This document shows, piece after piece, positions 1 to 64,000 of a stretch of 64,000 nt of DNA (positions within the stretch are counted from its first letter, which is position 1; the number at the start of each line of letters is the position of its first letter). This DNA comes from Minisyncoccia bacterium (GTDB taxonomy: Bacteria > Patescibacteriota > Minisyncoccia > Phycocordibacterales > CAJBRS01): NCBI GenBank assembly GCA_038215155.1, contig JBBQRF010000001.1, forward strand, positions 54,042 to 118,041, read 5' to 3'. The notes beneath the pieces were generated by a model, which saw nothing but the letters and a program-made list of their open reading frames with translations, searched no databases and was not told the origin of the DNA. Both the position numbers and the translations under genes were made by a program.

Positions 1-309
1 CTTTGCTCGAGTATCCACTTTGTGAGGCGTGATTTTTATCAGTCTTCTTTTAGTTAAGTCACTAGTCATGTTAGTAACGTAAGGAGCTTCCACGCCTAAG
101 ATATCTGCCGCATCACTAGGTTTAATCCCCTCCTCAAACTCACACAAGAGTCCTAAGAGGGCCCAACGTACTGGACCGATTTCTAGCTCGTTAAGATAAA
201 GTGTAGTGTTTTGGTGAAGGATTCGATAAGCTTTCGTCTGAAGTAGCCCTACTTTGTAGGTAGTATTGTTCTTTGCTAGCAGTTTCATTTTTTTCATCAT
301 ATCTTTCAT
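1..309 (-). CDS. MarR-family transcriptional regulator (partial, runs off window start)
   Basis: Minus-strand translation from ATG at 309 is open to position 1: MKDMMKKMKLLAKNNTTYKVGLLQTKAYRILHQ...ILGVEAPYVTNMTSDLTKRRLIKITPHKVDTRAK. The winged-helix segment resembles the MarR recognition helix/wing. It is absent from the ORF track because no stop lies inside the window. Confidence 0.55.
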   Translation of the reverse strand, partial: MKDMMKKMKLLAKNNTTYKVGLLQTKAYRILHQNTTLYLNELEIGPVRWALLGLLCEFEEGIKPSDAADILGVEAPYVTNMTSDLTKRRLIKITPHKVDTRAK

Positions 310-335
310 TGTTCTATACTACTACCGAACACTTT

Positions 336-794
336 TTAAGGCATTAATACCGTGTCAATAATGTGGGTAACTCCATTTGAAGAAATTACATCCGCTATTA
401 CTACTTTTGCATCGTTAATCCATACTCCCCCATCATTTTTGGTAATTTTAAGATCCTTTCCATTTACGGATTTTACCATCTGCTCCCCTTCCTTGAGATC
501 ACCAGCTTTCCAGGCGCCGGATACCACATGATAGGTTAAGATGGATGTTAATTTTTCTTTATTTTCAGGCTCAATCAGCGTTTCTACTGTCCCCTCGGGA
601 AGCTTTTTAAAGGCTTCGTTTGTAGGGGCAAATACGGTGAAAGGCCCGGCGCCTGATAATGTCTCTACTAAATCCGCTGCTTTTACTGCTGCAACCAAAG
701 TAGTGACGTTATTCGCTTGAACGGCGTTCTCTACAATATTTTTTGAGGGATACATCATGGCTCCCCCGACCATTATTCCATTTTCTTCTTGCAT
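336..794 (-). CDS. fasciclin (FAS1) domain protein
   Basis: 152 aa; FAS1-like segments TLVAAVKAADLVETLSGAGPFTVFAPTNEAF and VNGVTHIIDTVLMP. Confidence 0.8.
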   Translation of the reverse strand: MQEENGIMVGGAMMYPSKNIVENAVQANNVTTLVAAVKAADLVETLSGAGPFTVFAPTNEAFKKLPEGTVETLIEPENKEKLTSILTYHVVSGAWKAGDLKEGEQMVKSVNGKDLKITKNDGGVWINDAKVVIADVISSNGVTHIIDTVLMP

Positions 795-1021
795 ATATTT
801 ATTTTGATTAGATTTAATAACACTCGACCTATAACTAATTATAGTTAAGTCGCTTAAGTATATATTAAACCTAATTTAAATGCAAGGGTGCTAGTTCTAT
901 TTAGGAGATTATTTGTGTCTCTTTGCGTTCTTGATCCCTAGTCGTTTTTTGGTTTTTTTTGAACGTGATGTTTTGTTGCGAATATCTACTGATTTTCGTT
1001 TAGCCATAAAATAATGAATTT

Positions 1022-1071
1022 AAATAAATAAAAACTGCCGCCGCACTCTAAAACTACTTTCGCGGCGGCAG
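1022..1071 (-). terminator. rho-independent terminator downstream of cold-shock gene
   Basis: Perfect 10-bp GC-rich stem ctgccgccgc / gcggcggcag (1035-1044 / 1062-1071). On the minus strand it is followed by the T-run tttttatttattt. Confidence 0.65.
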
Positions 1072-1078
1072 TTCGCTA

Positions 1079-1276
1079 TTAAGCTTTTGTAACGTTCTTG
1101 GCAGCCGGTCCTCGGTCTGTATCTTCTACTTCAAAGTTCACTGCATCTCCTTCTCGGAGTTCAGCAAAAGTTGTGCCACTGACGCTCTCTGAATGAAAGA
1201 AAAGGTCCTTAGCTTCGCCCTCGCGAGAGATAAAACCAAATCCTCGATCAGTCAATTTTTTGATTGTTCCAGTCAT
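1079..1276 (-). CDS. csp: cold-shock protein (CspA family)
   Basis: 65 aa; GTIKKLTDRGFGFISREG...DLFFHSESV contains the RNP1/RNP2-like cold-shock-domain motifs. Confidence 0.92.
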   Translation of the reverse strand: MTGTIKKLTDRGFGFISREGEAKDLFFHSESVSGTTFAELREGDAVNFEVEDTDRGPAAKNVTKA

Positions 1277-1333
1277 TGTTTTTTTGTTTAAAATGTATAA
1301 AGCGACCCTTTCTTAAAAAGAAATTAAAAATAA

Positions 1334-1558
1334 TTACTCCGCTCGAGTTCGCAGCCAGTCAATTACGTGCTTTCTGTGTCTGTCCGTTGTCCAACGATCC
1401 CCGTCTTTAAAGAGCGATTGATGCTCGCTTTTAAATTGGTGGAGATTGCTGAGGGTAACCCGTGGGAAACTTTCTGGCACGTTGGAGTTGTAGAAATTCT
1501 GAAATTCATTAATCGAGAGCAGTATCTCGCTAGGGTTTATTTTAGGAGTTTTTGTCAT
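1334..1558 (-). CDS. hypothetical small protein
   Basis: 74 aa from ATG at 1558. The track's longer start at 1567 is a TTG. The ATG lies 1 nt from the stop of the upstream DEAD-box helicase, suggesting translational coupling. No recognisable domain. Confidence 0.35.
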   Translation of the reverse strand: MTKTPKINPSEILLSINEFQNFYNSNVPESFPRVTLSNLHQFKSEHQSLFKDGDRWTTDRHRKHVIDWLRTRAE

Positions 1559-1559
1559 A

Positions 1560-2702
1560 TTAATCAATGAAGGTTAAGGCCTTACCTTTCTTGTTTCCTC
1601 GCCCTGTGCGGCCGATTCGGTGAATATAATCGTCGTTAGTAGCCGGTAAATCAAAATTGATGACGTGGGAAATATTATCTATATCCAAGCCTCGGGCAGC
1701 TACATCCGTCGCCACCAGCACCTGTATATGGTTTTCTTTGAAAAGTTTTAAAGCTCTCTGTCGCTGACTATGATTCTTATTACCGTGGATAGAATCAGAT
1801 TTGAAGCCTCTTTTGCCTAGTATCTGAGAGAGATTTTCCACTCCCCTTTTTGTGCGTCCAAAGATTAGCACTTTTGTAAGCTCTTTTTGGTTTAGTAAAT
1901 CGTGTAGAAGTTCGGTCTTGTTTTGACTTCGGCCGACTCTAATAACGTCCTGCTCCACATTTTTAGCGGTATCTTGGCTTTTGACAGAAATTCGCACTGC
2001 TTCATGCAAGAACTCGTGAATTAATTTATCAATCTCCGGTGAAAGAGTGGCGGAAAAAAATAAAGTCTGTCGCTTCTTTGGCATGGCGCCCATGATAATT
2101 CTCATATCATTGATAAAGCCCATGTCGAGCATTCGATCTGCTTCATCTAAGACAATGGTATTGAAATTAGCTGGACGAATGAGGTGGCGGTTAATCAAGT
2201 CTTTTAATCGTCCCGGCGTACCAATAATAAAATTATTCTTGTATTTTAATTCTCTAATCTGTGGGCCAATAGGCGCTCCTCCCACGCAACAAACAGAAAA
2301 GATTTTCATGCCAGAGGCAAAATCTTTTAGTTCGCTCTGAATCTGAATAGCTAGTTCTCTAGTTGGCACAATAATCATTATTTCCTCCGCCCTATTTAAG
2401 AGAACTTTATTAATTAGAGGAATGATAAAAGCGGCTGTTTTACCAGTGCCTGTGTTGGCGATACCTACCAGGTCTGACCCTTCGAGGATACGACCAATAG
2501 CCCGATCCTGGATGGGAGTCGGCATCGTATACTTTTTATTGACGATAGATTTTTTCAGGATTTGCTCAATCTTGAAATCTTCAAATCGATGTTCAGGTTT
2601 GAAATGCTCCGCTTCTTCCGTAATAACGGCTTTATTGATGAATTTTGCAAAATTGATCTTTTCAGTCTTTCCCTTGAACTTCCGTGGATATTTCTTATAC
2701 AT
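1560..2702 (-). CDS. DEAD-box ATP-dependent RNA helicase
   Basis: 380 aa with Q-motif region, Walker A GTGKTAAF, DEAD, SAT, and HRIGRTGR (motif VI). Confidence 0.92.
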   Translation of the reverse strand: MYKKYPRKFKGKTEKINFAKFINKAVITEEAEHFKPEHRFEDFKIEQILKKSIVNKKYTMPTPIQDRAIGRILEGSDLVGIANTGTGKTAAFIIPLINKVLLNRAEEIMIIVPTRELAIQIQSELKDFASGMKIFSVCCVGGAPIGPQIRELKYKNNFIIGTPGRLKDLINRHLIRPANFNTIVLDEADRMLDMGFINDMRIIMGAMPKKRQTLFFSATLSPEIDKLIHEFLHEAVRISVKSQDTAKNVEQDVIRVGRSQNKTELLHDLLNQKELTKVLIFGRTKRGVENLSQILGKRGFKSDSIHGNKNHSQRQRALKLFKENHIQVLVATDVAARGLDIDNISHVINFDLPATNDDYIHRIGRTGRGNKKGKALTFID

Positions 2703-2790
2703 TTTTCGATAACTCTCACTCGAAAGTTTAGAAAAACTAAGGAGAATCGTTATAGCCCTATATTACTAGAGAAACCGGAATACGTCAAGG

Positions 2791-2827
2791 AAAACGCCGC
2801 ACGCCCATGGGCGCGCGGCGTTTTCAC
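2791..2827 (-). terminator. GC-rich hairpin terminator after secreted-protein gene
   Basis: cgccgcacgccc-atg-ggcgcgcggcg hairpin flanked by A-run and T-run (aaaa / ttttcac). It lies directly downstream of the stop of the gene at 2849..3556 on the minus strand. Confidence 0.5.
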
Positions 2828-2848
2828 TAAAACTTAGTTTCGATCTGG

Positions 2849-3556
2849 TTATCTTCGAAAGATTTTGAAAAACCAGCCGAAGAGACTAACTCCACTTGCA
2901 TGAGCGTCGATGAAAGCTTGTAAGGATGCTTGCTCTCTAACCAATACTTGAATTTGAGTGTTCAATTCTGCCTTTATAGCAACGTCAGTAGAAGAAGCAG
3001 CTAAAGCTCTTAATTGATTGATGGTTACTGTGGTGTTGGCTACCGCTGCTCTAAGGAGACTTAAACTAGTTTCATCTGTTCCAAAAAAGAAAACATGAAG
3101 TCGGCCTTGTCCTTCAAGATGGGACATTGCCGCAACAGTGCTTGAGCTTGAATGATCTTGATCTTCAGCAATGACACGAACCTTGGCTCCTATTCCTTTA
3201 TCGTGATCAGCAATATTAAGGAGATGCTGAACGAAACTAGCAACAACGCTTCGGTGCATGTCAGCACTTTCCTCACCCTGTGTTTCTACATCATTATCAT
3301 TCTTATCTTCGTTTCGTACCGTGGTAGTACTAGAATTATGTCCCGACACTTCGTCGCGTTCTCCACGATCTTTATGGCGAGAGTTTAAGTCACCATCAGC
3401 ATCTATTTCTTCAGAGGTATTTGCAGAATCTTCACCATTAGTAATCTTTAGTTGTGAATTCACGGAGGTTCGGAAATTTGTTTCCGCAAAAGCAAAACTG
3501 GAACTTATCAAACTAAGCATAAGGGCTAGGGATAAGAAAAGACTTGTTTTTTTCAT
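2849..3556 (-). CDS. secreted hypothetical protein (signal peptide)
   Basis: 235 aa; N-terminal MKKTSLFLSLALMLSLISSSFAFA signal-peptide-like segment; acidic, Ser/Asp-rich mature part with a predicted helical C-terminus. No recognisable catalytic motif. Confidence 0.5.
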   Translation of the reverse strand: MKKTSLFLSLALMLSLISSSFAFAETNFRTSVNSQLKITNGEDSANTSEEIDADGDLNSRHKDRGERDEVSGHNSSTTTVRNEDKNDNDVETQGEESADMHRSVVASFVQHLLNIADHDKGIGAKVRVIAEDQDHSSSSTVAAMSHLEGQGRLHVFFFGTDETSLSLLRAAVANTTVTINQLRALAASSTDVAIKAELNTQIQVLVREQASLQAFIDAHASGVSLFGWFFKIFRR

Positions 3557-3687
3557 GTTTAATATTTAATTAGTTATTAATAAATAAATCGGATAATACC
3601 CTCTACATCATAGCAGACGTATCGTCACAATCACTCTTACACACCCTCCTCTTTCAAAACGGCTTATTGTATGCTTATATTTAATTT

Positions 3688-5028
3688 ATGAAATCTTATT
3701 TACATTCATTGGGCAAGTGGCCGATCTGGCATAATTACAGTCCTACAGAATGGGTCTTAATAAGTGTCGGCGCACTTGCATTATTTTATATTGCTCTAAA
3801 TTTTTTTACATCTTTTGGAGATCAGACTCCTCCTCCTAAAATTGACTCTTCTGTCAGCTTAAATGATATCGGCCAATTTGAGGAAACTTTAGCGCATGCT
3901 GTAAATTCCAATATTTATGATATGCCTTCCGATTCGGTAAAAATATTAACTAATGGTGGTGAATTCCTGCCCGACTTATTGTCTGAAATCCAAACGGCAA
4001 AAAGTTCAATTTCAATCACCGATTATATTTGGGACGGTGGCAGTTTCGGCAACACATTATTTGAAGCATTAATTAAGAAAGCTCAGGAAGGGGTAGAGGT
4101 CAAAGTGCTGGTTGACGGGACTGGTGGGCATAAGGCAGATACAGACCTAATTAAAAAACTAGAACAGGCCGGAGGCAAGTTCGCTCGATTTCGTCCTGTC
4201 AGGTGGTGGAATTTAAATCGTATTGATCGCCGAACCCATGTACGAGATTTTGTCATTGATAATAAAACTGCCTATGTGGGAGGCATTGCTATTTCCGATT
4301 TATGGCTTGGAGATGCCACCACTTCCAAATCTTGGCATGATTTTATGTTTAAGTCGGGTGGATTATTAGCAGATCAATCCGCCAAGATTTTTAATGTAAT
4401 GTGGAGCAACACTACTGGAGAAATTTTACAAACATCATCCAACACAGAACTTGGTGGGAAACTAGCTCCAAAAGGCTCTAGTTTTGTCCCACTATTCAGT
4501 GTCCCCTCACCTGATATGTCTCACAATATGGAACATTTCATTTGGCTTTCAATGGGTGCAGCTGACCACTCCATCCATATTGAAAATCCATATCTTGTGC
4601 CGAGTAAATCTTTGCTTCAGATGCTGGAAAATAAAGCTCGAGAAGGTGTGGACGTAAAAATTATTGTCCCGGGGAAAAACACCGATGCTAAATACACTAG
4701 GTGGGCTACCCAGTCTTTCTACTCAGAGTTATTAAAGGCGGGGGTAAGAATTTTTGAATACCAACCTTCCCGTATACATGCCAAAATTATGGTGTTTGAT
4801 AATAAATGGAGCATTGTAGGGTCAGCTAACCTAGACAATCGTTCCAGTCAGATTAACCTAGAGTATGTAGTAGGTATTGCAGATCCTAAATTTGCCACTA
4901 ATTTAGAAGATAAGTTTCAAGAGGATTTAACCAAGACCAAAGAGATTACCAAGGAGAATTGGAAAGGTACCTCAACATTCAAACTTCCTTTTGAATTAGT
5001 TTCTAAAATATTTATTAAGCAATACTAA
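3688..5028 (+). CDS. cls: cardiolipin synthase / phospholipase D family protein
   Basis: 446 aa; N-terminal TM helix; two HKD motifs, HVRDFVIDNKTAYVGGIAISD and HAKIMVFDNKWSIVGSANLDNRS. Confidence 0.85.
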   Translation: MKSYLHSLGKWPIWHNYSPTEWVLISVGALALFYIALNFFTSFGDQTPPPKIDSSVSLNDIGQFEETLAHAVNSNIYDMPSDSVKILTNGGEFLPDLLSEIQTAKSSISITDYIWDGGSFGNTLFEALIKKAQEGVEVKVLVDGTGGHKADTDLIKKLEQAGGKFARFRPVRWWNLNRIDRRTHVRDFVIDNKTAYVGGIAISDLWLGDATTSKSWHDFMFKSGGLLADQSAKIFNVMWSNTTGEILQTSSNTELGGKLAPKGSSFVPLFSVPSPDMSHNMEHFIWLSMGAADHSIHIENPYLVPSKSLLQMLENKAREGVDVKIIVPGKNTDAKYTRWATQSFYSELLKAGVRIFEYQPSRIHAKIMVFDNKWSIVGSANLDNRSSQINLEYVVGIADPKFATNLEDKFQEDLTKTKEITKENWKGTSTFKLPFELVSKIFIKQY

Positions 5029-5044
5029 AGTTATCACAGAGTAG

Positions 5045-5431
5045 TTGATTTTACCGCGGTTATTACTTACCATATCACTAGATATGGACTCTTCTGATTC
5101 TTACGATACGTTATTAAGTATTCTATTCGATATAGGTGGTGCGATGGTAGTTTTTCTCAGCATCTATGGTGCTGTCATGGGTTGTCGAAAATACATTTGT
5201 GGAAGGTGTTTCCTGCCCTTTGTGCGAAGATATTGGCATTCGGGCCCCGTTTTCCACTCGTACCCTGACGAAAAAGATAATTATATCTACACTCGGCATA
5301 ATTTGATGAAGGAGTGTCGGCGACCACAATGTAGATACCGTAACGCATTGGATACCTATGAGGTGCCGTCAGAGACCGATGAGTTTTTGGAGCACATAAG
5401 TGTGCATAGTATGGAGACGGAAACATGGTGA
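5045..5431 (+). CDS. hypothetical Cys-rich protein (uncertain)
   Basis: 128-aa ORF in a 0.5-kb gene-free stretch; Cys pairs CRKYICGRC and ECRRPQC. A plus-strand terminator follows at 5525-5555. Composition looks GC-richer than the neighbours. No homology recognised. Confidence 0.25.
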   Translation: MILPRLLLTISLDMDSSDSYDTLLSILFDIGGAMVVFLSIYGAVMGCRKYICGRCFLPFVRRYWHSGPVFHSYPDEKDNYIYTRHNLMKECRRPQCRYRNALDTYEVPSETDEFLEHISVHSMETETW

Positions 5432-5524
5432 TAATTATAAGTGGTTTACTCGTAGTACTTCTCTGTTTAAGTTGGTTCCTCTTGTTCCTCTGGATCAAGC
5501 TATGTAAGAGTACCCAGGAATTTA

Positions 5525-5555
5525 ATCTCGACTGAAGGTGGTCGAGATTTTTTAT
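5525..5555 (+). terminator. rho-independent terminator (plus strand)
   Basis: atctcgac-tgaaggtg-gtcgagat hairpin followed by ttttttatc. Confidence 0.5.
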
Positions 5556-6038
5556 CTATGATAGAAGTGTTTTTAGAAGATTTTCAATATCAAGTGGCAA
5601 GGTTACCATCTCCACCTCGCCATCATTGTTAACTTTCCATTCAGATCTAGGGCGGTCTGCATAAAGTTCTATTCCGTTACCATCTGGATCATTAAGATAA
5701 ATAGCTTCTGAAACTCCATGATCAGATGCGCCCGCTAGAGGATAATTTACATCGATTAATTTCTGCAGAGTGTGCGCCAGTTCTTTTCTACTGGGATACA
5801 AAATAGCCGTATGATATAAACCGGTGTGGCCGCTCGGTGCTGGTGTGCCCCCCAAACTCTCCCAGGTGTTGAGCCCAATGTGGTGATGATAACCACCCGC
5901 CGAAAGAAAGACGGCTTCTTTTCCGTAGCGAGCAGTCACTTCAAAACCAAGCATGTCTCGATAAAAACCGAGAGCTCGCTCTAGATCGGCCACTTTTAAA
6001 TGTACGTGGCCGATCGTTACATCCCTATGAACCCCCAT
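5556..6038 (-). CDS. VOC/glyoxalase-family protein (extradiol dioxygenase-like)
   Basis: 160 aa; IGHVHLKVADLERALGFYRDMLGFEV is a typical glyoxalase/bleomycin-resistance fold N-terminus; HHHIGL metal-binding region. Confidence 0.8.
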   Translation of the reverse strand: MGVHRDVTIGHVHLKVADLERALGFYRDMLGFEVTARYGKEAVFLSAGGYHHHIGLNTWESLGGTPAPSGHTGLYHTAILYPSRKELAHTLQKLIDVNYPLAGASDHGVSEAIYLNDPDGNGIELYADRPRSEWKVNNDGEVEMVTLPLDIENLLKTLLS

Positions 6039-6667
6039 TATTGAGTCAGAGTAAACTGGACAATATTGCTAGTGCCATTTTTATTTATGACGCTGACAGA
6101 ATAAGTTCCCGGAGTTAATCGAATGGCAGTAATACCGACGCAAGCCCCTGCATCGCTACAGAGAATGCCCGAAGGGCCACTAGCCGGTACGATAAAAGTC
6201 AGCGTTTTGCCATTGGTCGAACCGCTAGTACTAATTACATTATCTGCAGATCCATCCTTATGGTGTCGCCCGCCTGAAGTGCCGAATGTGATTTGATTCG
6301 AGCGGCGATCAAAATTTAGACCCGTAATTGTTACTTCAGTGCCTGCATTTCCGCTCGATGGCTTTAGAGAAGTAATTTGCGGCTTGGAAGTCACAGTCGT
6401 TGCTGTTGTGGTGGAAGTGGTTGTAGAAGAAGTAATTGAGGTAGTAGAGGTAGAATTTGAAGTTGAATCAATTACTATCACTGGTTTGGCAGATGCGCGG
6501 TGGGAAATATTTCCGACGACGACAGAAGAAGTTTCCGCCATGCTTAAGACGTCAGCAGTCTTTTGATATTGAACGCCTAGATAAAAAGTTAAAATTGGTA
6601 ATAGCAAAATAAAGACAATTAGTGCTGCTAAACGTGAGTACCAGGTATATTCATTCCATTGAATCAT
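6038..6667 (-). CDS. membrane-anchored protein with Ser/Thr-rich linker and IPT/TIG-like domain
   Basis: 209 aa; N-terminal TM helix; low-complexity TSNSTSTTSITSSTTTSTTTATTVTS linker; C-terminal PQITSLKPSSGNAGTEVTITGLNF resembles IPT/TIG. The start overlaps the glyoxalase gene by 1 nt. Confidence 0.5.
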   Translation of the reverse strand: MIQWNEYTWYSRLAALIVFILLLPILTFYLGVQYQKTADVLSMAETSSVVVGNISHRASAKPVIVIDSTSNSTSTTSITSSTTTSTTTATTVTSKPQITSLKPSSGNAGTEVTITGLNFDRRSNQITFGTSGGRHHKDGSADNVISTSGSTNGKTLTFIVPASGPSGILCSDAGACVGITAIRLTPGTYSVSVINKNGTSNIVQFTLTQ

Positions 6668-6704
6668 AATAATTTGTGGTTAATAGTAATTCAAATATTA
6701 TATC

Positions 6705-7844
6705 TTATTTTTTATTTTCATAGTATTTCTGTCCATGAAGTTTTTCTGGCAATAAATCTTCTTTAGTATAGCGATCGTATCCTTTATGATAACCGAGATC
6801 TTTCATTAATTTAGTCGGGGCATTGCGAATCTTGAGAGGAACAGGCAGATTGCCAAATTTCCTGACGTCTACCAACGCTCGGCCGTATGCTTCGTATGAT
6901 GCCTTGGACTTTGGTTGACGGCATAAATAAACGGTGCCGTCAGCCAAATTAATAGCACATTCCGGCAAACCAATAACTTCTACTGCTTTAAAAACTTCGT
7001 TCGCCACTACTAATGCAGTAGGGTTGGCCTGCCCGACATCCTCCGATGCAAAAATAACCATTCGTCGTGCAATGAATTTAGGCTCCTCCCCTGACTCAAT
7101 CATTCGTGCCAAGTAATAAAGCGCTGCATCGGGCTGACCGGCGCGCATGCTCTTAATAAAGGCGCTAATAGTGTTGTAGTGTTCATCCCCTTTCTTATCA
7201 AAGCGTAGAAATTTATTTTGCATAGTCTCGGCCAAAGTCTCCAGCGTAATTTCTTCATATAATTTTGAAACTGCCTCGAGCATGGTAATAGCTTGCCGAG
7301 CATCTCCGTTTGCCATAGCTACCAACCACTCTTTCGCTTTATTAGAAAGTTTTAACTTTGTCCGATCAATTATCTTAAACATCTCATTCTCACTTAATTC
7401 ATTCAGTACAAAAACGCGACAACGGCTAAGTAGGGCTGGTATCACTTCAAAACTCGGATTTTCTGTAGTCGCCCCAATTAAAGTAATATCGCCACTCTCC
7501 ACATAAGGCAAAAGAAAATCCTGCTGAGTCTTATTGAAACGATGAATCTCATCTAAAAATAAAAGTTTTGGCTTCGAGAGTAAGGTTTTCTTTCCCAACA
7601 ATTGTTTAATATCTTCCTTGCCTGCCGAAACTGCGGAAAGATGATGGAATTCCACATCCAATGCGGCCGCATATATTTTAGCCAGGGTAGTTTTACCTAC
7701 ACCGGGTGGACCCCATAAAATAAAAGAGAAAAGGTGCTTTTCTTGTATAGCCATGCGCAACGGCTTATTGGGGGCCACCAAATGACCTTGCCCAACAAAT
7801 TCCTTTAGACTGCGAGGTCTAATGCGGGAAGCTAACGGTTCCAT
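6705..7844 (-). CDS. rarA: replication-associated recombination protein A (AAA+ ATPase)
   Basis: 379 aa; GPPGVGKTT Walker A, LFLDEIHRFNKTQQD Walker B/sensor region, and a MgsA-like C-terminal domain. Confidence 0.9.
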   Translation of the reverse strand: MEPLASRIRPRSLKEFVGQGHLVAPNKPLRMAIQEKHLFSFILWGPPGVGKTTLAKIYAAALDVEFHHLSAVSAGKEDIKQLLGKKTLLSKPKLLFLDEIHRFNKTQQDFLLPYVESGDITLIGATTENPSFEVIPALLSRCRVFVLNELSENEMFKIIDRTKLKLSNKAKEWLVAMANGDARQAITMLEAVSKLYEEITLETLAETMQNKFLRFDKKGDEHYNTISAFIKSMRAGQPDAALYYLARMIESGEEPKFIARRMVIFASEDVGQANPTALVVANEVFKAVEVIGLPECAINLADGTVYLCRQPKSKASYEAYGRALVDVRKFGNLPVPLKIRNAPTKLMKDLGYHKGYDRYTKEDLLPEKLHGQKYYENKK

Positions 7845-8017
7845 AGCAAGGCACTCCTCTTTAGAACAAAGAAAGAGTCACTAGCTTGTTATGAAACTTC
7901 AGAAAGATCTGGAAGTGATTAGCAAAGCGATGTTTCGCTCGTTTTAATCGCTTCTCCTTTGTTTGATAATCGTAATACATCATATTATTTAAGACGTGAA
8001 TAGTTAATAAACCTTAC

Positions 8018-8587
8018 TTAGTATTTTCTAATGACTGCCCGGACGATTGCCGCAATTCTCATTTGATACTGGGGATAAATATTTGAATATTTCTTATTGG
8101 CTGGCTCGAGATAGGCCTGTCCACCCTTATCGTAGCGTAGGTATTTCATTGTCCATCCTCCATCGACTTCAGCAATGACGATATCGCCTGCTTTAGCCGT
8201 ACCTTTTCGATCCACTAGGACCATGTCCCCTTCTTCAATGTGAGCTTCAATCATGGAGTCACCTTTTACCTCTAAAAGATAGGAAGAATCTTTATTTTCC
8301 ACTAAAAAATCTTCTAAATTCAAAGTATTATCCTTGATCTCATCAGCTGTCTCGGGAATACCGGCTTCCACTACTCCTAATAAAGGAATTTCATTAAAGA
8401 TGTTGTTGAGAGTAATTCTCCCCATCGCATCCTTGTTCAAAACCTCTTCTTCTACCAGGCGATTAATTAATTTAAAAACAGCATTCTTAGATTTGAAGCC
8501 GAGAAGATTCATAATCTCTTTATAGCCTGGCAAGCGGCCGTGTTTTTGATAGAAAGCGACAATTTTATCTTTGTATTCTATTTTCAT
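8018..8587 (-). CDS. lexA: LexA repressor (S24 peptidase)
   Basis: 189 aa; N-terminal wHTH; C-terminal GDSM (Ser nucleophile) and downstream Lys dyad; cleavage-site-like VEAG region. Confidence 0.9.
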   Translation of the reverse strand: MKIEYKDKIVAFYQKHGRLPGYKEIMNLLGFKSKNAVFKLINRLVEEEVLNKDAMGRITLNNIFNEIPLLGVVEAGIPETADEIKDNTLNLEDFLVENKDSSYLLEVKGDSMIEAHIEEGDMVLVDRKGTAKAGDIVIAEVDGGWTMKYLRYDKGGQAYLEPANKKYSNIYPQYQMRIAAIVRAVIRKY

Positions 8588-8588
8588 A

Positions 8589-8798
8589 TTAGAAAAGGGT
8601 TAGGCCAAAATTGCTACTAAGTTTCTGCCCCAGCCACGAACTCCCTTCGCTTTGAAGACGGTTGAACCGTGATAGTAATATCTTGTGACGAGTGGAAAGA
8701 TTCCTATATCCTCGACCTTCAATAATAGCCAGATCAATCTGCTCATTTAGCTTGTCTAATTCATAGCGGATTCTTGTTAATAAGGCGTTTTTTGACAT
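8589..8798 (-). CDS. small helical hypothetical protein co-transcribed with lexA
   Basis: 69 aa from ATG 8798 (MSKNALLTRIRYELDKLNEQIDLAIIEG...). Its stop TAA is 1 nt before the lexA ATG. The track's longer N-terminus would read through the upstream terminator hairpin and is rejected. Confidence 0.4.
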   Translation of the reverse strand: MSKNALLTRIRYELDKLNEQIDLAIIEGRGYRNLSTRHKILLSRFNRLQSEGSSWLGQKLSSNFGLTLF

Positions 8799-8811
8799 GA
8801 ATATATTATAG

Positions 8812-8827
8812 GTGAACGATAGTTCAC
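8812..8827. promoter_or_regulatory. candidate LexA (Cheo-type) box overlapping promoter
   Basis: Perfect palindrome GTGAAC-GATA-GTTCAC (GAAC-N4-GTTC core). On the minus strand it is immediately followed by TATAAT and then ATATTC-ATG of the small ORF. Confidence 0.45.
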
Positions 8828-8861
8828 CTGTCAAATAGATGGCTGTGGATAACTTTGAAAA

Positions 8862-8894
8862 AGCAAAAGGTCCTGCGCAAGCGCAGGACCTTTG
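8862..8894 (-). terminator. rho-independent terminator after the 8911..9249 gene
   Basis: ggtcctgcgc / gcgcaggacc perfect stem; T-rich tail on the minus strand (ttttgctttttc). Confidence 0.6.
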
Positions 8895-8910
8895 AATCAA
8901 AACTAACTAA

Positions 8911-9249
8911 TTATCGGAAGAATCCTTCGATTTCCTCGCGAATGTCCTCGACGGTACTGAGATCAGCAACTCCGTCGCTCAAAAAGCGAACGGCTCGAGA
9001 AGATCCATTTTCACCACTACCGACGCGGTGAAAGCGACCATTCGTGATTACTACCTTTCGAACTGTTATCACGGATACTGACAGTCCTTTCATATTTTCT
9101 TTTTGCTGATTTCGCGCCGAACGAGGACCATCAAGGATTTGATCTTTGAACGGAACGACAGATTTAGGTTTATTTGAAGTACTTTTTCTGGCAGCCTTCT
9201 GGTTTTTGCCTTTTCGAGATGGAGTAATTTTTCCAGCCATTCTAAACAT
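8911..9249 (-). CDS. hypothetical basic protein
   Basis: About 113 aa from ATG 9249 (alternative ATG at 9240; the track start at 9291 is TTG). N-terminal Lys/Arg-rich region. No confident family assignment. Confidence 0.4.
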   Translation of the reverse strand: MFRMAGKITPSRKGKNQKAARKSTSNKPKSVVPFKDQILDGPRSARNQQKENMKGLSVSVITVRKVVITNGRFHRVGSGENGSSRAVRFLSDGVADLSTVEDIREEIEGFFR

Positions 9250-9274
9250 ACAATACCAGGTAAATAGGAAATAG

Positions 9275-9493
9275 TCAATGGCTCTGGACAATACCTCGGA
9301 TGAAATTGAGAAGTAATAGAAAATCTTGCCAAATTATTTTAGTCAGTCCCCATACGTAGATGAAAAAATCTCGAACTGATTGCTTGGCCAAGAGACCGCT
9401 TAAACTAATATTTAAAAAATGAATAATGAGCAGAGCAATAATTAAGACGACAATGATTTGAATGATGCCTTGTTTATTTGGTCGTTTTTTCAT
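9275..9493 (-). CDS. small putative membrane protein (uncertain)
   Basis: About 72 aa (MKKRPNKQGIIQIIVVLIIALLIIHF...) with one or two hydrophobic helices. It overlaps the asnB stop region. Weak support. Confidence 0.2.
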   Translation of the reverse strand: MKKRPNKQGIIQIIVVLIIALLIIHFLNISLSGLLAKQSVRDFFIYVWGLTKIIWQDFLLLLNFIRGIVQSH

Positions 9494-11321
9494 TGACAAA
9501 GACATTATACCAAAGGGCGAGAAGGTAGAGAACGTATATTTTCCTAGAATTATCCGCTTTTTTGTTAAGGTGATTTTCGGAAAGCTGGCGAATATATTTC
9601 AGACTAAATTTAGTTGAAATATATTCATTTTCGACAATTGTACTTAAAATTTCCTTGGCCGTAGTTTCATTTTGGAGCCAGTTGCGGATTGGTGTTGGGA
9701 AGCCGAGTTTTTTGCGGCCTGCTGTCTCCTTGGGCAGGATGCTTTCAAATGCCTTGCGCAAAATGTATTTGGTTTGACCATTTTTGTATTTCAATTCTTC
9801 AGGAATGCGTCCGGATATTTTAGCAATTTCAATGTCAAGAAAAGGCACACGTAGCTCCAGTGAATTAGCCATTGTCATCTTATCTGCTTTGGCCAAGATG
9901 TCGCCTGGCAGCCAAGTATTTATATCGATGAATTGCATTTTGGCAGAATCGAGCTGAATTTTCACTTGATCATAGACGGGGTTTAGATCTAGTTTCTCGT
10001 TAGGATTGGCTTTCCATAGTTCGGCAATTTCTTCAGGGTGAAAGATGTAAGCATTGCCAATGTAGCGTTCTCGGATAGGAATGAGAACGCGATTCAAATA
10101 ATTTTTGCCGTAGAAATTCAAAGGTAGATGAGCAAAAAAGTGGATGAGTGATTTGGGTAGCCATTTTAATTTATTAAGGGCAAATGGTTCGCGATAAATA
10201 TTGTAGCCGCCAAATAGTTCATCACTTCCCTCGCCCGAAAGCACCACCTTGACGTGCTTTCGGGCTTCTCTAGCCAAGAAGTAAAGCGCCACCGCTGAGG
10301 GGTCGGCGACCGGCTCGTCGAAATGCCATACCACTTTAGGCATTTCTTGGAAATATTCTTCTGGCGAAATATTAATTTCAGTGTGATCAGTACCTAGAAG
10401 ATCGGCCATTATTTTAGCTTCACTCTGCTCGCTGACTTCTTCAAATCCAATGGTGAATGTTTTGAGATTTCCGCCTTGCTCTTTGCGAACTTTACTCATC
10501 ATGGCAACAATGATGGCGCTATCAATACCGCCAGACAGAAAGGCACCCACGGGAACATCAGCAATCATATGAGCCCGTACTGAGTTTTCAATTCCTTCTT
10601 GAATTTCCTTTTTTAGTAGGATCTCATCAATATTTTTTTCCCGAAACTGATAACCCCAATATTTCTCCTCTTTAATACTTTGGTCGGCTAAATTGATCTT
10701 TAAAAAGTGACCGGGTAAAAGTTTGTGAATATTGCGAAAAAAAGTTTCTTTTAAAGGATTGTATTGGTAAGAAAGATAGTTATAGATGGCGCGCTCATTT
10801 AATTCCGGTTTAAAATCTGGATGAAGGAGCAGGCACTTCATCTCTGAAGCAAATCCTTTCAACTTCCAATCGTCAAAATAATAATAAAGTGGCTTAATAC
10901 CGAAATAATCTCGCGCGACGAACATCTCGTCGCGCCCTAAATCATAAATAGCAAAAGTGAACATTCCTCGAAGTCGGAGTAGCATTTCTTCGCCGTGTTG
11001 CTCATATAAGTGAATTAGAGTTTCAGTATCGCTTTCTGTTGTAAGAGTGTGTCCTTGCAGTATTAATTCTTCTCGAAGTTCCCGATAATTGTAGATCTCA
11101 CCATTAAATACAATACAAATAGTTTTATTTTCATTCCAGATCGGTTGATCGCCAGTGGAAAGATCTATAATGCTCAAGCGCCGCATACCGATAGAAGCTT
11201 TCGGGCCATCAAAAAAACCATCATCGTCAGGCCCGCGATGATGAATTCTCTCAACCATTTCTCTAATTATCTTTTCTTTGTTTGGAGTGTTTGCTCCGAC
11301 GATTCCAGCAATGCCGCACAT
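9474..11321 (-). CDS. asnB: asparagine synthase (glutamine-hydrolysing)
   Basis: 615 aa; N-terminal MCGIAGI (Cys2 nucleophile of an Ntn amidotransferase); SGGIDSA PP-loop. Confidence 0.92.
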   Translation of the reverse strand: MCGIAGIVGANTPNKEKIIREMVERIHHRGPDDDGFFDGPKASIGMRRLSIIDLSTGDQPIWNENKTICIVFNGEIYNYRELREELILQGHTLTTESDTETLIHLYEQHGEEMLLRLRGMFTFAIYDLGRDEMFVARDYFGIKPLYYYFDDWKLKGFASEMKCLLLHPDFKPELNERAIYNYLSYQYNPLKETFFRNIHKLLPGHFLKINLADQSIKEEKYWGYQFREKNIDEILLKKEIQEGIENSVRAHMIADVPVGAFLSGGIDSAIIVAMMSKVRKEQGGNLKTFTIGFEEVSEQSEAKIMADLLGTDHTEINISPEEYFQEMPKVVWHFDEPVADPSAVALYFLAREARKHVKVVLSGEGSDELFGGYNIYREPFALNKLKWLPKSLIHFFAHLPLNFYGKNYLNRVLIPIRERYIGNAYIFHPEEIAELWKANPNEKLDLNPVYDQVKIQLDSAKMQFIDINTWLPGDILAKADKMTMANSLELRVPFLDIEIAKISGRIPEELKYKNGQTKYILRKAFESILPKETAGRKKLGFPTPIRNWLQNETTAKEILSTIVENEYISTKFSLKYIRQLSENHLNKKADNSRKIYVLYLLALWYNVFVNEKTTK

Positions 11322-11339
11322 GAAATAAGTATAACGGAT

Positions 11340-12650
11340 TTATTGAGTGGGGCCACTATAGCCCGGTAGATATAACAATGGGTCGAGATAGCCGTTGACG
11401 GCGGCAATCGGCAGGCGATAGATTCGATTGCCACAAACTTTACTTGGTAGATCTTTCATTTGGACACCGGCGGAGGCATAGACACTTAAATGAAGATGGG
11501 GGCCTGTAGCGTAGCCCGTCGAACCACTATAACCTATAATGTCTCCGCGATGGACTTGCTGGCCTTCACGCACAGAAATTACCGAAAGATGCCCATATGT
11601 GGTGGCTAAACCATTATAGTGCCTAATAAATACATAGCGTCCAAATGAAGCACCCGGACAAACTAAATCTGTATCCGTTGCTCCTTCCACTGCGCCATCG
11701 GCTACTGCTTTTACGGGGGTTCCGATACTAACTCCAAAATCTACTCCGTTATGAGAGCCTGACACATACAGCCGCGCAGAAGCATTAGTAACGCCAAAAA
11801 GTTGGGTAACTCTTACTTTATCCAATGGCCAACTTAAAACACCCGAACCAGCCTTTGGTAAAGTAGAAGGATCTAATTTAAATTTTAATTGCGACTCATA
11901 ATCATATAGTTCTTTTTCAAAGGCCGCTTTTTTAGCTTGTTTATCAGAAATAGTTTGCTGATAAATTTTTTCTTGATTTTTTGTCTCAGTTAATAACTGC
12001 CGCTGTTGTTGTTGGTTATAAAGCACTACTTTTTCTTGATCACTTAGCTGTTTTTGGTAGATCTGTAAATTGTTTTTCTCGACGGTGGTAGAGGCTTGAT
12101 CCTTCTCCAGTCCAGCTTTTAGAGTTTTCAAACCAAGAACTCTTTCGCGGACGCTACTCTGAAAAGTAATAATATTCTGAACATCGTTCCAGATATCTCC
12201 CAAATTTTTTCGACTAAGAATGGATGTGACTATGCTTTCTGAATCAGTTTGTTGAATTTTTCGCATGGCTTCGGCCAGGGCGCCTTGTCCAGTATGAATA
12301 TTTTTTGTTTTATCGCCTATTTGAATATTTAGTTTTTGAATATCCAAATTTGCAACATCAATTTTGGTTTGAGTTATTTTAATACTGGCGTCCAGCTTTT
12401 TTTGAGTAGCTTGAAGGGAAAGAATGGCTTTTTGCAAACTTTTAGCTTGAGCTGTGGTTTTATCAGCCAAGGCCTGGTATTGAGCAATCTCCTTTTCCAA
12501 TTGAGCGATATTGGCATTCCGTTGATTAATCTGGGCCTGCAGATCAGAAATGTCGTCAGCATGGGCTGCTCGAAAAATGACGAGCAGCAAAATAAAAACC
12601 AATACTGAAGATCTAATTAAGGAAGATAATTTAAATTTTTTTAATAGCAT
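11340..12650 (-). CDS. M23-family peptidoglycan metalloendopeptidase with coiled-coil N-terminus
   Basis: About 437 aa from ATG 12650 (MLLKKFKLSSLIRSSVLVFILLL signal/TM). Long Gln/Lys-rich coiled coil. C-terminal M23 motifs HNGVDF...GSTGYATGPHLH. The start overlaps the gltX 3' end by 20 nt. Confidence 0.8.
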   Translation of the reverse strand: MLLKKFKLSSLIRSSVLVFILLLVIFRAAHADDISDLQAQINQRNANIAQLEKEIAQYQALADKTTAQAKSLQKAILSLQATQKKLDASIKITQTKIDVANLDIQKLNIQIGDKTKNIHTGQGALAEAMRKIQQTDSESIVTSILSRKNLGDIWNDVQNIITFQSSVRERVLGLKTLKAGLEKDQASTTVEKNNLQIYQKQLSDQEKVVLYNQQQQRQLLTETKNQEKIYQQTISDKQAKKAAFEKELYDYESQLKFKLDPSTLPKAGSGVLSWPLDKVRVTQLFGVTNASARLYVSGSHNGVDFGVSIGTPVKAVADGAVEGATDTDLVCPGASFGRYVFIRHYNGLATTYGHLSVISVREGQQVHRGDIIGYSGSTGYATGPHLHLSVYASAGVQMKDLPSKVCGNRIYRLPIAAVNGYLDPLLYLPGYSGPTQ

Positions 12651-13992
12651 TATCAATTCTGCGCAAAGTTTCTTCTTTCCCAAAAATTTCAGCAAGTGTG
12701 AATGGGTCAGGTGATTTCTCTTGTCCGGAAAGACAGTAGCGCATAGCCCATAGTACCAGACCTCTACCCTTTTCTTCTGCATACGGCCAAACGGCCTCCT
12801 TTATGTTTAGCTGATTAAAAGGCTCTGAAAGTGGCTCTAAAAGGGCTTTTAGACGGCCTAAAATGGGCTTTAAAGCTTCTAAAGTGACTTCCTGACCCTT
12901 TCTTTGTTTGGGCGGGCACAGAAGATTTTCGGCTGAATATTTGGGATCACTAAAAAAGTATTTGAACTCTGTCTGCGCCATCTCAGTGACCTCGCCAAAG
13001 GTGGAAAGCCGTTCTCGAAGGAGAGGCAAAATTTTCGGTAGCATTAGAGAAAATTTTGCTGAATTCTTAATATCTTCCGGTAAAAATTCTATTACTTTAT
13101 CTTTAAATTCCTCATCCGACAGGAGTCTCATATGTTCCTTATTAATCCATTTTAATTTAACCATATCAAAAATAGCTCCACTTTTTTGTACTCGATCCAG
13201 ACTGAATTCTCCAATCAATTCTTCCATAGAAAATATTTCCTGTTCAGTCCCTGGATTCCATCCTAACAGAGCAAGATAATTAATCAGTGCTTGAGGCAAG
13301 AAGCCTTGGTCTCGATAATCAAATACACTAACAGCGCCATGACGTCCGGAAAATTTAGATCGGTCTGCCGCTAAAATCATTGGGAAGTGCGCATAAATCG
13401 GTCTTGGCGCACTAATTGCCTCCTGGATCAAGATTTGGCGTGGAGTATTGGAAATATGATCTTCCCCTCGCAATACATGCGTAATGCCCATTTCAAAATC
13501 ATCTACCACTACAGTTAGATGATAGAGCGGGTCATCAATACCGCGAGCTATGACAAAGTCTTTCAATTCAGTTGTGTCGAACTCAACTTCTCCTCGAATC
13601 AGATCTAAGAATTTTATTTTTTTATTAGGATTACGAAAACGAACTACCTCTTTCATTTCCCCGGAGGCGTCTTTCGCCGGCTCCGGGGAAATGTACGCCA
13701 CTCCACCCTCAATCATTTTTTGCAAATATTTTTTATACTCACCCGTTCTTTCCGATTGCCGGAACGGCCCTTGATCATATGAAATCCCGAGCCACTTTAA
13801 ACTTTCGATGATAACATCTTCGAACTCCTTTTTAGATCGCTCTTTGTCAGTATCTTCCAACCGAAAAACCATCTCTCCGCCATTCTTGCGAGTAAATAAA
13901 AAATTAAAGAGTGCCGTGCGAGCCCGACCAATATGAAGAAAGCCAGTCGGGCTCGGCGGGAAGCGAGTTATTATTTTTGGTTCATCGCTCAT
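12631..13992 (-). CDS. gltX: glutamyl-tRNA synthetase
   Basis: About 453 aa from ATG 13992 (MSDEPKIITRFPPSPTGFLHIGRARTALFNF, HIGH motif); KMSKS-like RHGAVS region. The track's longer N-terminal extension overlaps murG and is rejected. Confidence 0.9.
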   Translation of the reverse strand: MSDEPKIITRFPPSPTGFLHIGRARTALFNFLFTRKNGGEMVFRLEDTDKERSKKEFEDVIIESLKWLGISYDQGPFRQSERTGEYKKYLQKMIEGGVAYISPEPAKDASGEMKEVVRFRNPNKKIKFLDLIRGEVEFDTTELKDFVIARGIDDPLYHLTVVVDDFEMGITHVLRGEDHISNTPRQILIQEAISAPRPIYAHFPMILAADRSKFSGRHGAVSVFDYRDQGFLPQALINYLALLGWNPGTEQEIFSMEELIGEFSLDRVQKSGAIFDMVKLKWINKEHMRLLSDEEFKDKVIEFLPEDIKNSAKFSLMLPKILPLLRERLSTFGEVTEMAQTEFKYFFSDPKYSAENLLCPPKQRKGQEVTLEALKPILGRLKALLEPLSEPFNQLNIKEAVWPYAEEKGRGLVLWAMRYCLSGQEKSPDPFTLAEIFGKEETLRRIDNAIKKI

Positions 13993-13993
13993 A

Positions 13994-15121
13994 CTAGCTT
14001 TGATGCTCCAGCCCCAAAGTGATAATTTTCGCTGCAATTTTTCGCGCGGCGTCGAGCTTAGCAAAATTTTTGGCCGCCGTGCGCATCTTCTCATAAATGT
14101 CTGGGTTATCCAGTATTCGACGTACTTCCGATAATAAAATCTCAGGAGTCAGATTGTCCTGCTCAATAACTATTGCTGCGCCCGAACGAGCATAAGCATA
14201 CGCATTGTGTCTCTGGTCATGGCTCACTTTTTCAGGAATTGGAATCATGATACTAGGCAATCCCCAAGCTGCAATTTCAAATAGCGATGAGCCACTTCGA
14301 GAAATCACTAATTTGCTTGCCCCTGCTGACATTCGCATAGCCAAATCATTTAAATAATCGTAGGGCTTATATCTTTCTGGGTGAGGACTCTTCTCCAGGA
14401 TAACCTTAGCCCGACCCTTCACCTCTTTTAAATTTTTAGGCCCAGTCTGATGAATAACTTGGTATTTTTCTAAAAGTCCTGGTAAAGCATCTAGAATTTT
14501 TTCGTTTATCGCCTGTGCGCCTTGAGAACCGCCTAAGACTAAAATGGTTGGCAGATCTTTTTGTAAATTTAAAAATTCGTAAGAACCCTCAGTGGCTGGA
14601 ATGATAATTTCTTTGCGAATGGGATTGCCAGTATAAACGACTTTTTCTTCCGGAAAACAGTTAGCGGTTTCAGGATATGAAATGGCCACCGCCTTAGCAA
14701 ATTTTCCTGCCCAAGCATTTGTTTTGCCTGGTACCGTATCAGATTCGTGAATAATTACCGGTATTTTCAAAAGTTTAGCCGCGAAGAGTACCGGAAAGCT
14801 AGTGTATCCACCCTTACCAAAGACTACGTCGGGATAGATCCAAAAAACCTTCCAAAGGGAGAGCACCACTCCCCATGCTGTTTTAAATATGTCAAAAAAA
14901 TTTAATATGGAATGATAGCGACGAATCTTGCCGGCCTCTATCTTCCTATAATTAATATCGTGATCAAAAAGGATCTGACTGGAATATGGAGTGGGAGCTA
15001 AATAATAAATTTTCGCTTCCAAGAGTTTTTCTTCGCGCATTAAACTGCGCAGCTCTTCAGCTACCGCAATTAATGGATAGAAGTGTCCACCCGTACCTCC
15101 TCCGCAAAATACAATTTTCAT
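13994..15121 (-). CDS. murG: UDP-GlcNAc:lipid I GlcNAc transferase
   Basis: 375 aa; MKIVFCGGGTGGHFYPLIAV N-terminal signature; GT28 C-terminal domain. Confidence 0.92.
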   Translation of the reverse strand: MKIVFCGGGTGGHFYPLIAVAEELRSLMREEKLLEAKIYYLAPTPYSSQILFDHDINYRKIEAGKIRRYHSILNFFDIFKTAWGVVLSLWKVFWIYPDVVFGKGGYTSFPVLFAAKLLKIPVIIHESDTVPGKTNAWAGKFAKAVAISYPETANCFPEEKVVYTGNPIRKEIIIPATEGSYEFLNLQKDLPTILVLGGSQGAQAINEKILDALPGLLEKYQVIHQTGPKNLKEVKGRAKVILEKSPHPERYKPYDYLNDLAMRMSAGASKLVISRSGSSLFEIAAWGLPSIMIPIPEKVSHDQRHNAYAYARSGAAIVIEQDNLTPEILLSEVRRILDNPDIYEKMRTAAKNFAKLDAARKIAAKIITLGLEHQS

Positions 15122-15123
15122 AA

Positions 15124-16224
15124 TTAGATAACTTTAAGATTTTGAGAACGCGAAACGTTTAGGATGATGCCGACCTCGGCCAAAGTAAAAAATAGGGCCG
15201 TTCCGCCGTGACTAATAAAAAGTAAAGGGATGCCCGAAACCGGCAAAATGCCGAGCATTGAGGCAATATTGACGAAAGACTCGGCTAATATCAGTATAAC
15301 AAGTCCTATGACGAGCAGTCTACCGAAGAGATCTGTCGTGCGTGAAGCAATCCGAAGACCTCGAAATGTAAAGAATAAAAATAGGAAAATGATTAAGGAG
15401 CCTCCAATGAAACCGAATTCTTCAGCGGCCACAGCAAAAATGGAATCTCCAATTGGTTCAGGGAGATAATTGAATTTTTGAATACTTTGTCCAAAACCTC
15501 TGCCGGTAATTTGTCCCGTGCCTATGGCAATCTGCGATTGTTGAATCTGGTAGCCGCTACCCTGAGCATCATTAGCGGGGTGAATGAAAGTGTCTATTCG
15601 CTGTTTAATGTAGGGTCGGGAAAAATATAGAACTCCCACGCCAAGAATACCGATGGCTCCTAAAATAAAAATATCTCGCCATCGGCACCCCGCAACTACA
15701 AACATTGAGAGTCCAGCAATGAATATGACCCCAAAAGTGGCTGTATCAGGCTCAGACAGAATAAGTGCAGCGGCAATAGCTACTAGAATGGCAAACGGGA
15801 TAGTGCCGTGTTTAAGAGTGGTGACTTTTTGCTTTACGCCAGAAAGCCAAGCGGCAAAATAAATAACAAAGCCTACTTTAAAAATCTCTGCGGGTTGAAA
15901 AGAAAAATTTCCAACATCTACCCAACGGCGAGCGCCCCCAAATTTCATTCCAATATGAGGAATGAAAACTAAGATAACAGCAAAAATTGAAGCGATAAAA
16001 ATAAAAAGCGAATACTTTCGCCAAACCTTATATGGAATTCTGCTATTAATAAAACAGGCAATGGAGCCGCCGATAATGCCTAAAACTATTTGGTTGATTA
16101 AAACCGAGCGAAAGGTATTTCCTTTACCAGCAAGAAGTCCGAGTGATGCAGAGCTAAAAATAAAAAGTCCCGCAATGACTAAAATGAAAGTAGAAATTAA
16201 AAATGGCTTATCAACGGTTTTCAT
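15124..16224 (-). CDS. ftsW: SEDS-family lipid II flippase/polymerase (FtsW/RodA)
   Basis: 366 aa; about 10 TM helices; SEDS motifs (GxxRRW-like GGARRWVDVG, PEPIGD-like region); position between mraY and murG. Confidence 0.85.
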   Translation of the reverse strand: MKTVDKPFLISTFILVIAGLFIFSSASLGLLAGKGNTFRSVLINQIVLGIIGGSIACFINSRIPYKVWRKYSLFIFIASIFAVILVFIPHIGMKFGGARRWVDVGNFSFQPAEIFKVGFVIYFAAWLSGVKQKVTTLKHGTIPFAILVAIAAALILSEPDTATFGVIFIAGLSMFVVAGCRWRDIFILGAIGILGVGVLYFSRPYIKQRIDTFIHPANDAQGSGYQIQQSQIAIGTGQITGRGFGQSIQKFNYLPEPIGDSIFAVAAEEFGFIGGSLIIFLFLFFTFRGLRIASRTTDLFGRLLVIGLVILILAESFVNIASMLGILPVSGIPLLFISHGGTALFFTLAEVGIILNVSRSQNLKVI

Positions 16225-17279
16225 TAGCTAATGATGGCGATCATGGCGCCGATTAATGCAAAAACGAACGAAATAATCCAAAAGCGCATAGTCACCTTAT
16301 AGGAAGGCCAGCCCAATGCTTCAAAATGGTGATGAAGCGGAGCAACTATAAATACCTTACGATTAAAATAGACTTTAGAAATCCGCTGAATAATTACGGA
16401 AAGTGAGGTAATAAAAAGAGGAAAAGCGATCAGGGGTAATACTAAAACGGAATTAGTTAGGAAAGCTATGATAGAAAGAGTAACCGTTAAGCCAAGCATA
16501 CCTGTCTCACCCATGTAGAAGCGAGCCGGCGGAATATTAAACCAAAGAAAAGCCAGTATTCCACCAGTGATTACTGCGCAAAAAGCCGCCAGGTCAATTT
16601 GGTGATGAACGAAGGCAATAATCATGTAAGCGCCGAAAGAAGATGCCATTACTCCCCCAGCCAATCCATCAATTCCATCGATCACTGATCCGGAGAAGAC
16701 GGCCAGCATGACTATGATGAAAAATGGAATAAAAGAAAGTCCGAGATTAACGTCTTGCCAAAATGGTACATGGACGGTAACTGTCTGCAGCTTAAAGAAA
16801 AACCACCATGCCCCGATGGACCCTAAAAAAAGAACTATTAATACCCGGAGTCTTCGATTCAGGCCGTCACTAAATTGAATATTCTTGCTGTAAATTTGTA
16901 ATAGATCGTCTACCAAACCAACAATAGAAGCAAAGATTAAAGTGAAAAGTGGCAATAGGGTTTGATTTTGGCTAAGAAAGTTTAATTTAATATTTAGCTT
17001 GCTGGGAAAGACAAAGGAATTAATGGAGAGCAATAAAGTAGTAATTAAGACAGAGAGCCAGACAATTACTCCGCCTATTCGAGGAGTGGAGGTCTCCCCT
17101 TGGTGATTATGAATCTTTTGAAATTCCGGAGTGACCACGTCCTTGTTTGCGGCACTTCTCGAGCGGTTTTTCCACATTCTCCGTGAGTAAAGGATGTTAG
17201 AGATGCTGGGAGTAATTAACAAACCGATGAAAAAAGATAATAGAGCGGGCAGAAAAACCTTTACAGTACTTAGTAACAT
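16224..17279 (-). CDS. mraY: phospho-N-acetylmuramoyl-pentapeptide transferase
   Basis: 351 aa; GLVDDL and APLHHHFE motifs; polytopic membrane protein. Confidence 0.9.
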   Translation of the reverse strand: MLLSTVKVFLPALLSFFIGLLITPSISNILYSRRMWKNRSRSAANKDVVTPEFQKIHNHQGETSTPRIGGVIVWLSVLITTLLLSINSFVFPSKLNIKLNFLSQNQTLLPLFTLIFASIVGLVDDLLQIYSKNIQFSDGLNRRLRVLIVLFLGSIGAWWFFFKLQTVTVHVPFWQDVNLGLSFIPFFIIVMLAVFSGSVIDGIDGLAGGVMASSFGAYMIIAFVHHQIDLAAFCAVITGGILAFLWFNIPPARFYMGETGMLGLTVTLSIIAFLTNSVLVLPLIAFPLFITSLSVIIQRISKVYFNRKVFIVAPLHHHFEALGWPSYKVTMRFWIISFVFALIGAMIAIIS

Positions 17280-17304
17280 AGGAAAATTATACTAAAAAAG
17301 GGCA

Positions 17305-18261
17305 TCATTGTCGTATTAAATAGGCCCGAGTAGAGGAAGCCAGTTTTAAGGTGTCACTAAAGCGTCCATCGGCCGTTGATCCTAAGACTGTAATAATTAT
17401 AGGGTGATTAAGGCTGGGACTGTACACAATGGTCAAATTACCTCCCGCGAGCAAGGTGTATCCTGTTTTAGAGGCAATGATGCCAGACAAACGAGTTATG
17501 TCTCGATCGGTGTTAATTCCAGTGTGATTAATACCATCAAGAGAGGTAAATTTAAAAGTATGATGCCGGGTGACTGATAAAATATCGGGTCGATTCATCA
17601 AAATGTAGTGCATTAATTGGCTCACTTCTTTAGCCGAGCCAATGGCGCCAGGGGTAGTTTGATTAATATCCAAACCGCTTTCGTTATTAAAATGAAGAGT
17701 AGAAAGATTGAGGGTGGCTGCTTTATCGTTCATTTCACTAACAAAAGAAATAGTTGAGGAAGCAGCCGCAAGAGCAATGGCATTCGCCCCATCATTAGAA
17801 GAAACTAGTAAAGTAAAATCTCTCAAGTCTTTAAAACGCCAAGCCTCATTAGCTATTAAATTATTACTTCCTTCGAGTGCTAATGAAGAGGTCGAAACAA
17901 TTACTTGGGTCTCGTCTTTCAAAATTTCTGAAGCCAACAATGCCGTCATTAGTTTTGCGATGGAGGCGAGCGGAAGTGCTACATTGGCATTTTTTTCGTA
18001 AATGACTTTATTTGTAGTAATGTCTAGAACATAAACAGCTCGCGCCTGAAGCTTAAGAGAATTAAACGATTCTGAAGTGTCGGTTACGGGCTGCGACAAG
18101 GCCTGAGCAATGGTAGACGAACTAGCTAAGGTAGATGTAGCGATATTGGAAGAATTGATTGTAAATTTTCTCGAAGGTAAGTATCCAATAATGAAAAGAA
18201 AAACAATCACTAGGATTGCAATAATCCATTTTTTTGCAGGGGTAATATTAGGCTTACTCAT
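17305..18261 (-). CDS. D-alanyl-D-alanine carboxypeptidase (S11, PBP5-like)
   Basis: 318 aa; SIAK (SxxK), SND (SxN) and KTGYT (KTG) motifs; N-terminal TM anchor. Confidence 0.8.
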   Translation of the reverse strand: MSKPNITPAKKWIIAILVIVFLFIIGYLPSRKFTINSSNIATSTLASSSTIAQALSQPVTDTSESFNSLKLQARAVYVLDITTNKVIYEKNANVALPLASIAKLMTALLASEILKDETQVIVSTSSLALEGSNNLIANEAWRFKDLRDFTLLVSSNDGANAIALAAASSTISFVSEMNDKAATLNLSTLHFNNESGLDINQTTPGAIGSAKEVSQLMHYILMNRPDILSVTRHHTFKFTSLDGINHTGINTDRDITRLSGIIASKTGYTLLAGGNLTIVYSPSLNHPIIITVLGSTADGRFSDTLKLASSTRAYLIRQ

Positions 18262-18826
18262 TCTGGATCTCTTGATTTTCTTCTATCACTTCCTTTGCTT
18301 CTGCCTCCTCTTTAAATTCTGTTAGTTTAGAGATGACATTTTGGTATTCCGGCACTTCCTCAATGCGACTTGCTCCGAGATATGACAAAAGATCAAAGGT
18401 GGGCTTGTATAGGAAACTTCGTTCATCTTTTGGATTGGTTACTTTTTCTACCAGGCCCCTAATAAGCAAATTCCTTAAAATAAACGTAGAATTAACTCCT
18501 CTAATAAAATCTATTCCGCGCCGAGTGATAGGCCCTTTGTATAAAATGACGGAAAGAGTTTCGAGCCCGGCCTTGCCTAAGTCTTTAGTTAATTCCTCTT
18601 TAGTCAAATCCTCTATTAGCTTAGAGTTTTCTGGGGAGGTACCTAACAGTACTTCGTCCTCCTTTCGCATTAATACTAATCCCCTGCCTTTGAGATTATT
18701 TTCTAATGTAGAAAGCGCCGTCTCCACTTCGGCTTGATCCTTTTTTAGAATGTCGGTGAGCCGTTTAATCGAGAGCGGCTCGCCCTTCCAAAACAATATT
18801 GCTTCAATTTTTTGTTCTAAATTCAT
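18254..18826 (-). CDS. scpB: segregation and condensation protein B
   Basis: 190 aa; EAILFWKGEPLSIKRL and tandem winged-helix pattern typical of ScpB. It follows scpA with a 1-nt junction. Confidence 0.85.
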   Translation of the reverse strand: MNLEQKIEAILFWKGEPLSIKRLTDILKKDQAEVETALSTLENNLKGRGLVLMRKEDEVLLGTSPENSKLIEDLTKEELTKDLGKAGLETLSVILYKGPITRRGIDFIRGVNSTFILRNLLIRGLVEKVTNPKDERSFLYKPTFDLLSYLGASRIEEVPEYQNVISKLTEFKEEAEAKEVIEENQEIQNE

Positions 18827-19561
18827 TTAATTATATTTTGGGACACTAACATTTTGAGTTTCCATATGAATATCCTCAAAAAGAGCGCTCTGGGTGACAT
18901 CGATAATACCTTGCTTTACTAATTCAAGCATGGCTAGAAAACTAACAATGACGTTTATCTTGTCTTCCTTACTAATTTTTGTAAATTCACGGAAACTCAT
19001 TTTTAATGAATTCTGAATACGTTTAGTGAGGCTATCTATCATTTCCTCTAGGCTAATGACTTTTTCAACGATCTTTTTTGGTAAGATCTCCGTTTTTGGC
19101 AGATTTGCTAAAAGAGACTGCATAGCTATCACCAGAGTTTTCATTGATAGATCATGGGCTGGTGAAAAAACTGGATTTATAATCTTAGATGTGGACTTTG
19201 GGAAAATTATTTTCCTGCCGAAATGTTCTCGTAAACTTGCGGTGGCTTCTCGAAGGATTTTATAAACTCGCAATCTTTCTTGGAGCTCTTCGATACTCAT
19301 TTCTTCTTCTTCTGAAAGATTGAGGGCCGGCAATAAAGATTTGGATTTAATTAGCACTAAAGTGGAGGCAATTAAAATGAAATTAGCGCTGTCCGGAATA
19401 GAAAATTGAGGTAATTTCTTCAGATACTCCAAATAATCATCAGTCACTTTGGCCAGGGAGATATCGTTAATCAAGAACTTGCGCTTCTCAATTAAGCTCA
19501 ACAGAAGATCTAAAGGGCCTTCAAATTGTTCGGTTTTAATGGCAAAAGCAGTTTTTTCCAC
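18827..19561 (-). CDS. scpA: segregation and condensation protein A
   Basis: 244 aa; FEGPLDLLLSLIEKRKFLINDISLAKVTDDYL kleisin N-terminus. Confidence 0.85.
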   Translation of the reverse strand: MEKTAFAIKTEQFEGPLDLLLSLIEKRKFLINDISLAKVTDDYLEYLKKLPQFSIPDSANFILIASTLVLIKSKSLLPALNLSEEEEMSIEELQERLRVYKILREATASLREHFGRKIIFPKSTSKIINPVFSPAHDLSMKTLVIAMQSLLANLPKTEILPKKIVEKVISLEEMIDSLTKRIQNSLKMSFREFTKISKEDKINVIVSFLAMLELVKQGIIDVTQSALFEDIHMETQNVSVPKYN

Positions 19562-19579
19562 AAGCTAATTATATAGTAG

Positions 19580-19612
19580 AAATAGGGGCGGGCGAAGCCC
19601 GCCCCTATTTCT
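19580..19612 (-). terminator. rho-independent terminator after ABC exporter gene
   Basis: aggggcgggc-gaag-cccgcccct hairpin immediately after the stop codon at 19612. Confidence 0.6.
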
Positions 19613-21429
19613 TAATCTTCTGCCTCTTCCTCCTCAATTGCTTTATCCTCCGAATCGGTAACGATAAAACCACCGGCCTGTAAATTCCATAGCTTCTGAT
19701 AAAGTCCGCCATCATTTTGGAGTAATGTCTGATGAGTCCCTTCTTCTACAATTTTGCCATTTTCTACTACTACGATTCTATCCATCTTTTGGATAGTGGA
19801 GAGTCTGTGAGCGATGACAATAACTGTTTTTCCTATCATTAATTTATCCAATGCATCTTGAATTAATTGTTCTGAATGTGAATCAAGACTTGATGTGGCT
19901 TCATCGAGTACCAAGATCGGTGCATTCTTAAGAATAGCGCGAGCAATGGCCACCCGTTGACGTTCTCCTCCTGAAAGTTTAATTCCTCGCTCCCCTACGT
20001 AAGTTTCATATTTTTTCGGCAAGCTCTCAATGAACTCATCGCAATGAGCGAGGCGAGCCGCCGCAATAACCTCGTCATCGGAGGCATCCCGACGGCCATA
20101 CCTAATATTTTCCATTAGAGTTCGATGAAAAAGGATTGGATCTTGCGGTACTAAACTAATATTTTTATGCAGACTTTGCTGAGTGACGGTCTGAATATTT
20201 TGCTCATCCACAATAATTTCTCCTTCTTTAACATTATAAAGACGGAGCAACAGTCGAACAAAGGTAGATTTCCCTGCACCGGACGGGCCGATCAAGGCCA
20301 CTTTTTCGCCGCTCACAATCTTTAGATTAACCTCATCCAACACCTTTCTGTTCTCATTAAAACTGAAAGATAAATTTTTAAATTCTACTTCCCCTTTAGT
20401 AACAGTTAGCTCCTTTGCCTGCGGCGCATCCTGAATTTCTTGGGGTAATTCTAAAATTTCCACCATTTCCTTAGCATCAGCAAAGGCTTGATAGAAATCC
20501 TTTACAACGCTACTAAAGCTCCATAATCGATAACCTAGCCCTAGGACGTAGGTCTCAAATAAAACAAATGTTCCCAAGCTAATCTGACCGTTGGCCCATA
20601 GCCGAATGGAAAAATAAAAAATAAAAAACTCCATGAAAACAATAAACAGCATTTGAATTGCGTTCATCGTGTCATCTAAAGTGGCGACAAATAGACCAAT
20701 CTTCTGCTGATCATTGGTAACGCTTTTAAATCGATCATCTTCAAAACGCTCGCCGGTGAAAAGCTGGATTGTGTTGTGGTTAGTGATATTGTCGGAGAGC
20801 ACTGCCGATGATCGAGTATCTGCCTCCGCTTTTTGCAGATCATATTTTAATTTAAATCGAGCAAAGAAGTAATTAAAATTTAAAAATAAAATCATCCAAA
20901 TAATAATGACCCATCCAATAGTGTGGTTAATACTGAAGACAATTATAATAGTTCCGACAATACGAATACTGATTGGCAAGAGATTGAAAGTAATTCGATC
21001 CACTAGCCGCTCAAAGGCTCGAGCGTACCTACCAATTTTTTGCGTTAACGAACCGGTGAAATTATTGGCAAAAAAAGTGTATGAATGACGAATTAAATAC
21101 TCAAAGGCATTTTGTCGAAGAAGAGTTGATCCTTTAGTTTGGAAGCGGTCTATGGAAAATTGACCGTATTGCGAAAAGAGCCAATCCAATAAATTCAACA
21201 ATAGAATTATGAGAATGATCTTAGAAAGAAGAGGTACGGCGGCTAATCTGTCCGGAGAGCCATCAAGAATATTAAAGAAGTTTCTGTATTGGAGTGGAAT
21301 GAATAAGGCAATGATGGTTGGTAGAATGCCTCCTAAAATCGTTGAGACAAACCAAAAAGGCAAGCTCTTCACTACCTGCCAATACGAGCCTATCACCTGC
21401 TTTATTCCTATTTTGGGGTATTTAGTCAT
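19612..21429 (-). CDS. ABC transporter permease/ATPase (type I exporter, MsbA-like)
   Basis: 605 aa; 6-TM N-terminal domain; Walker A GPSGAGKST, signature LSGGERQR, Walker B ILVLDEATS. Confidence 0.88.
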   Translation of the reverse strand: MTKYPKIGIKQVIGSYWQVVKSLPFWFVSTILGGILPTIIALFIPLQYRNFFNILDGSPDRLAAVPLLSKIILIILLLNLLDWLFSQYGQFSIDRFQTKGSTLLRQNAFEYLIRHSYTFFANNFTGSLTQKIGRYARAFERLVDRITFNLLPISIRIVGTIIIVFSINHTIGWVIIIWMILFLNFNYFFARFKLKYDLQKAEADTRSSAVLSDNITNHNTIQLFTGERFEDDRFKSVTNDQQKIGLFVATLDDTMNAIQMLFIVFMEFFIFYFSIRLWANGQISLGTFVLFETYVLGLGYRLWSFSSVVKDFYQAFADAKEMVEILELPQEIQDAPQAKELTVTKGEVEFKNLSFSFNENRKVLDEVNLKIVSGEKVALIGPSGAGKSTFVRLLLRLYNVKEGEIIVDEQNIQTVTQQSLHKNISLVPQDPILFHRTLMENIRYGRRDASDDEVIAAARLAHCDEFIESLPKKYETYVGERGIKLSGGERQRVAIARAILKNAPILVLDEATSSLDSHSEQLIQDALDKLMIGKTVIVIAHRLSTIQKMDRIVVVENGKIVEEGTHQTLLQNDGGLYQKLWNLQAGGFIVTDSEDKAIEEEEAED

Positions 21430-21432
21430 TCT

Positions 21433-21462
21433 AAAGACAAAGAAAACCAGGGCATTGCCTGG
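21433..21462 (-). terminator. weak hairpin terminator after aspS
   Basis: ccagg-gcattg-cctgg stem followed on the minus strand by ttttctttgtcttt. Confidence 0.4.
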
Positions 21463-21507
21463 ATTTAATTTAGCTTAACACTGAAAGGAGGTTAAATCAA
21501 AAGCTAT

Positions 21508-22899
21508 TTATTTTTTGCGAATATCAATACCGAGCTCTTTTAATTGATCATTTGACACCTCGCTCGGCGAATTCATCATTAAATCCCTACCTTCTCCAGT
21601 TTTAGGAAAAGCAATAACTTCACGAATGTTTGGTTCGTTTTCTAGAATCATCATTAAGCGGTCGAAGCCCCAAGCAATGCCGCCATGAGGTGGAGTGCCC
21701 ATGCGAAAGGCTTGGAGCATATGACCAAAGTTCTTTTCCACGCTAGCACTGTCGTATCCCATAATTTCAAAGACGGAGATTAGGGCGGCGGCATTATGAT
21801 TGCGGATACTGCCGCCGCCAATCTCGTATCCGTTAAGCACTACGTCATATTGTGAAGTTAGAATTTCACCGATATTTTCTTTATTTTTTAGCCATTCTTG
21901 ATGCTCTTCTCTGGCTCCGGAAAATGGATTGTGAGTGAATGTCCAACCACCATTGTCAGTCTTCTCAAAAAATGGAAAATCAATGACCCAACAAAAAGCT
22001 AGCAGATTCTTGTCCTCTTTATCTTTTCGTAAATCAGGTCGGTCAGTCTGGTATTTTTCCATAGCTTCCTTATATGTAATTCGGGGAAAAGGAATTTCTT
22101 GAATGCGTTTTTCCGGATAATTATTTTTCACTACCTCTACCAAAATATCTTCATTTAAAGCCATCACATCTTTCTGTTTTACAAAACTCATCTCCAAATC
22201 AAGTTGGGTAAATTCCGGCTGCCGATCCCCCCGAGTATCTTCATCCCGCATACATTTAGCAAATTGAAAATATCGCTCGATTCCCGCCGCCATTAATAGT
22301 TGTTTGTATTGTTGCGGTGATTGCGGTAGAGCATAGAAATGGCCTGGGTCTGAGCGTGAAGGCACAATATAATCGCGAGCGCCTTCGGGTGTAGATTTAG
22401 TCAGAATAGGCGTTTCAATCTCAGTAAAATTTTTAGCGGCTAGGTAATCTCGAATAAATTTAATGATCTTGTGCCGGTTGCGAATATTTTTCTGCATCCT
22501 CGGCCGGCGCAAATCAAGGTAGCGGTATTTCAAGCGATTTTCCTCCCCTATTTCATGACCGTCGCTCCCCACGTCAATCGGTGGAGTCTCTGCTTCGTTT
22601 AATACAGTAATAGAAAGGATTTCTAGCTCAATGTCCCCGTTTTGTTTTTCCGCTTGAATATTTTTCTCCGGTCGCGGATTAACTTTTCCGAGAACCTCCA
22701 CTACCCATTCAGACCGAACCTTCTCGCCGATTTCGTGCGCTTCACTTTTTGGCAAAATAACTCCCTGAACATAGCCAGTCATGTCTCGGAAATCTAAAAA
22801 TATTAATTTGCCCTGATCACGACGAATATCAACCCATCCGCTAATGGAAACTTCCTTACCGATATTCTCTTTTAAATCTTTAATGAAAATTCGTGTCAT
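21508..22899 (-). CDS. aspS: aspartyl-tRNA synthetase (short form lacking large insertion domain)
   Basis: 463 aa; OB-fold N-terminus; class-II motif 2 FAKCMRDEDTRGDRQPEFTQLDLEMSF closely matches bacterial AspRS FRDEDLRADRQPEFTQ; motif 3 GGIAWGFDRLMMIL...IAFPK. Confidence 0.82.
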   Translation of the reverse strand: MTRIFIKDLKENIGKEVSISGWVDIRRDQGKLIFLDFRDMTGYVQGVILPKSEAHEIGEKVRSEWVVEVLGKVNPRPEKNIQAEKQNGDIELEILSITVLNEAETPPIDVGSDGHEIGEENRLKYRYLDLRRPRMQKNIRNRHKIIKFIRDYLAAKNFTEIETPILTKSTPEGARDYIVPSRSDPGHFYALPQSPQQYKQLLMAAGIERYFQFAKCMRDEDTRGDRQPEFTQLDLEMSFVKQKDVMALNEDILVEVVKNNYPEKRIQEIPFPRITYKEAMEKYQTDRPDLRKDKEDKNLLAFCWVIDFPFFEKTDNGGWTFTHNPFSGAREEHQEWLKNKENIGEILTSQYDVVLNGYEIGGGSIRNHNAAALISVFEIMGYDSASVEKNFGHMLQAFRMGTPPHGGIAWGFDRLMMILENEPNIREVIAFPKTGEGRDLMMNSPSEVSNDQLKELGIDIRKK

Positions 22900-23856
22900 T
22901 TAATATAATTTTACACCGACCCTGTCGCGAACGAGTTCCATCTTGGCTTTCGCTCGTTCGCGAGCTTTTTCTCCACCCGCTCTTAATATTTCTAATACTT
23001 CTTCTTTGCGACTCTCCCAATTTTGCCGCTTTTCTCTTAGTGGACTAACGAAAACAATAATATCATTAGCCAGAGCTTCCTTAAGAATCTGGTACTTTCC
23101 TTTATTTTGCGAGTAAAGGGCGTCGAGCTCGGCATTTGGTTTAAATAAATTATGAATGGCTCGAACATTCACGGGCACATCAGTGCCTGAGTCAGTAACA
23201 ATACTCATTACAGATTTTCGGACTTCCTCGTCAGAGGCAAAAAGTGGAATGGTATTATTGTAACTCTTGCTCATTTTCTCTCCATCAATTCCTGGCACCG
23301 TTTGCACCGCCGCTAAAATGAGCGGCTCAGGAAGCTTAAAAGTCTGGCCAAATATTCGATTAAATTTCTCTGCTGTGTCTCGCGCATATTCAACGTGCTG
23401 TTTTTGATCGCTTCCCACTGGCACAATATCTGGATCATAAATTAAGATATCGGTGGCCATGAGCATTGGGTAGTTAAAAGTGCCAACACTTACTTCCTTG
23501 TCCTTAGCGATGGCATCCTTGTATGCGTGGGCGCGCTGAAGGTACGGCATGGTAGTAATAGTGTCAAAAATCCAAGTGAGCTCAGTGTGCTCCGAGATAT
23601 CAGATTGCTTAAAGAGAGTGACTTTGGTGGGATCGAGCCCAATAGCTAAATAATCCAGCATTATTCCAAGGATATTTTCTCGCATTTCTTCGGCATTTTG
23701 AATGAAGTTTAAAGCGTGATAATCAGCAATCATGACAAAACACTCATACTGATCCTGCATTTCCACAAATTGGCGCATGGCCCCGAAGTAATTACCAATA
23801 TGAGGGCGGCCGGTCGGTTTTACACCGGAGAGCATAATTTTCTTTTCAGCAGACAT
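22900..23856 (-). CDS. trpS: tryptophanyl-tRNA synthetase
   Basis: 318 aa; SGVKPTGRPHIGNYFGA (HIGH-type) and KMSKS motif. Confidence 0.9.
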   Translation of the reverse strand: MSAEKKIMLSGVKPTGRPHIGNYFGAMRQFVEMQDQYECFVMIADYHALNFIQNAEEMRENILGIMLDYLAIGLDPTKVTLFKQSDISEHTELTWIFDTITTMPYLQRAHAYKDAIAKDKEVSVGTFNYPMLMATDILIYDPDIVPVGSDQKQHVEYARDTAEKFNRIFGQTFKLPEPLILAAVQTVPGIDGEKMSKSYNNTIPLFASDEEVRKSVMSIVTDSGTDVPVNVRAIHNLFKPNAELDALYSQNKGKYQILKEALANDIIVFVSPLREKRQNWESRKEEVLEILRAGGEKARERAKAKMELVRDRVGVKLY

Positions 23857-23983
23857 TACTAAAATAATAGCAAAAAGCAGACGGTTTTAGAAATTCCAGC
23901 ATGTATGACTAAGAGAGATGAAGGCTGCCTAACTATACTTACCAAAACAATCTACACAAGAAATATAATGTTAATATATTAAT

Positions 23984-24559
23984 ATGGCATTATTTTTTAT
24001 TATCCCAGGATATGGCGAAAGTCCCAATGGCAAGGCGTATCGAAAAATTGCCTTGGCTGCTAAAAAGAAAGGTCATATCCCTGTGCCAATTGAAGTAGAT
24101 TGGAGAAAAAACAAATCAATGTCTTTGTATGTTAAAGAGACTAAGCAAAAAATTCGAACATCCTTAAAAAATCAAAAAGACAAAGATATTCAAATTCTCG
24201 GGTTTTCTTTTGGGGCCTATATAGCGGCTCTATTGACTCGTAAGTATTACTTTCAAAAAATATATTTTTGTTCGATGTCACCCTACTTTAAGGATGACTT
24301 TTCTGCAATTCCAACCGAGTGGAAAAAAAAATTAGGTAAAAAAATGCTACAAAGTCTGCAAAAATACAAATTTCCAACAACTTCAAAATGCTCCGCGGTA
24401 TTTCTGGTGGGCAAAAAAGAACCTCCTATTTCAATCAATCGATTTCACAAATCTTACAGACAATGGAGAGGAAGAAAGAAAAAATTTATTATCGAAAAGT
24501 CTGATCATGATATTGGCAATGCTGCATATTTAAAAAAAGTTTTGGAGGTAATAAATTAA
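23984..24559 (+). CDS. alpha/beta-hydrolase-fold protein (putative esterase)
   Basis: 191 aa; GFSFGA nucleophile elbow (GxSxG); C-terminal DHD. Very AT-rich and Lys-rich. Confidence 0.5.
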   Translation: MALFFIIPGYGESPNGKAYRKIALAAKKKGHIPVPIEVDWRKNKSMSLYVKETKQKIRTSLKNQKDKDIQILGFSFGAYIAALLTRKYYFQKIYFCSMSPYFKDDFSAIPTEWKKKLGKKMLQSLQKYKFPTTSKCSAVFLVGKKEPPISINRFHKSYRQWRGRKKKFIIEKSDHDIGNAAYLKKVLEVIN

Positions 24560-24582
24560 AAAAGCACCTAAACATTAGATGC

Positions 24583-25533
24583 TCACTCTTTTACTTTATC
24601 TTGCAATAGAGATAGATGAAATTTGGTGATTTCATCACCTCGCTTCTGGTTAAAAAATCCATACCAGTCGCCGCAAGGATTGAAGTCAATCAAAATCAGC
24701 TGTCCTTCTTTGGTTAGCAGAAATTCAGGACTAGCAAAAGATAGGTTTAGCTTTTTAAGCAAGATTTTGCATGCATCCTTCACACTGGTCGCAAGCTGAA
24801 AATTCTTCCAATTAAGTCTGTCGAACTTCTTTGTGGAGGCATTTCTTTTTTGTATTTTACTTAATACGCTCGCGCAGACTGCCCAACACTTATCTTCGGT
24901 AATGTGAGTCCTGACGTGATAAGAAGTATCAATCAGTTCCTGCCACTGCCACAGCAACCCATCCTCAACTATTTTCGGATTCAGGATACATTCACGTGTA
25001 ATCGTGACTTCCTTCGAGTAGCTTCTCTTATTGGAAATCATGAAAGAATGTCCCAGACTTTTTTTACACAGAATTGTAGGGGACAATCGAGTTGGAGGTA
25101 ACATTCCATTAATGCAAAATGAGGGGACCAGTAATCCACTTTTCTGAGCTTGATCCAGTAGGAATATCTTCGAATCTCCATTGGAAATGCGTTGGGGTGT
25201 TCCTGGAAACCATTGGTTCGGGAACAACCTACCTAATTCCTCTAGAAATTGACCCAGAACATACCTATAAACTTGAGGAAACGAGTATTTGGAATTAAGC
25301 ATTAAAGCGCTATCGGCTCGAATTGGAGCTGATGCGTAAAAAATCGGTCGATTTATAGGTCGCAGCTGATAATAGCAGACTGTCTTTTTATCGACATATC
25401 CAAAGGATAATTCACCTCGGATCGAGTGAATATCTATAATATGGATTGGCAAACCAAAATGTGGAGCTAATCTTTGAAGAGCGACCAAGTGTGGATCCAC
25501 CGAACTAACCCGACTCGATATGACAAAGATCAT
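24583..25533 (-). CDS. ATP-grasp-like protein (graspetide maturase-like, possibly degenerate)
   Basis: 316 aa; N-terminal segment MIFVISSRVSSVDPHLVALQRLAPHFGLPIHIID resembles a pre-ATP-grasp domain; central KIFLLDQAQKSGLLVP; C-terminal LILIDFNPCGDWYGF resembles the E-x-N-P-x-G-x-W Mg-site motif with D in place of E. Confidence 0.45.
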   Translation of the reverse strand: MIFVISSRVSSVDPHLVALQRLAPHFGLPIHIIDIHSIRGELSFGYVDKKTVCYYQLRPINRPIFYASAPIRADSALMLNSKYSFPQVYRYVLGQFLEELGRLFPNQWFPGTPQRISNGDSKIFLLDQAQKSGLLVPSFCINGMLPPTRLSPTILCKKSLGHSFMISNKRSYSKEVTITRECILNPKIVEDGLLWQWQELIDTSYHVRTHITEDKCWAVCASVLSKIQKRNASTKKFDRLNWKNFQLATSVKDACKILLKKLNLSFASPEFLLTKEGQLILIDFNPCGDWYGFFNQKRGDEITKFHLSLLQDKVKE

Positions 25534-25552
25534 AAATTTCCTTCCTAAGGAG

Positions 25553-25590
25553 GTAAAAAAAGAAGCGTAGAGACTAGCCCTACGCTTCTC
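25553..25590 (-). terminator. hairpin terminator/attenuator between small ORF and ATP-grasp gene
   Basis: gaagcgtag-(10 nt)-ctacgcttc stem, followed on the minus strand by a run of 7 T. Confidence 0.55.
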
Positions 25591-25594
25591 TAAT

Positions 25595-25714
25595 TTAGCC
25601 GCAAAAATGCTTGGTGGGGCGTCGAACTTTCTTGCTCATCTCTTGGATGAGTTGCTCCTTCGAGCCTTCCAACACTCCTAACTTCCGCATTTTTCTGCAC
25701 ATGAGCTTTTTCAT
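25595..25714 (-). CDS. 39-aa basic small ORF with strong SD (candidate peptide)
   Basis: GGAGGT-ATC-ATG; translation MKKLMCRKMRKLGVLEGSKEQLIQEMSKKVRRPTKHFCG. It lies directly downstream of the histidine kinase gene and upstream of the hairpin. Below the 60-aa cut-off of the ORF track. Confidence 0.3.
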   Translation of the reverse strand: MKKLMCRKMRKLGVLEGSKEQLIQEMSKKVRRPTKHFCG

Positions 25715-25810
25715 GATACCTCCGTGTTTTTTATTTTAAGAACAGCTCAGCACACGCTGGATGCTCTAAAAGTAGATTACTTAATGGATTATTTTTGTCA
25801 ATGGAAGTCC

Positions 25811-27409
25811 TTATGCTGCTGGCAGTTCTACCCAAAATGTAGATCCTTTCCCGGTTCCTTCTGATTCTGCCCAAATGCGGCCTTTGTGAGCTTCCACAAT
25901 TTCCTTGGCGATGAAGAGGCCGTAGCCGGTGCTGTTGACGTTGACCTTGGTGGATTCTTTGCCACGACCACCTTCAGTAAAGAGCCGTTTCTTATCTTCT
26001 TCGGTAATGCCCACACCCGTGTCTTTTATACTAAAAAATATTTTCCCATCTTTTTTAGCCAATGAGATTTTCAAGCCACCCTTCAGGGTGTATTTAATAG
26101 AGTTATCAATCAGATTCCCCACGACATGTTGACTGAGTTGATCTCGATCGCCAATGGTGGTGAAATCGACATCTCCCGGAATAATAGTCTCCAATGTCAG
26201 ATTTTTATTTCGAGCCTCCTTTGTGTGTCCCTCAATCTGATCAACGACTACTTTTCGGAAATCAAAAGACTCTCGTTTATATGTAACTGTTCCCTTCTTT
26301 AAGTTAGCGGCGCTTAAGATACTCATTACTGTCTCTACTCCCTCCTGATTATCTCTAAGCCCTTCTTTGGCGACAGATTTAATAGAATCAGGAGTCTCAC
26401 CAAAATCCCCTTCAAGTATTCCAGCAAAAGCAGCCTTACTCTTGGTCAAGTATCCCTTGATTTGATGGCTGACGAAATGAATCAGACCTTCCTGGCGGTC
26501 ATTGGCAAGTTGTAATTCACTGGCCAAATGTTCAATCTTCTCGCGCTGCTCTACCTCGCGCAAAACTCCTCGAATGAGATTGATTCCAAAAATTAAAACT
26601 AAAATAAAAATACTGCTTCGAAATATAATTAATGAAGCAGTATTGGCAAAGATTATTTCGATAAAACTTACGAGAGCTAAGAAAAAAGTAATTATTGCAG
26701 TGCTAACCACTTTTACATTAAATAAATGATGTCGAGCTATGGCATAGGCGGTAAAAAGAACAAATGGAAAAACGAAAAGGGCGCTCAGGGGTATGAACCT
26801 TGTGTTGTTTAATAGCGTAGGAAAAATTAAATTAAAAACAATTATCAAAGTAAACATGATGCTCACGCCCGAAAGCAAAAGAGTAAATTGTTTTCTTTCG
26901 ATTCCGCCTGCTATACCTCTTTTTTTTACCATTAAGAAAATCCCGTTTCCTACTAAAGACACTGCTAATATTACAAACAACAAAATACCGGGTGCTGCTA
27001 TGGGTTGCGACACAGTGCCTAATGGTGCCGCTTTAATACCAGAATAGACAAAAGGAGTCAACGTTAACAAAGCAGTGCCCAAAACAGCGAGCTTTAAATG
27101 TCTTCTATATTTAGAGGTAAATGTAAACGTGGTGTTAGGAAAGACAGACATAAGCTTATAAAAAAAATATGCCTGAAAAATAGCAAAAAATAACACTAAT
27201 TTAATCAGAAACAAGACTAATGAAATATTGGCAACTTGGTAGTTTAAATAACTTACGACTCCCCATAACATAGTGCTAACAGAAAAACCCAAAAAGTATT
27301 TATTTGTGATGCTTTTTGGGTTACTAAAATAAATTACCGAGCCCAAAATTCCCGTACTTGCAACGACAAAACCAACAGACAAAAGATCAAAATTATGGAA
27401 CGAAGACAT
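25811..27409 (-). CDS. sensor histidine kinase with polytopic (about 7 TM) input domain
   Basis: 532 aa; about 300-aa hydrophobic N-terminus with no large periplasmic loop; H-box HFVSHQIKGYL; N-box GNLIDNSIKYT; G1 DTGVGI; G2 GYGLFIAKEIVEAHKG. No response-regulator gene in the window. Confidence 0.85.
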   Translation of the reverse strand: MSSFHNFDLLSVGFVVASTGILGSVIYFSNPKSITNKYFLGFSVSTMLWGVVSYLNYQVANISLVLFLIKLVLFFAIFQAYFFYKLMSVFPNTTFTFTSKYRRHLKLAVLGTALLTLTPFVYSGIKAAPLGTVSQPIAAPGILLFVILAVSLVGNGIFLMVKKRGIAGGIERKQFTLLLSGVSIMFTLIIVFNLIFPTLLNNTRFIPLSALFVFPFVLFTAYAIARHHLFNVKVVSTAIITFFLALVSFIEIIFANTASLIIFRSSIFILVLIFGINLIRGVLREVEQREKIEHLASELQLANDRQEGLIHFVSHQIKGYLTKSKAAFAGILEGDFGETPDSIKSVAKEGLRDNQEGVETVMSILSAANLKKGTVTYKRESFDFRKVVVDQIEGHTKEARNKNLTLETIIPGDVDFTTIGDRDQLSQHVVGNLIDNSIKYTLKGGLKISLAKKDGKIFFSIKDTGVGITEEDKKRLFTEGGRGKESTKVNVNSTGYGLFIAKEIVEAHKGRIWAESEGTGKGSTFWVELPAA

Positions 27410-27424
27410 TTGTGTAAAATTATA

Positions 27425-28453
27425 TCAGTTTTTTAAAACGTCTGAAACCGAAAGACGCGGACTATGTGGTTGCGAAGTGATTGCGCGGCCTACTCGAAAT
27501 ATAAATTGACTATGAAAACCGGGCTTTATAAAAAAATTTAATTTTTCTCGATAATTCGGAGACAAGATGGGTGCTGCCCATACTGCCGTTTTTAAATTGA
27601 ATTGTTCTGCAATTAAGGCGATTCTTTCATAGCATTCCCCCACCTTTATCCAATCAACTTTTGTATCCGTCATGGAACTTAACAAAATATAAGCTGGAGT
27701 ACCGTCAGTGAGTATTTTTAAAGTCGAAGACTTATTAAGGCGATCCATATTAAAAAATTTTACTAAATTAGGAACAATAAAAGATGGTAATAGAGGTATA
27801 CCCATCCCAAATGCAGGGATACCAATTTTGGATTTTGTTATATTATTTTTCACATATGGACTGAGTTCTCGTCGAAATTTTGAATTGTCCATTAATTCTA
27901 TATTTGAACTAACTATTATATCCGCAATTCCCTCTTTATCTGTATGGCCGTCAACAACGTTTATATTCATCTTAGGATTATCCAACTGAGAAAGTGCTTC
28001 TCTAAATTCTATAGAAAGTGGCTCCCTATGATAATTACTACGATTTACAGATCTTTTTACAATTGAAAAAATCAAGTGAGAAGAATTTTTTCGTATTGCG
28101 GTTTCGTCGAAACGAATGATGGCGACTAGATTTTCATGTATTGCATCAGGAAGATAAGAGACGTCGTATGATAGGCCGTAGTAATCTGCGGCTACACGTA
28201 TGTTTTCGATAGCACACCCCAAATTCATCAATAATAATCTATTATCAGGGTCACCCACCTTTAATTTTCGGAGAGAATTTTGGTAAATAAAAATACTTTG
28301 GTCGCGTATTTCAAAAATCCATGGCTGACTGTTATGACTCGAGGGCGCTAGAACTGCAAAATTAATTAGGAAATGTAATTTTTCTTTCCACGTGCGGCAC
28401 TCTTCGTATTTAGCAAAGTCAATGTCCCAAGGTTTATAATTTTCCTTTTCCAT
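27425..28453 (-). CDS. two-domain nitroreductase-family flavoprotein (SagB/Acg-like?)
   Basis: About 342 aa from ATG 28453. APSSHNSQPW is the nitroreductase-family FMN-binding motif. Its length implies a tandem or two-lobed nitroreductase fold. Confidence 0.6.
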   Translation of the reverse strand: MEKENYKPWDIDFAKYEECRTWKEKLHFLINFAVLAPSSHNSQPWIFEIRDQSIFIYQNSLRKLKVGDPDNRLLLMNLGCAIENIRVAADYYGLSYDVSYLPDAIHENLVAIIRFDETAIRKNSSHLIFSIVKRSVNRSNYHREPLSIEFREALSQLDNPKMNINVVDGHTDKEGIADIIVSSNIELMDNSKFRRELSPYVKNNITKSKIGIPAFGMGIPLLPSFIVPNLVKFFNMDRLNKSSTLKILTDGTPAYILLSSMTDTKVDWIKVGECYERIALIAEQFNLKTAVWAAPILSPNYREKLNFFIKPGFHSQFIFRVGRAITSQPHSPRLSVSDVLKN

Positions 28454-28457
28454 ATAA

Positions 28458-29870
28458 TTATTTTTTAACCCACCGTTGTTTGCCTTGTGAATTAAAATAT
28501 TTTGAATGTTGGTAAGGCCACCCAATAATTAACGGAATTACTTTTGAGGGTTCGGTTGAATAAAGATAAGCATATTCTGAATTGTGAGTTCGCAAACCCA
28601 GTATTATAGATTCGGTAATTTGTTTTTTTAATTTGGGATTCCAGCGTATTCCTTTTTTAAGTTCAACGTGTATTTCCAGTATTCTATCCATTTTTTTGTT
28701 CTCACGTTTCATCATGGTAGCCTTTCCTGTTAGATAGCGATTTAAAGGATAGCTGTCGATAATAGACCTAATTTCCTCCGGATAAATGTTTGCACCTCTA
28801 AAAACCATACCTAAGTCTGACCGTGCATAGACATAAACAAAGGGCAACTTTAATATTTGATCAAATATTTTATATTTTAAAATTTCCTTCTCGATACTAA
28901 TTCCACTTTTTTTTAACTTTCTCATCATTTCGTCATAAGTAATCACACCCCCAAGATCTGCAAACTCGTAACGAATAAGCGGAATAGAAGAGCCATAATT
29001 AGTGGCTACTACTTTTTTTCCAACCTCCTCAAAAAAAATACTTTGCGGGTAATATTGACCTATTGTCGGAATATTGGTGGCATGTGGAAAGATGGATAAA
29101 AAAACTTTCGGATTTTCATTGGCAATTTTTCGGATTAAGTTAGACAAGGATGTTTCATGCGCAATCGTTCCTTGTTCAACGGTACCGTAAATATTGATAA
29201 TATCGTTTAAAGGGTTTTTTAACCCAGATTTTTTGACAATATAATTGCGGAATTCCTCGGAATACCCTTCCGCAGCAGTTAAAATACGTAAATTATGTTT
29301 AGACCAATGAATGCCTGCCTCCTTTCCACTATCTAAAATATCTTTTATGAAAGGTGGGTAGCCCATCAAGATAACTTGATCATAAAAAGGAGCGAACTTT
29401 TTAAACGACTGAAGATATAACTCTTTGTTTGTGCCGACCGGTACAAGTGTAAAATCATAACCTTTCTGGGCAATTTTGTTGAAATTCTTGTAGGTAAAGA
29501 TGCCGCCAATCCAAATACCAAGTCCAAAGCCCACTATGCCTAGGGTGCGCTTCTTATCTAATTCAAATTGATTGATTAAAAAAATCTCCGATGCGTGCTC
29601 ATATTGACGATCGTGGTCCTCATCGCGCGGAAAGAAAAAAGGCTCACCAGTAGATCCTGAAGTGGCTGAGATTGTCGTTGCCACGGAGACATCTCGATTT
29701 GGAAAAAGGTCAAGATAATCGTGGCTACGGAGATAAGCGTCCTTTGAAAGAAGCGGTAGTTTATGAAAATCCTTGATAGTGGAAATCCGTCCCTTGAATC
29801 CTTGTTTTCTAATAAATTGGCGATAGGCGGGAACGGTTTCGTAAACATACTTAAATAAATTTATAGCCAT
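28458..29870 (-). CDS. PaaK/F390-synthetase-like adenylate-forming enzyme
   Basis: About 470 aa from ATG 29870, preceded by AGGGGGAAAAT. SATSGSTGEPFFFPR resembles the PaaK-family AMP-binding motif. An in-frame open extension upstream (possible starts at 29987/30023) leaves the start uncertain. Confidence 0.55.
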   Translation of the reverse strand: MAINLFKYVYETVPAYRQFIRKQGFKGRISTIKDFHKLPLLSKDAYLRSHDYLDLFPNRDVSVATTISATSGSTGEPFFFPRDEDHDRQYEHASEIFLINQFELDKKRTLGIVGFGLGIWIGGIFTYKNFNKIAQKGYDFTLVPVGTNKELYLQSFKKFAPFYDQVILMGYPPFIKDILDSGKEAGIHWSKHNLRILTAAEGYSEEFRNYIVKKSGLKNPLNDIINIYGTVEQGTIAHETSLSNLIRKIANENPKVFLSIFPHATNIPTIGQYYPQSIFFEEVGKKVVATNYGSSIPLIRYEFADLGGVITYDEMMRKLKKSGISIEKEILKYKIFDQILKLPFVYVYARSDLGMVFRGANIYPEEIRSIIDSYPLNRYLTGKATMMKRENKKMDRILEIHVELKKGIRWNPKLKKQITESIILGLRTHNSEYAYLYSTEPSKVIPLIIGWPYQHSKYFNSQGKQRWVKK

Positions 29871-29979
29871 ATTTTCCCCCTGCCTCTTCCAATATGCTGC
29901 GGGCCGTCTTTTGTAATATGCCAAAGATTTCTCAATCTTGGGAGGAACGAAGTGGGCAAATTTATTTTTCTTTTTGGGG

Positions 29980-31068
29980 CTAGGCATAGGAATTAAAAAT
30001 CTTTTCGGCCATGATATTGGCAATAATATTAGGCGCGGTATTTTCTTTTTTGCTTTTTCTTAAAATATTTTGAAGGGTGTTAGGGATTTCCAACACTTGT
30101 TTTAGTACTTTATTTTCACGATATGTCTTATTCTTAAATTCATCGAAAACAGCAATGAGGCCGCCGGCATTAATGACGTAGTCGGGCGCGTATAGAATAT
30201 CCAATTTGTGGAGCAGTACTCCGATATTTTCATTGGCTAATTGGTTGTTGGCACTACCGGCTATGATTTTAGCTCTAATTTCGGTAATAGTCATTGAGCT
30301 AAGGGAGCCGCTCAGGGCACACGGAGAGAAGACGTCGACATTTTGTTTATGAATTTCTTCCGGCTTTACTATAATCACTTTTGGAAATTTGCGGCGGCAA
30401 AGAGCAATGGCTTTTGGATCGATGTCAGCTCCATAAATTTTCCCCGCTTCAATTCCAGATTTCTTCATTTCTTTCTCAATCAAGGTAAGAAGGGCGTTTC
30501 CAACCTTACCTAACCCTTGGATAGCGAAACTCCTTCCTTCAAAAGAGGTATTGCCATAAATCTCTTTTAAGCAAACTTTTATTGATTCGAAAATGCCGAC
30601 TGCTGTTAAAAAGGTGGCATTGTCATTGAAACCGACTATTTGATTTTTAGCAGCCTTCATTGAATTGAGGTCGCGTCTAAAGACGCCGGCATCCGTCCCG
30701 GTGACGAAGTGAGTAGAGAGAAAGGCTACTTTTTCGGCGTAACTTCTGAAGAGCTCCTTTCGCTTTTTTTCATCTCTATTCCCCACCTTATCAATGATCA
30801 CTCCCTTGGCGCCGCCACAATCAAGTCCTGCCATGGCGGATTTATATGACATAAGGCGAGATAAGCGAAGAGCATCCTGAAGTGCCTCGTTCAGTGAGCC
30901 GTATTGCCACAAACGTGTAGCGCCGAAAGATGGAATGGAAGGATTAGAACGATGAATAACAATAAATCCTTCTAGTCCGGAAGCTTCATCCTGAAGGTAG
31001 GCCACGAAACGATGATCATCAAACTCTGAAAAATCCTTTATGCTTTTTTCAGCTAAAAAGTCGGGCAT
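29980..31068 (-). CDS. Glu/Leu/Phe/Val amino-acid dehydrogenase family (Leu/Phe-DH-like)
   Basis: 362 aa; GATRLWQYGSLNEALQDALRLSRLMSYKSAMAGLDCGGAKGVI matches the LeuDH/PheDH substrate/catalytic-Lys region (GGTRMW...GGGK); Rossmann GLGKVG. Confidence 0.75.
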   Translation of the reverse strand: MPDFLAEKSIKDFSEFDDHRFVAYLQDEASGLEGFIVIHRSNPSIPSFGATRLWQYGSLNEALQDALRLSRLMSYKSAMAGLDCGGAKGVIIDKVGNRDEKKRKELFRSYAEKVAFLSTHFVTGTDAGVFRRDLNSMKAAKNQIVGFNDNATFLTAVGIFESIKVCLKEIYGNTSFEGRSFAIQGLGKVGNALLTLIEKEMKKSGIEAGKIYGADIDPKAIALCRRKFPKVIIVKPEEIHKQNVDVFSPCALSGSLSSMTITEIRAKIIAGSANNQLANENIGVLLHKLDILYAPDYVINAGGLIAVFDEFKNKTYRENKVLKQVLEIPNTLQNILRKSKKENTAPNIIANIMAEKIFNSYA

Positions 31069-31073
31069 AGTGT

Positions 31074-32153
31074 TTAAGCGTGAGTTGAATGAGTAATGTC
31101 TGTGGGTGAAATATAACTTCGAATATCTAAATCAGTACTTTCTCCAGAGACGACTTTCTTCAGCATGGCAGTTACGACGACGCCGCCTAAAATTGCGGCG
31201 GAGCCAAGCTGAGGCCAAGAAACAAGTTCCTTGGAAATTACACGGGGTACAGCCATCATCATGTTGGGGTCCACTTTGTCGGGTCCTCCGACAATATCTC
31301 CGATAATCATTTTGCCCGCCATTTCTTTAGTGAAAGGGCCAGCAGCCAATTTCTTTTTAAAATATTCGACGTCTTTGCCCCATATCTTGGTGTTGCCTAA
31401 ATCGTATCTTTCAACATGGAGAACTACGCCGTCGCCATTATCGGTCACCATTAATACGGCTTTTTTATATTTTATGGCAAGGAGGCGGGCATGAATTTTA
31501 AATGGCATATCATCAATTTCCTCAACAATGCAGTCAATCTTCCCCGCTTTCAATAATTCTTCTAAGTTATCTTCGTTTACGCCATCTTTCAATAACGTTA
31601 CTTCCGCAAAAGGATTGTCTTCGTAGATGCGGCGAGCGGCAATGATGGTCTTGTTGATACCTATCTGATGAGCACCTGCTAAGATTCTGTTTAAATTAGT
31701 GGTGTCGAGCTCGTCGAAATCAGCTAAGACGATCTTATTTGAGATTCCAGCTTGAGTCATGACGAAAGCAATGTTAGAGCCAACACTCATTCCAAGGACA
31801 GCTACTTTATAATCCCGTAATTTTTTCTGAAGATCGGGTGATATTAGTCCGTCGTTTCTGTTAGTCTTCAGGCGATAGTAGTTGTCGGCTTTAACTGTTT
31901 TGATTAAATGATGATTCCATGGGAAATAAACGTGAATAAAATCGTCCTTTTTATCATCGGTGTATTTTTTGAAGTCATCGGTCTTGTAGACTTCTTCTTT
32001 GTCTTGGCCGATGAATGAATGATTATCAATAAAGAACAATTCTTTTAGCTGACGATCAAAAGCGTCAACAACAGTGATATAGGAGTGCTGATTTAGAAAT
32101 TCTTCTACCTTCTCCGAGCTTTCAAAATAAAGCGGTTTTTCAGAAGTGTCCAT
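31074..32153 (-). CDS. E1-like (ThiF/MoeB/MccB superfamily) adenylyltransferase with N-terminal extension
   Basis: 359 aa; KVAVLGMSVGSNIAFVMTQAGI...IVLADFDELDTTNLNR matches the E1 nucleotide-binding fold (GxGxxG ... D.D.V..SNLNRQ). It has about 110 aa N-terminal and about 100 aa C-terminal extensions and no CxxC zinc motif. Confidence 0.7.
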   Translation of the reverse strand: MDTSEKPLYFESSEKVEEFLNQHSYITVVDAFDRQLKELFFIDNHSFIGQDKEEVYKTDDFKKYTDDKKDDFIHVYFPWNHHLIKTVKADNYYRLKTNRNDGLISPDLQKKLRDYKVAVLGMSVGSNIAFVMTQAGISNKIVLADFDELDTTNLNRILAGAHQIGINKTIIAARRIYEDNPFAEVTLLKDGVNEDNLEELLKAGKIDCIVEEIDDMPFKIHARLLAIKYKKAVLMVTDNGDGVVLHVERYDLGNTKIWGKDVEYFKKKLAAGPFTKEMAGKMIIGDIVGGPDKVDPNMMMAVPRVISKELVSWPQLGSAAILGGVVVTAMLKKVVSGESTDLDIRSYISPTDITHSTHA

Positions 32154-32273
32154 ATAGATATTATATAACAGATATAAAATAATGGCTCGGACGGGGATAA
32201 TCCGCTATAGATGATACAATGCGTCTTAAATTTATCAATGATAATTATCTCACAAGTATATACTTATAAAGAT

Positions 32274-32789
32274 CTAGTCTTTCCTTTTAAAAATAAACCT
32301 AATAATATGCCAAAATTTAACTTCCCCTCTCATGGTCTTACCATATCCCTCGGTGACGGATTTTTCGATGAGAGATAGGTTAAGAGAATCAATACAAGGA
32401 AGGATTTCCGGAAGATCGAAAAATGACATATTTTTATTGCCCATCCACTCGTCATGGGGACCGAAAAGGCTGAAATACATTACTCCATTAAGAGCTAATC
32501 CCTTTGACATATTAGCCAATATTTTCTTGACCTTTTCTTTATCGGAAATGAAAGAGAGGGTGTTATTGCAGATAATAACATTATATTTTTCAGGTTCGAT
32601 GTGAAAGTTCGTTATATCTGTTCTAATTGCTGATCTATATTCACTCCGAACATCTACGGAAATGACTTTGTAACCAAGTTTTTTAAAATACTCGGAATCA
32701 TCACCTGCTCCACACCCTAGATCAAGCATGTTACCGCTGTCTTTGATCAAGTCGAGCTCGATCATTTTGTTTATATAATGTTTTACCAT
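32274..32789 (-). CDS. class I SAM-dependent methyltransferase
   Basis: 171 aa; motif I LDLGCGAGDDS, followed by acidic post-I VISVDV. Confidence 0.7.
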   Translation of the reverse strand: MVKHYINKMIELDLIKDSGNMLDLGCGAGDDSEYFKKLGYKVISVDVRSEYRSAIRTDITNFHIEPEKYNVIICNNTLSFISDKEKVKKILANMSKGLALNGVMYFSLFGPHDEWMGNKNMSFFDLPEILPCIDSLNLSLIEKSVTEGYGKTMRGEVKFWHIIRFIFKRKD

Positions 32790-32796
32790 TTTGCTT

Positions 32797-32841
32797 ATTT
32801 AAAAAATTGCCCGTACTACTTGTTATGGTGAGCACGGGCAA
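32797..32841 (-). terminator. hairpin terminator after the Cys-rich protein gene
   Basis: ttgcccgt-(19 nt)-acgggcaa stem; on the minus strand it is followed by attttttaaataa. It separates the 32861..33376 gene from the methyltransferase gene. Confidence 0.5.
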
Positions 32842-32860
32842 TTGAGTGGTTATAGACAGA

Positions 32861-33376
32861 CTACGTGTTGGCGCAGTTGTGGCAACTCTTGCAGGACATA
32901 CATGAACCACAATCGCCACTTGGTTCTCCGGAATTACCCCAATTTTCGGAGATGACACCGAAAGTTGAGACTGCGACTGATGCCGCATTCAGGACTTTCC
33001 CTTCAAGTGATTCTCCACGACGACGCGGGCGATGATGGATGAAACGTCCAAATCTGGTTAAGCAAAACTCCTCGTAATCCAGAGTGAACAGGATGAAGTT
33101 ATGCCACATCTCATCAATCTTCGGTGGAGGAGCTATGGGCGTCGTGTTGGTAGCGCAGAGATACAAATATAGTTTTGTATCCTCGAAGCAGTGTACTGCA
33201 TCCTCTTCTTTCCATCCGTACTTATCCACCATGCGATGAATCAACGGAAGGAAAATGAATGCCAGAACATACTTAAGATCGACTCGAGACGCTGACTGAT
33301 CGTTAATCTCTCTGTCTTCTTTATCGGCCCGTGTACGCTTCGCACCCGTTTTAGGGGGTACAGCTATTGTTTTCAT
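32861..33376 (-). CDS. hypothetical protein with periodic-Cys C-terminal tail (candidate modified-peptide precursor)
   Basis: 171 aa; C-terminal GEPSGDCGSCMSCKSCHNCANT has Cys every third residue (C-xx-C-xx-C-xx-C-xx-C). Monocistronic, with its own terminator; divergent from the M16 peptidase gene. Confidence 0.5.
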   Translation of the reverse strand: MKTIAVPPKTGAKRTRADKEDREINDQSASRVDLKYVLAFIFLPLIHRMVDKYGWKEEDAVHCFEDTKLYLYLCATNTTPIAPPPKIDEMWHNFILFTLDYEEFCLTRFGRFIHHRPRRRGESLEGKVLNAASVAVSTFGVISENWGNSGEPSGDCGSCMSCKSCHNCANT

Positions 33377-33650
33377 AATGAACCTTTCTTTTTTGTGTGT
33401 TCGATTTGAGTTAACACAATCTGGAATTAGTATAATAAAGAAAAGTGATAAGTCAAGTAGTTATTAGAGGCTGGGGTATTTATTAGCTTAGCTTCATAAA
33501 AAAGGATTCTGACCCCTTAATGACGTTTTTTCTGCTTTAGCTTTAGCTGGAGGCATTTAGTGTTTAACTTTTACTATAAGAATCCTCATTTACAAGGTTT
33601 TTTCATTTCACCTGTTAGACATTTTCAGTGGCAAACCTTATCATGTGTAA

Positions 33651-34859
33651 ATGAAAGAATTTCATCTGGAAGACATTCCTGTACGGTTTCACCAAAAAAA
33701 AGATGCTCCAATTTATATCAGAGTTCAGTTTTTGGCTGGAAGTCGCTTTGACGAAAAGGAAGGTACTGCCCACTTTCTAGAACATATGATGTGCGCAGGC
33801 AGCCAAAAATTTACCACCAAGAATTTATTGGCTGAATACATAGAAGCTGTGGGTGGAAATTTCGCCTTAAGCACTAGTAGTGATTATATTAATATTGATA
33901 TCCAGGTTCCGACAAAAGATGAGATGAAGATTGCGGTGGTGATATTAGATGAAATGGTGAATCATTCGCTTTTTGAGCCCGCAACCTTAGAGACTGAGAG
34001 GGGCTCAATCTTGTCCGAACAAGTTATAGCCAAAAATGCACAACGTTCTTATATTCATACAGTATTCAAGAAATTAGCCTATCAAAAAACTGATATTGCA
34101 AAAAATGTCCTCGGAACCAAGGAGTCTGTGATGACTATAACCACGGAGGATCTAAAAAAACACAGGACCAAATATATCCATAGGCAGACTTTAAAAATCT
34201 TAGTTGTGGGAGATATTAGTGAGGAAGAACTCATAAAGGAAATGCGAGGTATAAATTGGGCAACTGGTCCATGTTTTATCGTGGTTAATTTACCCATAGT
34301 AGCAAATCAATTATTTGTCCTTGAAATTTATAATTCAAAAGAGGCTACCCTTCGAGCCGGTTTTAGATTAAGTACTTTTGATATTAAGAATCGAATCTGT
34401 GGGGATATTCTCGCGGAGTTTTTAGGCAGTAGTCGAAGTGGCATTTTAAGTCAAGAACTGCGATATAAAAGAGGTCTGATCTATTCCGCTTCCGCACACC
34501 ATTTTCAATCGATTGATGGGGGTACTTTTTCTGTTACTACCTCCACCGAGGTTAAAAATTTTGCCGAAGTTTTGTCCGTCATTAAACAGATCATAGAAGA
34601 TCTGATCGCTCAGGGAATTCCCGCCTCCACATTGAAATATATAAAATCTAAAATATTAAAATCTATGAAAATAGATTTACAGACCTCTAAAGCTTGGGTG
34701 AATTATATTGAGAATTATGATTTAGAAGAAACAAGCAGATACTTAGAGGATATAAGTGAAGGGGATATAAAAAATTATATCAATCAAAATTTTGCTATAG
34801 ATAAATTTTTTGTGGCCGTGTGCGGTCCAGAAGATCTTAGGATGATTTTAGAAAAGTAG
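33651..34859 (+). CDS. M16-family zinc peptidase (insulinase/pitrilysin-like, single chain)
   Basis: 402 aa; inverted zinc motif HFLEHM (HxxEH) near the N-terminus; downstream Glu-rich LETERGSILSE. Confidence 0.75.
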   Translation: MKEFHLEDIPVRFHQKKDAPIYIRVQFLAGSRFDEKEGTAHFLEHMMCAGSQKFTTKNLLAEYIEAVGGNFALSTSSDYINIDIQVPTKDEMKIAVVILDEMVNHSLFEPATLETERGSILSEQVIAKNAQRSYIHTVFKKLAYQKTDIAKNVLGTKESVMTITTEDLKKHRTKYIHRQTLKILVVGDISEEELIKEMRGINWATGPCFIVVNLPIVANQLFVLEIYNSKEATLRAGFRLSTFDIKNRICGDILAEFLGSSRSGILSQELRYKRGLIYSASAHHFQSIDGGTFSVTTSTEVKNFAEVLSVIKQIIEDLIAQGIPASTLKYIKSKILKSMKIDLQTSKAWVNYIENYDLEETSRYLEDISEGDIKNYINQNFAIDKFFVAVCGPEDLRMILEK

Positions 34860-34889
34860 CCCCCAACATTTAAGTTGAGAGGCTAGTCT

Positions 34890-35006
34890 TCAGCTGGGAT
34901 CGTGATCGGGACCGCTCGAATCGTGGCTAGAATCGCCACAGGAACCATCGTTGCAGTCGCTACAATCATCAGCTTTCTGGGAGACCATGATGTTTATATT
35001 TAGCAT
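34890..35006 (-). CDS. 38-aa Cys/Asp/Ser-rich small peptide ORF with strong SD
   Basis: GGAGG-TACT-ATG; translation MLNINIMVSQKADDCSDCNDGSCGDSSHDSSGPDHDPS (verified by reverse-complementing 34890-35006). Located between the M16 peptidase gene and a membrane-protein gene. Below the track cut-off. Confidence 0.35.
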   Translation of the reverse strand: MLNINIMVSQKADDCSDCNDGSCGDSSHDSSGPDHDPS

Positions 35007-35067
35007 AGTACCTCCTTTCTAAGGTGAATGCTAAACTTTTTTATTAAAAAAGCAACTCCTTTAAAAT

Positions 35068-35460
35068 TTAAATAAAATACAAATAAACTATAGGCAAAAT
35101 AACAGCTAGAAATGGATAATACCCTTTTAGAATGTATTGATTGACTAAGGCTGGTGTGGCATAGACGTTGGCCCCGGGCAAAATACTGTAAAAAACAAAG
35201 GTAGCTAAAATTAGGAGTAGCAGGGCGCCGAGAATATTTGCCAGAGTTTGCCGGCGACCAAGATACCCTACCGTTACATATCTCTGGATTACTAAGTAAC
35301 AGAAAATGAAAATTAGAATGTAAACAATGGCTCGCACAAAAAAGTGGCCAGAGGATGTGCTGCCGAAGGAGTCAATTCTTTTTAATAAACTGCTTGGAAT
35401 TGAATACCAGAGCAGGGTGGTGGGATAAAAAGAGAGGATAAGATTAAGAATTATGTTCAT
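35068..35460 (-). CDS. hypothetical integral membrane protein
   Basis: 130 aa; about 4 hydrophobic helices. No motif. Confidence 0.5.
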   Translation of the reverse strand: MNIILNLILSFYPTTLLWYSIPSSLLKRIDSFGSTSSGHFFVRAIVYILIFIFCYLVIQRYVTVGYLGRRQTLANILGALLLLILATFVFYSILPGANVYATPALVNQYILKGYYPFLAVILPIVYLYFI

Positions 35461-35541
35461 CTAAAATATTTTATCACACTTCTAATGCAAACTTGACTTA
35501 TTTATGAGAGGGTCCAAGATGGAAAAAGCCCTATAAAACCC

Positions 35542-36054
35542 ATGAACCTTTACAAAAGAATGCAAGTGGAAAATGCTTATCAGAATTCCAAAAAACTTAG
35601 GCAGAATCTTCCTGTGAATGCACAAATTACCTTGGTAGGAGGATGTTTTGATCTACTGCACGTAGGCCATATCCACCTTCTAAAATACGCAGCTTCGTTG
35701 GGAAATTTGGTTATTGTAGCTGTACTTTCGGACTCCTACATTCGTTCCTATAAAGGAGGGGTGCGGCCGATCATTTCGGAAGAAGACCGCCTTAGTTTAC
35801 TGGCTAGTATTAGATTTGTGGACTTTGCCTACATTTCTGATATTAGTACTACACACCCCAAGACTCTAAAATTTCTGCAGCCAGATCTTATGGTGTTTGA
35901 ACAGTCACCAACCAATGATTTAAGGATGAATGTTCGGCTGAAAAATATCTTTAACTTCTCTCCTAAGACAAAAATATTATTCCTACCTCGTTATAAGAAA
36001 GAGAACATTTCAACGGGCAGCATTATTAGTAGGATCCAAGATATTGAAAGCTAA
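35542..36054 (+). CDS. cytidylyltransferase-like nucleotidyltransferase (HxGH family)
   Basis: 170 aa; LVGGCFDLLHVGHIHLL is the (T/H)xGH motif of the CTP/ATP-transferase-like Rossmann family (TagD/RfaE-domain-II-like). Confidence 0.65.
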   Translation: MNLYKRMQVENAYQNSKKLRQNLPVNAQITLVGGCFDLLHVGHIHLLKYAASLGNLVIVAVLSDSYIRSYKGGVRPIISEEDRLSLLASIRFVDFAYISDISTTHPKTLKFLQPDLMVFEQSPTNDLRMNVRLKNIFNFSPKTKILFLPRYKKENISTGSIISRIQDIES

Positions 36055-36611
36055 GCGAGCGGTAGCATTTTTTCGGCTCGAAGTAAGAAAAAATGATCAC
36101 GCCATATGTTGAAACAGGTGTTGTAAAATTTTACTTCACCTTTTTTAACTTTCTCTCTTTGATCTTCCAAGAGTGTTAGCGCCTCCGAAAAAGGGAACCA
36201 CTTAAGGTAAACTCCTATGTCTTTTTCGTTCGAAGTAAGTGCGGGAGTGCCTTTCGAAAGTGCAGTGGCAAAATAAGCGATTGTGATGCAGTGCTTAGCG
36301 TCACGAATACGAAAATCTTCGCTCACTCCAATTTCTCTAGTGAGTTCAACCTCTAACCCTGTTTCCTCTCTACATTCTCGCTTTACCCCTTGAATTATAT
36401 TTTCGCCATTTTCTATTCCACCACCTGGTAATAGGAAAAACGAATGAATTCGGTTTCCAATCAAAGCAATTTGATTATTGTCGTTGAAGATCACCGCTTT
36501 CCCGGTAATCCGATCTTTCCAAACAGGGTCCGGAGTGCTCAAAACTTCTGGAAAAATATCCTTGTCTCTTAAAGTCATCAGAATTTTTAGAGGGTTGGTA
36601 GAGATAATCAT
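36051..36611 (-). CDS. NUDIX hydrolase
   Basis: 186 aa; Nudix box GGGIENGENIIQGVKRECREETGLEV. Confidence 0.82.
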   Translation of the reverse strand: MIISTNPLKILMTLRDKDIFPEVLSTPDPVWKDRITGKAVIFNDNNQIALIGNRIHSFFLLPGGGIENGENIIQGVKRECREETGLEVELTREIGVSEDFRIRDAKHCITIAYFATALSKGTPALTSNEKDIGVYLKWFPFSEALTLLEDQREKVKKGEVKFYNTCFNIWRDHFFLLRAEKMLPLA

Positions 36612-36662
36612 TCATTCTAATTTACTATAGAAACGACCGCAAACCAAAAGAAAGGATTAAAT

Positions 36663-37331
36663 GTGAAGAAACCCCGCATAATACTTTGTCGACATGCCGA
36701 ATCCATGGAGGATGTGGACAATAGTATATACAACTTGTTGGAAGACCTCCAAATTCCGTTGACTGATAAAGGCTTGATTCAGGCGAGGAATTTTGGAGCA
36801 TTCCTGGCGCAACTCTTACAAGGTAACCAAAATGTACATTTTTACACCTCCCCAGGGGTACGTAATGTCCAAACTTTGAAAAGCGTTCTACCACAACTAC
36901 CCGATAATATAAACATTCAGACTAATATTGAACCTCTTTTGGTAAAACAGAATTGGGGAAAAATATCTGGTCAGGATAGAGGGGAGATTGAGGCAGATCG
37001 CTATAGAATCGGAGTGTTGCGCTACGATTTTCCGCAAGGAGAAACGATAGCTAGTTTAATTGATAGATTGTCACGATTTATCATTAAAATTACCGCCTTA
37101 CAAAGGCGAAAAGAAGAAGATTTGGTGGTCTTTTCCCACGGTTTCGAGTTTCGCATTATTCTGATGCTAATCTTAGGCTGGAATGAAGAAAAGTTTGAAT
37201 CATTTAGCAATCTAAATAATTGTGAATACCGTATTCTGACCCAACAAGAGGATAAGTCCTATACGCTCAATACTCCACTTCGTAGACACGGCCAGCCCGT
37301 AACTAGAATTATGAACGCGAAAAAGAGGTAG
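36663..37331 (+). CDS. histidine phosphatase family protein (phosphoglycerate-mutase-like)
   Basis: 222 aa; GTG start; ILCRHAES (RHG-type catalytic motif); C-terminal SHG. Confidence 0.7.
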   Translation: MKKPRIILCRHAESMEDVDNSIYNLLEDLQIPLTDKGLIQARNFGAFLAQLLQGNQNVHFYTSPGVRNVQTLKSVLPQLPDNINIQTNIEPLLVKQNWGKISGQDRGEIEADRYRIGVLRYDFPQGETIASLIDRLSRFIIKITALQRRKEEDLVVFSHGFEFRIILMLILGWNEEKFESFSNLNNCEYRILTQQEDKSYTLNTPLRRHGQPVTRIMNAKKR

Positions 37332-37334
37332 GTA

Positions 37335-37369
37335 CGCCACCATCAAAACAGGTGGCGTTTTTTATTTTT
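37335..37369 (+). terminator. rho-independent terminator
   Basis: cgccacc-atcaaaaca-ggtggcg hairpin followed by ttttttattttt, directly after the stop at 37331. Confidence 0.65.
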
Positions 37370-37421
37370 AGATCATGCTAAAATGGTCTGGGTGGGCGTA
37401 ACTGGTTTAAATACTAAATAG

Positions 37422-38495
37422 TTATATTCCTTCTTTTTTTAATTCCTCTACTAATTTTCTACTTTCTTTGGAAAGCTTTTTTGGTAAGTCGATTTTGATT
37501 CGAATCATTAAATCACCACGATGATTATGGCGGTCGGTCGGTACGCCTTTACCTTTTACTCTGAGAATCTCGCCAAAAGTAATGCCTGCCGGGATTTTAA
37601 CAGTTACTTTTCCATCCAGTGTTTCAATCAGGTACTCGTTTCCTAAGAGTGAGTCGGTTAATTTAATATTTTGATCCATGTAAAGATTAATTCCCTCTTT
37701 TTTAAAGACAGGGTGGGGACGAACGCGAATTTTAACATAGAGATCTCCAGGGGTGCCATTTCCAATGGCTTCACCTTCACCAGTCATACGGATCATTTCA
37801 CCGTTATTGATGCCGGCGGGAATTCCAATTGGAATTTCTACTTGTTTTCGTTCTACTCCTTCGCCTTTGCAATTCCTACATTTCACTTTAGGTATCTCAC
37901 CTTTGCCATGGCAAGTGGGACAAGTTATGACGCTATTGAAGACACCAAGAAAGGAACGGCGGGATTCATTGACTTGCCCCTGCCCATTGCAGGTAGCGCA
38001 GGTTTCCATACCAGAGCCAGGTTCCCCGCCTGTTCCATGACAAATGCTGCAAGTCGAGGTCTTGGTGAGCAATACCTTTTTCTCAGTGCCAAAGACGGAT
38101 TCGCTGAAAGGAATTTCTAAATCAATGGTGATGTCACGCCCACGGCGGCTTTGCCGCCGTGGGCGCCCTCCACCAAAAAAATCACCGAAAATATCTCCCA
38201 GGTCAAAGTCCTGAAATTGGCTAGGGTCAAAACCCTGACCACTAAAGTCGAAGCCGCCAAAACCTCCCGATTGGCCGGCGCCACCGGCTCCCGCATCTCC
38301 ATACATATCGTATTGAGCGCGCTTTTTATCATCAGAAAGCACGCTGTAAGCTTCACTCGCTTCTTTAAATTTAGCGGCATCACCTCCTCCTTTGTCGGGG
38401 TGATATTTATGAGCGATGGTTCGGAAAGCCTTTTTAATTTCCTCTTTAGTCGCCTTGCGATCTATTCCGAGGATTTTGTAATAGTCTTTAGACAT
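37422..38495 (-). CDS. dnaJ: molecular chaperone DnaJ
   Basis: 357 aa; J-domain with HPD; Gly/Phe-rich region; four CxxCxGxG zinc-finger repeats. Confidence 0.93.
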   Translation of the reverse strand: MSKDYYKILGIDRKATKEEIKKAFRTIAHKYHPDKGGGDAAKFKEASEAYSVLSDDKKRAQYDMYGDAGAGGAGQSGGFGGFDFSGQGFDPSQFQDFDLGDIFGDFFGGGRPRRQSRRGRDITIDLEIPFSESVFGTEKKVLLTKTSTCSICHGTGGEPGSGMETCATCNGQGQVNESRRSFLGVFNSVITCPTCHGKGEIPKVKCRNCKGEGVERKQVEIPIGIPAGINNGEMIRMTGEGEAIGNGTPGDLYVKIRVRPHPVFKKEGINLYMDQNIKLTDSLLGNEYLIETLDGKVTVKIPAGITFGEILRVKGKGVPTDRHNHRGDLMIRIKIDLPKKLSKESRKLVEELKKEGI

Positions 38496-40402
38496 TATTT
38501 CGTCTCAGCATCTCGTACATTTCCGTCGGTAGTTCCATCTGTTCCGCTAGCTTGATCACTTCCTGGCGCTCCGGGCTCTGAATTTGTTCCGGCCTGTTGA
38601 TTGGCTTTATTCATCGCTTTACCAATTTTAGACATTTCCGACGAAAGTTCTTCCGTAGCTTTTTTAACCGCCTCAATATCTGTTCCATCTTTCACTCCTT
38701 TCAAGGCTGTAATTTTAGCTTCAACAGAAGACTTTATATCTACCGGCACTTTCTCTCCTCCATCTTTAAGTGCCTTTTCTGCAGCGTAGAGAAGCTGCTC
38801 AGCGGTATTCTTGACATCGGCTTCCTCCCGCTTCTTTTCATCTTCCACTTTATTGGCCTCAGCATCTTTCTGCATCTTTTCAATCTCATCTTTGGAAAGA
38901 CCGGAGCTTCCTTGAATGGTAATTGATTGCTCTTTTCCGCTTGCCTTGTCTTTGGCTTTGACATTGAGAATTCCGTTAGCGTCGACATCAAAGGAAACTT
39001 CAACCTGAGGCATACCCCGAGGAGCCGGTGGAATGCCATCTAGGATAAAGCGACCAAGAGATTTATTATCTTTCGACATGGCCCGTTCTCCTTGCACTAC
39101 ATGGATTTCGACTGAAGTTTGGTTATCAGCAGCAGTAGAAAAGATTTGTGAACGAGAAGTTGGGATAGTAGTATTTCGGTCAATTAATTTTGTGGCTACA
39201 TTACCCATAGTCTCAATTCCTAGGGAAAGAGGAATGACGTCAAGCAAGAGCAGGTCTTTAACATCTCCGGAAAGTATTCCTCCTTGAATGGCGGCGCCAA
39301 GAGCCACTACCTCGTCGGGATTAACGGTCATGTTTGGATCCTTGCCGAAATATTTTTTGACCTCTTCCTGAATCTTCGGCATGCGTGTCTGACCTCCCAC
39401 CAAAATGATTTCGTTTATTTCTCCAAGTTTGAAAGGTGATGCTTCAAGTGCGCGCTTAGTGATTTGCATGGCACGGTCAATAAATTCAGCGGTGAGCTCT
39501 TCTAACTTTGCCCGAGTCATTTTAATGAGTAGGTGTTTTGGGCCATCGCTGCCAGAAGTAATGAATGGAATGTTAATCTCCGTCTCCACTGCAGTTGAAA
39601 GTTCAATCTTTGCTTTCTCAGCTGCTTCATCCAATCGCTGTTTAGCTAAAGGATCAGTTAATAGATCAATCCCCTGCTCTTTTTTGAATTCATCAGCAAG
39701 CCACTGAATAATCTTCTGATCAATATCTTTTCCCCCGAGATGAGCATCTCCATCAGTGGACTTTACTTCAATGACGTCGCCGCCTACTTCCAGAATAGAT
39801 ATATCGAAAGTCCCACCTCCAAAGTCGAAGACGGCAATTTTTTCGTCCTTTTTTTTCTCAAAACCATAAGCGAGTGCTGCGGCTGTTGGTTCGTTAATAA
39901 TTCTCATTACCTCTAGCCCCGCAATCTTGCCGGCGTCTTTCGTTGCTTGTCGCTGGGAGTCATTAAAGTAGGCCGGCACGGTGATGACGGCTTGGGTAAT
40001 TTTCTCACCTAAACGAGCTTCGGCGTCTGCCTTTAATTTCTGCAGAATCATGGCAGAAATTTCTTCAGGTCTTAAGTATTTATCACCCATTTTTACTTCA
40101 ATTCCACCGCTTGCGCTTTTTTTTGTTTCGAACGGCACTACTTTGGTATCTTTCTGAACGGCTGGCTCATCAAAAGTATGACCAATGAAGCGCTTAATTT
40201 GAAAGATAGTGTTGTGCGGATTAGTGACGGATTGGCGTTTAGCCAAAAGGCCGACTAATTTTTCTTTAGTTTTTGATTCAGCAACAATGGATGGAGTGGT
40301 CCGAGCGCCTTCCGCATTTTCAAGAATTTTTGGGGAGCCTGCCTCCATTACCGCCACGGCAGAATTTGTGGTACCGAGATCGATACCGATAATTTTAGAC
40401 AT
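38495..40402 (-). CDS. dnaK: molecular chaperone DnaK (Hsp70)
   Basis: 635 aa; [22 protein letters not shown], and the other Hsp70 signatures. Confidence 0.96.
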
Positions 40403-40446
40403 AATTTTAAATAGTTAACCTAGTAATCAACTGCTTCCTGCTTTGA

Positions 40447-40809
40447 TTAGGCATTAGGTCCTCTAGTTTTTTGAGTGGAAAAAAATTCTGCTTCTCTAAA
40501 TATATTTAAAAAATATGGAGATGGAACAAGGCGAAGTGTTGAGGTTTGATTAGAAATTGTAGAATTTCCGGCAAGGAGGTAAGTCTTCGCCGAAATATCT
40601 TCCTCGACAATGAGGAAGATATTTCGGCTCTTTAATTCATCTTTCTGGGCGAGGAGAATTTGATACTCCTGTGCTGTCAGGGCCTTTTCTCCGAGAATGG
40701 AGAGCTTTCTGTCCTGATTAAATACAAAAAATGAGGCATGCCATCTACCTTTAGTCCTTGAAACTAAGATGCCCGCTTGCTGATTCTGTTTTTTAATTAA
40801 TTCCAACAT
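40447..40809 (-). CDS. hypothetical ORF between grpE and dnaK (doubtful coding)
   Basis: 120-aa ORF that contains a perfect 17-bp inverted repeat in its middle. No recognisable domain; may instead be a regulatory or UTR region. Confidence 0.25.
   Translation of the reverse strand: MLELIKKQNQQAGILVSRTKGRWHASFFVFNQDRKLSILGEKALTAQEYQILLAQKDELKSRNIFLIVEEDISAKTYLLAGNSTISNQTSTLRLVPSPYFLNIFREAEFFSTQKTRGPNA
40589..40628. promoter_or_regulatory. perfect 17-bp inverted repeat (6-nt loop) upstream of dnaK
   Basis: gccgaaatatcttcctc-gacaat-gaggaagatatttcggc at 40589-40605 / 40612-40628, about 190 bp upstream of the dnaK start. Not followed by a U-run on the minus strand. Confidence 0.5.
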
Positions 40810-40812
40810 GTA

Positions 40813-41376
40813 TTATTCAAAAACTTTGACTAAGGCCGGCCTCAGAACTCTTTCTCTCATTTTATAACCCTTTTGGAGAACTTCGGCAATAGTTTGGCTA
40901 GTAGCGCTCTCATTTAGAGGAACCGAGGCGATGGCCTGATGGAAATTGGGATCAAAAGTATCGCCAATTTCTCCATAAGCTAGAACTCCGCTTCTCGTAA
41001 GAATTGAACGAAGCTGCTGGTCAATTCCCTCCATTCCATTCGCCCATTCCTTTGGGACGCCCTGATCCTCCTTCATCTTACTGATGGCGACATCAAAACT
41101 ATCTAAAACCGGCAGAATTTCCTCAATTAACTTTGCTGAAGCGTACAAGAGATGCTCTGTGTTTCTTTCCTCGTCTCTCTTTCGAGCATTAATGAATTCG
41201 GCCTTGTCTCTTTGCCAATTATCAAGATATTTTTGCTTTTCCGCTACCGCCTCCTTCAATTTCAGACGAAGCTTTTTCACGACATCTTTTCCCACCACTT
41301 CTTCCCCGTCCTCGTTAGTCTCAACGATTTCTTCTTCTACTTCTTCATTGATTGATTTTGTATCTTTATCAGACAT
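40813..41376 (-). CDS. grpE: nucleotide exchange factor GrpE
   Basis: 187 aa; acidic N-terminus, long helix and C-terminal beta-domain pattern typical of GrpE (…LLPVLDSFD…). Confidence 0.85.
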   Translation of the reverse strand: MSDKDTKSINEEVEEEIVETNEDGEEVVGKDVVKKLRLKLKEAVAEKQKYLDNWQRDKAEFINARKRDEERNTEHLLYASAKLIEEILPVLDSFDVAISKMKEDQGVPKEWANGMEGIDQQLRSILTRSGVLAYGEIGDTFDPNFHQAIASVPLNESATSQTIAEVLQKGYKMRERVLRPALVKVFE

Positions 41377-41438
41377 TTTTTTATTGGGCGAAACAAAAGA
41401 ACTTCTTTTGCGAAGCCCTCGAGAAAAATCTATCTTTA

Positions 41439-41846
41439 CTATCTCTTACTCCACTGCGGAGCCTTGCGAGCTTTCTTCAAGCCGAACTTACGTCTTTCTT
41501 TACTTCGGGGATCTCTTTTCAAATAACCCTCTTTTTTTAAAGTAGTTCTGAGTTCTTTATCATATTCTATGAGCGCCCGAGATAGGCCATGGCGAAGAGC
41601 ACCTGCCTGAGAACTAATGCCTCCTCCTTTCAGTTTAACAGTAATTTTAAACTTCCCTGTTAAACCTGCTTTATTTAGCGGATTAGTAACCGTCATTCGT
41701 AAAGCAGCGGTTGGAAAATAAGACTCTAAGGCGCGATCATTGACCAGATACGATTGCTTACTCTCTGGAGTAATTCGGACTCGCGCGACGGATGTTTTGC
41801 GGCGACCGACAGCTTCAATATATTTTGTTGTAAGAGTGGTAGACAT
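41439..41846 (-). CDS. rpsI: 30S ribosomal protein S9
   Basis: 135 aa; GGGISSQAGALRHGLSRAL and C-terminal ...KKARKAPQWSKR. Confidence 0.92.
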   Translation of the reverse strand: MSTTLTTKYIEAVGRRKTSVARVRITPESKQSYLVNDRALESYFPTAALRMTVTNPLNKAGLTGKFKITVKLKGGGISSQAGALRHGLSRALIEYDKELRTTLKKEGYLKRDPRSKERRKFGLKKARKAPQWSKR

Positions 41847-41849
41847 TGA

Positions 41850-42194
41850 TTAATCTGAAATAATTAATTGCTTGAGCATTTTAGCCCGAAGTTTATTCGA
41901 TGGCAACATTCCGTGCACAGCTTTCCGAAAGACTTCCTTGTATCCCTTAGTGGTTATCATTTTTTCTAGAGTTATTTTACTTTGGCCGCCCGGAAAACCA
42001 GAATATTTCTGATAAATCTTACCAGTGCGTTTCTTCGCATCAATATTAGCGGATGAGGCGTTGATTATGCGAACTGTCTGTTCCGGAATACGATGTCGTG
42101 CAAAATCCACTCTATTTTTTCCCATTAAAACACTGGCAGCTTCTGATGCTACCCGTCCCAATCTTTTGTTTTTTGCGTCAATTGTGTGTTCCAT
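41850..42194 (-). CDS. rplM: 50S ribosomal protein L13
   Basis: 114 aa; typical uL13 N-terminus (…IDAKNKRLGRVAS…). Confidence 0.9.
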   Translation of the reverse strand: MEHTIDAKNKRLGRVASEAASVLMGKNRVDFARHRIPEQTVRIINASSANIDAKKRTGKIYQKYSGFPGGQSKITLEKMITTKGYKEVFRKAVHGMLPSNKLRAKMLKQLIISD

Positions 42195-42214
42195 AATCAG
42201 TCTTCAATATTCCA

Positions 42215-42565
42215 TTAAACTAATTCGATTTGAGCCATTTTACTCCCATCACCCATTCGGCGAGCCAATCGAGTAATCCGTGTATACCCTCCCTTACGAG
42301 TTTCGTATCTTACACCAATATCTTTAAAAAGTTTAGTGACGGCACGATTTTGGCCAATCCTACTAGCCACTAACCGGCGTGCAGCGATATTATCAGTTTT
42401 ACTCTTAGAAATTATCTTTTCAATATAAGGGCGCAGCTCTTTGGCTTTAGCTTCAGTGGTCACAATTTTCTCATCCCGAATAAGAGAGACAGCCATTGTC
42501 TTCATCAGGGCCGTTCGACCCTTTCTTTTCAATCCTAATTTTCGGTTGGAATTATGGTGGCGCAT
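42215..42565 (-). CDS. rplQ: 50S ribosomal protein L17
   Basis: 116 aa; MRHHNSNRKLGLKRKGRTALMKTMAVSLI is the bL17 N-terminal signature. Confidence 0.9.
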   Translation of the reverse strand: MRHHNSNRKLGLKRKGRTALMKTMAVSLIRDEKIVTTEAKAKELRPYIEKIISKSKTDNIAARRLVASRIGQNRAVTKLFKDIGVRYETRKGGYTRITRLARRMGDGSKMAQIELV

Positions 42566-42569
42566 TTTA

Positions 42570-43544
42570 TTATCCTTTTAAAGACATTTCATTACTCTCT
42601 AAAACTTTTTTTATTTCATCCACTCCTTTCGCTCCTAATCCCTCAATTTCTAAAATATCTTTCTCTTTCTTCTTGCCTAATCCACCAAGTGTTCGAACAT
42701 TGCCAGCAATTAAGGCATTAATAGTGCGTTGTGAAAGATCCAGAGATTCGATTCTAGTTTTCAATAAATCCTCATGGTCTTCCTTTTTTTCCGAATTAGT
42801 TGCCTCAGTTGGAGAAGCCGTTTCTTTGTGATGAATTAAAATCTCTTCCTCTTCTTTAAAGCCCACAATGGCTTTCAACTGATTAATCATAATCTCAATT
42901 GATTTCTCGAGTGCGTCCTTTGGAGAGACCGTGCCGTCAGTTTCGATAAAAATCTTTAAGCGATTGAAGTCAGTACGATTACCTACTCGCATATGATCAA
43001 CATCGTAATTCACTCGTTTGATAGGGCTAAATGGGGCGTCTAGGGCAATAGTACCAATCTCCACCTTGTCCTTTTGTAAGCTTTCCTTGGATAAATAGCC
43101 GATGCCTTTTTCCACAGTTAACTCCATGTTAATTTCGCCACTTTTGTCCGTTAACTCAGCAATGTATTGGTCTCCATTCATAATTTTAGCCTGTCCCGGT
43201 ACTTTAATATCGGAAGCGGTAATTTTCTTAGGTCCCTTGATCTTTAGGGTAAGAACTTGTGGTTCATCGGATAGTAGCTCAATACGTACTTTCTTTAGAT
43301 TTAAAATTATATTAATGACATCTTCTTTCACTCCAGGAATGGTGGAGAACTCGTGACTAACACCGTCAATTTTTACAGCAGTGATAGCGGAACCCGGCAG
43401 AGAAGATAGAATAATGCGGCGCAAGGAATTACCTAAAGTATGTCCGTAACCCGGATATAAACCGTCAATTTCAAATGTCCCTTGAAAACCACTTTCAGTA
43501 ACAATGCGAGGTTTGGAAGGTAATAATACGTTGTAATCAGACAT
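42570..43544 (-). CDS. rpoA: DNA-directed RNA polymerase alpha subunit
   Basis: 324 aa; N-terminal domain (…GYGHTLGNSLRRILLSSLPG…) and C-terminal alpha-CTD helix-hairpin-helix (…LDLSQRTINAL…). Confidence 0.92.
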   Translation of the reverse strand: MSDYNVLLPSKPRIVTESGFQGTFEIDGLYPGYGHTLGNSLRRIILSSLPGSAITAVKIDGVSHEFSTIPGVKEDVINIILNLKKVRIELLSDEPQVLTLKIKGPKKITASDIKVPGQAKIMNGDQYIAELTDKSGEINMELTVEKGIGYLSKESLQKDKVEIGTIALDAPFSPIKRVNYDVDHMRVGNRTDFNRLKIFIETDGTVSPKDALEKSIEIMINQLKAIVGFKEEEEILIHHKETASPTEATNSEKKEDHEDLLKTRIESLDLSQRTINALIAGNVRTLGGLGKKKEKDILEIEGLGAKGVDEIKKVLESNEMSLKG

Positions 43545-43560
43545 AAAAATATTTTAATAA

Positions 43561-44172
43561 TTATCGTTTATAAAATTCCAAAACAGCTCCGAGATCAAAA
43601 AGTAAACTCTGACCTTGAAGCTGGGGTACTCCTTTAATTTCCCCTTTATTTTCTTTAATGTTGAATGAAAGCCAAGCTGGCAATGTTTCCCCGGCCATTT
43701 TCTCTTCTAGCTCGGCAAAAATCTTCTTGTCTTTACTTCCCTCTCTAATACTAATTAATTCACCTACTCTCACTTGATATGAGGGAATGGTGACACGCTG
43801 ACCATTGACGCTGATATGACCATGAGAAACCATTTGACGTGCAGCGGAACGAGTCTTGGTCAAACCTATTCGGTATACGACGTTATCTAATCGCTGCTCT
43901 AATAAAACAAAGAGGCGTTCCTGTGGGGGAACTTTAGTATTTTTGCTAAGAATTTTATTTACATAATTGCCAAATTGCTTCTCGGAAACTCCGTAAGAAA
44001 AACGTGCTTTCTGCTTTTCAATTAATTGCTGCCCGAAGTCACTTCTAGGACGAGGGCGGCCCATGTTCTTAGACTTCTTCTCCGCTCCCGCTTTAAACTT
44101 AGCGGTTTGAGTTTTTTCAAATATTGGAGCTCCTAGACGGCGAGCAATTTTAAATTTTGGGCCTATTTTCAT
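43561..44172 (-). CDS. rpsD: 30S ribosomal protein S4
   Basis: 203 aa; uS4 N-terminus MKIGPKFKIARRLG and an S4 RNA-binding domain. Confidence 0.9.
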   Translation of the reverse strand: MKIGPKFKIARRLGAPIFEKTQTAKFKAGAEKKSKNMGRPRPRSDFGQQLIEKQKARFSYGVSEKQFGNYVNKILSKNTKVPPQERLFVLLEQRLDNVVYRIGLTKTRSAARQMVSHGHISVNGQRVTIPSYQVRVGELISIREGSKDKKIFAELEEKMAGETLPAWLSFNIKENKGEIKGVPQLQGQSLLFDLGAVLEFYKR

Positions 44173-44181
44173 ATTTTTATA

Positions 44182-44610
44182 TTAAACGCGACGTGGCTTC
44201 TTTGGTTTCGGACCATTATGTGGAACTGGAGTAACGTCTTTAATGGAAGTGATGGCAATTCCTTTTGATACGAAGCCACGGATAGACGATTCTCGGCCAG
44301 AACCGACCCCCTTTACTACCACGGCGACCTCCTTTAATCCCATAGTCAGGGCCTTGCCTCCGACAGTTTCCCCTACCTTGGCCGCGGCAAATGGAGTGCC
44401 TTTTTTGGCACCCTTAAAGCCTAAAGCTCCACTTGATGACCAAGTAAGACTATTTCCTTTTGGATCAGTCAAAACTACCTTTGTATTATTATAGGTGGAC
44501 TGAACATATAAAATGCCATTGTCCACTCGCTTTTTAGATAATACAGCAGGAGCAGCTTTTGCGCCTTCTGTGTCACCTTCACCTTTTTTTACAATTCGTT
44601 TCTTACCCAT
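44182..44610 (-). CDS. rpsK: 30S ribosomal protein S11
   Basis: 142 aa; uS11 signature (…GSGRESSIRGF…ITSIKDVTPVPHNG…). Confidence 0.9.
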   Translation of the reverse strand: MGKKRIVKKGEGDTEGAKAAPAVLSKKRVDNGILYVQSTYNNTKVVLTDPKGNSLTWSSSGALGFKGAKKGTPFAAAKVGETVGGKALTMGLKEVAVVVKGVGSGRESSIRGFVSKGIAITSIKDVTPVPHNGPKPKKPRRV

Positions 44611-44646
44611 TGTTCGTGTTGTATTAATTATTGGATGACTAATTTA

Positions 44647-45024
44647 TTATTTTTTGGTCTCTTTCTTACGACCGGTGCCCATGGTTTTCTTCGCTCCTTT
44701 AAGAGTGCGGGCATTGGTCTTGGTTCGCTGCCCCCGCGCTGGTAGTCGTTTAGTATGGCGGCTGCCTCGATAAGACTTAATATCTTTCAATCGTTTAATA
44801 TTGGCTGAAACTTCTCGCTTCAAATCCCCTTCAATTTTAAATTGCTCAATAATGCGGCGAATTTCATTTTCCTGCTCTACCTTCAAGTCCTTGGCTTTAG
44901 CTCCATACTCTATTTTGGCTTGATCTAAAATATCATGAGCTCGAGGACGGCCAATACCATATAGAGTAGTTAGCCCAATCTCAAGTCTTTTATTATCTGG
45001 AATGGTGATACCTAATATACGCAT
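44647..45024 (-). CDS. rpsM: 30S ribosomal protein S13
   Basis: 125 aa; MRILGITIPDNKRLEIGLTTLYGIGR. Confidence 0.9.
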   Translation of the reverse strand: MRILGITIPDNKRLEIGLTTLYGIGRPRAHDILDQAKIEYGAKAKDLKVEQENEIRRIIEQFKIEGDLKREVSANIKRLKDIKSYRGSRHTKRLPARGQRTKTNARTLKGAKKTMGTGRKKETKK

Positions 45025-45029
45025 AATAT

Positions 45030-45146
45030 TTAGCCTTGACGTTGCTTGTGGCGAGGATTCGCCTTACAAATAATATAAACATAGCCCTTTCGGCGGACCA
45101 CCTGGCATTTCGGACACATTTTCTTTACTGATGCTTTTACTTTCAT
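45030..45146 (-). CDS. rpmJ: 50S ribosomal protein L36
   Basis: 38 aa, found by hand: [38 protein letters not shown] (zinc-ribbon C-x2-C...C-x-H pattern of bL36). Its position between infA and rpsM is canonical. Absent from the track because it is below 60 aa. Confidence 0.85.
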
Positions 45147-45228
45147 TGGGATTTAAAATTACCGACAAAAAAACAACCCTCATCCTCTTTTTATATTTTT
45201 CTGAAACTAGGACGTGGGCGTGACTTTC

Positions 45229-45450
45229 TTAAAATCTTTTTACTATCCTCCCCCTTCCTCCGTATGGATCAAGCTCAAGTTGAACCTTATCTCCAATTAA
45301 AACTCTGATTCGATTTAGTCTCATCCGACCACCTAGATAAGCTAGAATTTCCTCTTCCTTGTCATCGAGTTTTATTCGAAACAAGGTATTGGGTAAGGCC
45401 TCCGTGACTACTCCTGTAGCCGTTGGCACTTTTTCTTTGCGGTTATCCAT
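45229..45450 (-). CDS. infA: translation initiation factor IF-1
   Basis: 73 aa; S1-like OB fold (…[44 protein letters not shown]…). Confidence 0.9.
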
Positions 45451-45521
45451 TAGTTGGTCTGAGTCATCAAATTAAATCAGTTTTCCTATCATAACAGCAA
45501 TCGGCTATACCCGTCAAGCTA

Positions 45522-46832
45522 TTAAGGGTTTACCGTTTCCACCTTGATACTGGCCGCTTTACTAGGAAACGACCAGCGCCAGAAAGGCTTAAAGACTACC
45601 TCGGCTTTTTTAATGGAGGCGTAGTTGGCGAGGACTGTGGAAAGATCGCTTCGAGATATACCTTTCAGGTCATTTTTTAACTTATCCACATCCACCACTG
45701 ATACAACAGCTAATTGTCCTTCTAATTTGAAACTGAGCTGGTTGGGAGATTTAGGATCATATCCTTTTGGATCTGTGAAATTAAAGGTTAAATTTTCAAT
45801 TCCTGAAAAACTACTGCTAGCTAAGCTAATAGAAAAAGCATTGGCGAGATATTTAGATATTTGATTTTTGTCCAAGACGACAGCATAGGCGGTGGCACTT
45901 TCTTTTACGGTGACTTTTTTGTCCGTACTAGTGCCATTGCCGAGAGGGGTAAAAATAATTGTTAGAGCATTTGGATAGAGGATAAAGTTATCGGGTTTTT
46001 GGCTGTTGGCTTGCGCGAGTATTTCCGCGCGCAAGTTTGATTCAATTTGTGTTTTAGCAACTGCTAAGTCAGCGGCGGAAACAGTCTTGCGCGTACCGAC
46101 GAAGCCACCGGAGAGTGGAGTTTTGGATCGAGCGTAAAAACCCTGGGCCTTTGGAGTGCCTTGAAAACCAGGAATAGTAAAATCTTTTAAACCAACATTA
46201 TATTCTTCTCCGGGTGCATCGGCATAGAGAGTGGCTTCGGCAGTACCTGGAGTAATTTTTCCATTGACCGTAGCTTGTCCTGGGACTGTAACGTCTTTAT
46301 CTATTCTAAATATCAATCCTTCTGGTGTTTTAAAACGCGTGGTGGCTATCAGAGTTTGAGGTTGGCTATTGTAGTTATTGTAAATAATAATATCTCCTGA
46401 CGCCTTGTCGCTTCCTGTTGTATCACCACTGGAAGGCGCTTCTGCTTTCCCCTCTTTCTCCAAAGTAATAACGGCATAAGGCATTGCTCCGTTCGCTGCA
46501 TTTGGATCGCCAATAATAGTTTGATTGACGTTAACGTTCTGACTGTTGGGTGTAACTTTTACATCAGCCCCGGCAAATAGATAAGAAATACCAAAAAATA
46601 AAAATATAATGGCTATTAGCACTAAAGACCATAGACCCGCTCGGCGGGTGCGGTCATTTCTGGGAGCGCTATCGTCGACTGTCCTATTGACCACCGGAGG
46701 GTCGATCGATCTTTCTGGAGCAGGTGCGGGCGCCGGAGAAACCTCCGCTTTTACTCTTCGCGGCGCAGATAAAGGAATATCTCGAATGGATCTTCTTTGA
46801 GGTGGAGTAATGTCTTGAAATTGATTAGCCAT
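45522..46832 (-). CDS. membrane-anchored hypothetical protein with Pro/Ala-rich cytoplasmic N-terminus
   Basis: 436 aa; single TM (LWSLVLIAIIFLFFGISYLF) after an Arg/Pro-rich N-terminus; large beta-rich extracytoplasmic part. No motif. Confidence 0.5.
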   Translation of the reverse strand: MANQFQDITPPQRRSIRDIPLSAPRRVKAEVSPAPAPAPERSIDPPVVNRTVDDSAPRNDRTRRAGLWSLVLIAIIFLFFGISYLFAGADVKVTPNSQNVNVNQTIIGDPNAANGAMPYAVITLEKEGKAEAPSSGDTTGSDKASGDIIIYNNYNSQPQTLIATTRFKTPEGLIFRIDKDVTVPGQATVNGKITPGTAEATLYADAPGEEYNVGLKDFTIPGFQGTPKAQGFYARSKTPLSGGFVGTRKTVSAADLAVAKTQIESNLRAEILAQANSQKPDNFILYPNALTIIFTPLGNGTSTDKKVTVKESATAYAVVLDKNQISKYLANAFSISLASSSFSGIENLTFNFTDPKGYDPKSPNQLSFKLEGQLAVVSVVDVDKLKNDLKGISRSDLSTVLANYASIKKAEVVFKPFWRWSFPSKAASIKVETVNP

Positions 46833-46845
46833 AACTTATTTAATA

Positions 46846-48009
46846 TTAACCTAACTTGTTCGGCTTAAAAAGGGTTTGCTGCACAAAAATGCCAATACTC
46901 GCTAAGGACGAATCGAGTTGTTTTTTATTAAAATCGATGAATTCTACGAAATCCAGGGCGGAAACGACCCGTACATTACTTGAATTCGCCCCAAAAGAAA
47001 ATTGACTGAGATCTTCTCGTTTAAAGATGTTGGAGAAAAGGGACTCCATTTGGTTTTGGCTAATAAGATACGATGAAGTCGGCAAAGAAACCCCTCCCGA
47101 AAGTACCGTAAGGGCAGAGGTTAAGTTTTGCTGCCATTCTTTTTCAAATTCAGAAATAATTTTTACGATTTTCTCATTTATACCTTTTTCTACATTTCCT
47201 TGTTTGTAAAGTTTTATTAAAGAGGCGGCCACTGCTGGGCTAACTCTCATATCACCTTGCATTAGATCTAATAACTTTGAAAAACCGATGGGTACCGAAA
47301 TGGTCTCGTGCAAAACATTTTTCTTTATTAGTGAAATTTCCGTCACTAACCCCGTAACGTTTAACAATAGAAAGTCATTTGCTTCTTTTAAAACGTCGCG
47401 AATGGCTACAAAAGAAACGAGTGCCAGGGTGTTGATGTGGACTCGCTGATATGGCAGGTGGGTTGAAATATTTTTTTGAAGAGCATTTATAAATCTTTTC
47501 TCGCCAAAACTTTGGACGACAGAAATATTTATGGTGTTTGCTTTCTTATTTAACGGCGCAGCGGTAACATATCCATTCAAGGAAATATCAATTATTTTAT
47601 TTTCCAATAATACGAGTTCCTCTGGATAATTTTTAAGGTTCTCTTTTTCACCGTTTGACAGCAGACTTTCAATTGTCTCTTCTTTTACGGTAAGGGGCTG
47701 TTCCGATGTCGTCTTAAAGGTCTTAGTCCAAGAATGATACCAGGGTGAAGCCACCACAACGAAAATATCGCTTATTTTGTGAGGATCAAGTTGATTCTCC
47801 TGGAGGTGTTTAGCCATTTTCTGGGTAATCTTGTCCAGGCGACGCAGGATTGCGCCCTCAAGCTCCACCTTTCCGAGGTTGGAATCGGCCGTCAGCTCTT
47901 CTATTTCTATATTTAATATTTTAGGAACTTCTAAATAAGGATAAGTTACTAAGGCACTTTTCACTAAACTGTCGCCAATATAAAAGAGAAGAGCGTGCCT
48001 ATCATTCAT
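46846..48009 (-). CDS. actin-like (ASKHA-fold) ATPase-domain protein, FtsA/PilM-like (tentative)
   Basis: 387 aa; N-terminal LLFYIGDSLVKSALV (phosphate-1-like) and LLLNVTGLVTEISLI (phosphate-2/DxG-like). Remote similarity only. Confidence 0.35.
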   Translation of the reverse strand: MNDRHALLFYIGDSLVKSALVTYPYLEVPKILNIEIEELTADSNLGKVELEGAILRRLDKITQKMAKHLQENQLDPHKISDIFVVVASPWYHSWTKTFKTTSEQPLTVKEETIESLLSNGEKENLKNYPEELVLLENKIIDISLNGYVTAAPLNKKANTINISVVQSFGEKRFINALQKNISTHLPYQRVHINTLALVSFVAIRDVLKEANDFLLLNVTGLVTEISLIKKNVLHETISVPIGFSKLLDLMQGDMRVSPAVAASLIKLYKQGNVEKGINEKIVKIISEFEKEWQQNLTSALTVLSGGVSLPTSSYLISQNQMESLFSNIFKREDLSQFSFGANSSNVRVVSALDFVEFIDFNKKQLDSSLASIGIFVQQTLFKPNKLG

Positions 48010-48035
48010 GAGAGTATTATAAACTGCTTAAATTA

Positions 48036-49805
48036 TTAATCCAAGACGGCCTTGATACGGCGCACTCCAGCAGAAACTGCTTCTTCTTTTATAATTTTAA
48101 AATGGCCAAGAACGCCTGTCTCGTTCACGTGTGGTCCTCCACAAAATTCGCGACTAAAGTAGCCGGTGTTTTCGTTGCCAATAGAATAAACTTTTACCGT
48201 TTGGTCATATTTTTCTCCAAAAGCGTGAACGGCGCCGGTTTTTAAAGCCTCTTCCTTAGACATTTCCGTGAAAGAAACTGGTAAATTGGCTTTTATTTTT
48301 TCGTTTACTAGGTTCTCTATTTTTTGTTTTTGCTCCTCTGTTAGTTTTCCTTGATGAGCAAAATCGAAACGTAATCGTTCGGGAGTAATATTACTTCCCT
48401 TTTGCACTATGCCATTTCCTAGCACTTCTCGGAGAGCGGCGTTTAAAAGATGCGTTGCCGTGTGATATTTTAATGATTTTTCGCTAGTGTCGGCGAGGCC
48501 GCCCTTAAATTTTTGGGCGGCGCCTTGGCGAGAAAGTGCTTGATGTTTTTCTAAGGCACTTTTAAAACCAGCGCTGTCGACTGTTAGACCCTTTTCTTTG
48601 GCTAACTCTTCAATCATCTCTAGCGGAAAACCAAAACTGGAGAAAAGAATAAAAGCTTCTTCTGCGGAGATGTGAGTAGTAGTTAGTTTTTCAAATTCGC
48701 GGAGACCCCTTTCCAGGGTATGACGAAATTTCTGCTCCTCCTTATCAATCTCACTTTTAATTAATTCTGCGACGGCTTTTACTTCAGGATAAATATCTTG
48801 ATACATTTCGATTGCAGTTTGGCTAATCCATAAGAGCGAGCCATGCTTCATGGCGAGTTTGTCCGCCTGAAGCATGGCTCGCCGAATTAATCTTCGTAAA
48901 ACATATCCTCGATCGGTGTTAGAGGGCGTGATTCCGTCAGCGATAATAAAAACTGAAGTGCGCAAATGATCTGCCAATATTCTTTTGGCTCTTTCATTAT
49001 CAAGTGTGGTGAATTCATTAATTTTATTTAAAATCGGAAGAAATAAATCGGTAGCAAAAATATTATCAGTTTTTTGAATGACAGTAGCTAATCGTTCCAG
49101 CCCCGCTCCCGTGTCAACGTTTTGCTGACTAAGCTTCCCTACCACCTTTCCATCCTTTTTTAAAAATTGCATAAAAACGTCATTCCAAACCTCAATGATC
49201 TGTTGATCTTTGTCCGCCTTCTGAAATTCTTCCATAGTTAAAATTCCCAGACCTTTCTCTGAAATATCGTAAAACATTTCCGTGTCAGGACCACACGGAC
49301 CATTATCTCCCACGCTCCACCAGTTTGTTTCAGCGCCCATATAATAAATGCGCTCTGCCGGCACTCCCGTATTCTTCCAAATTTCATATGACTCTGTGTC
49401 TTTGGGGGCATTTTCATCTCCTTCAAAAACGGTTATATAAAGTCTCTCTGGATCGAGTGCTAGTCCTTCTTCCTTTGAAGTGAGAAATTCATAGCTCCAT
49501 TTTATCGCGTCTTCTTTAAAGTAATCTCCAAGAGACCAATTACCGAGCATTTCAAAGAAAGTGTCGTGAGTATTATCTCCTACTTCTTCAATATCCTGAG
49601 TGCGCACACACTTTTGAACATTTACTAAACGCTTACCCCTAGGATGTTTTTCACCTAAAAGATATGGCACTAGAGGCTGCATACCCGCCGTGTTAAAGAG
49701 GACTGTAGGATCATTTTCCGGCACCAAAAGTGCGGAAGGCAATATTTTATGTCCCCGTTTTTCGAAAAATTTTAGGAATCGCTCGCGAATTTCAGTGGAT
49801 GTCAT
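48036..49805 (-). CDS. alaS: alanyl-tRNA synthetase (short form lacking C-terminal C-Ala domain)
   Basis: 589 aa; class-II catalytic core (…FFEKRGHKILPSALLVPENDPTVLFNTAGMQP…); editing-domain HxxxH (HTATHLL) and CxxxH (CGGPHV) motifs. Confidence 0.85.
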   Translation of the reverse strand: MTSTEIRERFLKFFEKRGHKILPSALLVPENDPTVLFNTAGMQPLVPYLLGEKHPRGKRLVNVQKCVRTQDIEEVGDNTHDTFFEMLGNWSLGDYFKEDAIKWSYEFLTSKEEGLALDPERLYITVFEGDENAPKDTESYEIWKNTGVPAERIYYMGAETNWWSVGDNGPCGPDTEMFYDISEKGLGILTMEEFQKADKDQQIIEVWNDVFMQFLKKDGKVVGKLSQQNVDTGAGLERLATVIQKTDNIFATDLFLPILNKINEFTTLDNERAKRILADHLRTSVFIIADGITPSNTDRGYVLRRLIRRAMLQADKLAMKHGSLLWISQTAIEMYQDIYPEVKAVAELIKSEIDKEEQKFRHTLERGLREFEKLTTTHISAEEAFILFSSFGFPLEMIEELAKEKGLTVDSAGFKSALEKHQALSRQGAAQKFKGGLADTSEKSLKYHTATHLLNAALREVLGNGIVQKGSNITPERLRFDFAHQGKLTEEQKQKIENLVNEKIKANLPVSFTEMSKEEALKTGAVHAFGEKYDQTVKVYSIGNENTGYFSREFCGGPHVNETGVLGHFKIIKEEAVSAGVRRIKAVLD

Positions 49806-49807
49806 AA

Positions 49808-51043
49808 TTAAAAATTATATTGACCATTCCGGTAAATAACTTTTTGTTTACCGTTCTTTAAGTAAGCCGTGATGATGCGAGGGGTAGTGGTAATTATATC
49901 AGTATGAACAGAGGAACTATTGAAACCTAGCCTTTTCCAGTCAGTTTTGGTGTTTTTGGTGGAATTGCCGGAAAAACAATCGTGATAAGCATTGCCTAAA
50001 GCTAGATGGCTGTTACCATTTGGTCCACCAATATTTTCATCATAAAGGGTTTCGGCCATAAATTTACTAATGCGGGAAAAGCGCTTGTCTGTCATAGAAA
50101 ACTCTCCTATTTTATTGGCGTTTTTAGTGGCAATCATTTGCTTTAATAATTTTTCATTTTTCTTAGCTTTACTTTTTACCACTACTCCATTTTCAAACTC
50201 TAATTCAATACCGGTAATTAAGTTGCCGTATCGGTAAAGCGGCTGATTAAATTTAATCCAGCCATTCGTCCCTCTCCAATCAGGAGAAGTGAATAATTCA
50301 AAGCTGGGAATGTTTCGGCCACTCCCTCCATTCCATCGTCGTTTTTCGCCGATCTTAACCCACAAATCAACATCCTTTCCCAGAACGTGGAGGCGATCGA
50401 TTTCTAGCTTATTGAGTCTTTGACGGTATCGCTCTAAATCTTTAAATACCTCCTTCCATTTTTTGACTGGGTTTTTTTGATCAAGAAAGCAGGCGTTTAT
50501 AATTTCTTGCCAGTATTCTTCTAATGTGAGACCCGCTTCTTTTGCCATTGCTTCAGTACCATAGAGACCAATGGTCCAGGTAAATTTTCCTTTATTTTCT
50601 TTCTCGACAAACCACTCCGAGATTTTTTTTCTATATTCTCCGGCGCGCATGATTTTTTTCGGATCAACTGATGACAGAGCCTTCTTGTCGGTGTTGGCCA
50701 ATATGTGGACATTGTGATCAATTAGCTTTACAAATTCCCTCATAAATTTAGTAGGGGAAAACCGCAGCTGATGTTCCTCGGCGTAATGATAAAAATGATG
50801 TTCGAAACGATTGTCTTCATCGTTTGTGGCAATAAATTGATGGCGAACATGACCACCTTTTTTCCAAACCGCTTTGCATAGCTCTATATATAGAGGTTTC
50901 GCCGCTTCTTGCACTGATAATTGAACTACGTCTCCTTTTTTTATTCCCTTTCCGCTTCCTAAGGCAAAATTAATTAAAACATCTGCATACTTCTCCAAGA
51001 TTTTTTTCGGCGGAACATATTTACTAGATTTTTTATTAGCCAT
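49808..51043 (-). CDS. M29-family aminopeptidase (AmpS/PepS-like)
   Basis: 411 aa; N-terminal YADVLINFALGSGKGIKKGDVVQLS is typical of thermophilic M29 aminopeptidases. Confidence 0.7.
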   Translation of the reverse strand: MANKKSSKYVPPKKILEKYADVLINFALGSGKGIKKGDVVQLSVQEAAKPLYIELCKAVWKKGGHVRHQFIATNDEDNRFEHHFYHYAEEHQLRFSPTKFMREFVKLIDHNVHILANTDKKALSSVDPKKIMRAGEYRKKISEWFVEKENKGKFTWTIGLYGTEAMAKEAGLTLEEYWQEIINACFLDQKNPVKKWKEVFKDLERYRQRLNKLEIDRLHVLGKDVDLWVKIGEKRRWNGGSGRNIPSFELFTSPDWRGTNGWIKFNQPLYRYGNLITGIELEFENGVVVKSKAKKNEKLLKQMIATKNANKIGEFSMTDKRFSRISKFMAETLYDENIGGPNGNSHLALGNAYHDCFSGNSTKNTKTDWKRLGFNSSSVHTDIITTTPRIITAYLKNGKQKVIYRNGQYNF

Positions 51044-51638
51044 ATTTTTTCAAAATCTTAAAATCTTCTTTAAGCACTTCTTTTAGTGATTGGTTATAGA
51101 TAGAGGCGGCGGGATGGTATAGCGGTATGATGTTTATCTTGCCATAAGAAGTCACGGCCTCAAAATTTTTTCCATGCATTTGATTGATCGGCAAAAGTTC
51201 AGACTGGAGACTAAATTTATTCATAATATAAATCATGGAAAATCGACCGAGAGTGGCAATTACCCTTGGCTGAATAATATTAATTTGCCTATCTAGAAAT
51301 GGGCCATAAATTTCAATTTCCTCTGGCTGTGGATCGCGATTTTCTGGAGGGCGGTCCTTTACAATATTGGTAATGTAAACCTCCTCACGTTTCAGGCCTA
51401 TTTCTTCCAGCAGTTTGGTGAGGATTTTGCCGGACGCCCCGACAAAGGGGCGTCCACTCGCCGCCTCCGCCTTTCCTGGTGCCTCGCCAATAAACATAAT
51501 GGCGGCGTCATGATTTCCCTCACCTATCACGGGAAATACTTTATTTTTTATTCGCTCGGAATATAAAGGAGATTTATCTAAAGCCATGACTTCCTCTTTA
51601 ATTTTTTTTAAACCGTCGTCTTTAGCATTTAGGTTCAT
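51036..51638 (-). CDS. uracil-DNA glycosylase, family 4
   Basis: 200 aa; IGEAPGKAEAASGRPFVGASGKIL (GEAPG motif A) and C-terminal HPAA-type motif B (LYHPAAS). Confidence 0.8.
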   Translation of the reverse strand: MNLNAKDDGLKKIKEEVMALDKSPLYSERIKNKVFPVIGEGNHDAAIMFIGEAPGKAEAASGRPFVGASGKILTKLLEEIGLKREEVYITNIVKDRPPENRDPQPEEIEIYGPFLDRQINIIQPRVIATLGRFSMIYIMNKFSLQSELLPINQMHGKNFEAVTSYGKINIIPLYHPAASIYNQSLKEVLKEDFKILKKYG

Positions 51639-51642
51639 ATTT

Positions 51643-52248
51643 TTAAATTAGGGTCGCAAAAGAAAATCCGGGGAACTCTTCCTCTTCTAATTCCCCATCT
51701 TCGTTTTTGTAAATTTTAAAAAGAGACTCTTCTATTGGAATTACCATCGTTCCACCCACGCGCAAGCGATCAGCTATTTCTAGCGGTAGTTCTTCAGCTG
51801 TTGCCGAAACTAAAATTTTATCGAATTGGATAGTGTCGTCGTCATCTTCGGTGTTTATGATACTGGCCTGATGATATTTATAGCTAGCCAAATTTTCTTG
51901 ACCTAATTTCACTAATTCCGGAACAATCTCCAATCCTAAGACACTGCCCTCCGCTCCCACCATATTAGCCATAAGTGCTGTGGTCCAGCCGGAACCTGCT
52001 CCAATATCTAAAACTTCTTCATTTTTCTTGACATCTAAAAGTTCTAGCATGAAAGCCACAATGGTGGGCTGATTAATGGTTTGTCCGTAGCCAATGGGTA
52101 ATGCGTAGTCCTCATAAGCTTCGACCTTATAATCTTCTGCCACAAAATCTGCCCGATCTATTTCTTTAAATGCTCGACTAAGAAGCGGTAGTTCTAAAAC
52201 TTTAATATCACTTCTTAAATGTTCGTATAAATCTTCCCGACTATTCAT
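51643..52248 (-). CDS. pcm: protein-L-isoaspartate O-methyltransferase
   Basis: About 202 aa from ATG 52248 (MNSREDLYEHL...); GYGQTINQPTIVAFMLELLD and VLDIGAGSGWTTALMA SAM motif. The track's N-terminal extension overlaps the upstream gene and is rejected. Confidence 0.82.
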   Translation of the reverse strand: MNSREDLYEHLRSDIKVLELPLLSRAFKEIDRADFVAEDYKVEAYEDYALPIGYGQTINQPTIVAFMLELLDVKKNEEVLDIGAGSGWTTALMANMVGAEGSVLGLEIVPELVKLGQENLASYKYHQASIINTEDDDDTIQFDKILVSATAEELPLEIADRLRVGGTMVIPIEESLFKIYKNEDGELEEEEFPGFSFATLI

Positions 52249-52249
52249 A

Positions 52250-53047
52250 TTAAAATAAACTGGCCTCTTTTGACTCCTGGCTCTCTTTAATTTTAGCCTG
52301 GAATGCCGCAGCGGCCTGGTTGCGATATAGGCAATATCCACAGTCATCATCTGGCTGAGGGGATTTTTCGGATAAAAGTGTAGCTTTAATGTCGTGTAAA
52401 ATTTTCTCGATCCACTTATCAGATCCTTCATACGGAATTAATTTCAGGTCAAATTCTAGCTTTGCATCAAATGCCTTGGCATCGACTTTGCCGTTTACGT
52501 ATACAAAATATGCGGTATTAGAAACCTCAAAACCATTTTGCCTAAATAACCATTGATAGACTTCTACTTGACGCTTGTATCCATCTTGCCACTCTGCATC
52601 AAGATTCACTTCACCTTCCTTGGCTGTCGCTTTATAATCAACAATTAACAATTCTTTATCTGGAGTAATCCAGACGTCATCAATTCCACCTCTGACAAAT
52701 AAATTAGTGGCGGGGTGGAGAAAACCGATACCGCGCGTGAAGGCATCTCGCCATTCTTCCATTTTCTCATGAGGGAAGGGCACTGCATCAAGGCCGTATT
52801 TCTCTACCAAAGGATGTTTAGTACCGTCCGCTCTATGTATATCGAATTCCTTTTTTAAAAGTCTGTCCACTGCAGAATTAAGAGTGAAGGGAAAAGGACG
52901 CGGTCGAGGAACGCCTAAGCGTTGCTCTAAATAAAAACAGCGCGGGCATTCCATGAATAAATCAATCTTAGAACGACTGATTCTGAAGGGTTCACTAGAG
53001 GATGGGTTAAAAAGTTGGCGCTTTTTTTCTTTATTATAGTGACTCAT
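52250..53047 (-). CDS. Cas4/RecB-family PD-(D/E)xK nuclease with Fe-S Cys cluster (stand-alone)
   Basis: 265 aa; N-terminal CPRCFY and C-terminal CGYC (4 Cys, Cas4-like 4Fe-4S arrangement); IVDYK (D/E-x-K) and QVEVYQ (Q-h-x-x-Y) motifs. Confidence 0.65.
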   Translation of the reverse strand: MSHYNKEKKRQLFNPSSSEPFRISRSKIDLFMECPRCFYLEQRLGVPRPRPFPFTLNSAVDRLLKKEFDIHRADGTKHPLVEKYGLDAVPFPHEKMEEWRDAFTRGIGFLHPATNLFVRGGIDDVWITPDKELLIVDYKATAKEGEVNLDAEWQDGYKRQVEVYQWLFRQNGFEVSNTAYFVYVNGKVDAKAFDAKLEFDLKLIPYEGSDKWIEKILHDIKATLLSEKSPQPDDDCGYCLYRNQAAAAFQAKIKESQESKEASLF

Positions 53048-53916
53048 TCGGCTGAGTATAACATGTTTATTTCCTCTAAAATATTACCTAATCTTGCTCC
53101 TTTTATTCCCATCATTTCGAGCCGCTGAGGGTCCTTTCTTAGGTCTTTACAGAGTACCGTTCCTTTAGAAATTAGCTGATTCTTCTCATCGTGAGTCACT
53201 GTGGTAAGACAAGTAATGGGATGTAAATCGCCGTCCTCAATCAATTGTTGAAGATTGCCTTTTTTTGGATAATTCCAGGCAACCATTTTTAATCCCTGAC
53301 ACTCACCGTAGTGAATGGCCGTCTCCGTGAATTTCGTGTTAGTTATAAGCCAACCTTCATCCAGATGCCGATCTTTTCCGTAATGAAAAAGGTTTGCCTT
53401 TAAATCATCGAATCGAGCTTTTACGTATAGGGCCACTTTTACATCCGTTTTGGGAGAAGTTTCATTATGAAATTTTATCTCAGACATAATCAGTTTTTCA
53501 TTGTTCCAAGCGACAACATCCACTTCATGCGGTACGCAACCTCCTAAAACTACTTGATCGGTTAAGGTCTCATATCCGCGAGACTTAAATATTTCGGCAA
53601 TATATCTCTCAAAAGGAAACCCGGTAGGCCCAAGATCGGCAATGGCTTTCTTCATGGAATAACGCACCGCCACCGGACGTCGTAATTTTTTCAGAAATTG
53701 AAAGGCGTGTTCATAAATAGACCGCGTGGTCATGCCGGCTTTTAGTTCTCCCTCAATCTGAGCAAAAACTTGGTCGACTAGCTCTGGAGAAGCCCCGGCC
53801 TCCTTTAATGAAGAGATTAATTTTCGAGGATCAAAGATTTCTCTTTCTCCATTGTTCTTAATAATTTCGATGCCGGTTTTATTCATTTGATTATTATACT
53901 CTGTTTGCTGATTCAA
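53044..53916 (-). CDS. ATP-cone domain fused to Mrr-like restriction-endonuclease-fold domain
   Basis: 290 aa; N-terminal IEIIKNNGEREIFDPRKLISSLKEAGASPELVDQVFAQIE resembles an ATP-cone; C-terminal VPHEVDVVAWNNEKLIMSEIK resembles the Mrr catalytic (D-x-n-E-x-K) core. A 4-nt overlap (ATGA) with the Cas4-like gene. Confidence 0.5.
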   Translation of the reverse strand: MNQQTEYNNQMNKTGIEIIKNNGEREIFDPRKLISSLKEAGASPELVDQVFAQIEGELKAGMTTRSIYEHAFQFLKKLRRPVAVRYSMKKAIADLGPTGFPFERYIAEIFKSRGYETLTDQVVLGGCVPHEVDVVAWNNEKLIMSEIKFHNETSPKTDVKVALYVKARFDDLKANLFHYGKDRHLDEGWLITNTKFTETAIHYGECQGLKMVAWNYPKKGNLQQLIEDGDLHPITCLTTVTHDEKNQLISKGTVLCKDLRKDPQRLEMMGIKGARLGNILEEINMLYSAE

Positions 53917-54976
53917 TTATGCCACCCCCGAGACAGGTTTCGCCATCGTAGATCACCAAGGACTGACCACTGGAAAGGCCCTCCTGAGGATTTTTGAATT
54001 TAATGTGAAAATGCTTGTTTTTTTTGCTTAGAAGTAACGGTTGTTTTTCCTGCCGATAGCGAATGCGGCCTAAAAGAGCCGGCTTAGTTGGCTCTTTTAG
54101 GCCGACCCAATTTACTTCTGTTAAATAGCATTCTTTTGCGGCTAGCTTTTCCCTCTTTATCTGCTCCTTATTTGAAACTATCAGAATATTTTTTGCAATA
54201 TCTTTTTTTATGACGTAATAGGGGCTCGAGTGATTGTTTTTCTTTTTAATCTCAAAACCATGTCGTTGACCAATAGTGTAAAAAAAGGCTCCATCATGTT
54301 GACCGATTACTTCTCTTTTCTCATTCATTACTCTCCCCTTTTTTTCCTTGAGGAAGTTTTTTAAAAAAGTCTTCATCTCAACCTTCCCAATAAAACAAAG
54401 ACCTTGGCTGTCTTTTTTATCAAAATTCGGCAAGTCAAATTTTTTAGCCATTTTTCGTACTTCCAACTTCTCAAAATCGCCTACTGGAAATAAAATATGA
54501 TTAAAGTCTTCTTTCTTCAATGACCACAGAAAATAACTTTGATCTTTTGATTTGTCTCGTCCCTCTAGGAGTTTCCCTCCTTGAATACGAGCGTAGTGAC
54601 CGGTGGCAATAAAATCGGCACCTTTTTTACGCGCCCAATCAAAAAAGGCACCAAACTTAATCTCTTTATTACACATTACGTCAGGATTGGGGGTGCGTCC
54701 TTTTTTATATTCCCTGATCATATAATCTACTACTTCTTTTTTGTACTCTCTCTCTAAATCCAAAGTCAAAAATGGAATCTTCAAATGAGCGGCCACTCGC
54801 ATGGCGTCGCGACGGTCTTCTTTCCAAGTACATTCGACAAAATCCGGCTGCCAGACTTTAATAAAAACACCCGTGACGTCATATCCTCCTTTCTTTAATA
54901 GGGCGGCAGAAACAGACGAGTCTACTCCCCCCGACATCCCTACAAAAACTTTTCTTTTAGAGATACTTCTTAACAT
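53894..54976 (-). CDS. mnmA: tRNA 2-thiouridine(34) synthase
   Basis: 360 aa; VFVGMSGGVDSSVSAALL PP-loop; catalytic Cys region (…NPDVMCNKEIKFGAF…). Confidence 0.9.
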   Translation of the reverse strand: MLRSISKRKVFVGMSGGVDSSVSAALLKKGGYDVTGVFIKVWQPDFVECTWKEDRRDAMRVAAHLKIPFLTLDLEREYKKEVVDYMIREYKKGRTPNPDVMCNKEIKFGAFFDWARKKGADFIATGHYARIQGGKLLEGRDKSKDQSYFLWSLKKEDFNHILFPVGDFEKLEVRKMAKKFDLPNFDKKDSQGLCFIGKVEMKTFLKNFLKEKKGRVMNEKREVIGQHDGAFFYTIGQRHGFEIKKKNNHSSPYYVIKKDIAKNILIVSNKEQIKREKLAAKECYLTEVNWVGLKEPTKPALLGRIRYRQEKQPLLLSKKNKHFHIKFKNPQEGLSSGQSLVIYDGETCLGGGIIESANRV

Positions 54977-55922
54977 TGGCTATATGCTCTTTTAAAGTGG
55001 TGGCGTAATGCATATTGCCGCTTTTATCAGAGATAAAATAATAGAAAGGTGTATCCGTGGGATAGAGGGCAGCAGTAATGGTATCTAACCCTGGATTGGA
55101 AATGGGAGTAGGGGGGAGACCCCGGTGTCTGTAAGTATTATATGGAGAATTAATTTTCAAATCAGCCGCCGTTAATTCTGCTGAACTTTTACCATTAATG
55201 TATTTGAACGTGGCGTCCACTTGAAGTGGAGTGCCGTCCGTAATTCTCTTCCACAAAATACCAGCCACAATCTTCCTATCGGCACTAGTCTTCGCCTCCC
55301 CCTCCAGAATGGAGGCCATAGTAATAATCTCATCCACCGAATGGGTAGATGAGGCCACTGCACCACTCAAGGTATTGATCTTCTGGTCAAAAGTATTCCG
55401 CATCATGGAAATTACCTCCGCAGGAGGCACTGTGGGAATAAAAAAATAAGTCTCGGGAAATAAATATCCTTCCTTGTCTGTAGCAAGATTTAAAAACTCT
55501 TCCTTATCAAATAAATTAAATCTATTTTTGTAAATATTAGCCATCTCTTTCACACTCACCCCTTCCGGAAGAGTTACCTTTATAGTAACGATGCCATAAT
55601 CTCCCTGGTTAATTCGACGAGCAACTTCAAACAAGCTATTGGAGTGCTGAAAAAGATAGTAACCCGCCACAACCTTATGTTCGCCCCCCATGAAAATCAC
55701 AAGATTAGTAAGCCAAAATGGAGAGCTAATGATTCCATTATTATAGAGTTCCCGCGCTACAGACTGAACACTTTGACCGCTCTCCACTCTAATTGTTGAG
55801 TCGGGCTTAAAATTAGAAGGCGTCTGAAAAAATATCTTAAAAAAAAGGAAAAGTAAAACACAAATAAATAATACTCCGTACAATCCCAGACGTTCTAAGA
55901 TTTTCAATATTTTTTCCCTCAT
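54957..55922 (-). CDS. mltG: endolytic murein transglycosylase MltG (YceG family)
   Basis: 321 aa; N-terminal TM; C-terminal YceG signature (…PYNTYRHRGLPPTPISNPG…FYYFISD…). Confidence 0.85.
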   Translation of the reverse strand: MREKILKILERLGLYGVLFICVLLFLFFKIFFQTPSNFKPDSTIRVESGQSVQSVARELYNNGIISSPFWLTNLVIFMGGEHKVVAGYYLFQHSNSLFEVARRINQGDYGIVTIKVTLPEGVSVKEMANIYKNRFNLFDKEEFLNLATDKEGYLFPETYFFIPTVPPAEVISMMRNTFDQKINTLSGAVASSTHSVDEIITMASILEGEAKTSADRKIVAGILWKRITDGTPLQVDATFKYINGKSSAELTAADLKINSPYNTYRHRGLPPTPISNPGLDTITAALYPTDTPFYYFISDKSGNMHYATTLKEHIANVKKYL

Positions 55923-57151
55923 ATTGGAAGATTAGCCGGAGCGTCGGCTTTCTTAGCAGGCAATCGGTCAAAGCTAGGCGTGCCAGCCACTTCACCTGGG
56001 AAGTGAAAGATGGTGGCCAATTCTTCTGTTGTCATGATGAAGGGTTCGTGATGATCCATGAAAGGCGGCTCAAAAGCTCCGCGTTCTTTATAAGCGTCTA
56101 GCATGTGTTGCTCCATTCGATTTCGCCGCCTTCTCATAGTATTTTTAAATGGCGAAATCCAGCCAAAAAGTTTTACCATGTCTTTACCAAAATCATCATG
56201 GTCGGTAAACCATCCCAAGCTAATGCTGTTGAGATGGTCAGAGGAGTATTGTCTGAAACTGCCAATTAAGCCGCTAATGCCAAGATGATTATTGAAAATA
56301 TCCTCATGGGCAATATAGATACCGCGAATACAGCATTCAAATGGAAACTTAGCCAAATTTCTTTCCAAAACCATCATTACTTCTTGTTGGGCTTTGGTGG
56401 GGTTCGGGCGTCCTTTAGCTTCTTTGTCGGTGCTTTCAGTAGTTTCTTTTCTGATTTTCTGCACTTCGGCCTTCACTTCTTCTTTCCATTCTCGACTAGG
56501 ACCCTGGAGAACCCGGCCCTCTTTCCAACCTTCTTGTTTGTGAGCTTGAATAATTATTTGAATCCAGCCATATTCATTTTGGTGAAGAGATCCTAAATAT
56601 TCCAGGACAGAAGTAAATGGATCAATTTTAAATTCTTCTTTTGGATTTTCGTCCAAGCCGTAATCAATATAGGTTTTAATAGGATAGACATCCTCTTTCT
56701 TTTTCTTAAAATAGGTTCCCCACATCACCATCTCTTTACCGTGATCAATTATATGAGTGTAATCCTCCACCTCATGAACTTCTACGTTTGGATACTGGGC
56801 GTAAATTTGGGTCTCAATAATATTCTTCCAAGCAGAACGAGTGTAAATATAAAAATGAACCTTTCCTTCTAAAGAAACTAACTCTAAAGAAAACGAGGGG
56901 CGAACTTTGCCGTCAATATAAGTTTCCAAATAAGAGGCGGCTCCGGTTTGAAAAAGGGCAGTGAAGAAAATCTCCATGGCGGCGGGAGATTTAGTTATTT
57001 CTTTTGGTAATTTTAATTCTAAAAGAGTGTAGTTTTGTTTGGCCACAAATTTACTCCGAGTGTAACGGAGCCATAGACGCAAAAAAGCGTATCCCAGAAA
57101 AAGTGGAATACAGAAGACTAAAAGAACATAGACAGCATAAAAAACATTCAT
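55919..57151 (-). CDS. conserved hypothetical membrane-anchored protein
   Basis: 410 aa; N-terminal TM; charged Lys/Glu-rich central region; C-terminal ...TTEELATIFHFPG. Family not recognised. Confidence 0.5.
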   Translation of the reverse strand: MNVFYAVYVLLVFCIPLFLGYAFLRLWLRYTRSKFVAKQNYTLLELKLPKEITKSPAAMEIFFTALFQTGAASYLETYIDGKVRPSFSLELVSLEGKVHFYIYTRSAWKNIIETQIYAQYPNVEVHEVEDYTHIIDHGKEMVMWGTYFKKKKEDVYPIKTYIDYGLDENPKEEFKIDPFTSVLEYLGSLHQNEYGWIQIIIQAHKQEGWKEGRVLQGPSREWKEEVKAEVQKIRKETTESTDKEAKGRPNPTKAQQEVMMVLERNLAKFPFECCIRGIYIAHEDIFNNHLGISGLIGSFRQYSSDHLNSISLGWFTDHDDFGKDMVKLFGWISPFKNTMRRRRNRMEQHMLDAYKERGAFEPPFMDHHEPFIMTTEELATIFHFPGEVAGTPSFDRLPAKKADAPANLPI

Positions 57152-57177
57152 AACTATATTTTAACTGGAAAGAGGTA

Positions 57178-58206
57178 TTAGACCAAGTTGTATTTTCCCT
57201 CCTTGGTTTTCTTAAAGAATTTAGGATTCTGGAGATTGACCATAATGGTATTCTCCTTAACGTATCGCTCCTTCAAAACTTTCTCAATAATTTGCTCGCG
57301 AGTTAGTGGGCCGTTCTTTTCTAAAATCTTTTTAATGACGTCTTTTACTACACCGCTTAAGTACCCCCATTCTGATAGAGCATATAAACCACGGCCGACT
57401 AATACGAAACGTGGATCTTTAATCAATTCATTGTGAGTGGTAGCTACATGAGCTTTTTTGTGGAATAGATCAGTAACAATACGAGCTATTTCTTTAAAGT
57501 GAATTGGGGAGCCGTGTTTTCTCATGGCTAAAAAGGCATAATCACGGATGCCTTTAGTTTTAATGTTTGGAGATGATGCAATTCCCCATTCCTCTAGTGG
57601 ATTTTTTCCAATATTTTTAGAAATACCAAGCCAGCGTCTCAAAATTTCTTCATCCTTATAATGTTCTGAAACATCTTTGACGTGCTCTAAGAAAGAAGCA
57701 ATTAGTTCTGCTTCTGGAATGAGATCTTCATCAGAAAGATTTTTATAAAGCTTTCTCAAGGAGTCGTGGACTTTTTTGGAAAGATCTTCATCAACATACC
57801 AGCGATGCTTGAACTCATCATCCTCTTTGCGGCGCTTAAAAGCATCCCCCACTACCAACATGAAATTAACATGATTTTGAATTGAAGAATCTTTTGACAG
57901 GTTATTTAAAAAATCTTCTTCCGCTACAATGCCGCCCATCTGATGAAGAACGGATTCTAATTCTTCAAAGTCTGCTTTCTCCTCTTTAATGGCGTCCGAT
58001 TTGCGAATATTAATTAATCCAGAATTTTCAATTTGGCGCACCCTCTCTCGAGTAATACCGTAATGTTCGCCGATGGCTTCTAGGGTCATCTTTTCCGGAT
58101 CTTTTCCTAGGCCATAGCGTTTAATAAGCACCTCACGGGCACGTTCAGGCAAGCTCTGAAGCAGGCGTTTGGTGGTCTGTTTCGGCTTGAATTTAAGAAG
58201 ATTCAT
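57178..58206 (-). CDS. sigma-70 region-4-like HTH protein with two HARE-HTH-like C-terminal domains
   Basis: 342 aa; LPERAREVLIKRYGL...TLEAIGEHYGITRERVRQIE is a sigma-70 r4.2 motif; IHFKEIARIVTDL...DPRFVLVGRGLYALSEWGY and a second ...LTREQIIEKVL...FFKKTKEGKYNL match HARE-HTH. Confidence 0.5.
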   Translation of the reverse strand: MNLLKFKPKQTTKRLLQSLPERAREVLIKRYGLGKDPEKMTLEAIGEHYGITRERVRQIENSGLINIRKSDAIKEEKADFEELESVLHQMGGIVAEEDFLNNLSKDSSIQNHVNFMLVVGDAFKRRKEDDEFKHRWYVDEDLSKKVHDSLRKLYKNLSDEDLIPEAELIASFLEHVKDVSEHYKDEEILRRWLGISKNIGKNPLEEWGIASSPNIKTKGIRDYAFLAMRKHGSPIHFKEIARIVTDLFHKKAHVATTHNELIKDPRFVLVGRGLYALSEWGYLSGVVKDVIKKILEKNGPLTREQIIEKVLKERYVKENTIMVNLQNPKFFKKTKEGKYNLV

Positions 58207-58288
58207 ATGATTACATCATTTTTATCATAATATGGGTATAAGTCAAGGTGAGGGGCACTTGAATGGCTAAAAATGGCCATAAAGTAGC

Positions 58289-60649
58289 CTAAATTACAAT
58301 ATTTAATAATCTGCCCGGCACGTAGATTATTTTCTTAGGTTCCGTTTTTCCCAGCCATTTAGCCATTTCTGGCAGCCCTTTTGCCGCTAAAAAAACCGCC
58401 TCCTGCTCAGAATCGGCGCTCATTTTAACCAAACCGCGCATCTTGCCGTTTATCTGAATGACGATGTTTGACTCTTCCTCAGTAATTAATTGCGGATTAT
58501 GTGCAGGCCATTTTTCGGCAAAAATCGAGGTAGAATGTCCGCACTTTTCCCAAAGTTCTTCGGAGAGGTGTGGGCAAAACGGGGCAAGGATTATTAAAAA
58601 TCTTTCAAAATCCAATTGATTAATCTCGGAAACTTTATCAAATTGATTACCTAGAATCATTAAGGTTGAGACGGCAGTATTAAAATGCATTGATTCAATA
58701 TCCTCCCCTACTTTCTTAATAGTTTTTTCTAATAGGGATTTTGTTTCCTTATCGGTTGTTTTAGTATTAACTTTTTCAAATTGCTTCCATATTTTTTCCA
58801 CAAAACGACGCGGGCCGAGAATTCCGTCTGTACTCCACTTCACAGCCTGATCGAACGGCCCCATGAACATTTCATAAAGACGAAAAGTATCAGCGCCAAA
58901 AGTATTCACCACATCGTCTGGATTAATAACATTTCCGCGTGATTTAGACATCTTTTCACCATCCGGAGCCAAAATAAATCCGTGGGAAGTGCGTTTTTGA
59001 TACGGTTCATTGACTGGCGAGACGCCAATGTCGAATAAAAATTTATTCCAAAAGCGCGAGTAAAGCAGGTGCAAAGTCGTATGTTCCATTCCTCCGTTAT
59101 ACCAATCCACTGGCATCCACTTTTTTAATTTCTCCGGATCAGCTAGAGCGTTCGTATTTTCAGGATCAATGTAGCGCAGAAAATACCAGCTTGAGCCCGC
59201 CCAATTTGGCATGGTATCGGTTTCCCGCTTTGCTTCCCCTCCACATTTTGGACAAGTAATATTCACCCACTCGGAAATGACAGCGAGCGGAGATTCGCCA
59301 CTATCAGTAGGATGATAATTTTCTACCTCAGGAAGCTCGACAGGTAGATCTTTCTCAGGCACGGGCACCGTCCCGCATTTAGCGCAGTGAATTATGGGGA
59401 TCGGCTCTCCCCAATACCTTTGGCGGGAGAAAATCCAATCACGAAGTTTGTAGGTGGTTTTCATTTTACCCCCGACTAAATCTACTAATTCTTCCTTTAC
59501 TTCTTGGATTGAGTGCCCGGAAAAATTTTCAGAATTAATTAATTTGGATCCGTCTATTACTTCCTTGGTGGGCAATGTGTACTTTTTAGCAAATTGTCCA
59601 TCTCGCTCATCGTGAGCAGGCACGGCCATGATAGCGCCAGTGCCATAGTGCGGCAGGACGTAATCCGCCACAAAGACGGGGATGCGTTCCTTAGTGGCAG
59701 GATTGATAGCCTTAATTCCTTTTAATTCCACTCCTGTTTTTTCCTTACTAAGCGATGTTCGCTCAATTTCTGTGGTTGCTTTAGATTTTTGAAGATAGGA
59801 ATTTACCTTATCTTTATTTTCTATTGTTTCGCGTTTAAGAAACTCCTCAACAAAAAAGTGCTCCGGGGAAAGCACTAAATAGGTCGCCCCGTAAATAGTT
59901 TCGGGGCGACTAGTAAAAACAATGATGGACGCTTCTTCCCCCTCGATGTTAAATTTAATTTCTGCTCCTTCGCTGCGGCCAATCCAATTTTTCTGCTGTA
60001 ATTTAATCTGAGGGGAATAATCTACCGTATCTAAATCTTTATCAAGGCGCTCTGCGTATTTAGTTATAGCCAGAATCCACTGTTCTTTCTCTCTCTTTTC
60101 CACGGCTGTGCCGCATCTCTCGCATTTACCATTTATCACCTCTTCGTTGGCCAAGCCAGTCTTATCTTTCGGACACCAATTAATAATGGCCTTAGCCTTA
60201 TAACCCAGACCATGTTTATAAAGTTGCAAGAAGATCCATTGAGTCCATTTATAATATTTTGGATCTGTCGTATTAATTTCGCGAGACCAATCGAAAGAAG
60301 TGCCGAGAAGCTTAATCTGCCGGCGAAAATTATCAGTATTGTTTTTCGTCACTTCGGCAGGCGAAATGCCAGTCTTAATAGCGTAATTTTCCGTGGGTAA
60401 GCCGAAGGCGTCCCACCCTATAGGATAGAGGACGTTAAACCCTTCCAAACGCTTCTTTCGAGCAATGATATCCATGCCAATGTAAGGACGTGGATGACCG
60501 ACGTGAAGGCCATCTCCGGAAGGATACGGAAATTCAACTAAGGCGTAGAACTTTGGATTAGAGCTATTATCGTCTGTTTTATAGAGTTGTTTTTCTTCCC
60601 AAATTTTTTGCCATTTTTCTTCAAGCTTTTTGTGATCGTATTGATCCAT
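58289..60649 (-). CDS. leuS: leucyl-tRNA synthetase
   Basis: 786 aa; HVGHPRPY (HIGH) and KMSKS (GEKMSKSRGNV) motifs; CP1 editing insertion. Confidence 0.93.
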   Translation of the reverse strand: MDQYDHKKLEEKWQKIWEEKQLYKTDDNSSNPKFYALVEFPYPSGDGLHVGHPRPYIGMDIIARKKRLEGFNVLYPIGWDAFGLPTENYAIKTGISPAEVTKNNTDNFRRQIKLLGTSFDWSREINTTDPKYYKWTQWIFLQLYKHGLGYKAKAIINWCPKDKTGLANEEVINGKCERCGTAVEKREKEQWILAITKYAERLDKDLDTVDYSPQIKLQQKNWIGRSEGAEIKFNIEGEEASIIVFTSRPETIYGATYLVLSPEHFFVEEFLKRETIENKDKVNSYLQKSKATTEIERTSLSKEKTGVELKGIKAINPATKERIPVFVADYVLPHYGTGAIMAVPAHDERDGQFAKKYTLPTKEVIDGSKLINSENFSGHSIQEVKEELVDLVGGKMKTTYKLRDWIFSRQRYWGEPIPIIHCAKCGTVPVPEKDLPVELPEVENYHPTDSGESPLAVISEWVNITCPKCGGEAKRETDTMPNWAGSSWYFLRYIDPENTNALADPEKLKKWMPVDWYNGGMEHTTLHLLYSRFWNKFLFDIGVSPVNEPYQKRTSHGFILAPDGEKMSKSRGNVINPDDVVNTFGADTFRLYEMFMGPFDQAVKWSTDGILGPRRFVEKIWKQFEKVNTKTTDKETKSLLEKTIKKVGEDIESMHFNTAVSTLMILGNQFDKVSEINQLDFERFLIILAPFCPHLSEELWEKCGHSTSIFAEKWPAHNPQLITEEESNIVIQINGKMRGLVKMSADSEQEAVFLAAKGLPEMAKWLGKTEPKKIIYVPGRLLNIVI

Positions 60650-60654
60650 CCCCC

Positions 60655-61251
60655 TTATTCATTTTTAAACTTTTTCACCCCAACCCAAATTAACGCGGCC
60701 AGCGCTACCCCAAGAATTACTACTCTTAGCAAATTTTGAGCTTCACCCCAATATCGGACCGCAGCAATTACTAATGAAAGCACGCCACCTAATGACAATC
60801 CCATAGTAACTATGCCGGCCACTCTCCAGAATATAGCCACCAGTATCGAAATAATACCTAAACTGATTAAGATGGTGAAAACATTTCTCTCATATATTTT
60901 TCTAGTATCCTCAAATTTATTACGGCAAGAATAATCGGGATCACAATAGCCAGTAACGGTTGGATTCGCTAATTTAGCGGGAGAAACTGCGGGAGCAGTA
61001 GGAGCGTTGGGAATTTGCTGAGGATAGACGTTTTCCGTCCACTGACCTCCAACATTTATACACTGATCTCGAGTGGCGGGTTGGATATTAACTTGTCGAG
61101 TCGGGCAAAAATTTTGATAGTTAGGCGCCTTGTAAAAAAGTGATAGCGAATAATTAAAAAATAAATTTAATAATATAACTATGCCGATGATAATTGACCA
61201 TTTCAGAACGCGAGAAGGTTTTTGTGATTCCATATACTCAAATTCTGCCAC
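60655..61251 (-). CDS. hypothetical membrane protein
   Basis: 198 aa; N-terminal TM, C-terminal 2-3 TM; Pro/Gln-rich middle with Cys pairs. Confidence 0.5.
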   Translation of the reverse strand: MAEFEYMESQKPSRVLKWSIIIGIVILLNLFFNYSLSLFYKAPNYQNFCPTRQVNIQPATRDQCINVGGQWTENVYPQQIPNAPTAPAVSPAKLANPTVTGYCDPDYSCRNKFEDTRKIYERNVFTILISLGIISILVAIFWRVAGIVTMGLSLGGVLSLVIAAVRYWGEAQNLLRVVILGVALAALIWVGVKKFKNE

Positions 61252-61257
61252 AGAATA

Positions 61258-61296
61258 GTGAAAATAAAAAGCCCTCGAATTTCTAAGAGGGCTTGA
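61258..61296 (-). terminator. rho-independent terminator after ychF
   Basis: aagccctc-(11 nt)-gagggctt stem; on the minus strand it is followed by tttttatttt. Confidence 0.55.
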
Positions 61297-61466
61297 GAAT
61301 GTGAAGGACGAAGCAGATGATAAGACCTGAAACAGGACAGGTCATGGTTAAAAGAACTGGAAGAGAAAAAATTTTTCCCTTCCAAGGCATTTCAGACGAT
61401 AGTAAGGTCGGTTCAATCATGTACAGTTCTAGACTATTTTGAAATTAATACAAGTGTGTTAATTTG

Positions 61467-62573
61467 TCAAATTTTAAACTCAATGACATCCCCATCCTGG
61501 ACGATGTAATCTTTGCCTTCTGTGCGAAGAAGGCCTTTCTCCCGTGCGGCGCCGAAGGAGCCGCACGTCAACAAATCTTGCCAATTAATCACTTCCGCTC
61601 GAATAAACTTCTCGCGGAAGTCGCCGTGGATGGCCGCGCCCGCTTCTGGCGCGGCCGATCCACTCTTAATAGTCCATGCCCGCGTCTCATCTTCTCCGGT
61701 TGTAAAATATGTCATCAATCCTAAGGTCTCATAACTTTTTTGTATAAGACCTTGAATACCGTCATCTCCCCCATTGAGCTCTTTACGAAAAGTGGCCTTC
61801 TCTTCTCCTTCAAAATCCTTTAAATCATCTTCAATTTTAGCGTCGATAATAACGTAGTCTGCTTTTTCCACCTTAAAAAATTCTAATAACTTATTGTATC
61901 GCTCGTCCTTCTCTTCATCTAAATTCCTTCCCCCGGCCTTCTTATTCAAACCGTAGAGGATTTTTTTCATTGTTAAAAGGTTCAGAAGTTTTACCGGTGC
62001 CAATTCCTCGTCGCTTAAATCTGCCTTTCGAGCCAAATCTCCTTTTTCCAAAATCTCTAAAACTTTTAAAATGGCCTGATATTCGGCGATTATTTTTTTA
62101 TCTCCTTTTTTTGCCTCTTTCTCAAGATTTCCGGCCCGCTTCTTGACGGTTTCTGTATCGACTAAAATCAACTCTAAATTTATTACCTCAATATCTCCAA
62201 GTGGATCAATATTGTTATTAACATGGATAATATTTTGATCTTCAAAAATACGCACCACTTCCAAGATAGCGTCTACTTCTCTAATATGGCTTAAGAATTT
62301 ATTTCCCAGACCTTCCCCTTTAGAGGCGCCCTTTACGAGTCCGGCAATATCCACAAATTCCACAACTGCGGGAATGGTTTTTTTGGATTTAGAGAATTCG
62401 CTTAGATTCCACAACCGCTTATCGGGCACCGCCACCACACCCACAGAGGGATCGATAGTAGCGAATGGATAATTAGCAGCCAAAACACTTTGGCGCGTTA
62501 GCGCATTGAAAAGAGTAGATTTACCAACATTTGGAAGGCCCACTATTCCGATTGTAAGTTTTGTAATGGACAT
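61467..62573 (-). CDS. ychF: ribosome-binding ATPase YchF (Obg-family GTPase)
   Basis: 368 aa; GIVGLPNVGKSTLFNALT G1; C-terminal TGS domain. Confidence 0.92.
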   Translation of the reverse strand: MSITKLTIGIVGLPNVGKSTLFNALTRQSVLAANYPFATIDPSVGVVAVPDKRLWNLSEFSKSKKTIPAVVEFVDIAGLVKGASKGEGLGNKFLSHIREVDAILEVVRIFEDQNIIHVNNNIDPLGDIEVINLELILVDTETVKKRAGNLEKEAKKGDKKIIAEYQAILKVLEILEKGDLARKADLSDEELAPVKLLNLLTMKKILYGLNKKAGGRNLDEEKDERYNKLLEFFKVEKADYVIIDAKIEDDLKDFEGEEKATFRKELNGGDDGIQGLIQKSYETLGLMTYFTTGEDETRAWTIKSGSAAPEAGAAIHGDFREKFIRAEVINWQDLLTCGSFGAAREKGLLRTEGKDYIVQDGDVIEFKI

Positions 62574-62600
62574 AGATGATAATGTTTTTGTAAGGAATTA

Positions 62601-63443
62601 TTAAGCTTTGATAAATAGATAATTAGACTCAATCTCCTGTTGGAGAATAAAATGATTGGTGGCAAGTAATTGCTTTACTTCCTTATCTTTTCTATCACTT
62701 ATTTCTAGCATTATACAACAACCTTTTTGCATCATTTCTAAGATCTCCGTCATCCCTGAGAGCGCTTCGTATTCAAATCCTTCTACATCAATTTTAACAA
62801 AACTGATTTTATTAGGAGATATACCGCATTCTCTTATAATGTGATCTCCTGTATTCATGTGAACGACATTTTTCATATCCCACCCTGGATTATTGCTATC
62901 TATTCCAACAATCCTCCCACCACCCAAATGATTAGAATTTGTCTCAAATTCTACGTCTCGCTCTGCGTCCCCTACCGCTAATTGTTTAAGAATGGCTGAG
63001 TTACCAATATTGTTTAGATTAATATTCTCTTTAAGCAACGCGTAGGTGTATGGATTTGCCTCCACGGATATAGATTTTTGATAGCCTTTTGCGTGGGCTA
63101 ATATCGTATATCTTCCGATATTTGCGCCCAAATCAAGAAAAGTCTCCTTATTTTTAGAAATCTCAAGCCAGGGTATTAAACGACCTTCAAAATACTCGGA
63201 AGAAATTGTTATGGAGTCATTAAAAGGTTTAACCACAAAAATTCCTATTTTATTTTTTATGATAAATTTATTTTCAGGAAAAGGAGAAAATAAATATTTT
63301 ATAGCCTTCCCCAGCCAGGGCAATTTTCTTAGAAAAATATGACTAATATATGAAGCGGAAAATAAAAAATAGAAAAGCAGTCTTGAACCTTTAATAATTT
63401 CCGTATGAAAAATTATATTATAAACTTCTTCTAATTTTTTCAT
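62601..63443 (-). CDS. FkbM-family methyltransferase
   Basis: 280 aa; N-terminal hydrophobic segment; FLDLGANIGRYTILAH matches the FkbM-family SAM motif. Confidence 0.65.
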   Translation of the reverse strand: MKKLEEVYNIIFHTEIIKGSRLLFYFLFSASYISHIFLRKLPWLGKAIKYLFSPFPENKFIIKNKIGIFVVKPFNDSITISSEYFEGRLIPWLEISKNKETFLDLGANIGRYTILAHAKGYQKSISVEANPYTYALLKENINLNNIGNSAILKQLAVGDAERDVEFETNSNHLGGGRIVGIDSNNPGWDMKNVVHMNTGDHIIRECGISPNKISFVKIDVEGFEYEALSGMTEILEMMQKGCCIMLEISDRKDKEVKQLLATNHFILQQEIESNYLFIKA

Positions 63444-63471
63444 ATATGGAAATGTTTTCGCTCAGGCCGCT

Positions 63472-63978
63472 TCAAAGCGATGGATTGGGATTGAGAGACC
63501 GAAAAGTCAGTGGTCGGAAAATAATGCCGACTGGAGATTGAAATTTGGTTTGTTCCGGAGTCCAAGTAGAACATTGCGCAAGGATCTTCTGATCCAGATT
63601 AAGGGGAGCATCCGGTGCTTGATGTGCATTTTGAAATTCCATTTTCGAGACAACTACTCCATCAGTTCCCGTCCAAAGATAGACTTTGTCGGAAGTACCA
63701 ATAATATGAGTTTCGTAAGAATTATTCTGGGTGGTCACTTTTATATCCCCTCTCATTTGTCCATCACCAAAATAGAAATTGCCTTTTACTTCTGCGGTGG
63801 CACTCTTAAATGTGCACTTTGAATTTTTATTTTCCAAAAGCTTTCGCAGGGAAGTAGTGGTGGATGTTGAATTTTTTACCACGGAATGAGGATGGTTTAA
63901 AGAATAAATAACTCCCCAGATTAAAAGAATTAGTAAAACGATTATCGCTCCTATCGCAACATAAGAAGAATTTTTCAT
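63472..63978 (-). CDS. hypothetical exported/membrane-anchored protein
   Basis: 168 aa; N-terminal TM/signal anchor (VAIGAIIVLLILLIWGVIY). No motif. Confidence 0.45.
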   Translation of the reverse strand: MKNSSYVAIGAIIVLLILLIWGVIYSLNHPHSVVKNSTSTTTSLRKLLENKNSKCTFKSATAEVKGNFYFGDGQMRGDIKVTTQNNSYETHIIGTSDKVYLWTGTDGVVVSKMEFQNAHQAPDAPLNLDQKILAQCSTWTPEQTKFQSPVGIIFRPLTFRSLNPNPSL

Positions 63979-64000
63979 TTAGCTTTTTTGCCCAGCCGAT

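Follow-up and report, generated by a model that had tools for sequence, protein, structure and literature searches.

Does the 38-codon open reading frame that meets an M16 peptidase gene tail to tail encode a protein, and if it does, what would such a peptide be doing beside a peptidase? The frame, which we call pep1, occupies positions 34890..35006 (stop codon included) on the minus strand of the window, that is, of the whole 64-kb stretch of DNA analysed. A sequence-only reading had proposed it as an unannotated Cys-, Asp- and Ser-rich peptide gene preceded by GGAGG-N4-ATG, and had taken the product for a typical RiPP precursor or, alternatively, a metal-binding peptide. Here the gene is judged from the ORF listing, its homologues and a codon analysis, and its possible role from the genes that accompany it.

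The pep1 gene and its homologues

Translation of the minus strand gives exactly the peptide quoted earlier, MLNINIMVSQKADDCSDCNDGSCGDSSHDSSGPDHDPS (38 codons). In the start region, which reads gaaaGGAGGtactATG on the minus strand, the Shine-Dalgarno (SD) sequence GGAGG (35011..35015, minus strand, read from the sequence) lies 4 nt upstream of the ATG. The product has a net charge of about -7 and contains 8 Ser, 8 Asp (not the "about 10" first counted) and 3 Cys, the last forming the CxxCxxxxC motif already remarked upon (C15-x2-C18-x4-C23). Its layout is bipartite: a variable hydrophobic N-terminal segment (residues 1-12) precedes an almost invariant C-terminal module reaching from C15 to D36, and inspection by eye revealed no signal peptide or membrane segment. 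The GC content does exceed that of the flanks (0.50-0.52 across the ORF versus 0.24-0.35 in the flanks and 0.40 in the whole window), which the content of Asp, Gly, Ser and Cys codons suffices to explain.

The gene is indeed unannotated. Looking up the exact product returned no gene call on record, none exists at this place on an identical Logan contig, and padding the peptide to 40 amino acids for a word-indexed search of proteins brought up none. As many as 108 ORFs of at least 30 amino acids occur in 14 kb, so that the length of the frame alone is within chance and it is conservation that gives it significance. A phmmer search of 1.84 billion representative proteins with the window peptide gave a homologue of 42 amino acids, P0052 (E = 2e-4); P0051, from the same search, was rejected as a spurious repeat protein. 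Further homologues were found by tblastn of pep1 against contigs carrying the nearest M16 relatives (L005 and L006/L007, where the homologue (M)MFAFIYQRDDDGCGSCEDGSCGDSSHDSSGPEHD occupies the corresponding position, convergent with the M16 gene and immediately 3' of it) and by a three-sequence profile run against 5.8 billion proteins (P0053, P0054 and P0055, E = 8e-14 to 9e-7). The family thus assembled spans six lineages of metagenomic Patescibacteria, namely the window, L005/L006, L014, L015, L016 and L017, with products of 34-44 amino acids. Independent public gene calls (P0052-P0055) exist in three of the six, two of the four calls being closely similar sequences of the L014/L015 type. A degenerate DNA pattern for the motif matched once in the window against 0 expected, and a scan of viral contigs with the degenerate core motif gave 0 matches.

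Near the C-terminus the family carries the motif C-x2-C-x-D-x-S-C-G-D-S-S-H-D-x-x-G-P-[DE]-[HY]-D, of which the window peptide has every invariant position (alignment A3, six lineages). The N-termini differ, but all hold a short hydrophobic run (LFIAV, LFIVV, LVFIHV, FAFIY, INIMV or LIIC), and an acidic linker leads on to the C-terminal module. Over the 22-codon core, protein identity between lineages is 73-82% despite differences at 15-28 of the 66 nucleotides, most of them in third positions or in Ser TCN/AGY swaps. Each pair of lineages is separated by 8-14 synonymous versus 2-6 non-synonymous codon differences, and by the Nei-Gojobori method pS is saturated (0.56 to >1) with pN at 0.05-0.25. 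Saturated synonymous sites at this level of protein identity therefore indicate purifying selection on the protein, and several of the Ser TCN<->AGY swaps, being silent only in the pep1 frame, count towards coding. Start codon, SD and stop position are likewise conserved, an SD-like sequence being similarly placed in every homologue (AAGGAGGT, TAAGGAGA, TAAGGAGAA, GAGGTG and TGGAGGA). The peptide is much better conserved than the neighbouring peptidase, whose orthologues are 30-46% identical. A missing reading frame in relatives had been named in advance as what would overturn the gene; we find the frame kept in five other lineages, with substitutions dominated by synonymous ones.

These patterns make it scarcely credible that pep1 is a chance ORF between convergent genes, or that the conservation belongs to the RNA or DNA itself, as in a terminator or an sRNA. 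The abundance of ORFs of this size, the gene callers' omission of pep1 and the mirror ORF on the other strand would each agree with such an explanation, but it does not accommodate 23-42% nucleotide divergence alongside the observed peptide identity, the frame-specific silent Ser swaps, the conserved start, SD and stop, or the public gene calls made independently in half of the lineages. No RNA family was found by Rfam between window positions 34000-36000 at E <= 1. The antisense ORF (34902-35003, plus strand) is a mirror artefact: its wobble-matched frame is less identical between lineages and is broken by stops in two of them, L005 and L017. With near certainty, pep1 is a real, conserved protein-coding gene.

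Comparison with known families places it apart. No match was found in Pfam, NCBIfam or PADLOC, nor did any of five family members match Pfam at E <= 10 or a profile of the family match PDB sequences at E <= 10, and a literature search on small Cys-rich peptides of the CPR, on M16 and on HisKA_7TM found no description of it. An AlphaFold2 model built on a 5-sequence alignment (pLDDT 56, no secondary structure) was uninformative. By its sequence, pep1 represents a previously undescribed small-protein family of the Patescibacteria.

Directly after the pep1 stop codon lies a hairpin with a U-rich tail (34850..34891, minus strand), detected both by a terminator scan (match 34881..34860) and by RNA folding, which gave -19.6 kcal/mol and z = -6.5 against shuffled sequences. 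It spans the 30-nt gap to the stop codon of the M16 gene, entering a few bases of the M16 3' end, and is probably a bidirectional intrinsic terminator. Each homologue's stop codon is likewise followed by a strong hairpin with a U-tract (z from -5.4 to -7.1 in L005, L014 and L016), and pep1 ends its own transcription unit. On the other side, 61 nt upstream, a gene at 35068-35460 (minus strand) encodes a hydrophobic protein of 130 aa in which several hydrophobic stretches are visible by eye. Family searches left this protein unmatched, and the other pep1 loci lack a homologue; its gene is possibly co-transcribed with pep1, and a look for promoter-like sites in the 61-nt spacer found none.

The M16B peptidase and the wider neighbourhood

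The convergent neighbour (33651..34859, plus strand) encodes a 402-aa M16B zinc peptidase of the pitrilysin/insulinase type, matched by PF00675 (79 bits) and PF05193 (81 bits). A single chain combines an N-domain bearing the zinc motif HFLEH (HxxEH), predicted to be active, with an inactive Peptidase_M16_C domain; no signal peptide was seen by eye. HFLEH is retained in the window enzyme and in all orthologues compared. Even in the collection of 5.8 billion proteins, the nearest relatives of this M16 are only 45-46% identical to it, and therefore no close genome is available. Scans of genome collections and metagenomes seeded with the window M16 gave distant M16 genes alone (L001, L004).

The synteny between pep1 and M16 to which the sequence-only reading had pointed extends well beyond the window. 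The two genes are adjacent and convergent in five of the six lineages, their stop codons separated by 23-59 nt (30 in the window, 59 in L005, 58 in L006, 30 in L014, 31 in L015 and 23 in L016), with M16 partners in these loci that are 30-46% identical to that of the window. Beyond pep1 one finds, depending on the lineage, the 130-aa membrane protein (window), a 161-aa protein (L005), a tRNA synthetase (L006) or a second acidic peptide (L014-L017), and M16's outer neighbour changes from lineage to lineage as well. When ten window neighbours were compared by tblastn with the other loci, the sole one conserved was a GRDP-like protein, 8 kb off in L014. Because the adjacency is kept in five of six lineages while the neighbours on both far sides change, we consider it probable that pep1 is functionally coupled to M16.

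Several observations temper this conclusion. Peptidase orthologues of similar divergence in L008 (42% identical) and L012 (40%) do not have pep1 alongside, which means that the peptidase can do without the peptide. As the genes are convergent, they are not co-transcribed, and the known lineages number only six. Moreover, rearrangements have little room to strike in a 30-nt gap that contains a shared terminator, and residual synteny is seen in the kinase described below; some of the adjacency may therefore be inherited rather than selected. The sole pep1 locus without an M16 gene is L017, a 2.6-kb contig. Directly after its pep1, at 2155-2616 (plus strand), this contig encodes a protein truncated by the contig end and carrying an HELIH (HExxH-type) motif; it has no Pfam or NCBIfam match and could, from the motif, be a different metallopeptidase. 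Net charge and pI of M16, tried as markers of pep1 presence, gave no separation between enzymes with and without the peptide.

Small acidic peptides recur at these loci. In L014 (9803-9934), L015 (152-259), L016 (1200-1352) and L017 (1681-1779), a second small acidic ORF stands in tandem directly upstream of pep1, with the motif PEG-x-x-DGSDDF[DN]DS (L017 version, MPEGDSDNDGSGG...); the window has no second acidic peptide of this tandem type. L009/L010 contain a related acidic ORF that converges on M16 (in L009, DDDEGSDHDD, at 5755-5835 on the minus strand). Taken with the tandem ORFs, it indicates that M16 associates with small acidic peptides generally. A public call on the minus strand of L017 (75 aa, 1656-1883) is probably a mirror-strand artefact of the second acidic ORF.

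At L005, an exact 85-nt direct repeat flanks M16 (about 7884-7968 and about 9419-9503, minus strand). It comprises 52 nt of 5'UTR with the SD and the first 11 codons, MMFAFIYQRDD, and so gives rise to two small ORFs, pep1 and a chimeric second copy, which share their start, have different acidic C-termini and are each followed by a terminator hairpin. The closely related L006 has no such repeat, which could be a recent partial duplication, a gene conversion or an assembly artefact; the shared segment is consistent with a modular N-terminal part. Upstream of the small-peptide units of two distant lineages we also observed a motif, TTGACAtATCGTATA before pep1 in L005/L006 and TTGCACgATCGTATA before the second peptide in L017, which could be a -35 box with a regulator site.

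A further recurring gene encodes a 7TM-sensor histidine kinase of 532 aa (25811..27409, minus strand; HisKA_7TM and HATPase_c by Pfam). Its orthologues (47-48% identity across some 320 aa) are located 2-5 kb from M16/pep1 in L005 (1147-2766), L006/L007 (1511-3199 in L006) and L014 (4783-6363), and hence in every long pep1 locus, and none was found in the M16 loci without pep1 (L008, L009 and L012). Neither the Pfam results nor the precomputed Pfam labels of the kinase loci include a response-regulator domain. From this distribution we infer that the kinase may belong to the same system as pep1 and M16. Between kinase and M16, L005 additionally has a radical SAM/SPASM enzyme (2863-4295, plus strand) whose gene overlaps the start of a 44-aa acidic ORF with C-x-D motifs, MKTLSLYQDDGKPGIIAEGVVIARNSPCYDDCYDCDSDSDHAGA. 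The best NCBIfam matches of the enzyme are of the NirJ2, AhbD, GeoRSP and ScmE types, with PapB weaker, and the two genes likely form a thioether-type RiPP pair.

The window itself holds a cluster of enzymes at 27425-32789 (minus strand): a nitroreductase, a PaaK-like adenylating ligase (521 aa, no Pfam match), a ScyB-like amino-acid dehydrogenase, a ThiF-like protein and a SAM methyltransferase. The ThiF-like protein matches the N-terminal half, and the Acg-type nitroreductase the C-terminal half, of the Rv1355c/TrzS family. TrzS (Rv1355c) was shown to convert acylated amino acids, as opposed to peptides, into N-acyl oxazolones, and TyzB/TyzC are its split equivalent (PMC12856293, PMC10404671). 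Together with the ligase and the dehydrogenase, the ThiF/nitroreductase cluster more plausibly represents a small-molecule pathway; it has the appearance of a split N-acyl-oxazolone pathway of the TrzS/TyzBC type, in which the adenylating ligase would replace the TyzA/TrzA acyltransferase. If so, this would be an unusual biosynthetic capacity for a CPR organism. Homologues of the ThiF-like protein, nitroreductase, ligase, dehydrogenase and methyltransferase were absent from the pep1 flanks of L005, L006 and L014 (about 3-10 kb per side). Maturation of pep1 by this cluster was rejected, as its genes are not co-conserved with pep1 and match oxazolone enzymes (PMC12856293).

The product of a gene divergent from M16 (32861-33376, minus strand) has 171 aa, with WHxxIL...Y..C forming its core and the Cys-rich sequence GDCGSCMSCKSCHNCANT its tail. 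Its homologue in L014 (1573-2082, 8 kb from pep1) is 30% identical, ends in the Cys-rich sequence CGDCQVSDCDAPQC and bears the precomputed Pfam labels UCP032817-like and GRDP-like. The tail had been thought to share a DC/GSC theme with pep1; BLASTP gave E = 1.9 for the single pair, which is not significant, and the tail was dropped as a relative of pep1.

Known systems and competing explanations

The polarity of pep1 is unusual for a RiPP precursor. In most RiPPs the leader is conserved and the core variable; pep1, with its variable N-terminal part and almost invariant C-terminal part, is the reverse and fits cofactor-type precursors, for which invariance of the core across taxa is typical. 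PqqA and its peptidase PqqF offer a likeness, since there too a zinc peptidase of the M16 family goes with a tiny ribosomal peptide whose core is highly conserved. However, pep1 lacks E-x3-Y, pqqB, pqqC, pqqD and pqqE are all absent among the window neighbours scanned, and the match of the window M16 to the PqqF model TIGR02110 is weak (E 1.6e-5, 23.9 bits versus a cut-off of 320). Another resemblance is to the Agr system (AgrD precursor, AgrC kinase), in which a protease and a histidine kinase with a polytopic sensor likewise accompany a peptide of ~40 aa that starts hydrophobic, carries Cys in its middle and ends in an acidic tail. Unlike Agr, the pep1 locus has no linked AgrB-like protease or exporter and no response-regulator domain, and its M16 appears cytoplasmic, so that by this comparison the likeness would be architectural only.

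The CCHC zinc knuckle (zf-CCHC, PF00098), which comes closest in ligand spacing, has the pattern C-x2-C-x4-H-x4-C. Like it, pep1 is small and presents four potential ligands at 2-4-4 spacing within 14 residues; unlike it, pep1 has the ligands in the order C-C-C-H, is strongly acidic instead of basic and gives no profile match at E <= 10. Ranthipeptides, for their part, have Cys-Asp thioether sites. Those of the PapA/PapB type and SCIFF resemble pep1 in being short and acidic with repeated Cys...Asp motifs, of which pep1 has three C-x-D, but no radical SAM/SPASM enzyme stands beside pep1 in the window, L006 or L014, and there is no NCBIfam match to SCIFF. TOMM/LAP systems differ as well, with no YcaO among the 20 ORFs scanned and an E1-like protein and nitroreductase that match the TrzS/Rv1355c halves. 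Precedents in which M16 peptidases act on small precursor peptides come from IndP (PMC12150305) and PttP1/PttP2 (PMC10885120); in architecture, such pairs, PqqA/PqqF included, come closest to pep1 and its M16. The minimal IndA/IndF/IndP cluster of Streptococcus consists of a small precursor, a two-domain M16 leader protease and a ThiF-like enzyme (PMC12150305); the window similarly combines a small peptide, an M16 and, at a distance of 1.5 kb from the latter, a ThiF-like gene. Its ThiF-like gene is, however, not conserved with pep1 and matches the cyclase half of TrzS/Rv1355c, and a C-terminal macrocycle finds no support. The PttP1/PttP2 heterodimer is a dedicated M16 leader peptidase for class III lanthipeptides, whose precursors contain Cys and Ser (PMC10885120, PMC8960859), whereas in the window no lanthipeptide synthetase was found, the one M16 gene presumably yields a homodimer, and the pep1 core is invariant and acidic.

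How, then, should the constancy of the peptide and of its neighbour be explained? One candidate, the one first favoured by the sequence-only reading, is a classical RiPP precursor whose Cys, Ser and Asp residues are modified by the enzymes of the 27.4-32.8 kb cluster or else by a radical-SAM enzyme from an unlinked locus, with M16 removing the leader. Its leader-like and core-like parts, the adjoining M16 and the existence of minimal ThiF-like plus M16 clusters (IndA/IndF/IndP, PMC12150305) speak for it, as do the three C-x-D motifs, which recall the Cys-Asp sites of ranthipeptides, and the radical SAM/SPASM enzyme with its C-x-D peptide between kinase and M16 in L005. We nevertheless regard it as improbable. 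No modification enzyme is co-conserved with pep1, the M16 protease and the histidine kinase being the only genes that recur; the window enzymes have no homologues in the pep1 flanks of L005, L006 and L014; and the ThiF-like protein and nitroreductase, as halves of Rv1355c/TrzS, better fit an oxazolone-type pathway (PMC12856293, PMC10404671). No radical SAM was found in the 64-kb window, in L006 or in L014 by tblastn with the L005 radical SAM/SPASM protein and a CxxxCxxC scan, and Pfam detected no YcaO, LanM/KC or ATP-grasp among 20 ORFs (about 17.3-36.1 kb plus 40447-40809). The core, finally, is invariant where a typical RiPP precursor would have it hypervariable.

A stronger contender, although still on the unlikely side, is that pep1 acts at full length as an autonomous metal-binding mini-protein, zinc-knuckle-like with CCCH ligands or Fe-S-ligating, which M16 does not process. 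It might serve, for example, as a metal buffer, a metallochaperone or an acidic binding partner, and its adjacency to M16 would then go back to synteny by descent, to the bidirectional terminator that both genes share or, at most, to zinc-related co-regulation. Every one of the six lineages keeps C-x2-C-x4-C-x4-H unchanged, along with the Gly and Pro of turn-like positions, the 2-4-4 spacing equals that of the CCHC knuckle, and the whole module is constrained like a folded or ligand-binding unit. The absence of co-transcription, the M16 orthologues without pep1 and the residual synteny of the kinase point the same way. Against it, neither Pfam, NCBIfam nor PDB provides a match (E <= 10 for Pfam and PDB) and AlphaFold2 gave no fold. 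It also leaves unexplained why Cys-poor second acidic peptides are linked to M16, and why the pep1/M16 pair alone survives amid rearrangements on both sides.

A proposed role for pep1

The reading we prefer, with confidence falling just short of even, is that pep1 represents a new family with a CCCH signature that is paired functionally with M16B, most likely as its substrate or precursor. Its components merit different degrees of trust: beyond the coupling itself, for metal binding by the CCCH module, a putative property, we see the chances as evenly balanced, and that the peptide is a substrate or precursor of M16 is a tentative proposal, somewhat less secure than either. The earlier alternative of a metal-binding peptide fits the C-x2-C-x4-C-x4-H set, as far as ligand spacing can suggest it.

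M16 enzymes such as IDE, pitrilysin and M16B enclose peptides of less than about 70 residues, which are bound as added beta-strands. We propose that pep1 would be a dedicated small-peptide partner of M16B and most likely its substrate, with the hydrophobic, strand-like N-terminal segment of 5-7 residues serving as a recognition or leader part. A cut by M16 in the acidic linker would then release the C-terminal module, whose three Cys and one His at zinc-knuckle (2-4-4) spacing would probably bind a metal ion. Once released, the module might handle metal, act as a cofactor-like product or signal to the nearby 7TM kinase. Its 17 consecutive invariant residues are more than a simple zinc knuckle or a protease substrate requires, a point against this reading.

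A more far-reaching proposal, which we offer as a long shot, joins pep1, the second acidic peptide, M16B and the orphan 7TM kinase in a Patescibacteria-specific peptide circuit, or else makes pep1 the source of a peptide-derived metal cofactor or metallophore formed without a classical RiPP maturase. As a circuit, the processed metal-binding peptide would be a signal sensed by the kinase, and could mediate cell-cell or symbiont-host communication in these episymbionts.

The Patescibacteria (CPR) have tiny genomes with many unexplained genes, and small ORFs such as this one are systematically missed by gene callers. That a gene of 38 codons is strictly retained in a minimal genome implies that it has an important role. 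The pairing of pep1 with M16B offers a testable handle on the roles of stand-alone bacterial M16B peptidases and of the peptide itself, and the link to the kinase, if true, would suggest peptide signalling in an uncultured symbiotic phylum.

Follow-up and report, generated by a model that had tools for sequence, protein, structure and literature searches.

Gene order at the grpE-dnaK-dnaJ locus

The locus lies on the minus strand of the window, as we call the whole 64,000-nucleotide (64-kb) stretch of DNA analysed here. A ribosomal-protein cluster ending with rpsI is followed by grpE, by an open reading frame (ORF) of 120 codons that we refer to as gene X, and by dnaK and dnaJ. Gene X contains a perfect inverted repeat and, at its 3' end, a conserved module. 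In the direction of reading, the features are as follows, with L001 denoting the locus of the closest relative sampled:

41439-41846, minus strand: rpsI (ribosomal protein S9), which closes the ribosomal-protein cluster directly upstream of grpE
40813-41376, minus strand: grpE (Pfam GrpE, E = 4.2e-39; product 73% identical to GrpE of L001)
40447-40809, minus strand: gene X, 120 aa, unnamed family; start codon 3 nt past the grpE stop, stop codon 44 nt ahead of the dnaK ATG
40612-40628, minus strand: 5' arm of the hairpin on the coding strand; CDS nt 182-198, encoding S61 R62 N63 I64 F65 L66
40606-40611, minus strand: loop of the hairpin, ATTGTC on the coding strand; 6 nt, codons I67 V68
40589-40605, minus strand: 3' arm of the hairpin; CDS nt 205-221, encoding E69 E70 D71 I72 S73 A74
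40450-40524, minus strand: C-terminal module (V/I)PSPYF...FFSTQKTRGPN(A/K), codons 96-120, as defined by an alignment of 22 sequences
40403-40446, minus strand: 44-nt spacer separating X from dnaK; its hairpin, TAATCAA..TTGATTA, is weak (-10.9 kcal/mol, z = -0.9 in the window)
38495-40402, minus strand: dnaK (product 87% identical to the HSP70-family protein of L001)
37422-38495, minus strand: dnaJ, with a 1-nt overlap with the dnaK stop

The original prediction had regarded the interval between grpE and dnaK as a 360-bp gap interrupting the operon, and the ORF within it as doubtful and featureless. Both views have to be given up, as the interval is the coding sequence of X, and X represents a conserved family. 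A word-indexed search of 5.8 billion proteins found homologs of X at 55% and 29% identity, both encoded between grpE and dnaK, and three more X loci emerged from pattern scans of genome and metagenome collections; the identities of the X homologs are 55%, 46%, and about 30%. In a HMMER profile search of 1.84 billion representatives, the X family was represented by 20 cluster representatives at E<=1e-3 and by 12 at E<=1e-10. The order grpE-X-dnaK is present in all eight loci with both flanks readable (the window, L001, L002, L003, L004, L008, L009, and L010), the contig of L006 being too short for the upstream flank and left out of this count. Besides, Ribosomal_S9 occupies the syntenic place in L001, L004, L008, and L010, and in L010 the grpE stop and the start of X have 1 nt in common. 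That rpsI adjoins grpE, with no hrcA adjacent, had been recognised correctly in the original prediction. The sources of the relatives name them Candidatus Paceibacterota or Parcubacteria, and the gene order rpsI-grpE-X-dnaK-dnaJ occurs in a narrow Paceibacterota lineage (Parcubacteria, Candidate Phyla Radiation, CPR). The X lineage is also rare, since each 90% cluster holds essentially one member.

Comparison of gene X between the window and L001 gave a saturated pS of 0.75 and a pN of 0.32 (pN/pS about 0.42), and for the conserved tail a pN of 0.11 vs a pS of 0.64. The C-terminal STQKTRGPN is near-invariant despite synonymous codon differences, such as TCC/TCG/TCA, AGA/CGC/CGA, and CCT/CCA/CCA in the window, L001, and L002, respectively. 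With protein-level conservation, synonymous variation, frame-preserving indels, and conserved synteny, the 120-aa ORF is a genuine gene. The 3-nt gap suggests that X is probably cotranscribed with grpE, and possibly translationally coupled to it as well. The X ORF matches no family of Pfam or NCBIfam, Pfam gave none for any of the 22 family members, and the literature yielded nothing relevant on a small Parcubacteria gene in this position between grpE and dnaK. The X family is a previously unnamed, otherwise ordinary conserved hypothetical gene.

The alignment of the X family, which comprises 22 sequences, displays an N-terminus NQK..IFL, a helix IT.EQ...L, a strand NIFIIE, a length-variable linker, and a C-terminal module IPSPYF...(F/L)(F/L)STQKTRGPN; S97, P98, Q113, R116, and P118 are invariant. 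In the AF2 model of X, residues 10-70 are placed with a pLDDT of about 90, among them a strand at residues 64-69 (pLDDT about 90), and the pLDDT drops to 56-66 past residue 70. X is taken to be a small cytoplasmic protein whose compact N-terminal beta-beta-beta-alpha-beta domain is joined by a variable linker to a conserved C-terminal tail. A known system close to this arrangement is the RNase H-like/ASKHA beta-beta-beta-alpha-beta half-domain of Ppx/GppA, sugar kinases, and the Hsp70 nucleotide-binding domain (NBD). A SepF-like identity (PDB 3zig) rested on a weak profile match to PDB sequences (E = 0.036) and was dropped, as fold searches gave it no backing; the idea that X is a duplicated fragment of the DnaK NBD was likewise discarded (hhalign probability 0.2%). 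The synteny with grpE and dnaK, the near-zero spacing to grpE, and the conserved tail on a flexible tether point to a possible role of X in the DnaK cycle.

The inverted repeat within gene X

The inverted repeat is composed of the arms GCCGAAATATCTTCCTC (40589-40605) and GAGGAAGATATTTCGGC (40612-40628), which are 17 nt each, 100% complementary, and separated by a loop of 6 nt. No other perfect hairpin of the window is as long, and in first-order Markov simulations (n=100) no stem exceeded 13 bp. The 17-bp perfect repeat with its N6 spacer, as put forward in the original prediction, matches the sequence exactly and is non-random. Further copies, for which a search had been proposed at the same time, were not encountered in the 64-kb window or, beyond the orthologous site, in the loci of relatives: neither arm has a second copy in the window at up to three mismatches per arm, no arm or arm core occurs elsewhere in the window and 11 loci, the orthologous site aside, and the palindrome is absent from the 20 kb around the L011 operon except at the orthologous site. 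We also considered a repeated palindromic element (REP, MITE, or Rickettsia palindromic elements) and rejected it, as the palindrome is single-copy in the 64-kb window and the loci, and the other hairpins of the window are unrelated to it in sequence.

These other hairpins are numerous. The window contains 22 perfect hairpins (stem at least 10 bp, loop up to 20 nt) vs 2.1 expected under a first-order Markov model, so the long palindrome is less singular than it appears in isolation. Twelve of the 15 top hairpins lie within ORFs, and their hosts include alaS, mnmA, gltX, asnB, a class Ib tRNA synthetase, a histidine kinase, and dnaJ. On a gene map made with a longest-ORF heuristic, we counted 17 intragenic hairpins vs 1.9 under a protein-preserving synonymous-codon shuffle, and for stems of at least 12 bp the count was 8 vs 0.07; in the loci of relatives, 14 intragenic hairpins were present vs 1.1 under the synonymous shuffle. 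The excess of perfect intragenic hairpins is about 10-fold, both in this genome and in its relatives. The hairpins do not form a repeat family, as all their sequences differ, and they turn over quickly, given that they are mostly not common to the window and L011. The 13-bp perfect hairpin in dnaJ (38137-38165), for example, is not conserved in L001, and neither this hairpin nor that of alaS is found in L011.

With respect to the protein, the 5' arm codes the family motif SRNIF(L/I), which forms strand beta4; SRNIF is invariant in the closest members and NIFII appears in the consensus. The 3' arm codes EEDISA, the first residues of the variable, low-confidence linker. The codons of the 3' arm reproduce those of beta4 exactly in reverse complement, so that the linker residues EEDISA are a reverse-complement reading of the SRNIFL codons. 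The stem relies on non-preferred codons, namely TCG and GCG in the 3' arm (9% of Ser and 14% of Ala codons, respectively) and TTC and ATC in the 5' arm (25% of Phe and 19% of Ile codons, respectively).

Across the family, the palindrome is absent in seven of the eight other loci with DNA available (L002, L003, L004, L006, L008, L009, and L010). Only L001, the closest relative at 55% amino acid identity, has a hairpin at the orthologous site, which brings the carriers to two of nine family loci. The repeat of L001, AGTCGAAATATTTTC-N12-GAAAATATTTCGACT, is perfect over 15 bp and extendable to about 28 pairs. In addition, L010 carries a 12-bp perfect hairpin of its own within X and a 15-bp one in the spacer, both different from the palindrome. 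The outgroups lacking the palindrome (L003, L002, and others) have a nucleotide identity of about 57% and are too diverged for ancestral sequence reconstruction. It had been anticipated that the palindrome would be conserved and the ORF would not, and ORF conservation without the palindrome had been named as the result that would speak against the original prediction. The latter pattern is what was observed in seven of eight relatives, in which the ORF is kept and the palindrome is missing, whereas L001 has both.

Synonymous sites are saturated between the window and L001 in grpE, dnaK, dnaJ, and X (pS 0.75-0.83). The arms nevertheless differ at just four positions, which amount to two C:G-to-T:A double changes. 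These are synonymous in the 5' arm (AGC>AGT, ATC>ATT) and non-synonymous in the 3' arm (A>T, D>N), and the shared 14 bp contain no unpaired difference, although with two carriers only the statistical power of this observation is low. All perfect hairpins of 9 bp or more were mapped from one genome onto the other in 15 orthologous gene pairs. The palindrome kept 15/17 and 14/15 of its Watson-Crick pairs and was the sole survivor of 10 distinct hairpins; the nine others kept only 3/10 to 7/9 of their pairs, and the 15-bp alaS hairpin and the 13-bp dnaJ hairpin of the window, for instance, kept 7/15 and 4/13, respectively. When codons for the same peptides were resampled with each genome's own codon usage, a stem of at least 17 bp had a probability of 2.5e-5 in the window, and one of at least 15 bp a probability of 2.5e-4 in L001. 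The retention of pairs at saturated pS, the double changes, and the resampling probabilities show that complementarity is maintained at the nucleotide level in both lineages. The notion of an element acting at the level of the nucleic acid holds to this extent, as the two compensatory double changes relative to L001 reflect a real constraint, but it is not a control element in a non-coding gap.

Tests of heat-shock control

Three forms of heat-shock control had been proposed for the palindrome, namely an RNA thermosensor, an attenuator, and a repressor operator. The location in a heat-shock operon, upstream of dnaK, would suit an RNA thermometer or an attenuator of transcription ahead of this gene, and a terminator-like call was indeed obtained at 40589-40628. 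The predicted free energy of the hairpin is -33.3, -29.9, and -27.3 kcal/mol at 30, 37, and 42 C, respectively, and about -8.1 kcal/mol at 80 C. With -27.3 kcal/mol at 42 C and about -8 kcal/mol at 80 C, the stem does not melt in any physiological range, and the comparison of folds at 30 and 42 C, which had been suggested as a check, speaks against a thermosensor. Moreover, the dnaK AUG is 187 nt downstream of the stem, which is embedded in a translated ORF and touches no ribosome-binding site; a Shine-Dalgarno-like sequence ahead of dnaK was not found in the 44-nt spacer. A thermometer of the ROSE or fourU type was rejected on the grounds that the stem is perfect, does not melt between 30 and 42 C, and does not occlude the SD/AUG of dnaK. 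An Rfam scan of 40300-41500 at E<=10 gave no thermometer family, only spurious matches of the miRNA-precursor type to the bare hairpin, far under the gathering scores. As for attenuation, the terminator-like call sits on the plus strand only, antisense to the operon, and the coding strand past the stem reads GAAGACUUACC and runs on as GAAGACTTACCTCC, without a U-tract. Taken together, a thermometer or attenuator at this position is hardly credible.

The palindrome could alternatively be a DNA operator for a dimeric repressor, which would belong to an unknown non-HrcA heat-shock regulon and govern an internal dnaK promoter. Besides the dyad symmetry upstream of dnaK, such a reading draws on the lack of the familiar operators near the operon and of the familiar regulators among the window ORFs scanned, which would imply that some other control system exists. 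A search of the 64 kb for CIRCE (TTAGCACTC-N9-GAGTGCTAA) with up to three mismatches returned a single match at 27253-27279, inside a histidine-kinase ORF, and none near the operon, in agreement with the original statement that no CIRCE is present there; the palindrome and CIRCE have no sequence in common. HAIR (CTTGAGT-N7-ACTCAAG) gave no match in the window with up to two mismatches. The families of HrcA, HspR, and CtsR were not detected among the 30 window ORFs scanned with Pfam, nor HrcA in the precomputed Pfam lists of L011, L008, and L009. An operator is nevertheless very unlikely. The palindrome is unique in the 64 kb and occurs in the 20 kb of L011 only at the orthologous site, the coding strand has no sigma-70-like promoter from the palindrome to dnaK and no promoter-like site in 40403-40809, and perfect arms of 17 bp far exceed the length of a half-site. 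Seven of eight relatives with the same operon have no palindrome, and the paired changes preserve complementarity and not sequence, as is characteristic of intramolecular pairing or of copying from arm to arm. The palindrome lacks the features of a heat-shock operator, of an RNA thermometer, and of a transcription attenuator, and is best taken to be none of the three.

Two further possibilities were examined in the same context and set aside. A programmed -1 frameshift was rejected, as neither carrier has a slippery heptamer ahead of the stem, judged by eye. A family-wide need for a strong hairpin between grpE and dnaK was also dismissed: in sliding-window folding of equal-length intervals, the fraction of intervals of equal strength was 0.03 in the window vs 0.15-0.92 in the other seven loci.

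Origin of the inverted repeat and comparison with known systems

We consider it somewhat probable (roughly 0.55) that the palindrome is an inverted repeat generated by a template switch in a tolerant linker, and that it has no regulatory role. In the ancestor of this genome and its closest sampled relative, a replication template switch would have copied the beta4 codons, reverse-complemented, into the mutation-tolerant linker. The source (5') arm would be held by protein selection and the copied (3') arm would be free in the linker; the arms would then have evolved in concert, synonymous changes of the 5' arm being mirrored as non-synonymous changes of the 3' arm. The palindrome would be one of a genome-wide population of over-represented perfect intragenic hairpins. 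A single template switch is known to be capable of making a perfect reverse-complement repeat, and mismatched stems can be repaired by the same process, giving multi-base compensatory patterns (Monttinen & Loytynoja 2022, PMC8794818), and quasipalindromes are template-switch hotspots in E. coli (PMC7202029). The repeat studied here exhibits 17/17 pairs, a loop of 6 nt, a probability of 2.5e-5 given the peptide, and lineage differences that are paired in both arms of the two carriers. Nevertheless, the survival of this hairpin alone among 10 at saturated synonymous sites is expected under selection on structure as well, selection and mutational maintenance are not separable from two carriers, and the hairpins of L010 (12 bp in X, 15 bp in the spacer) might reflect a demand for RNA structure between grpE and dnaK that has arisen more than once.

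Selection on structure is the essence of a second, possible but more doubtful reading, according to which the palindrome works as an RNA element within the grpE-X-dnaK-dnaJ mRNA of this sub-lineage and sets the relative stability or translation of the grpE-X and dnaK-dnaJ segments. It could do so as an exonuclease barrier, as a site for a double-strand-specific RNase, or as a ribosome pause at the boundary between the domain and the linker of X. The best argument for it is that no other of the 10 hairpins in shared genes is conserved between the two genomes, along with pairing that was kept over saturated divergence, through two compensatory double changes and against codon preference. The interval also ranks in the top 3% of equal-length window intervals in hairpin strength, the stem of L001 extends to about 28 pairs, and hairpins in the spacer between X and dnaK occur at all loci (strong ones in L003, L004, and L010), with L010 bearing its own intragenic hairpin in addition. 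However, the element is missing in seven of eight other family members, and hairpin strength in the grpE-dnaK interval is not consistently high across loci. Its site lies inside a translated ORF, where ribosomes would unwind the stem; unshared perfect hairpins abound in unrelated housekeeping genes, so that a mutational source is available; and template switching by itself gives compensatory patterns (PMC8794818). A combined proposal, in which X would be a lineage-specific third partner of GrpE/DnaK, its C-terminal peptide PSPYF...FFSTQKTRGPN docking on DnaK or GrpE at the end of the flexible linker, in a role comparable to that of Thermus DafA though with an unlike sequence, and the hairpin would be a selected mRNA structure that tunes X and dnaK output in the two carriers, strikes us as unlikely. 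Lastly, the source of the sequence is a metagenome-assembled genome, and amplified DNA can hold foldback chimeras. Yet the reading frame is intact, and an independent assembly from another sample (L001, JGI Ga0070741_10000041) contains the orthologous palindrome; chance is opposed by the resampling probability of about 2.5e-5 given the peptide and by 0/100 simulations above 13 bp. We attach a negligible probability to chance or to an assembly or amplification artefact.

The outcome is mostly deflationary, in that no new heat-shock operator or thermosensor was obtained and the 'gap' of the operon is a gene. The X family may, on the other hand, be a candidate new accessory factor of the DnaK system in a CPR lineage that appears to be without the usual HrcA/CIRCE control and in which proteostasis is essentially unstudied. 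The best functional analogy is provided by DafA of Thermus thermophilus, a protein of about 8 kDa encoded in the dnaK operon, after dnaJ. DafA is a small protein that serves as the assembly factor of the DnaK3-DnaJ3-DafA3 complex (PMC3727329). Like DafA, X is small, lineage-restricted, without wider homologs, and tied to the DnaK system, here by genomic association; unlike DafA, it is encoded between grpE and dnaK and counts 120 aa vs about 78 aa, and homology is not implied.

For the palindrome, the dyad symmetry tied to a dnaK operon recalls CIRCE/HrcA and HAIR/HspR. It differs from these in having no sequence resemblance, a position outside the promoter region, arms of 17 bp vs 7-9 bp, no second site, and no hrcA or hspR among the window ORFs scanned. 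Hairpins that stabilise polycistronic mRNAs or direct their processing are known from the REP hairpins of enterobacterial operons and from the post-transcriptional processing of the Bacillus subtilis dnaK operon. With these, the palindrome shares a very stable stem-loop on the transcribed strand, the lack of a U-tract, and a place between genes that are needed at different levels (GrpE vs DnaK). They are, however, intercistronic, non-coding, and repeated or conserved within a group, whereas the palindrome is intragenic, single-copy, and limited to two of nine family loci.

Template-switch systems resemble the palindrome in several respects: a nearby perfect reverse-complement copy, multi-base compensatory differences, distinguishable source and copy arms, and a genome with many hairpins of fast turnover. 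Published cases concern rRNA and other RNA genes as well as reporter loci, whereas the repeat in gene X is in frame, writes six linker residues, and is known from two carriers only. In E. coli, mutagenesis at quasipalindromes is suppressed by the 3' exonucleases ExoI and ExoVII. The palindrome would be a natural example of the reverse-complement copying of beta-strand codons that wrote the adjacent linker and then persisted with paired changes, and it bears on the debate whether compensatory changes in stems prove selection. As an intragenic inverted repeat of a probably known mutational kind, it is of modest novelty.

Perfect hairpins in the window and in an orthologous gene

Perfect hairpins (stems of at least 10 bp, loops of up to 20 nt) were found 22 times in the whole 64-kb window compared with an expectation of 2.1, revealing a genome-wide excess of about ten-fold. 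For intragenic hairpins the count is 17, where a synonymous-codon shuffle predicts 1.9, and under the same null model intragenic stems of at least 12 bp were observed 8 times against 0.07 expected. The loci of relatives show an excess likewise (14 vs 1.1). The hairpins of the window are all unrelated to one another in sequence, reside mostly in housekeeping genes, and are mostly not shared with the closest relative. They include:

19578-19612, 16 bp
54066-54104, 15 bp, mnmA
48836-48882, 15 bp, alaS
38137-38165, 13 bp, dnaJ
13654-13693, 13 bp, gltX
8866-8893, 13 bp
10233-10265, 12 bp, asnB
9590-9626, 12 bp, asnB

A 12-bp perfect palindrome (GCGAATTTTTCG-N13-CGAAAAATTCGC, 4059-4095), which differs from the window palindrome, was also observed within the X gene (the small gene between grpE and dnaK) of the relative locus L010. 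It covers codons 20-32 of X, corresponding to strands beta1-beta2; here an orthologous gene carries an intragenic hairpin of its own, independent of that in the window.

CIRCE-like match and regulator-like proteins

A CIRCE-like sequence (TTACGACTC-N9-TAGTGCTAA) with three mismatches was identified at 27253-27279 of the window, with a chance expectation of 0.01. The ORF at 25811-27409, which encodes a histidine kinase, harbours this match in its N-terminal part and in addition contains two perfect hairpins of 11 bp, at 27286-27322 and 26609-26644. The match is probably due to chance. Among the 30 window ORFs scanned, only two encode regulator-like proteins:

57178-58206, ORF of 342 aa with an N-terminal Sigma70_r4 and a HARE-HTH domain
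8018-8587, LexA-like Peptidase_S24 protein of 189 aa

Intercistronic regions of the chaperone operon

The spacer between the stop codon of X and the ATG of dnaK is hairpin-forming in every locus of the family, with the 5' arm beginning at the stop or in the last codons of X. The position of this hairpin is conserved across the loci while its sequence is not, and it may serve for intercistronic stabilisation or for partial termination.

Hairpins in the spacer between X and dnaK
Window, 40403-40446, weak (z = -0.9)
L003, 1094-1223, strong (-56.8 kcal/mol, z = -5.9)
L004, 3417-3506, strong (z = -3.9)
L010, 4357-4389, strong (15 bp perfect, z = -6.3)
L001, 5354-5407

By eye, no Shine-Dalgarno-like sequence was visible upstream of dnaK, X or grpE in the window (40403-40420, 40810-40830 and 41377-41395, respectively), and before dnaK it is absent in the relatives, too. 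Further downstream, the window has a 1-nt overlap between dnaK and dnaJ, whereas in relatives the two genes are separated by at least one small opposite-strand ORF without a Pfam match; this portion of the operon is therefore variable in architecture.

Opposite-strand ORF(s) between dnaK and dnaJ
L001, 7329-7538
L002, 7382-7717
L008, 6466-6876
L009, 6436-8033

At the other end, the rpsI-grpE junction was compared between the window (41377-41438) and L001, L004, L008 and L010. The gap is shortest in L010 (12 nt) and longest in L001 (172 nt), and in the window it contains a weak terminator-like hairpin (41420-41397, minus strand). The ribosomal-protein/rpoA cluster (rpsM-rpsK-rpsD-rpoA-rplQ-rplM-rpsI) immediately precedes grpE-X-dnaK-dnaJ in the same orientation, and this arrangement suggests that the chaperone genes may be transcribed by read-through from the ribosomal-protein operon.
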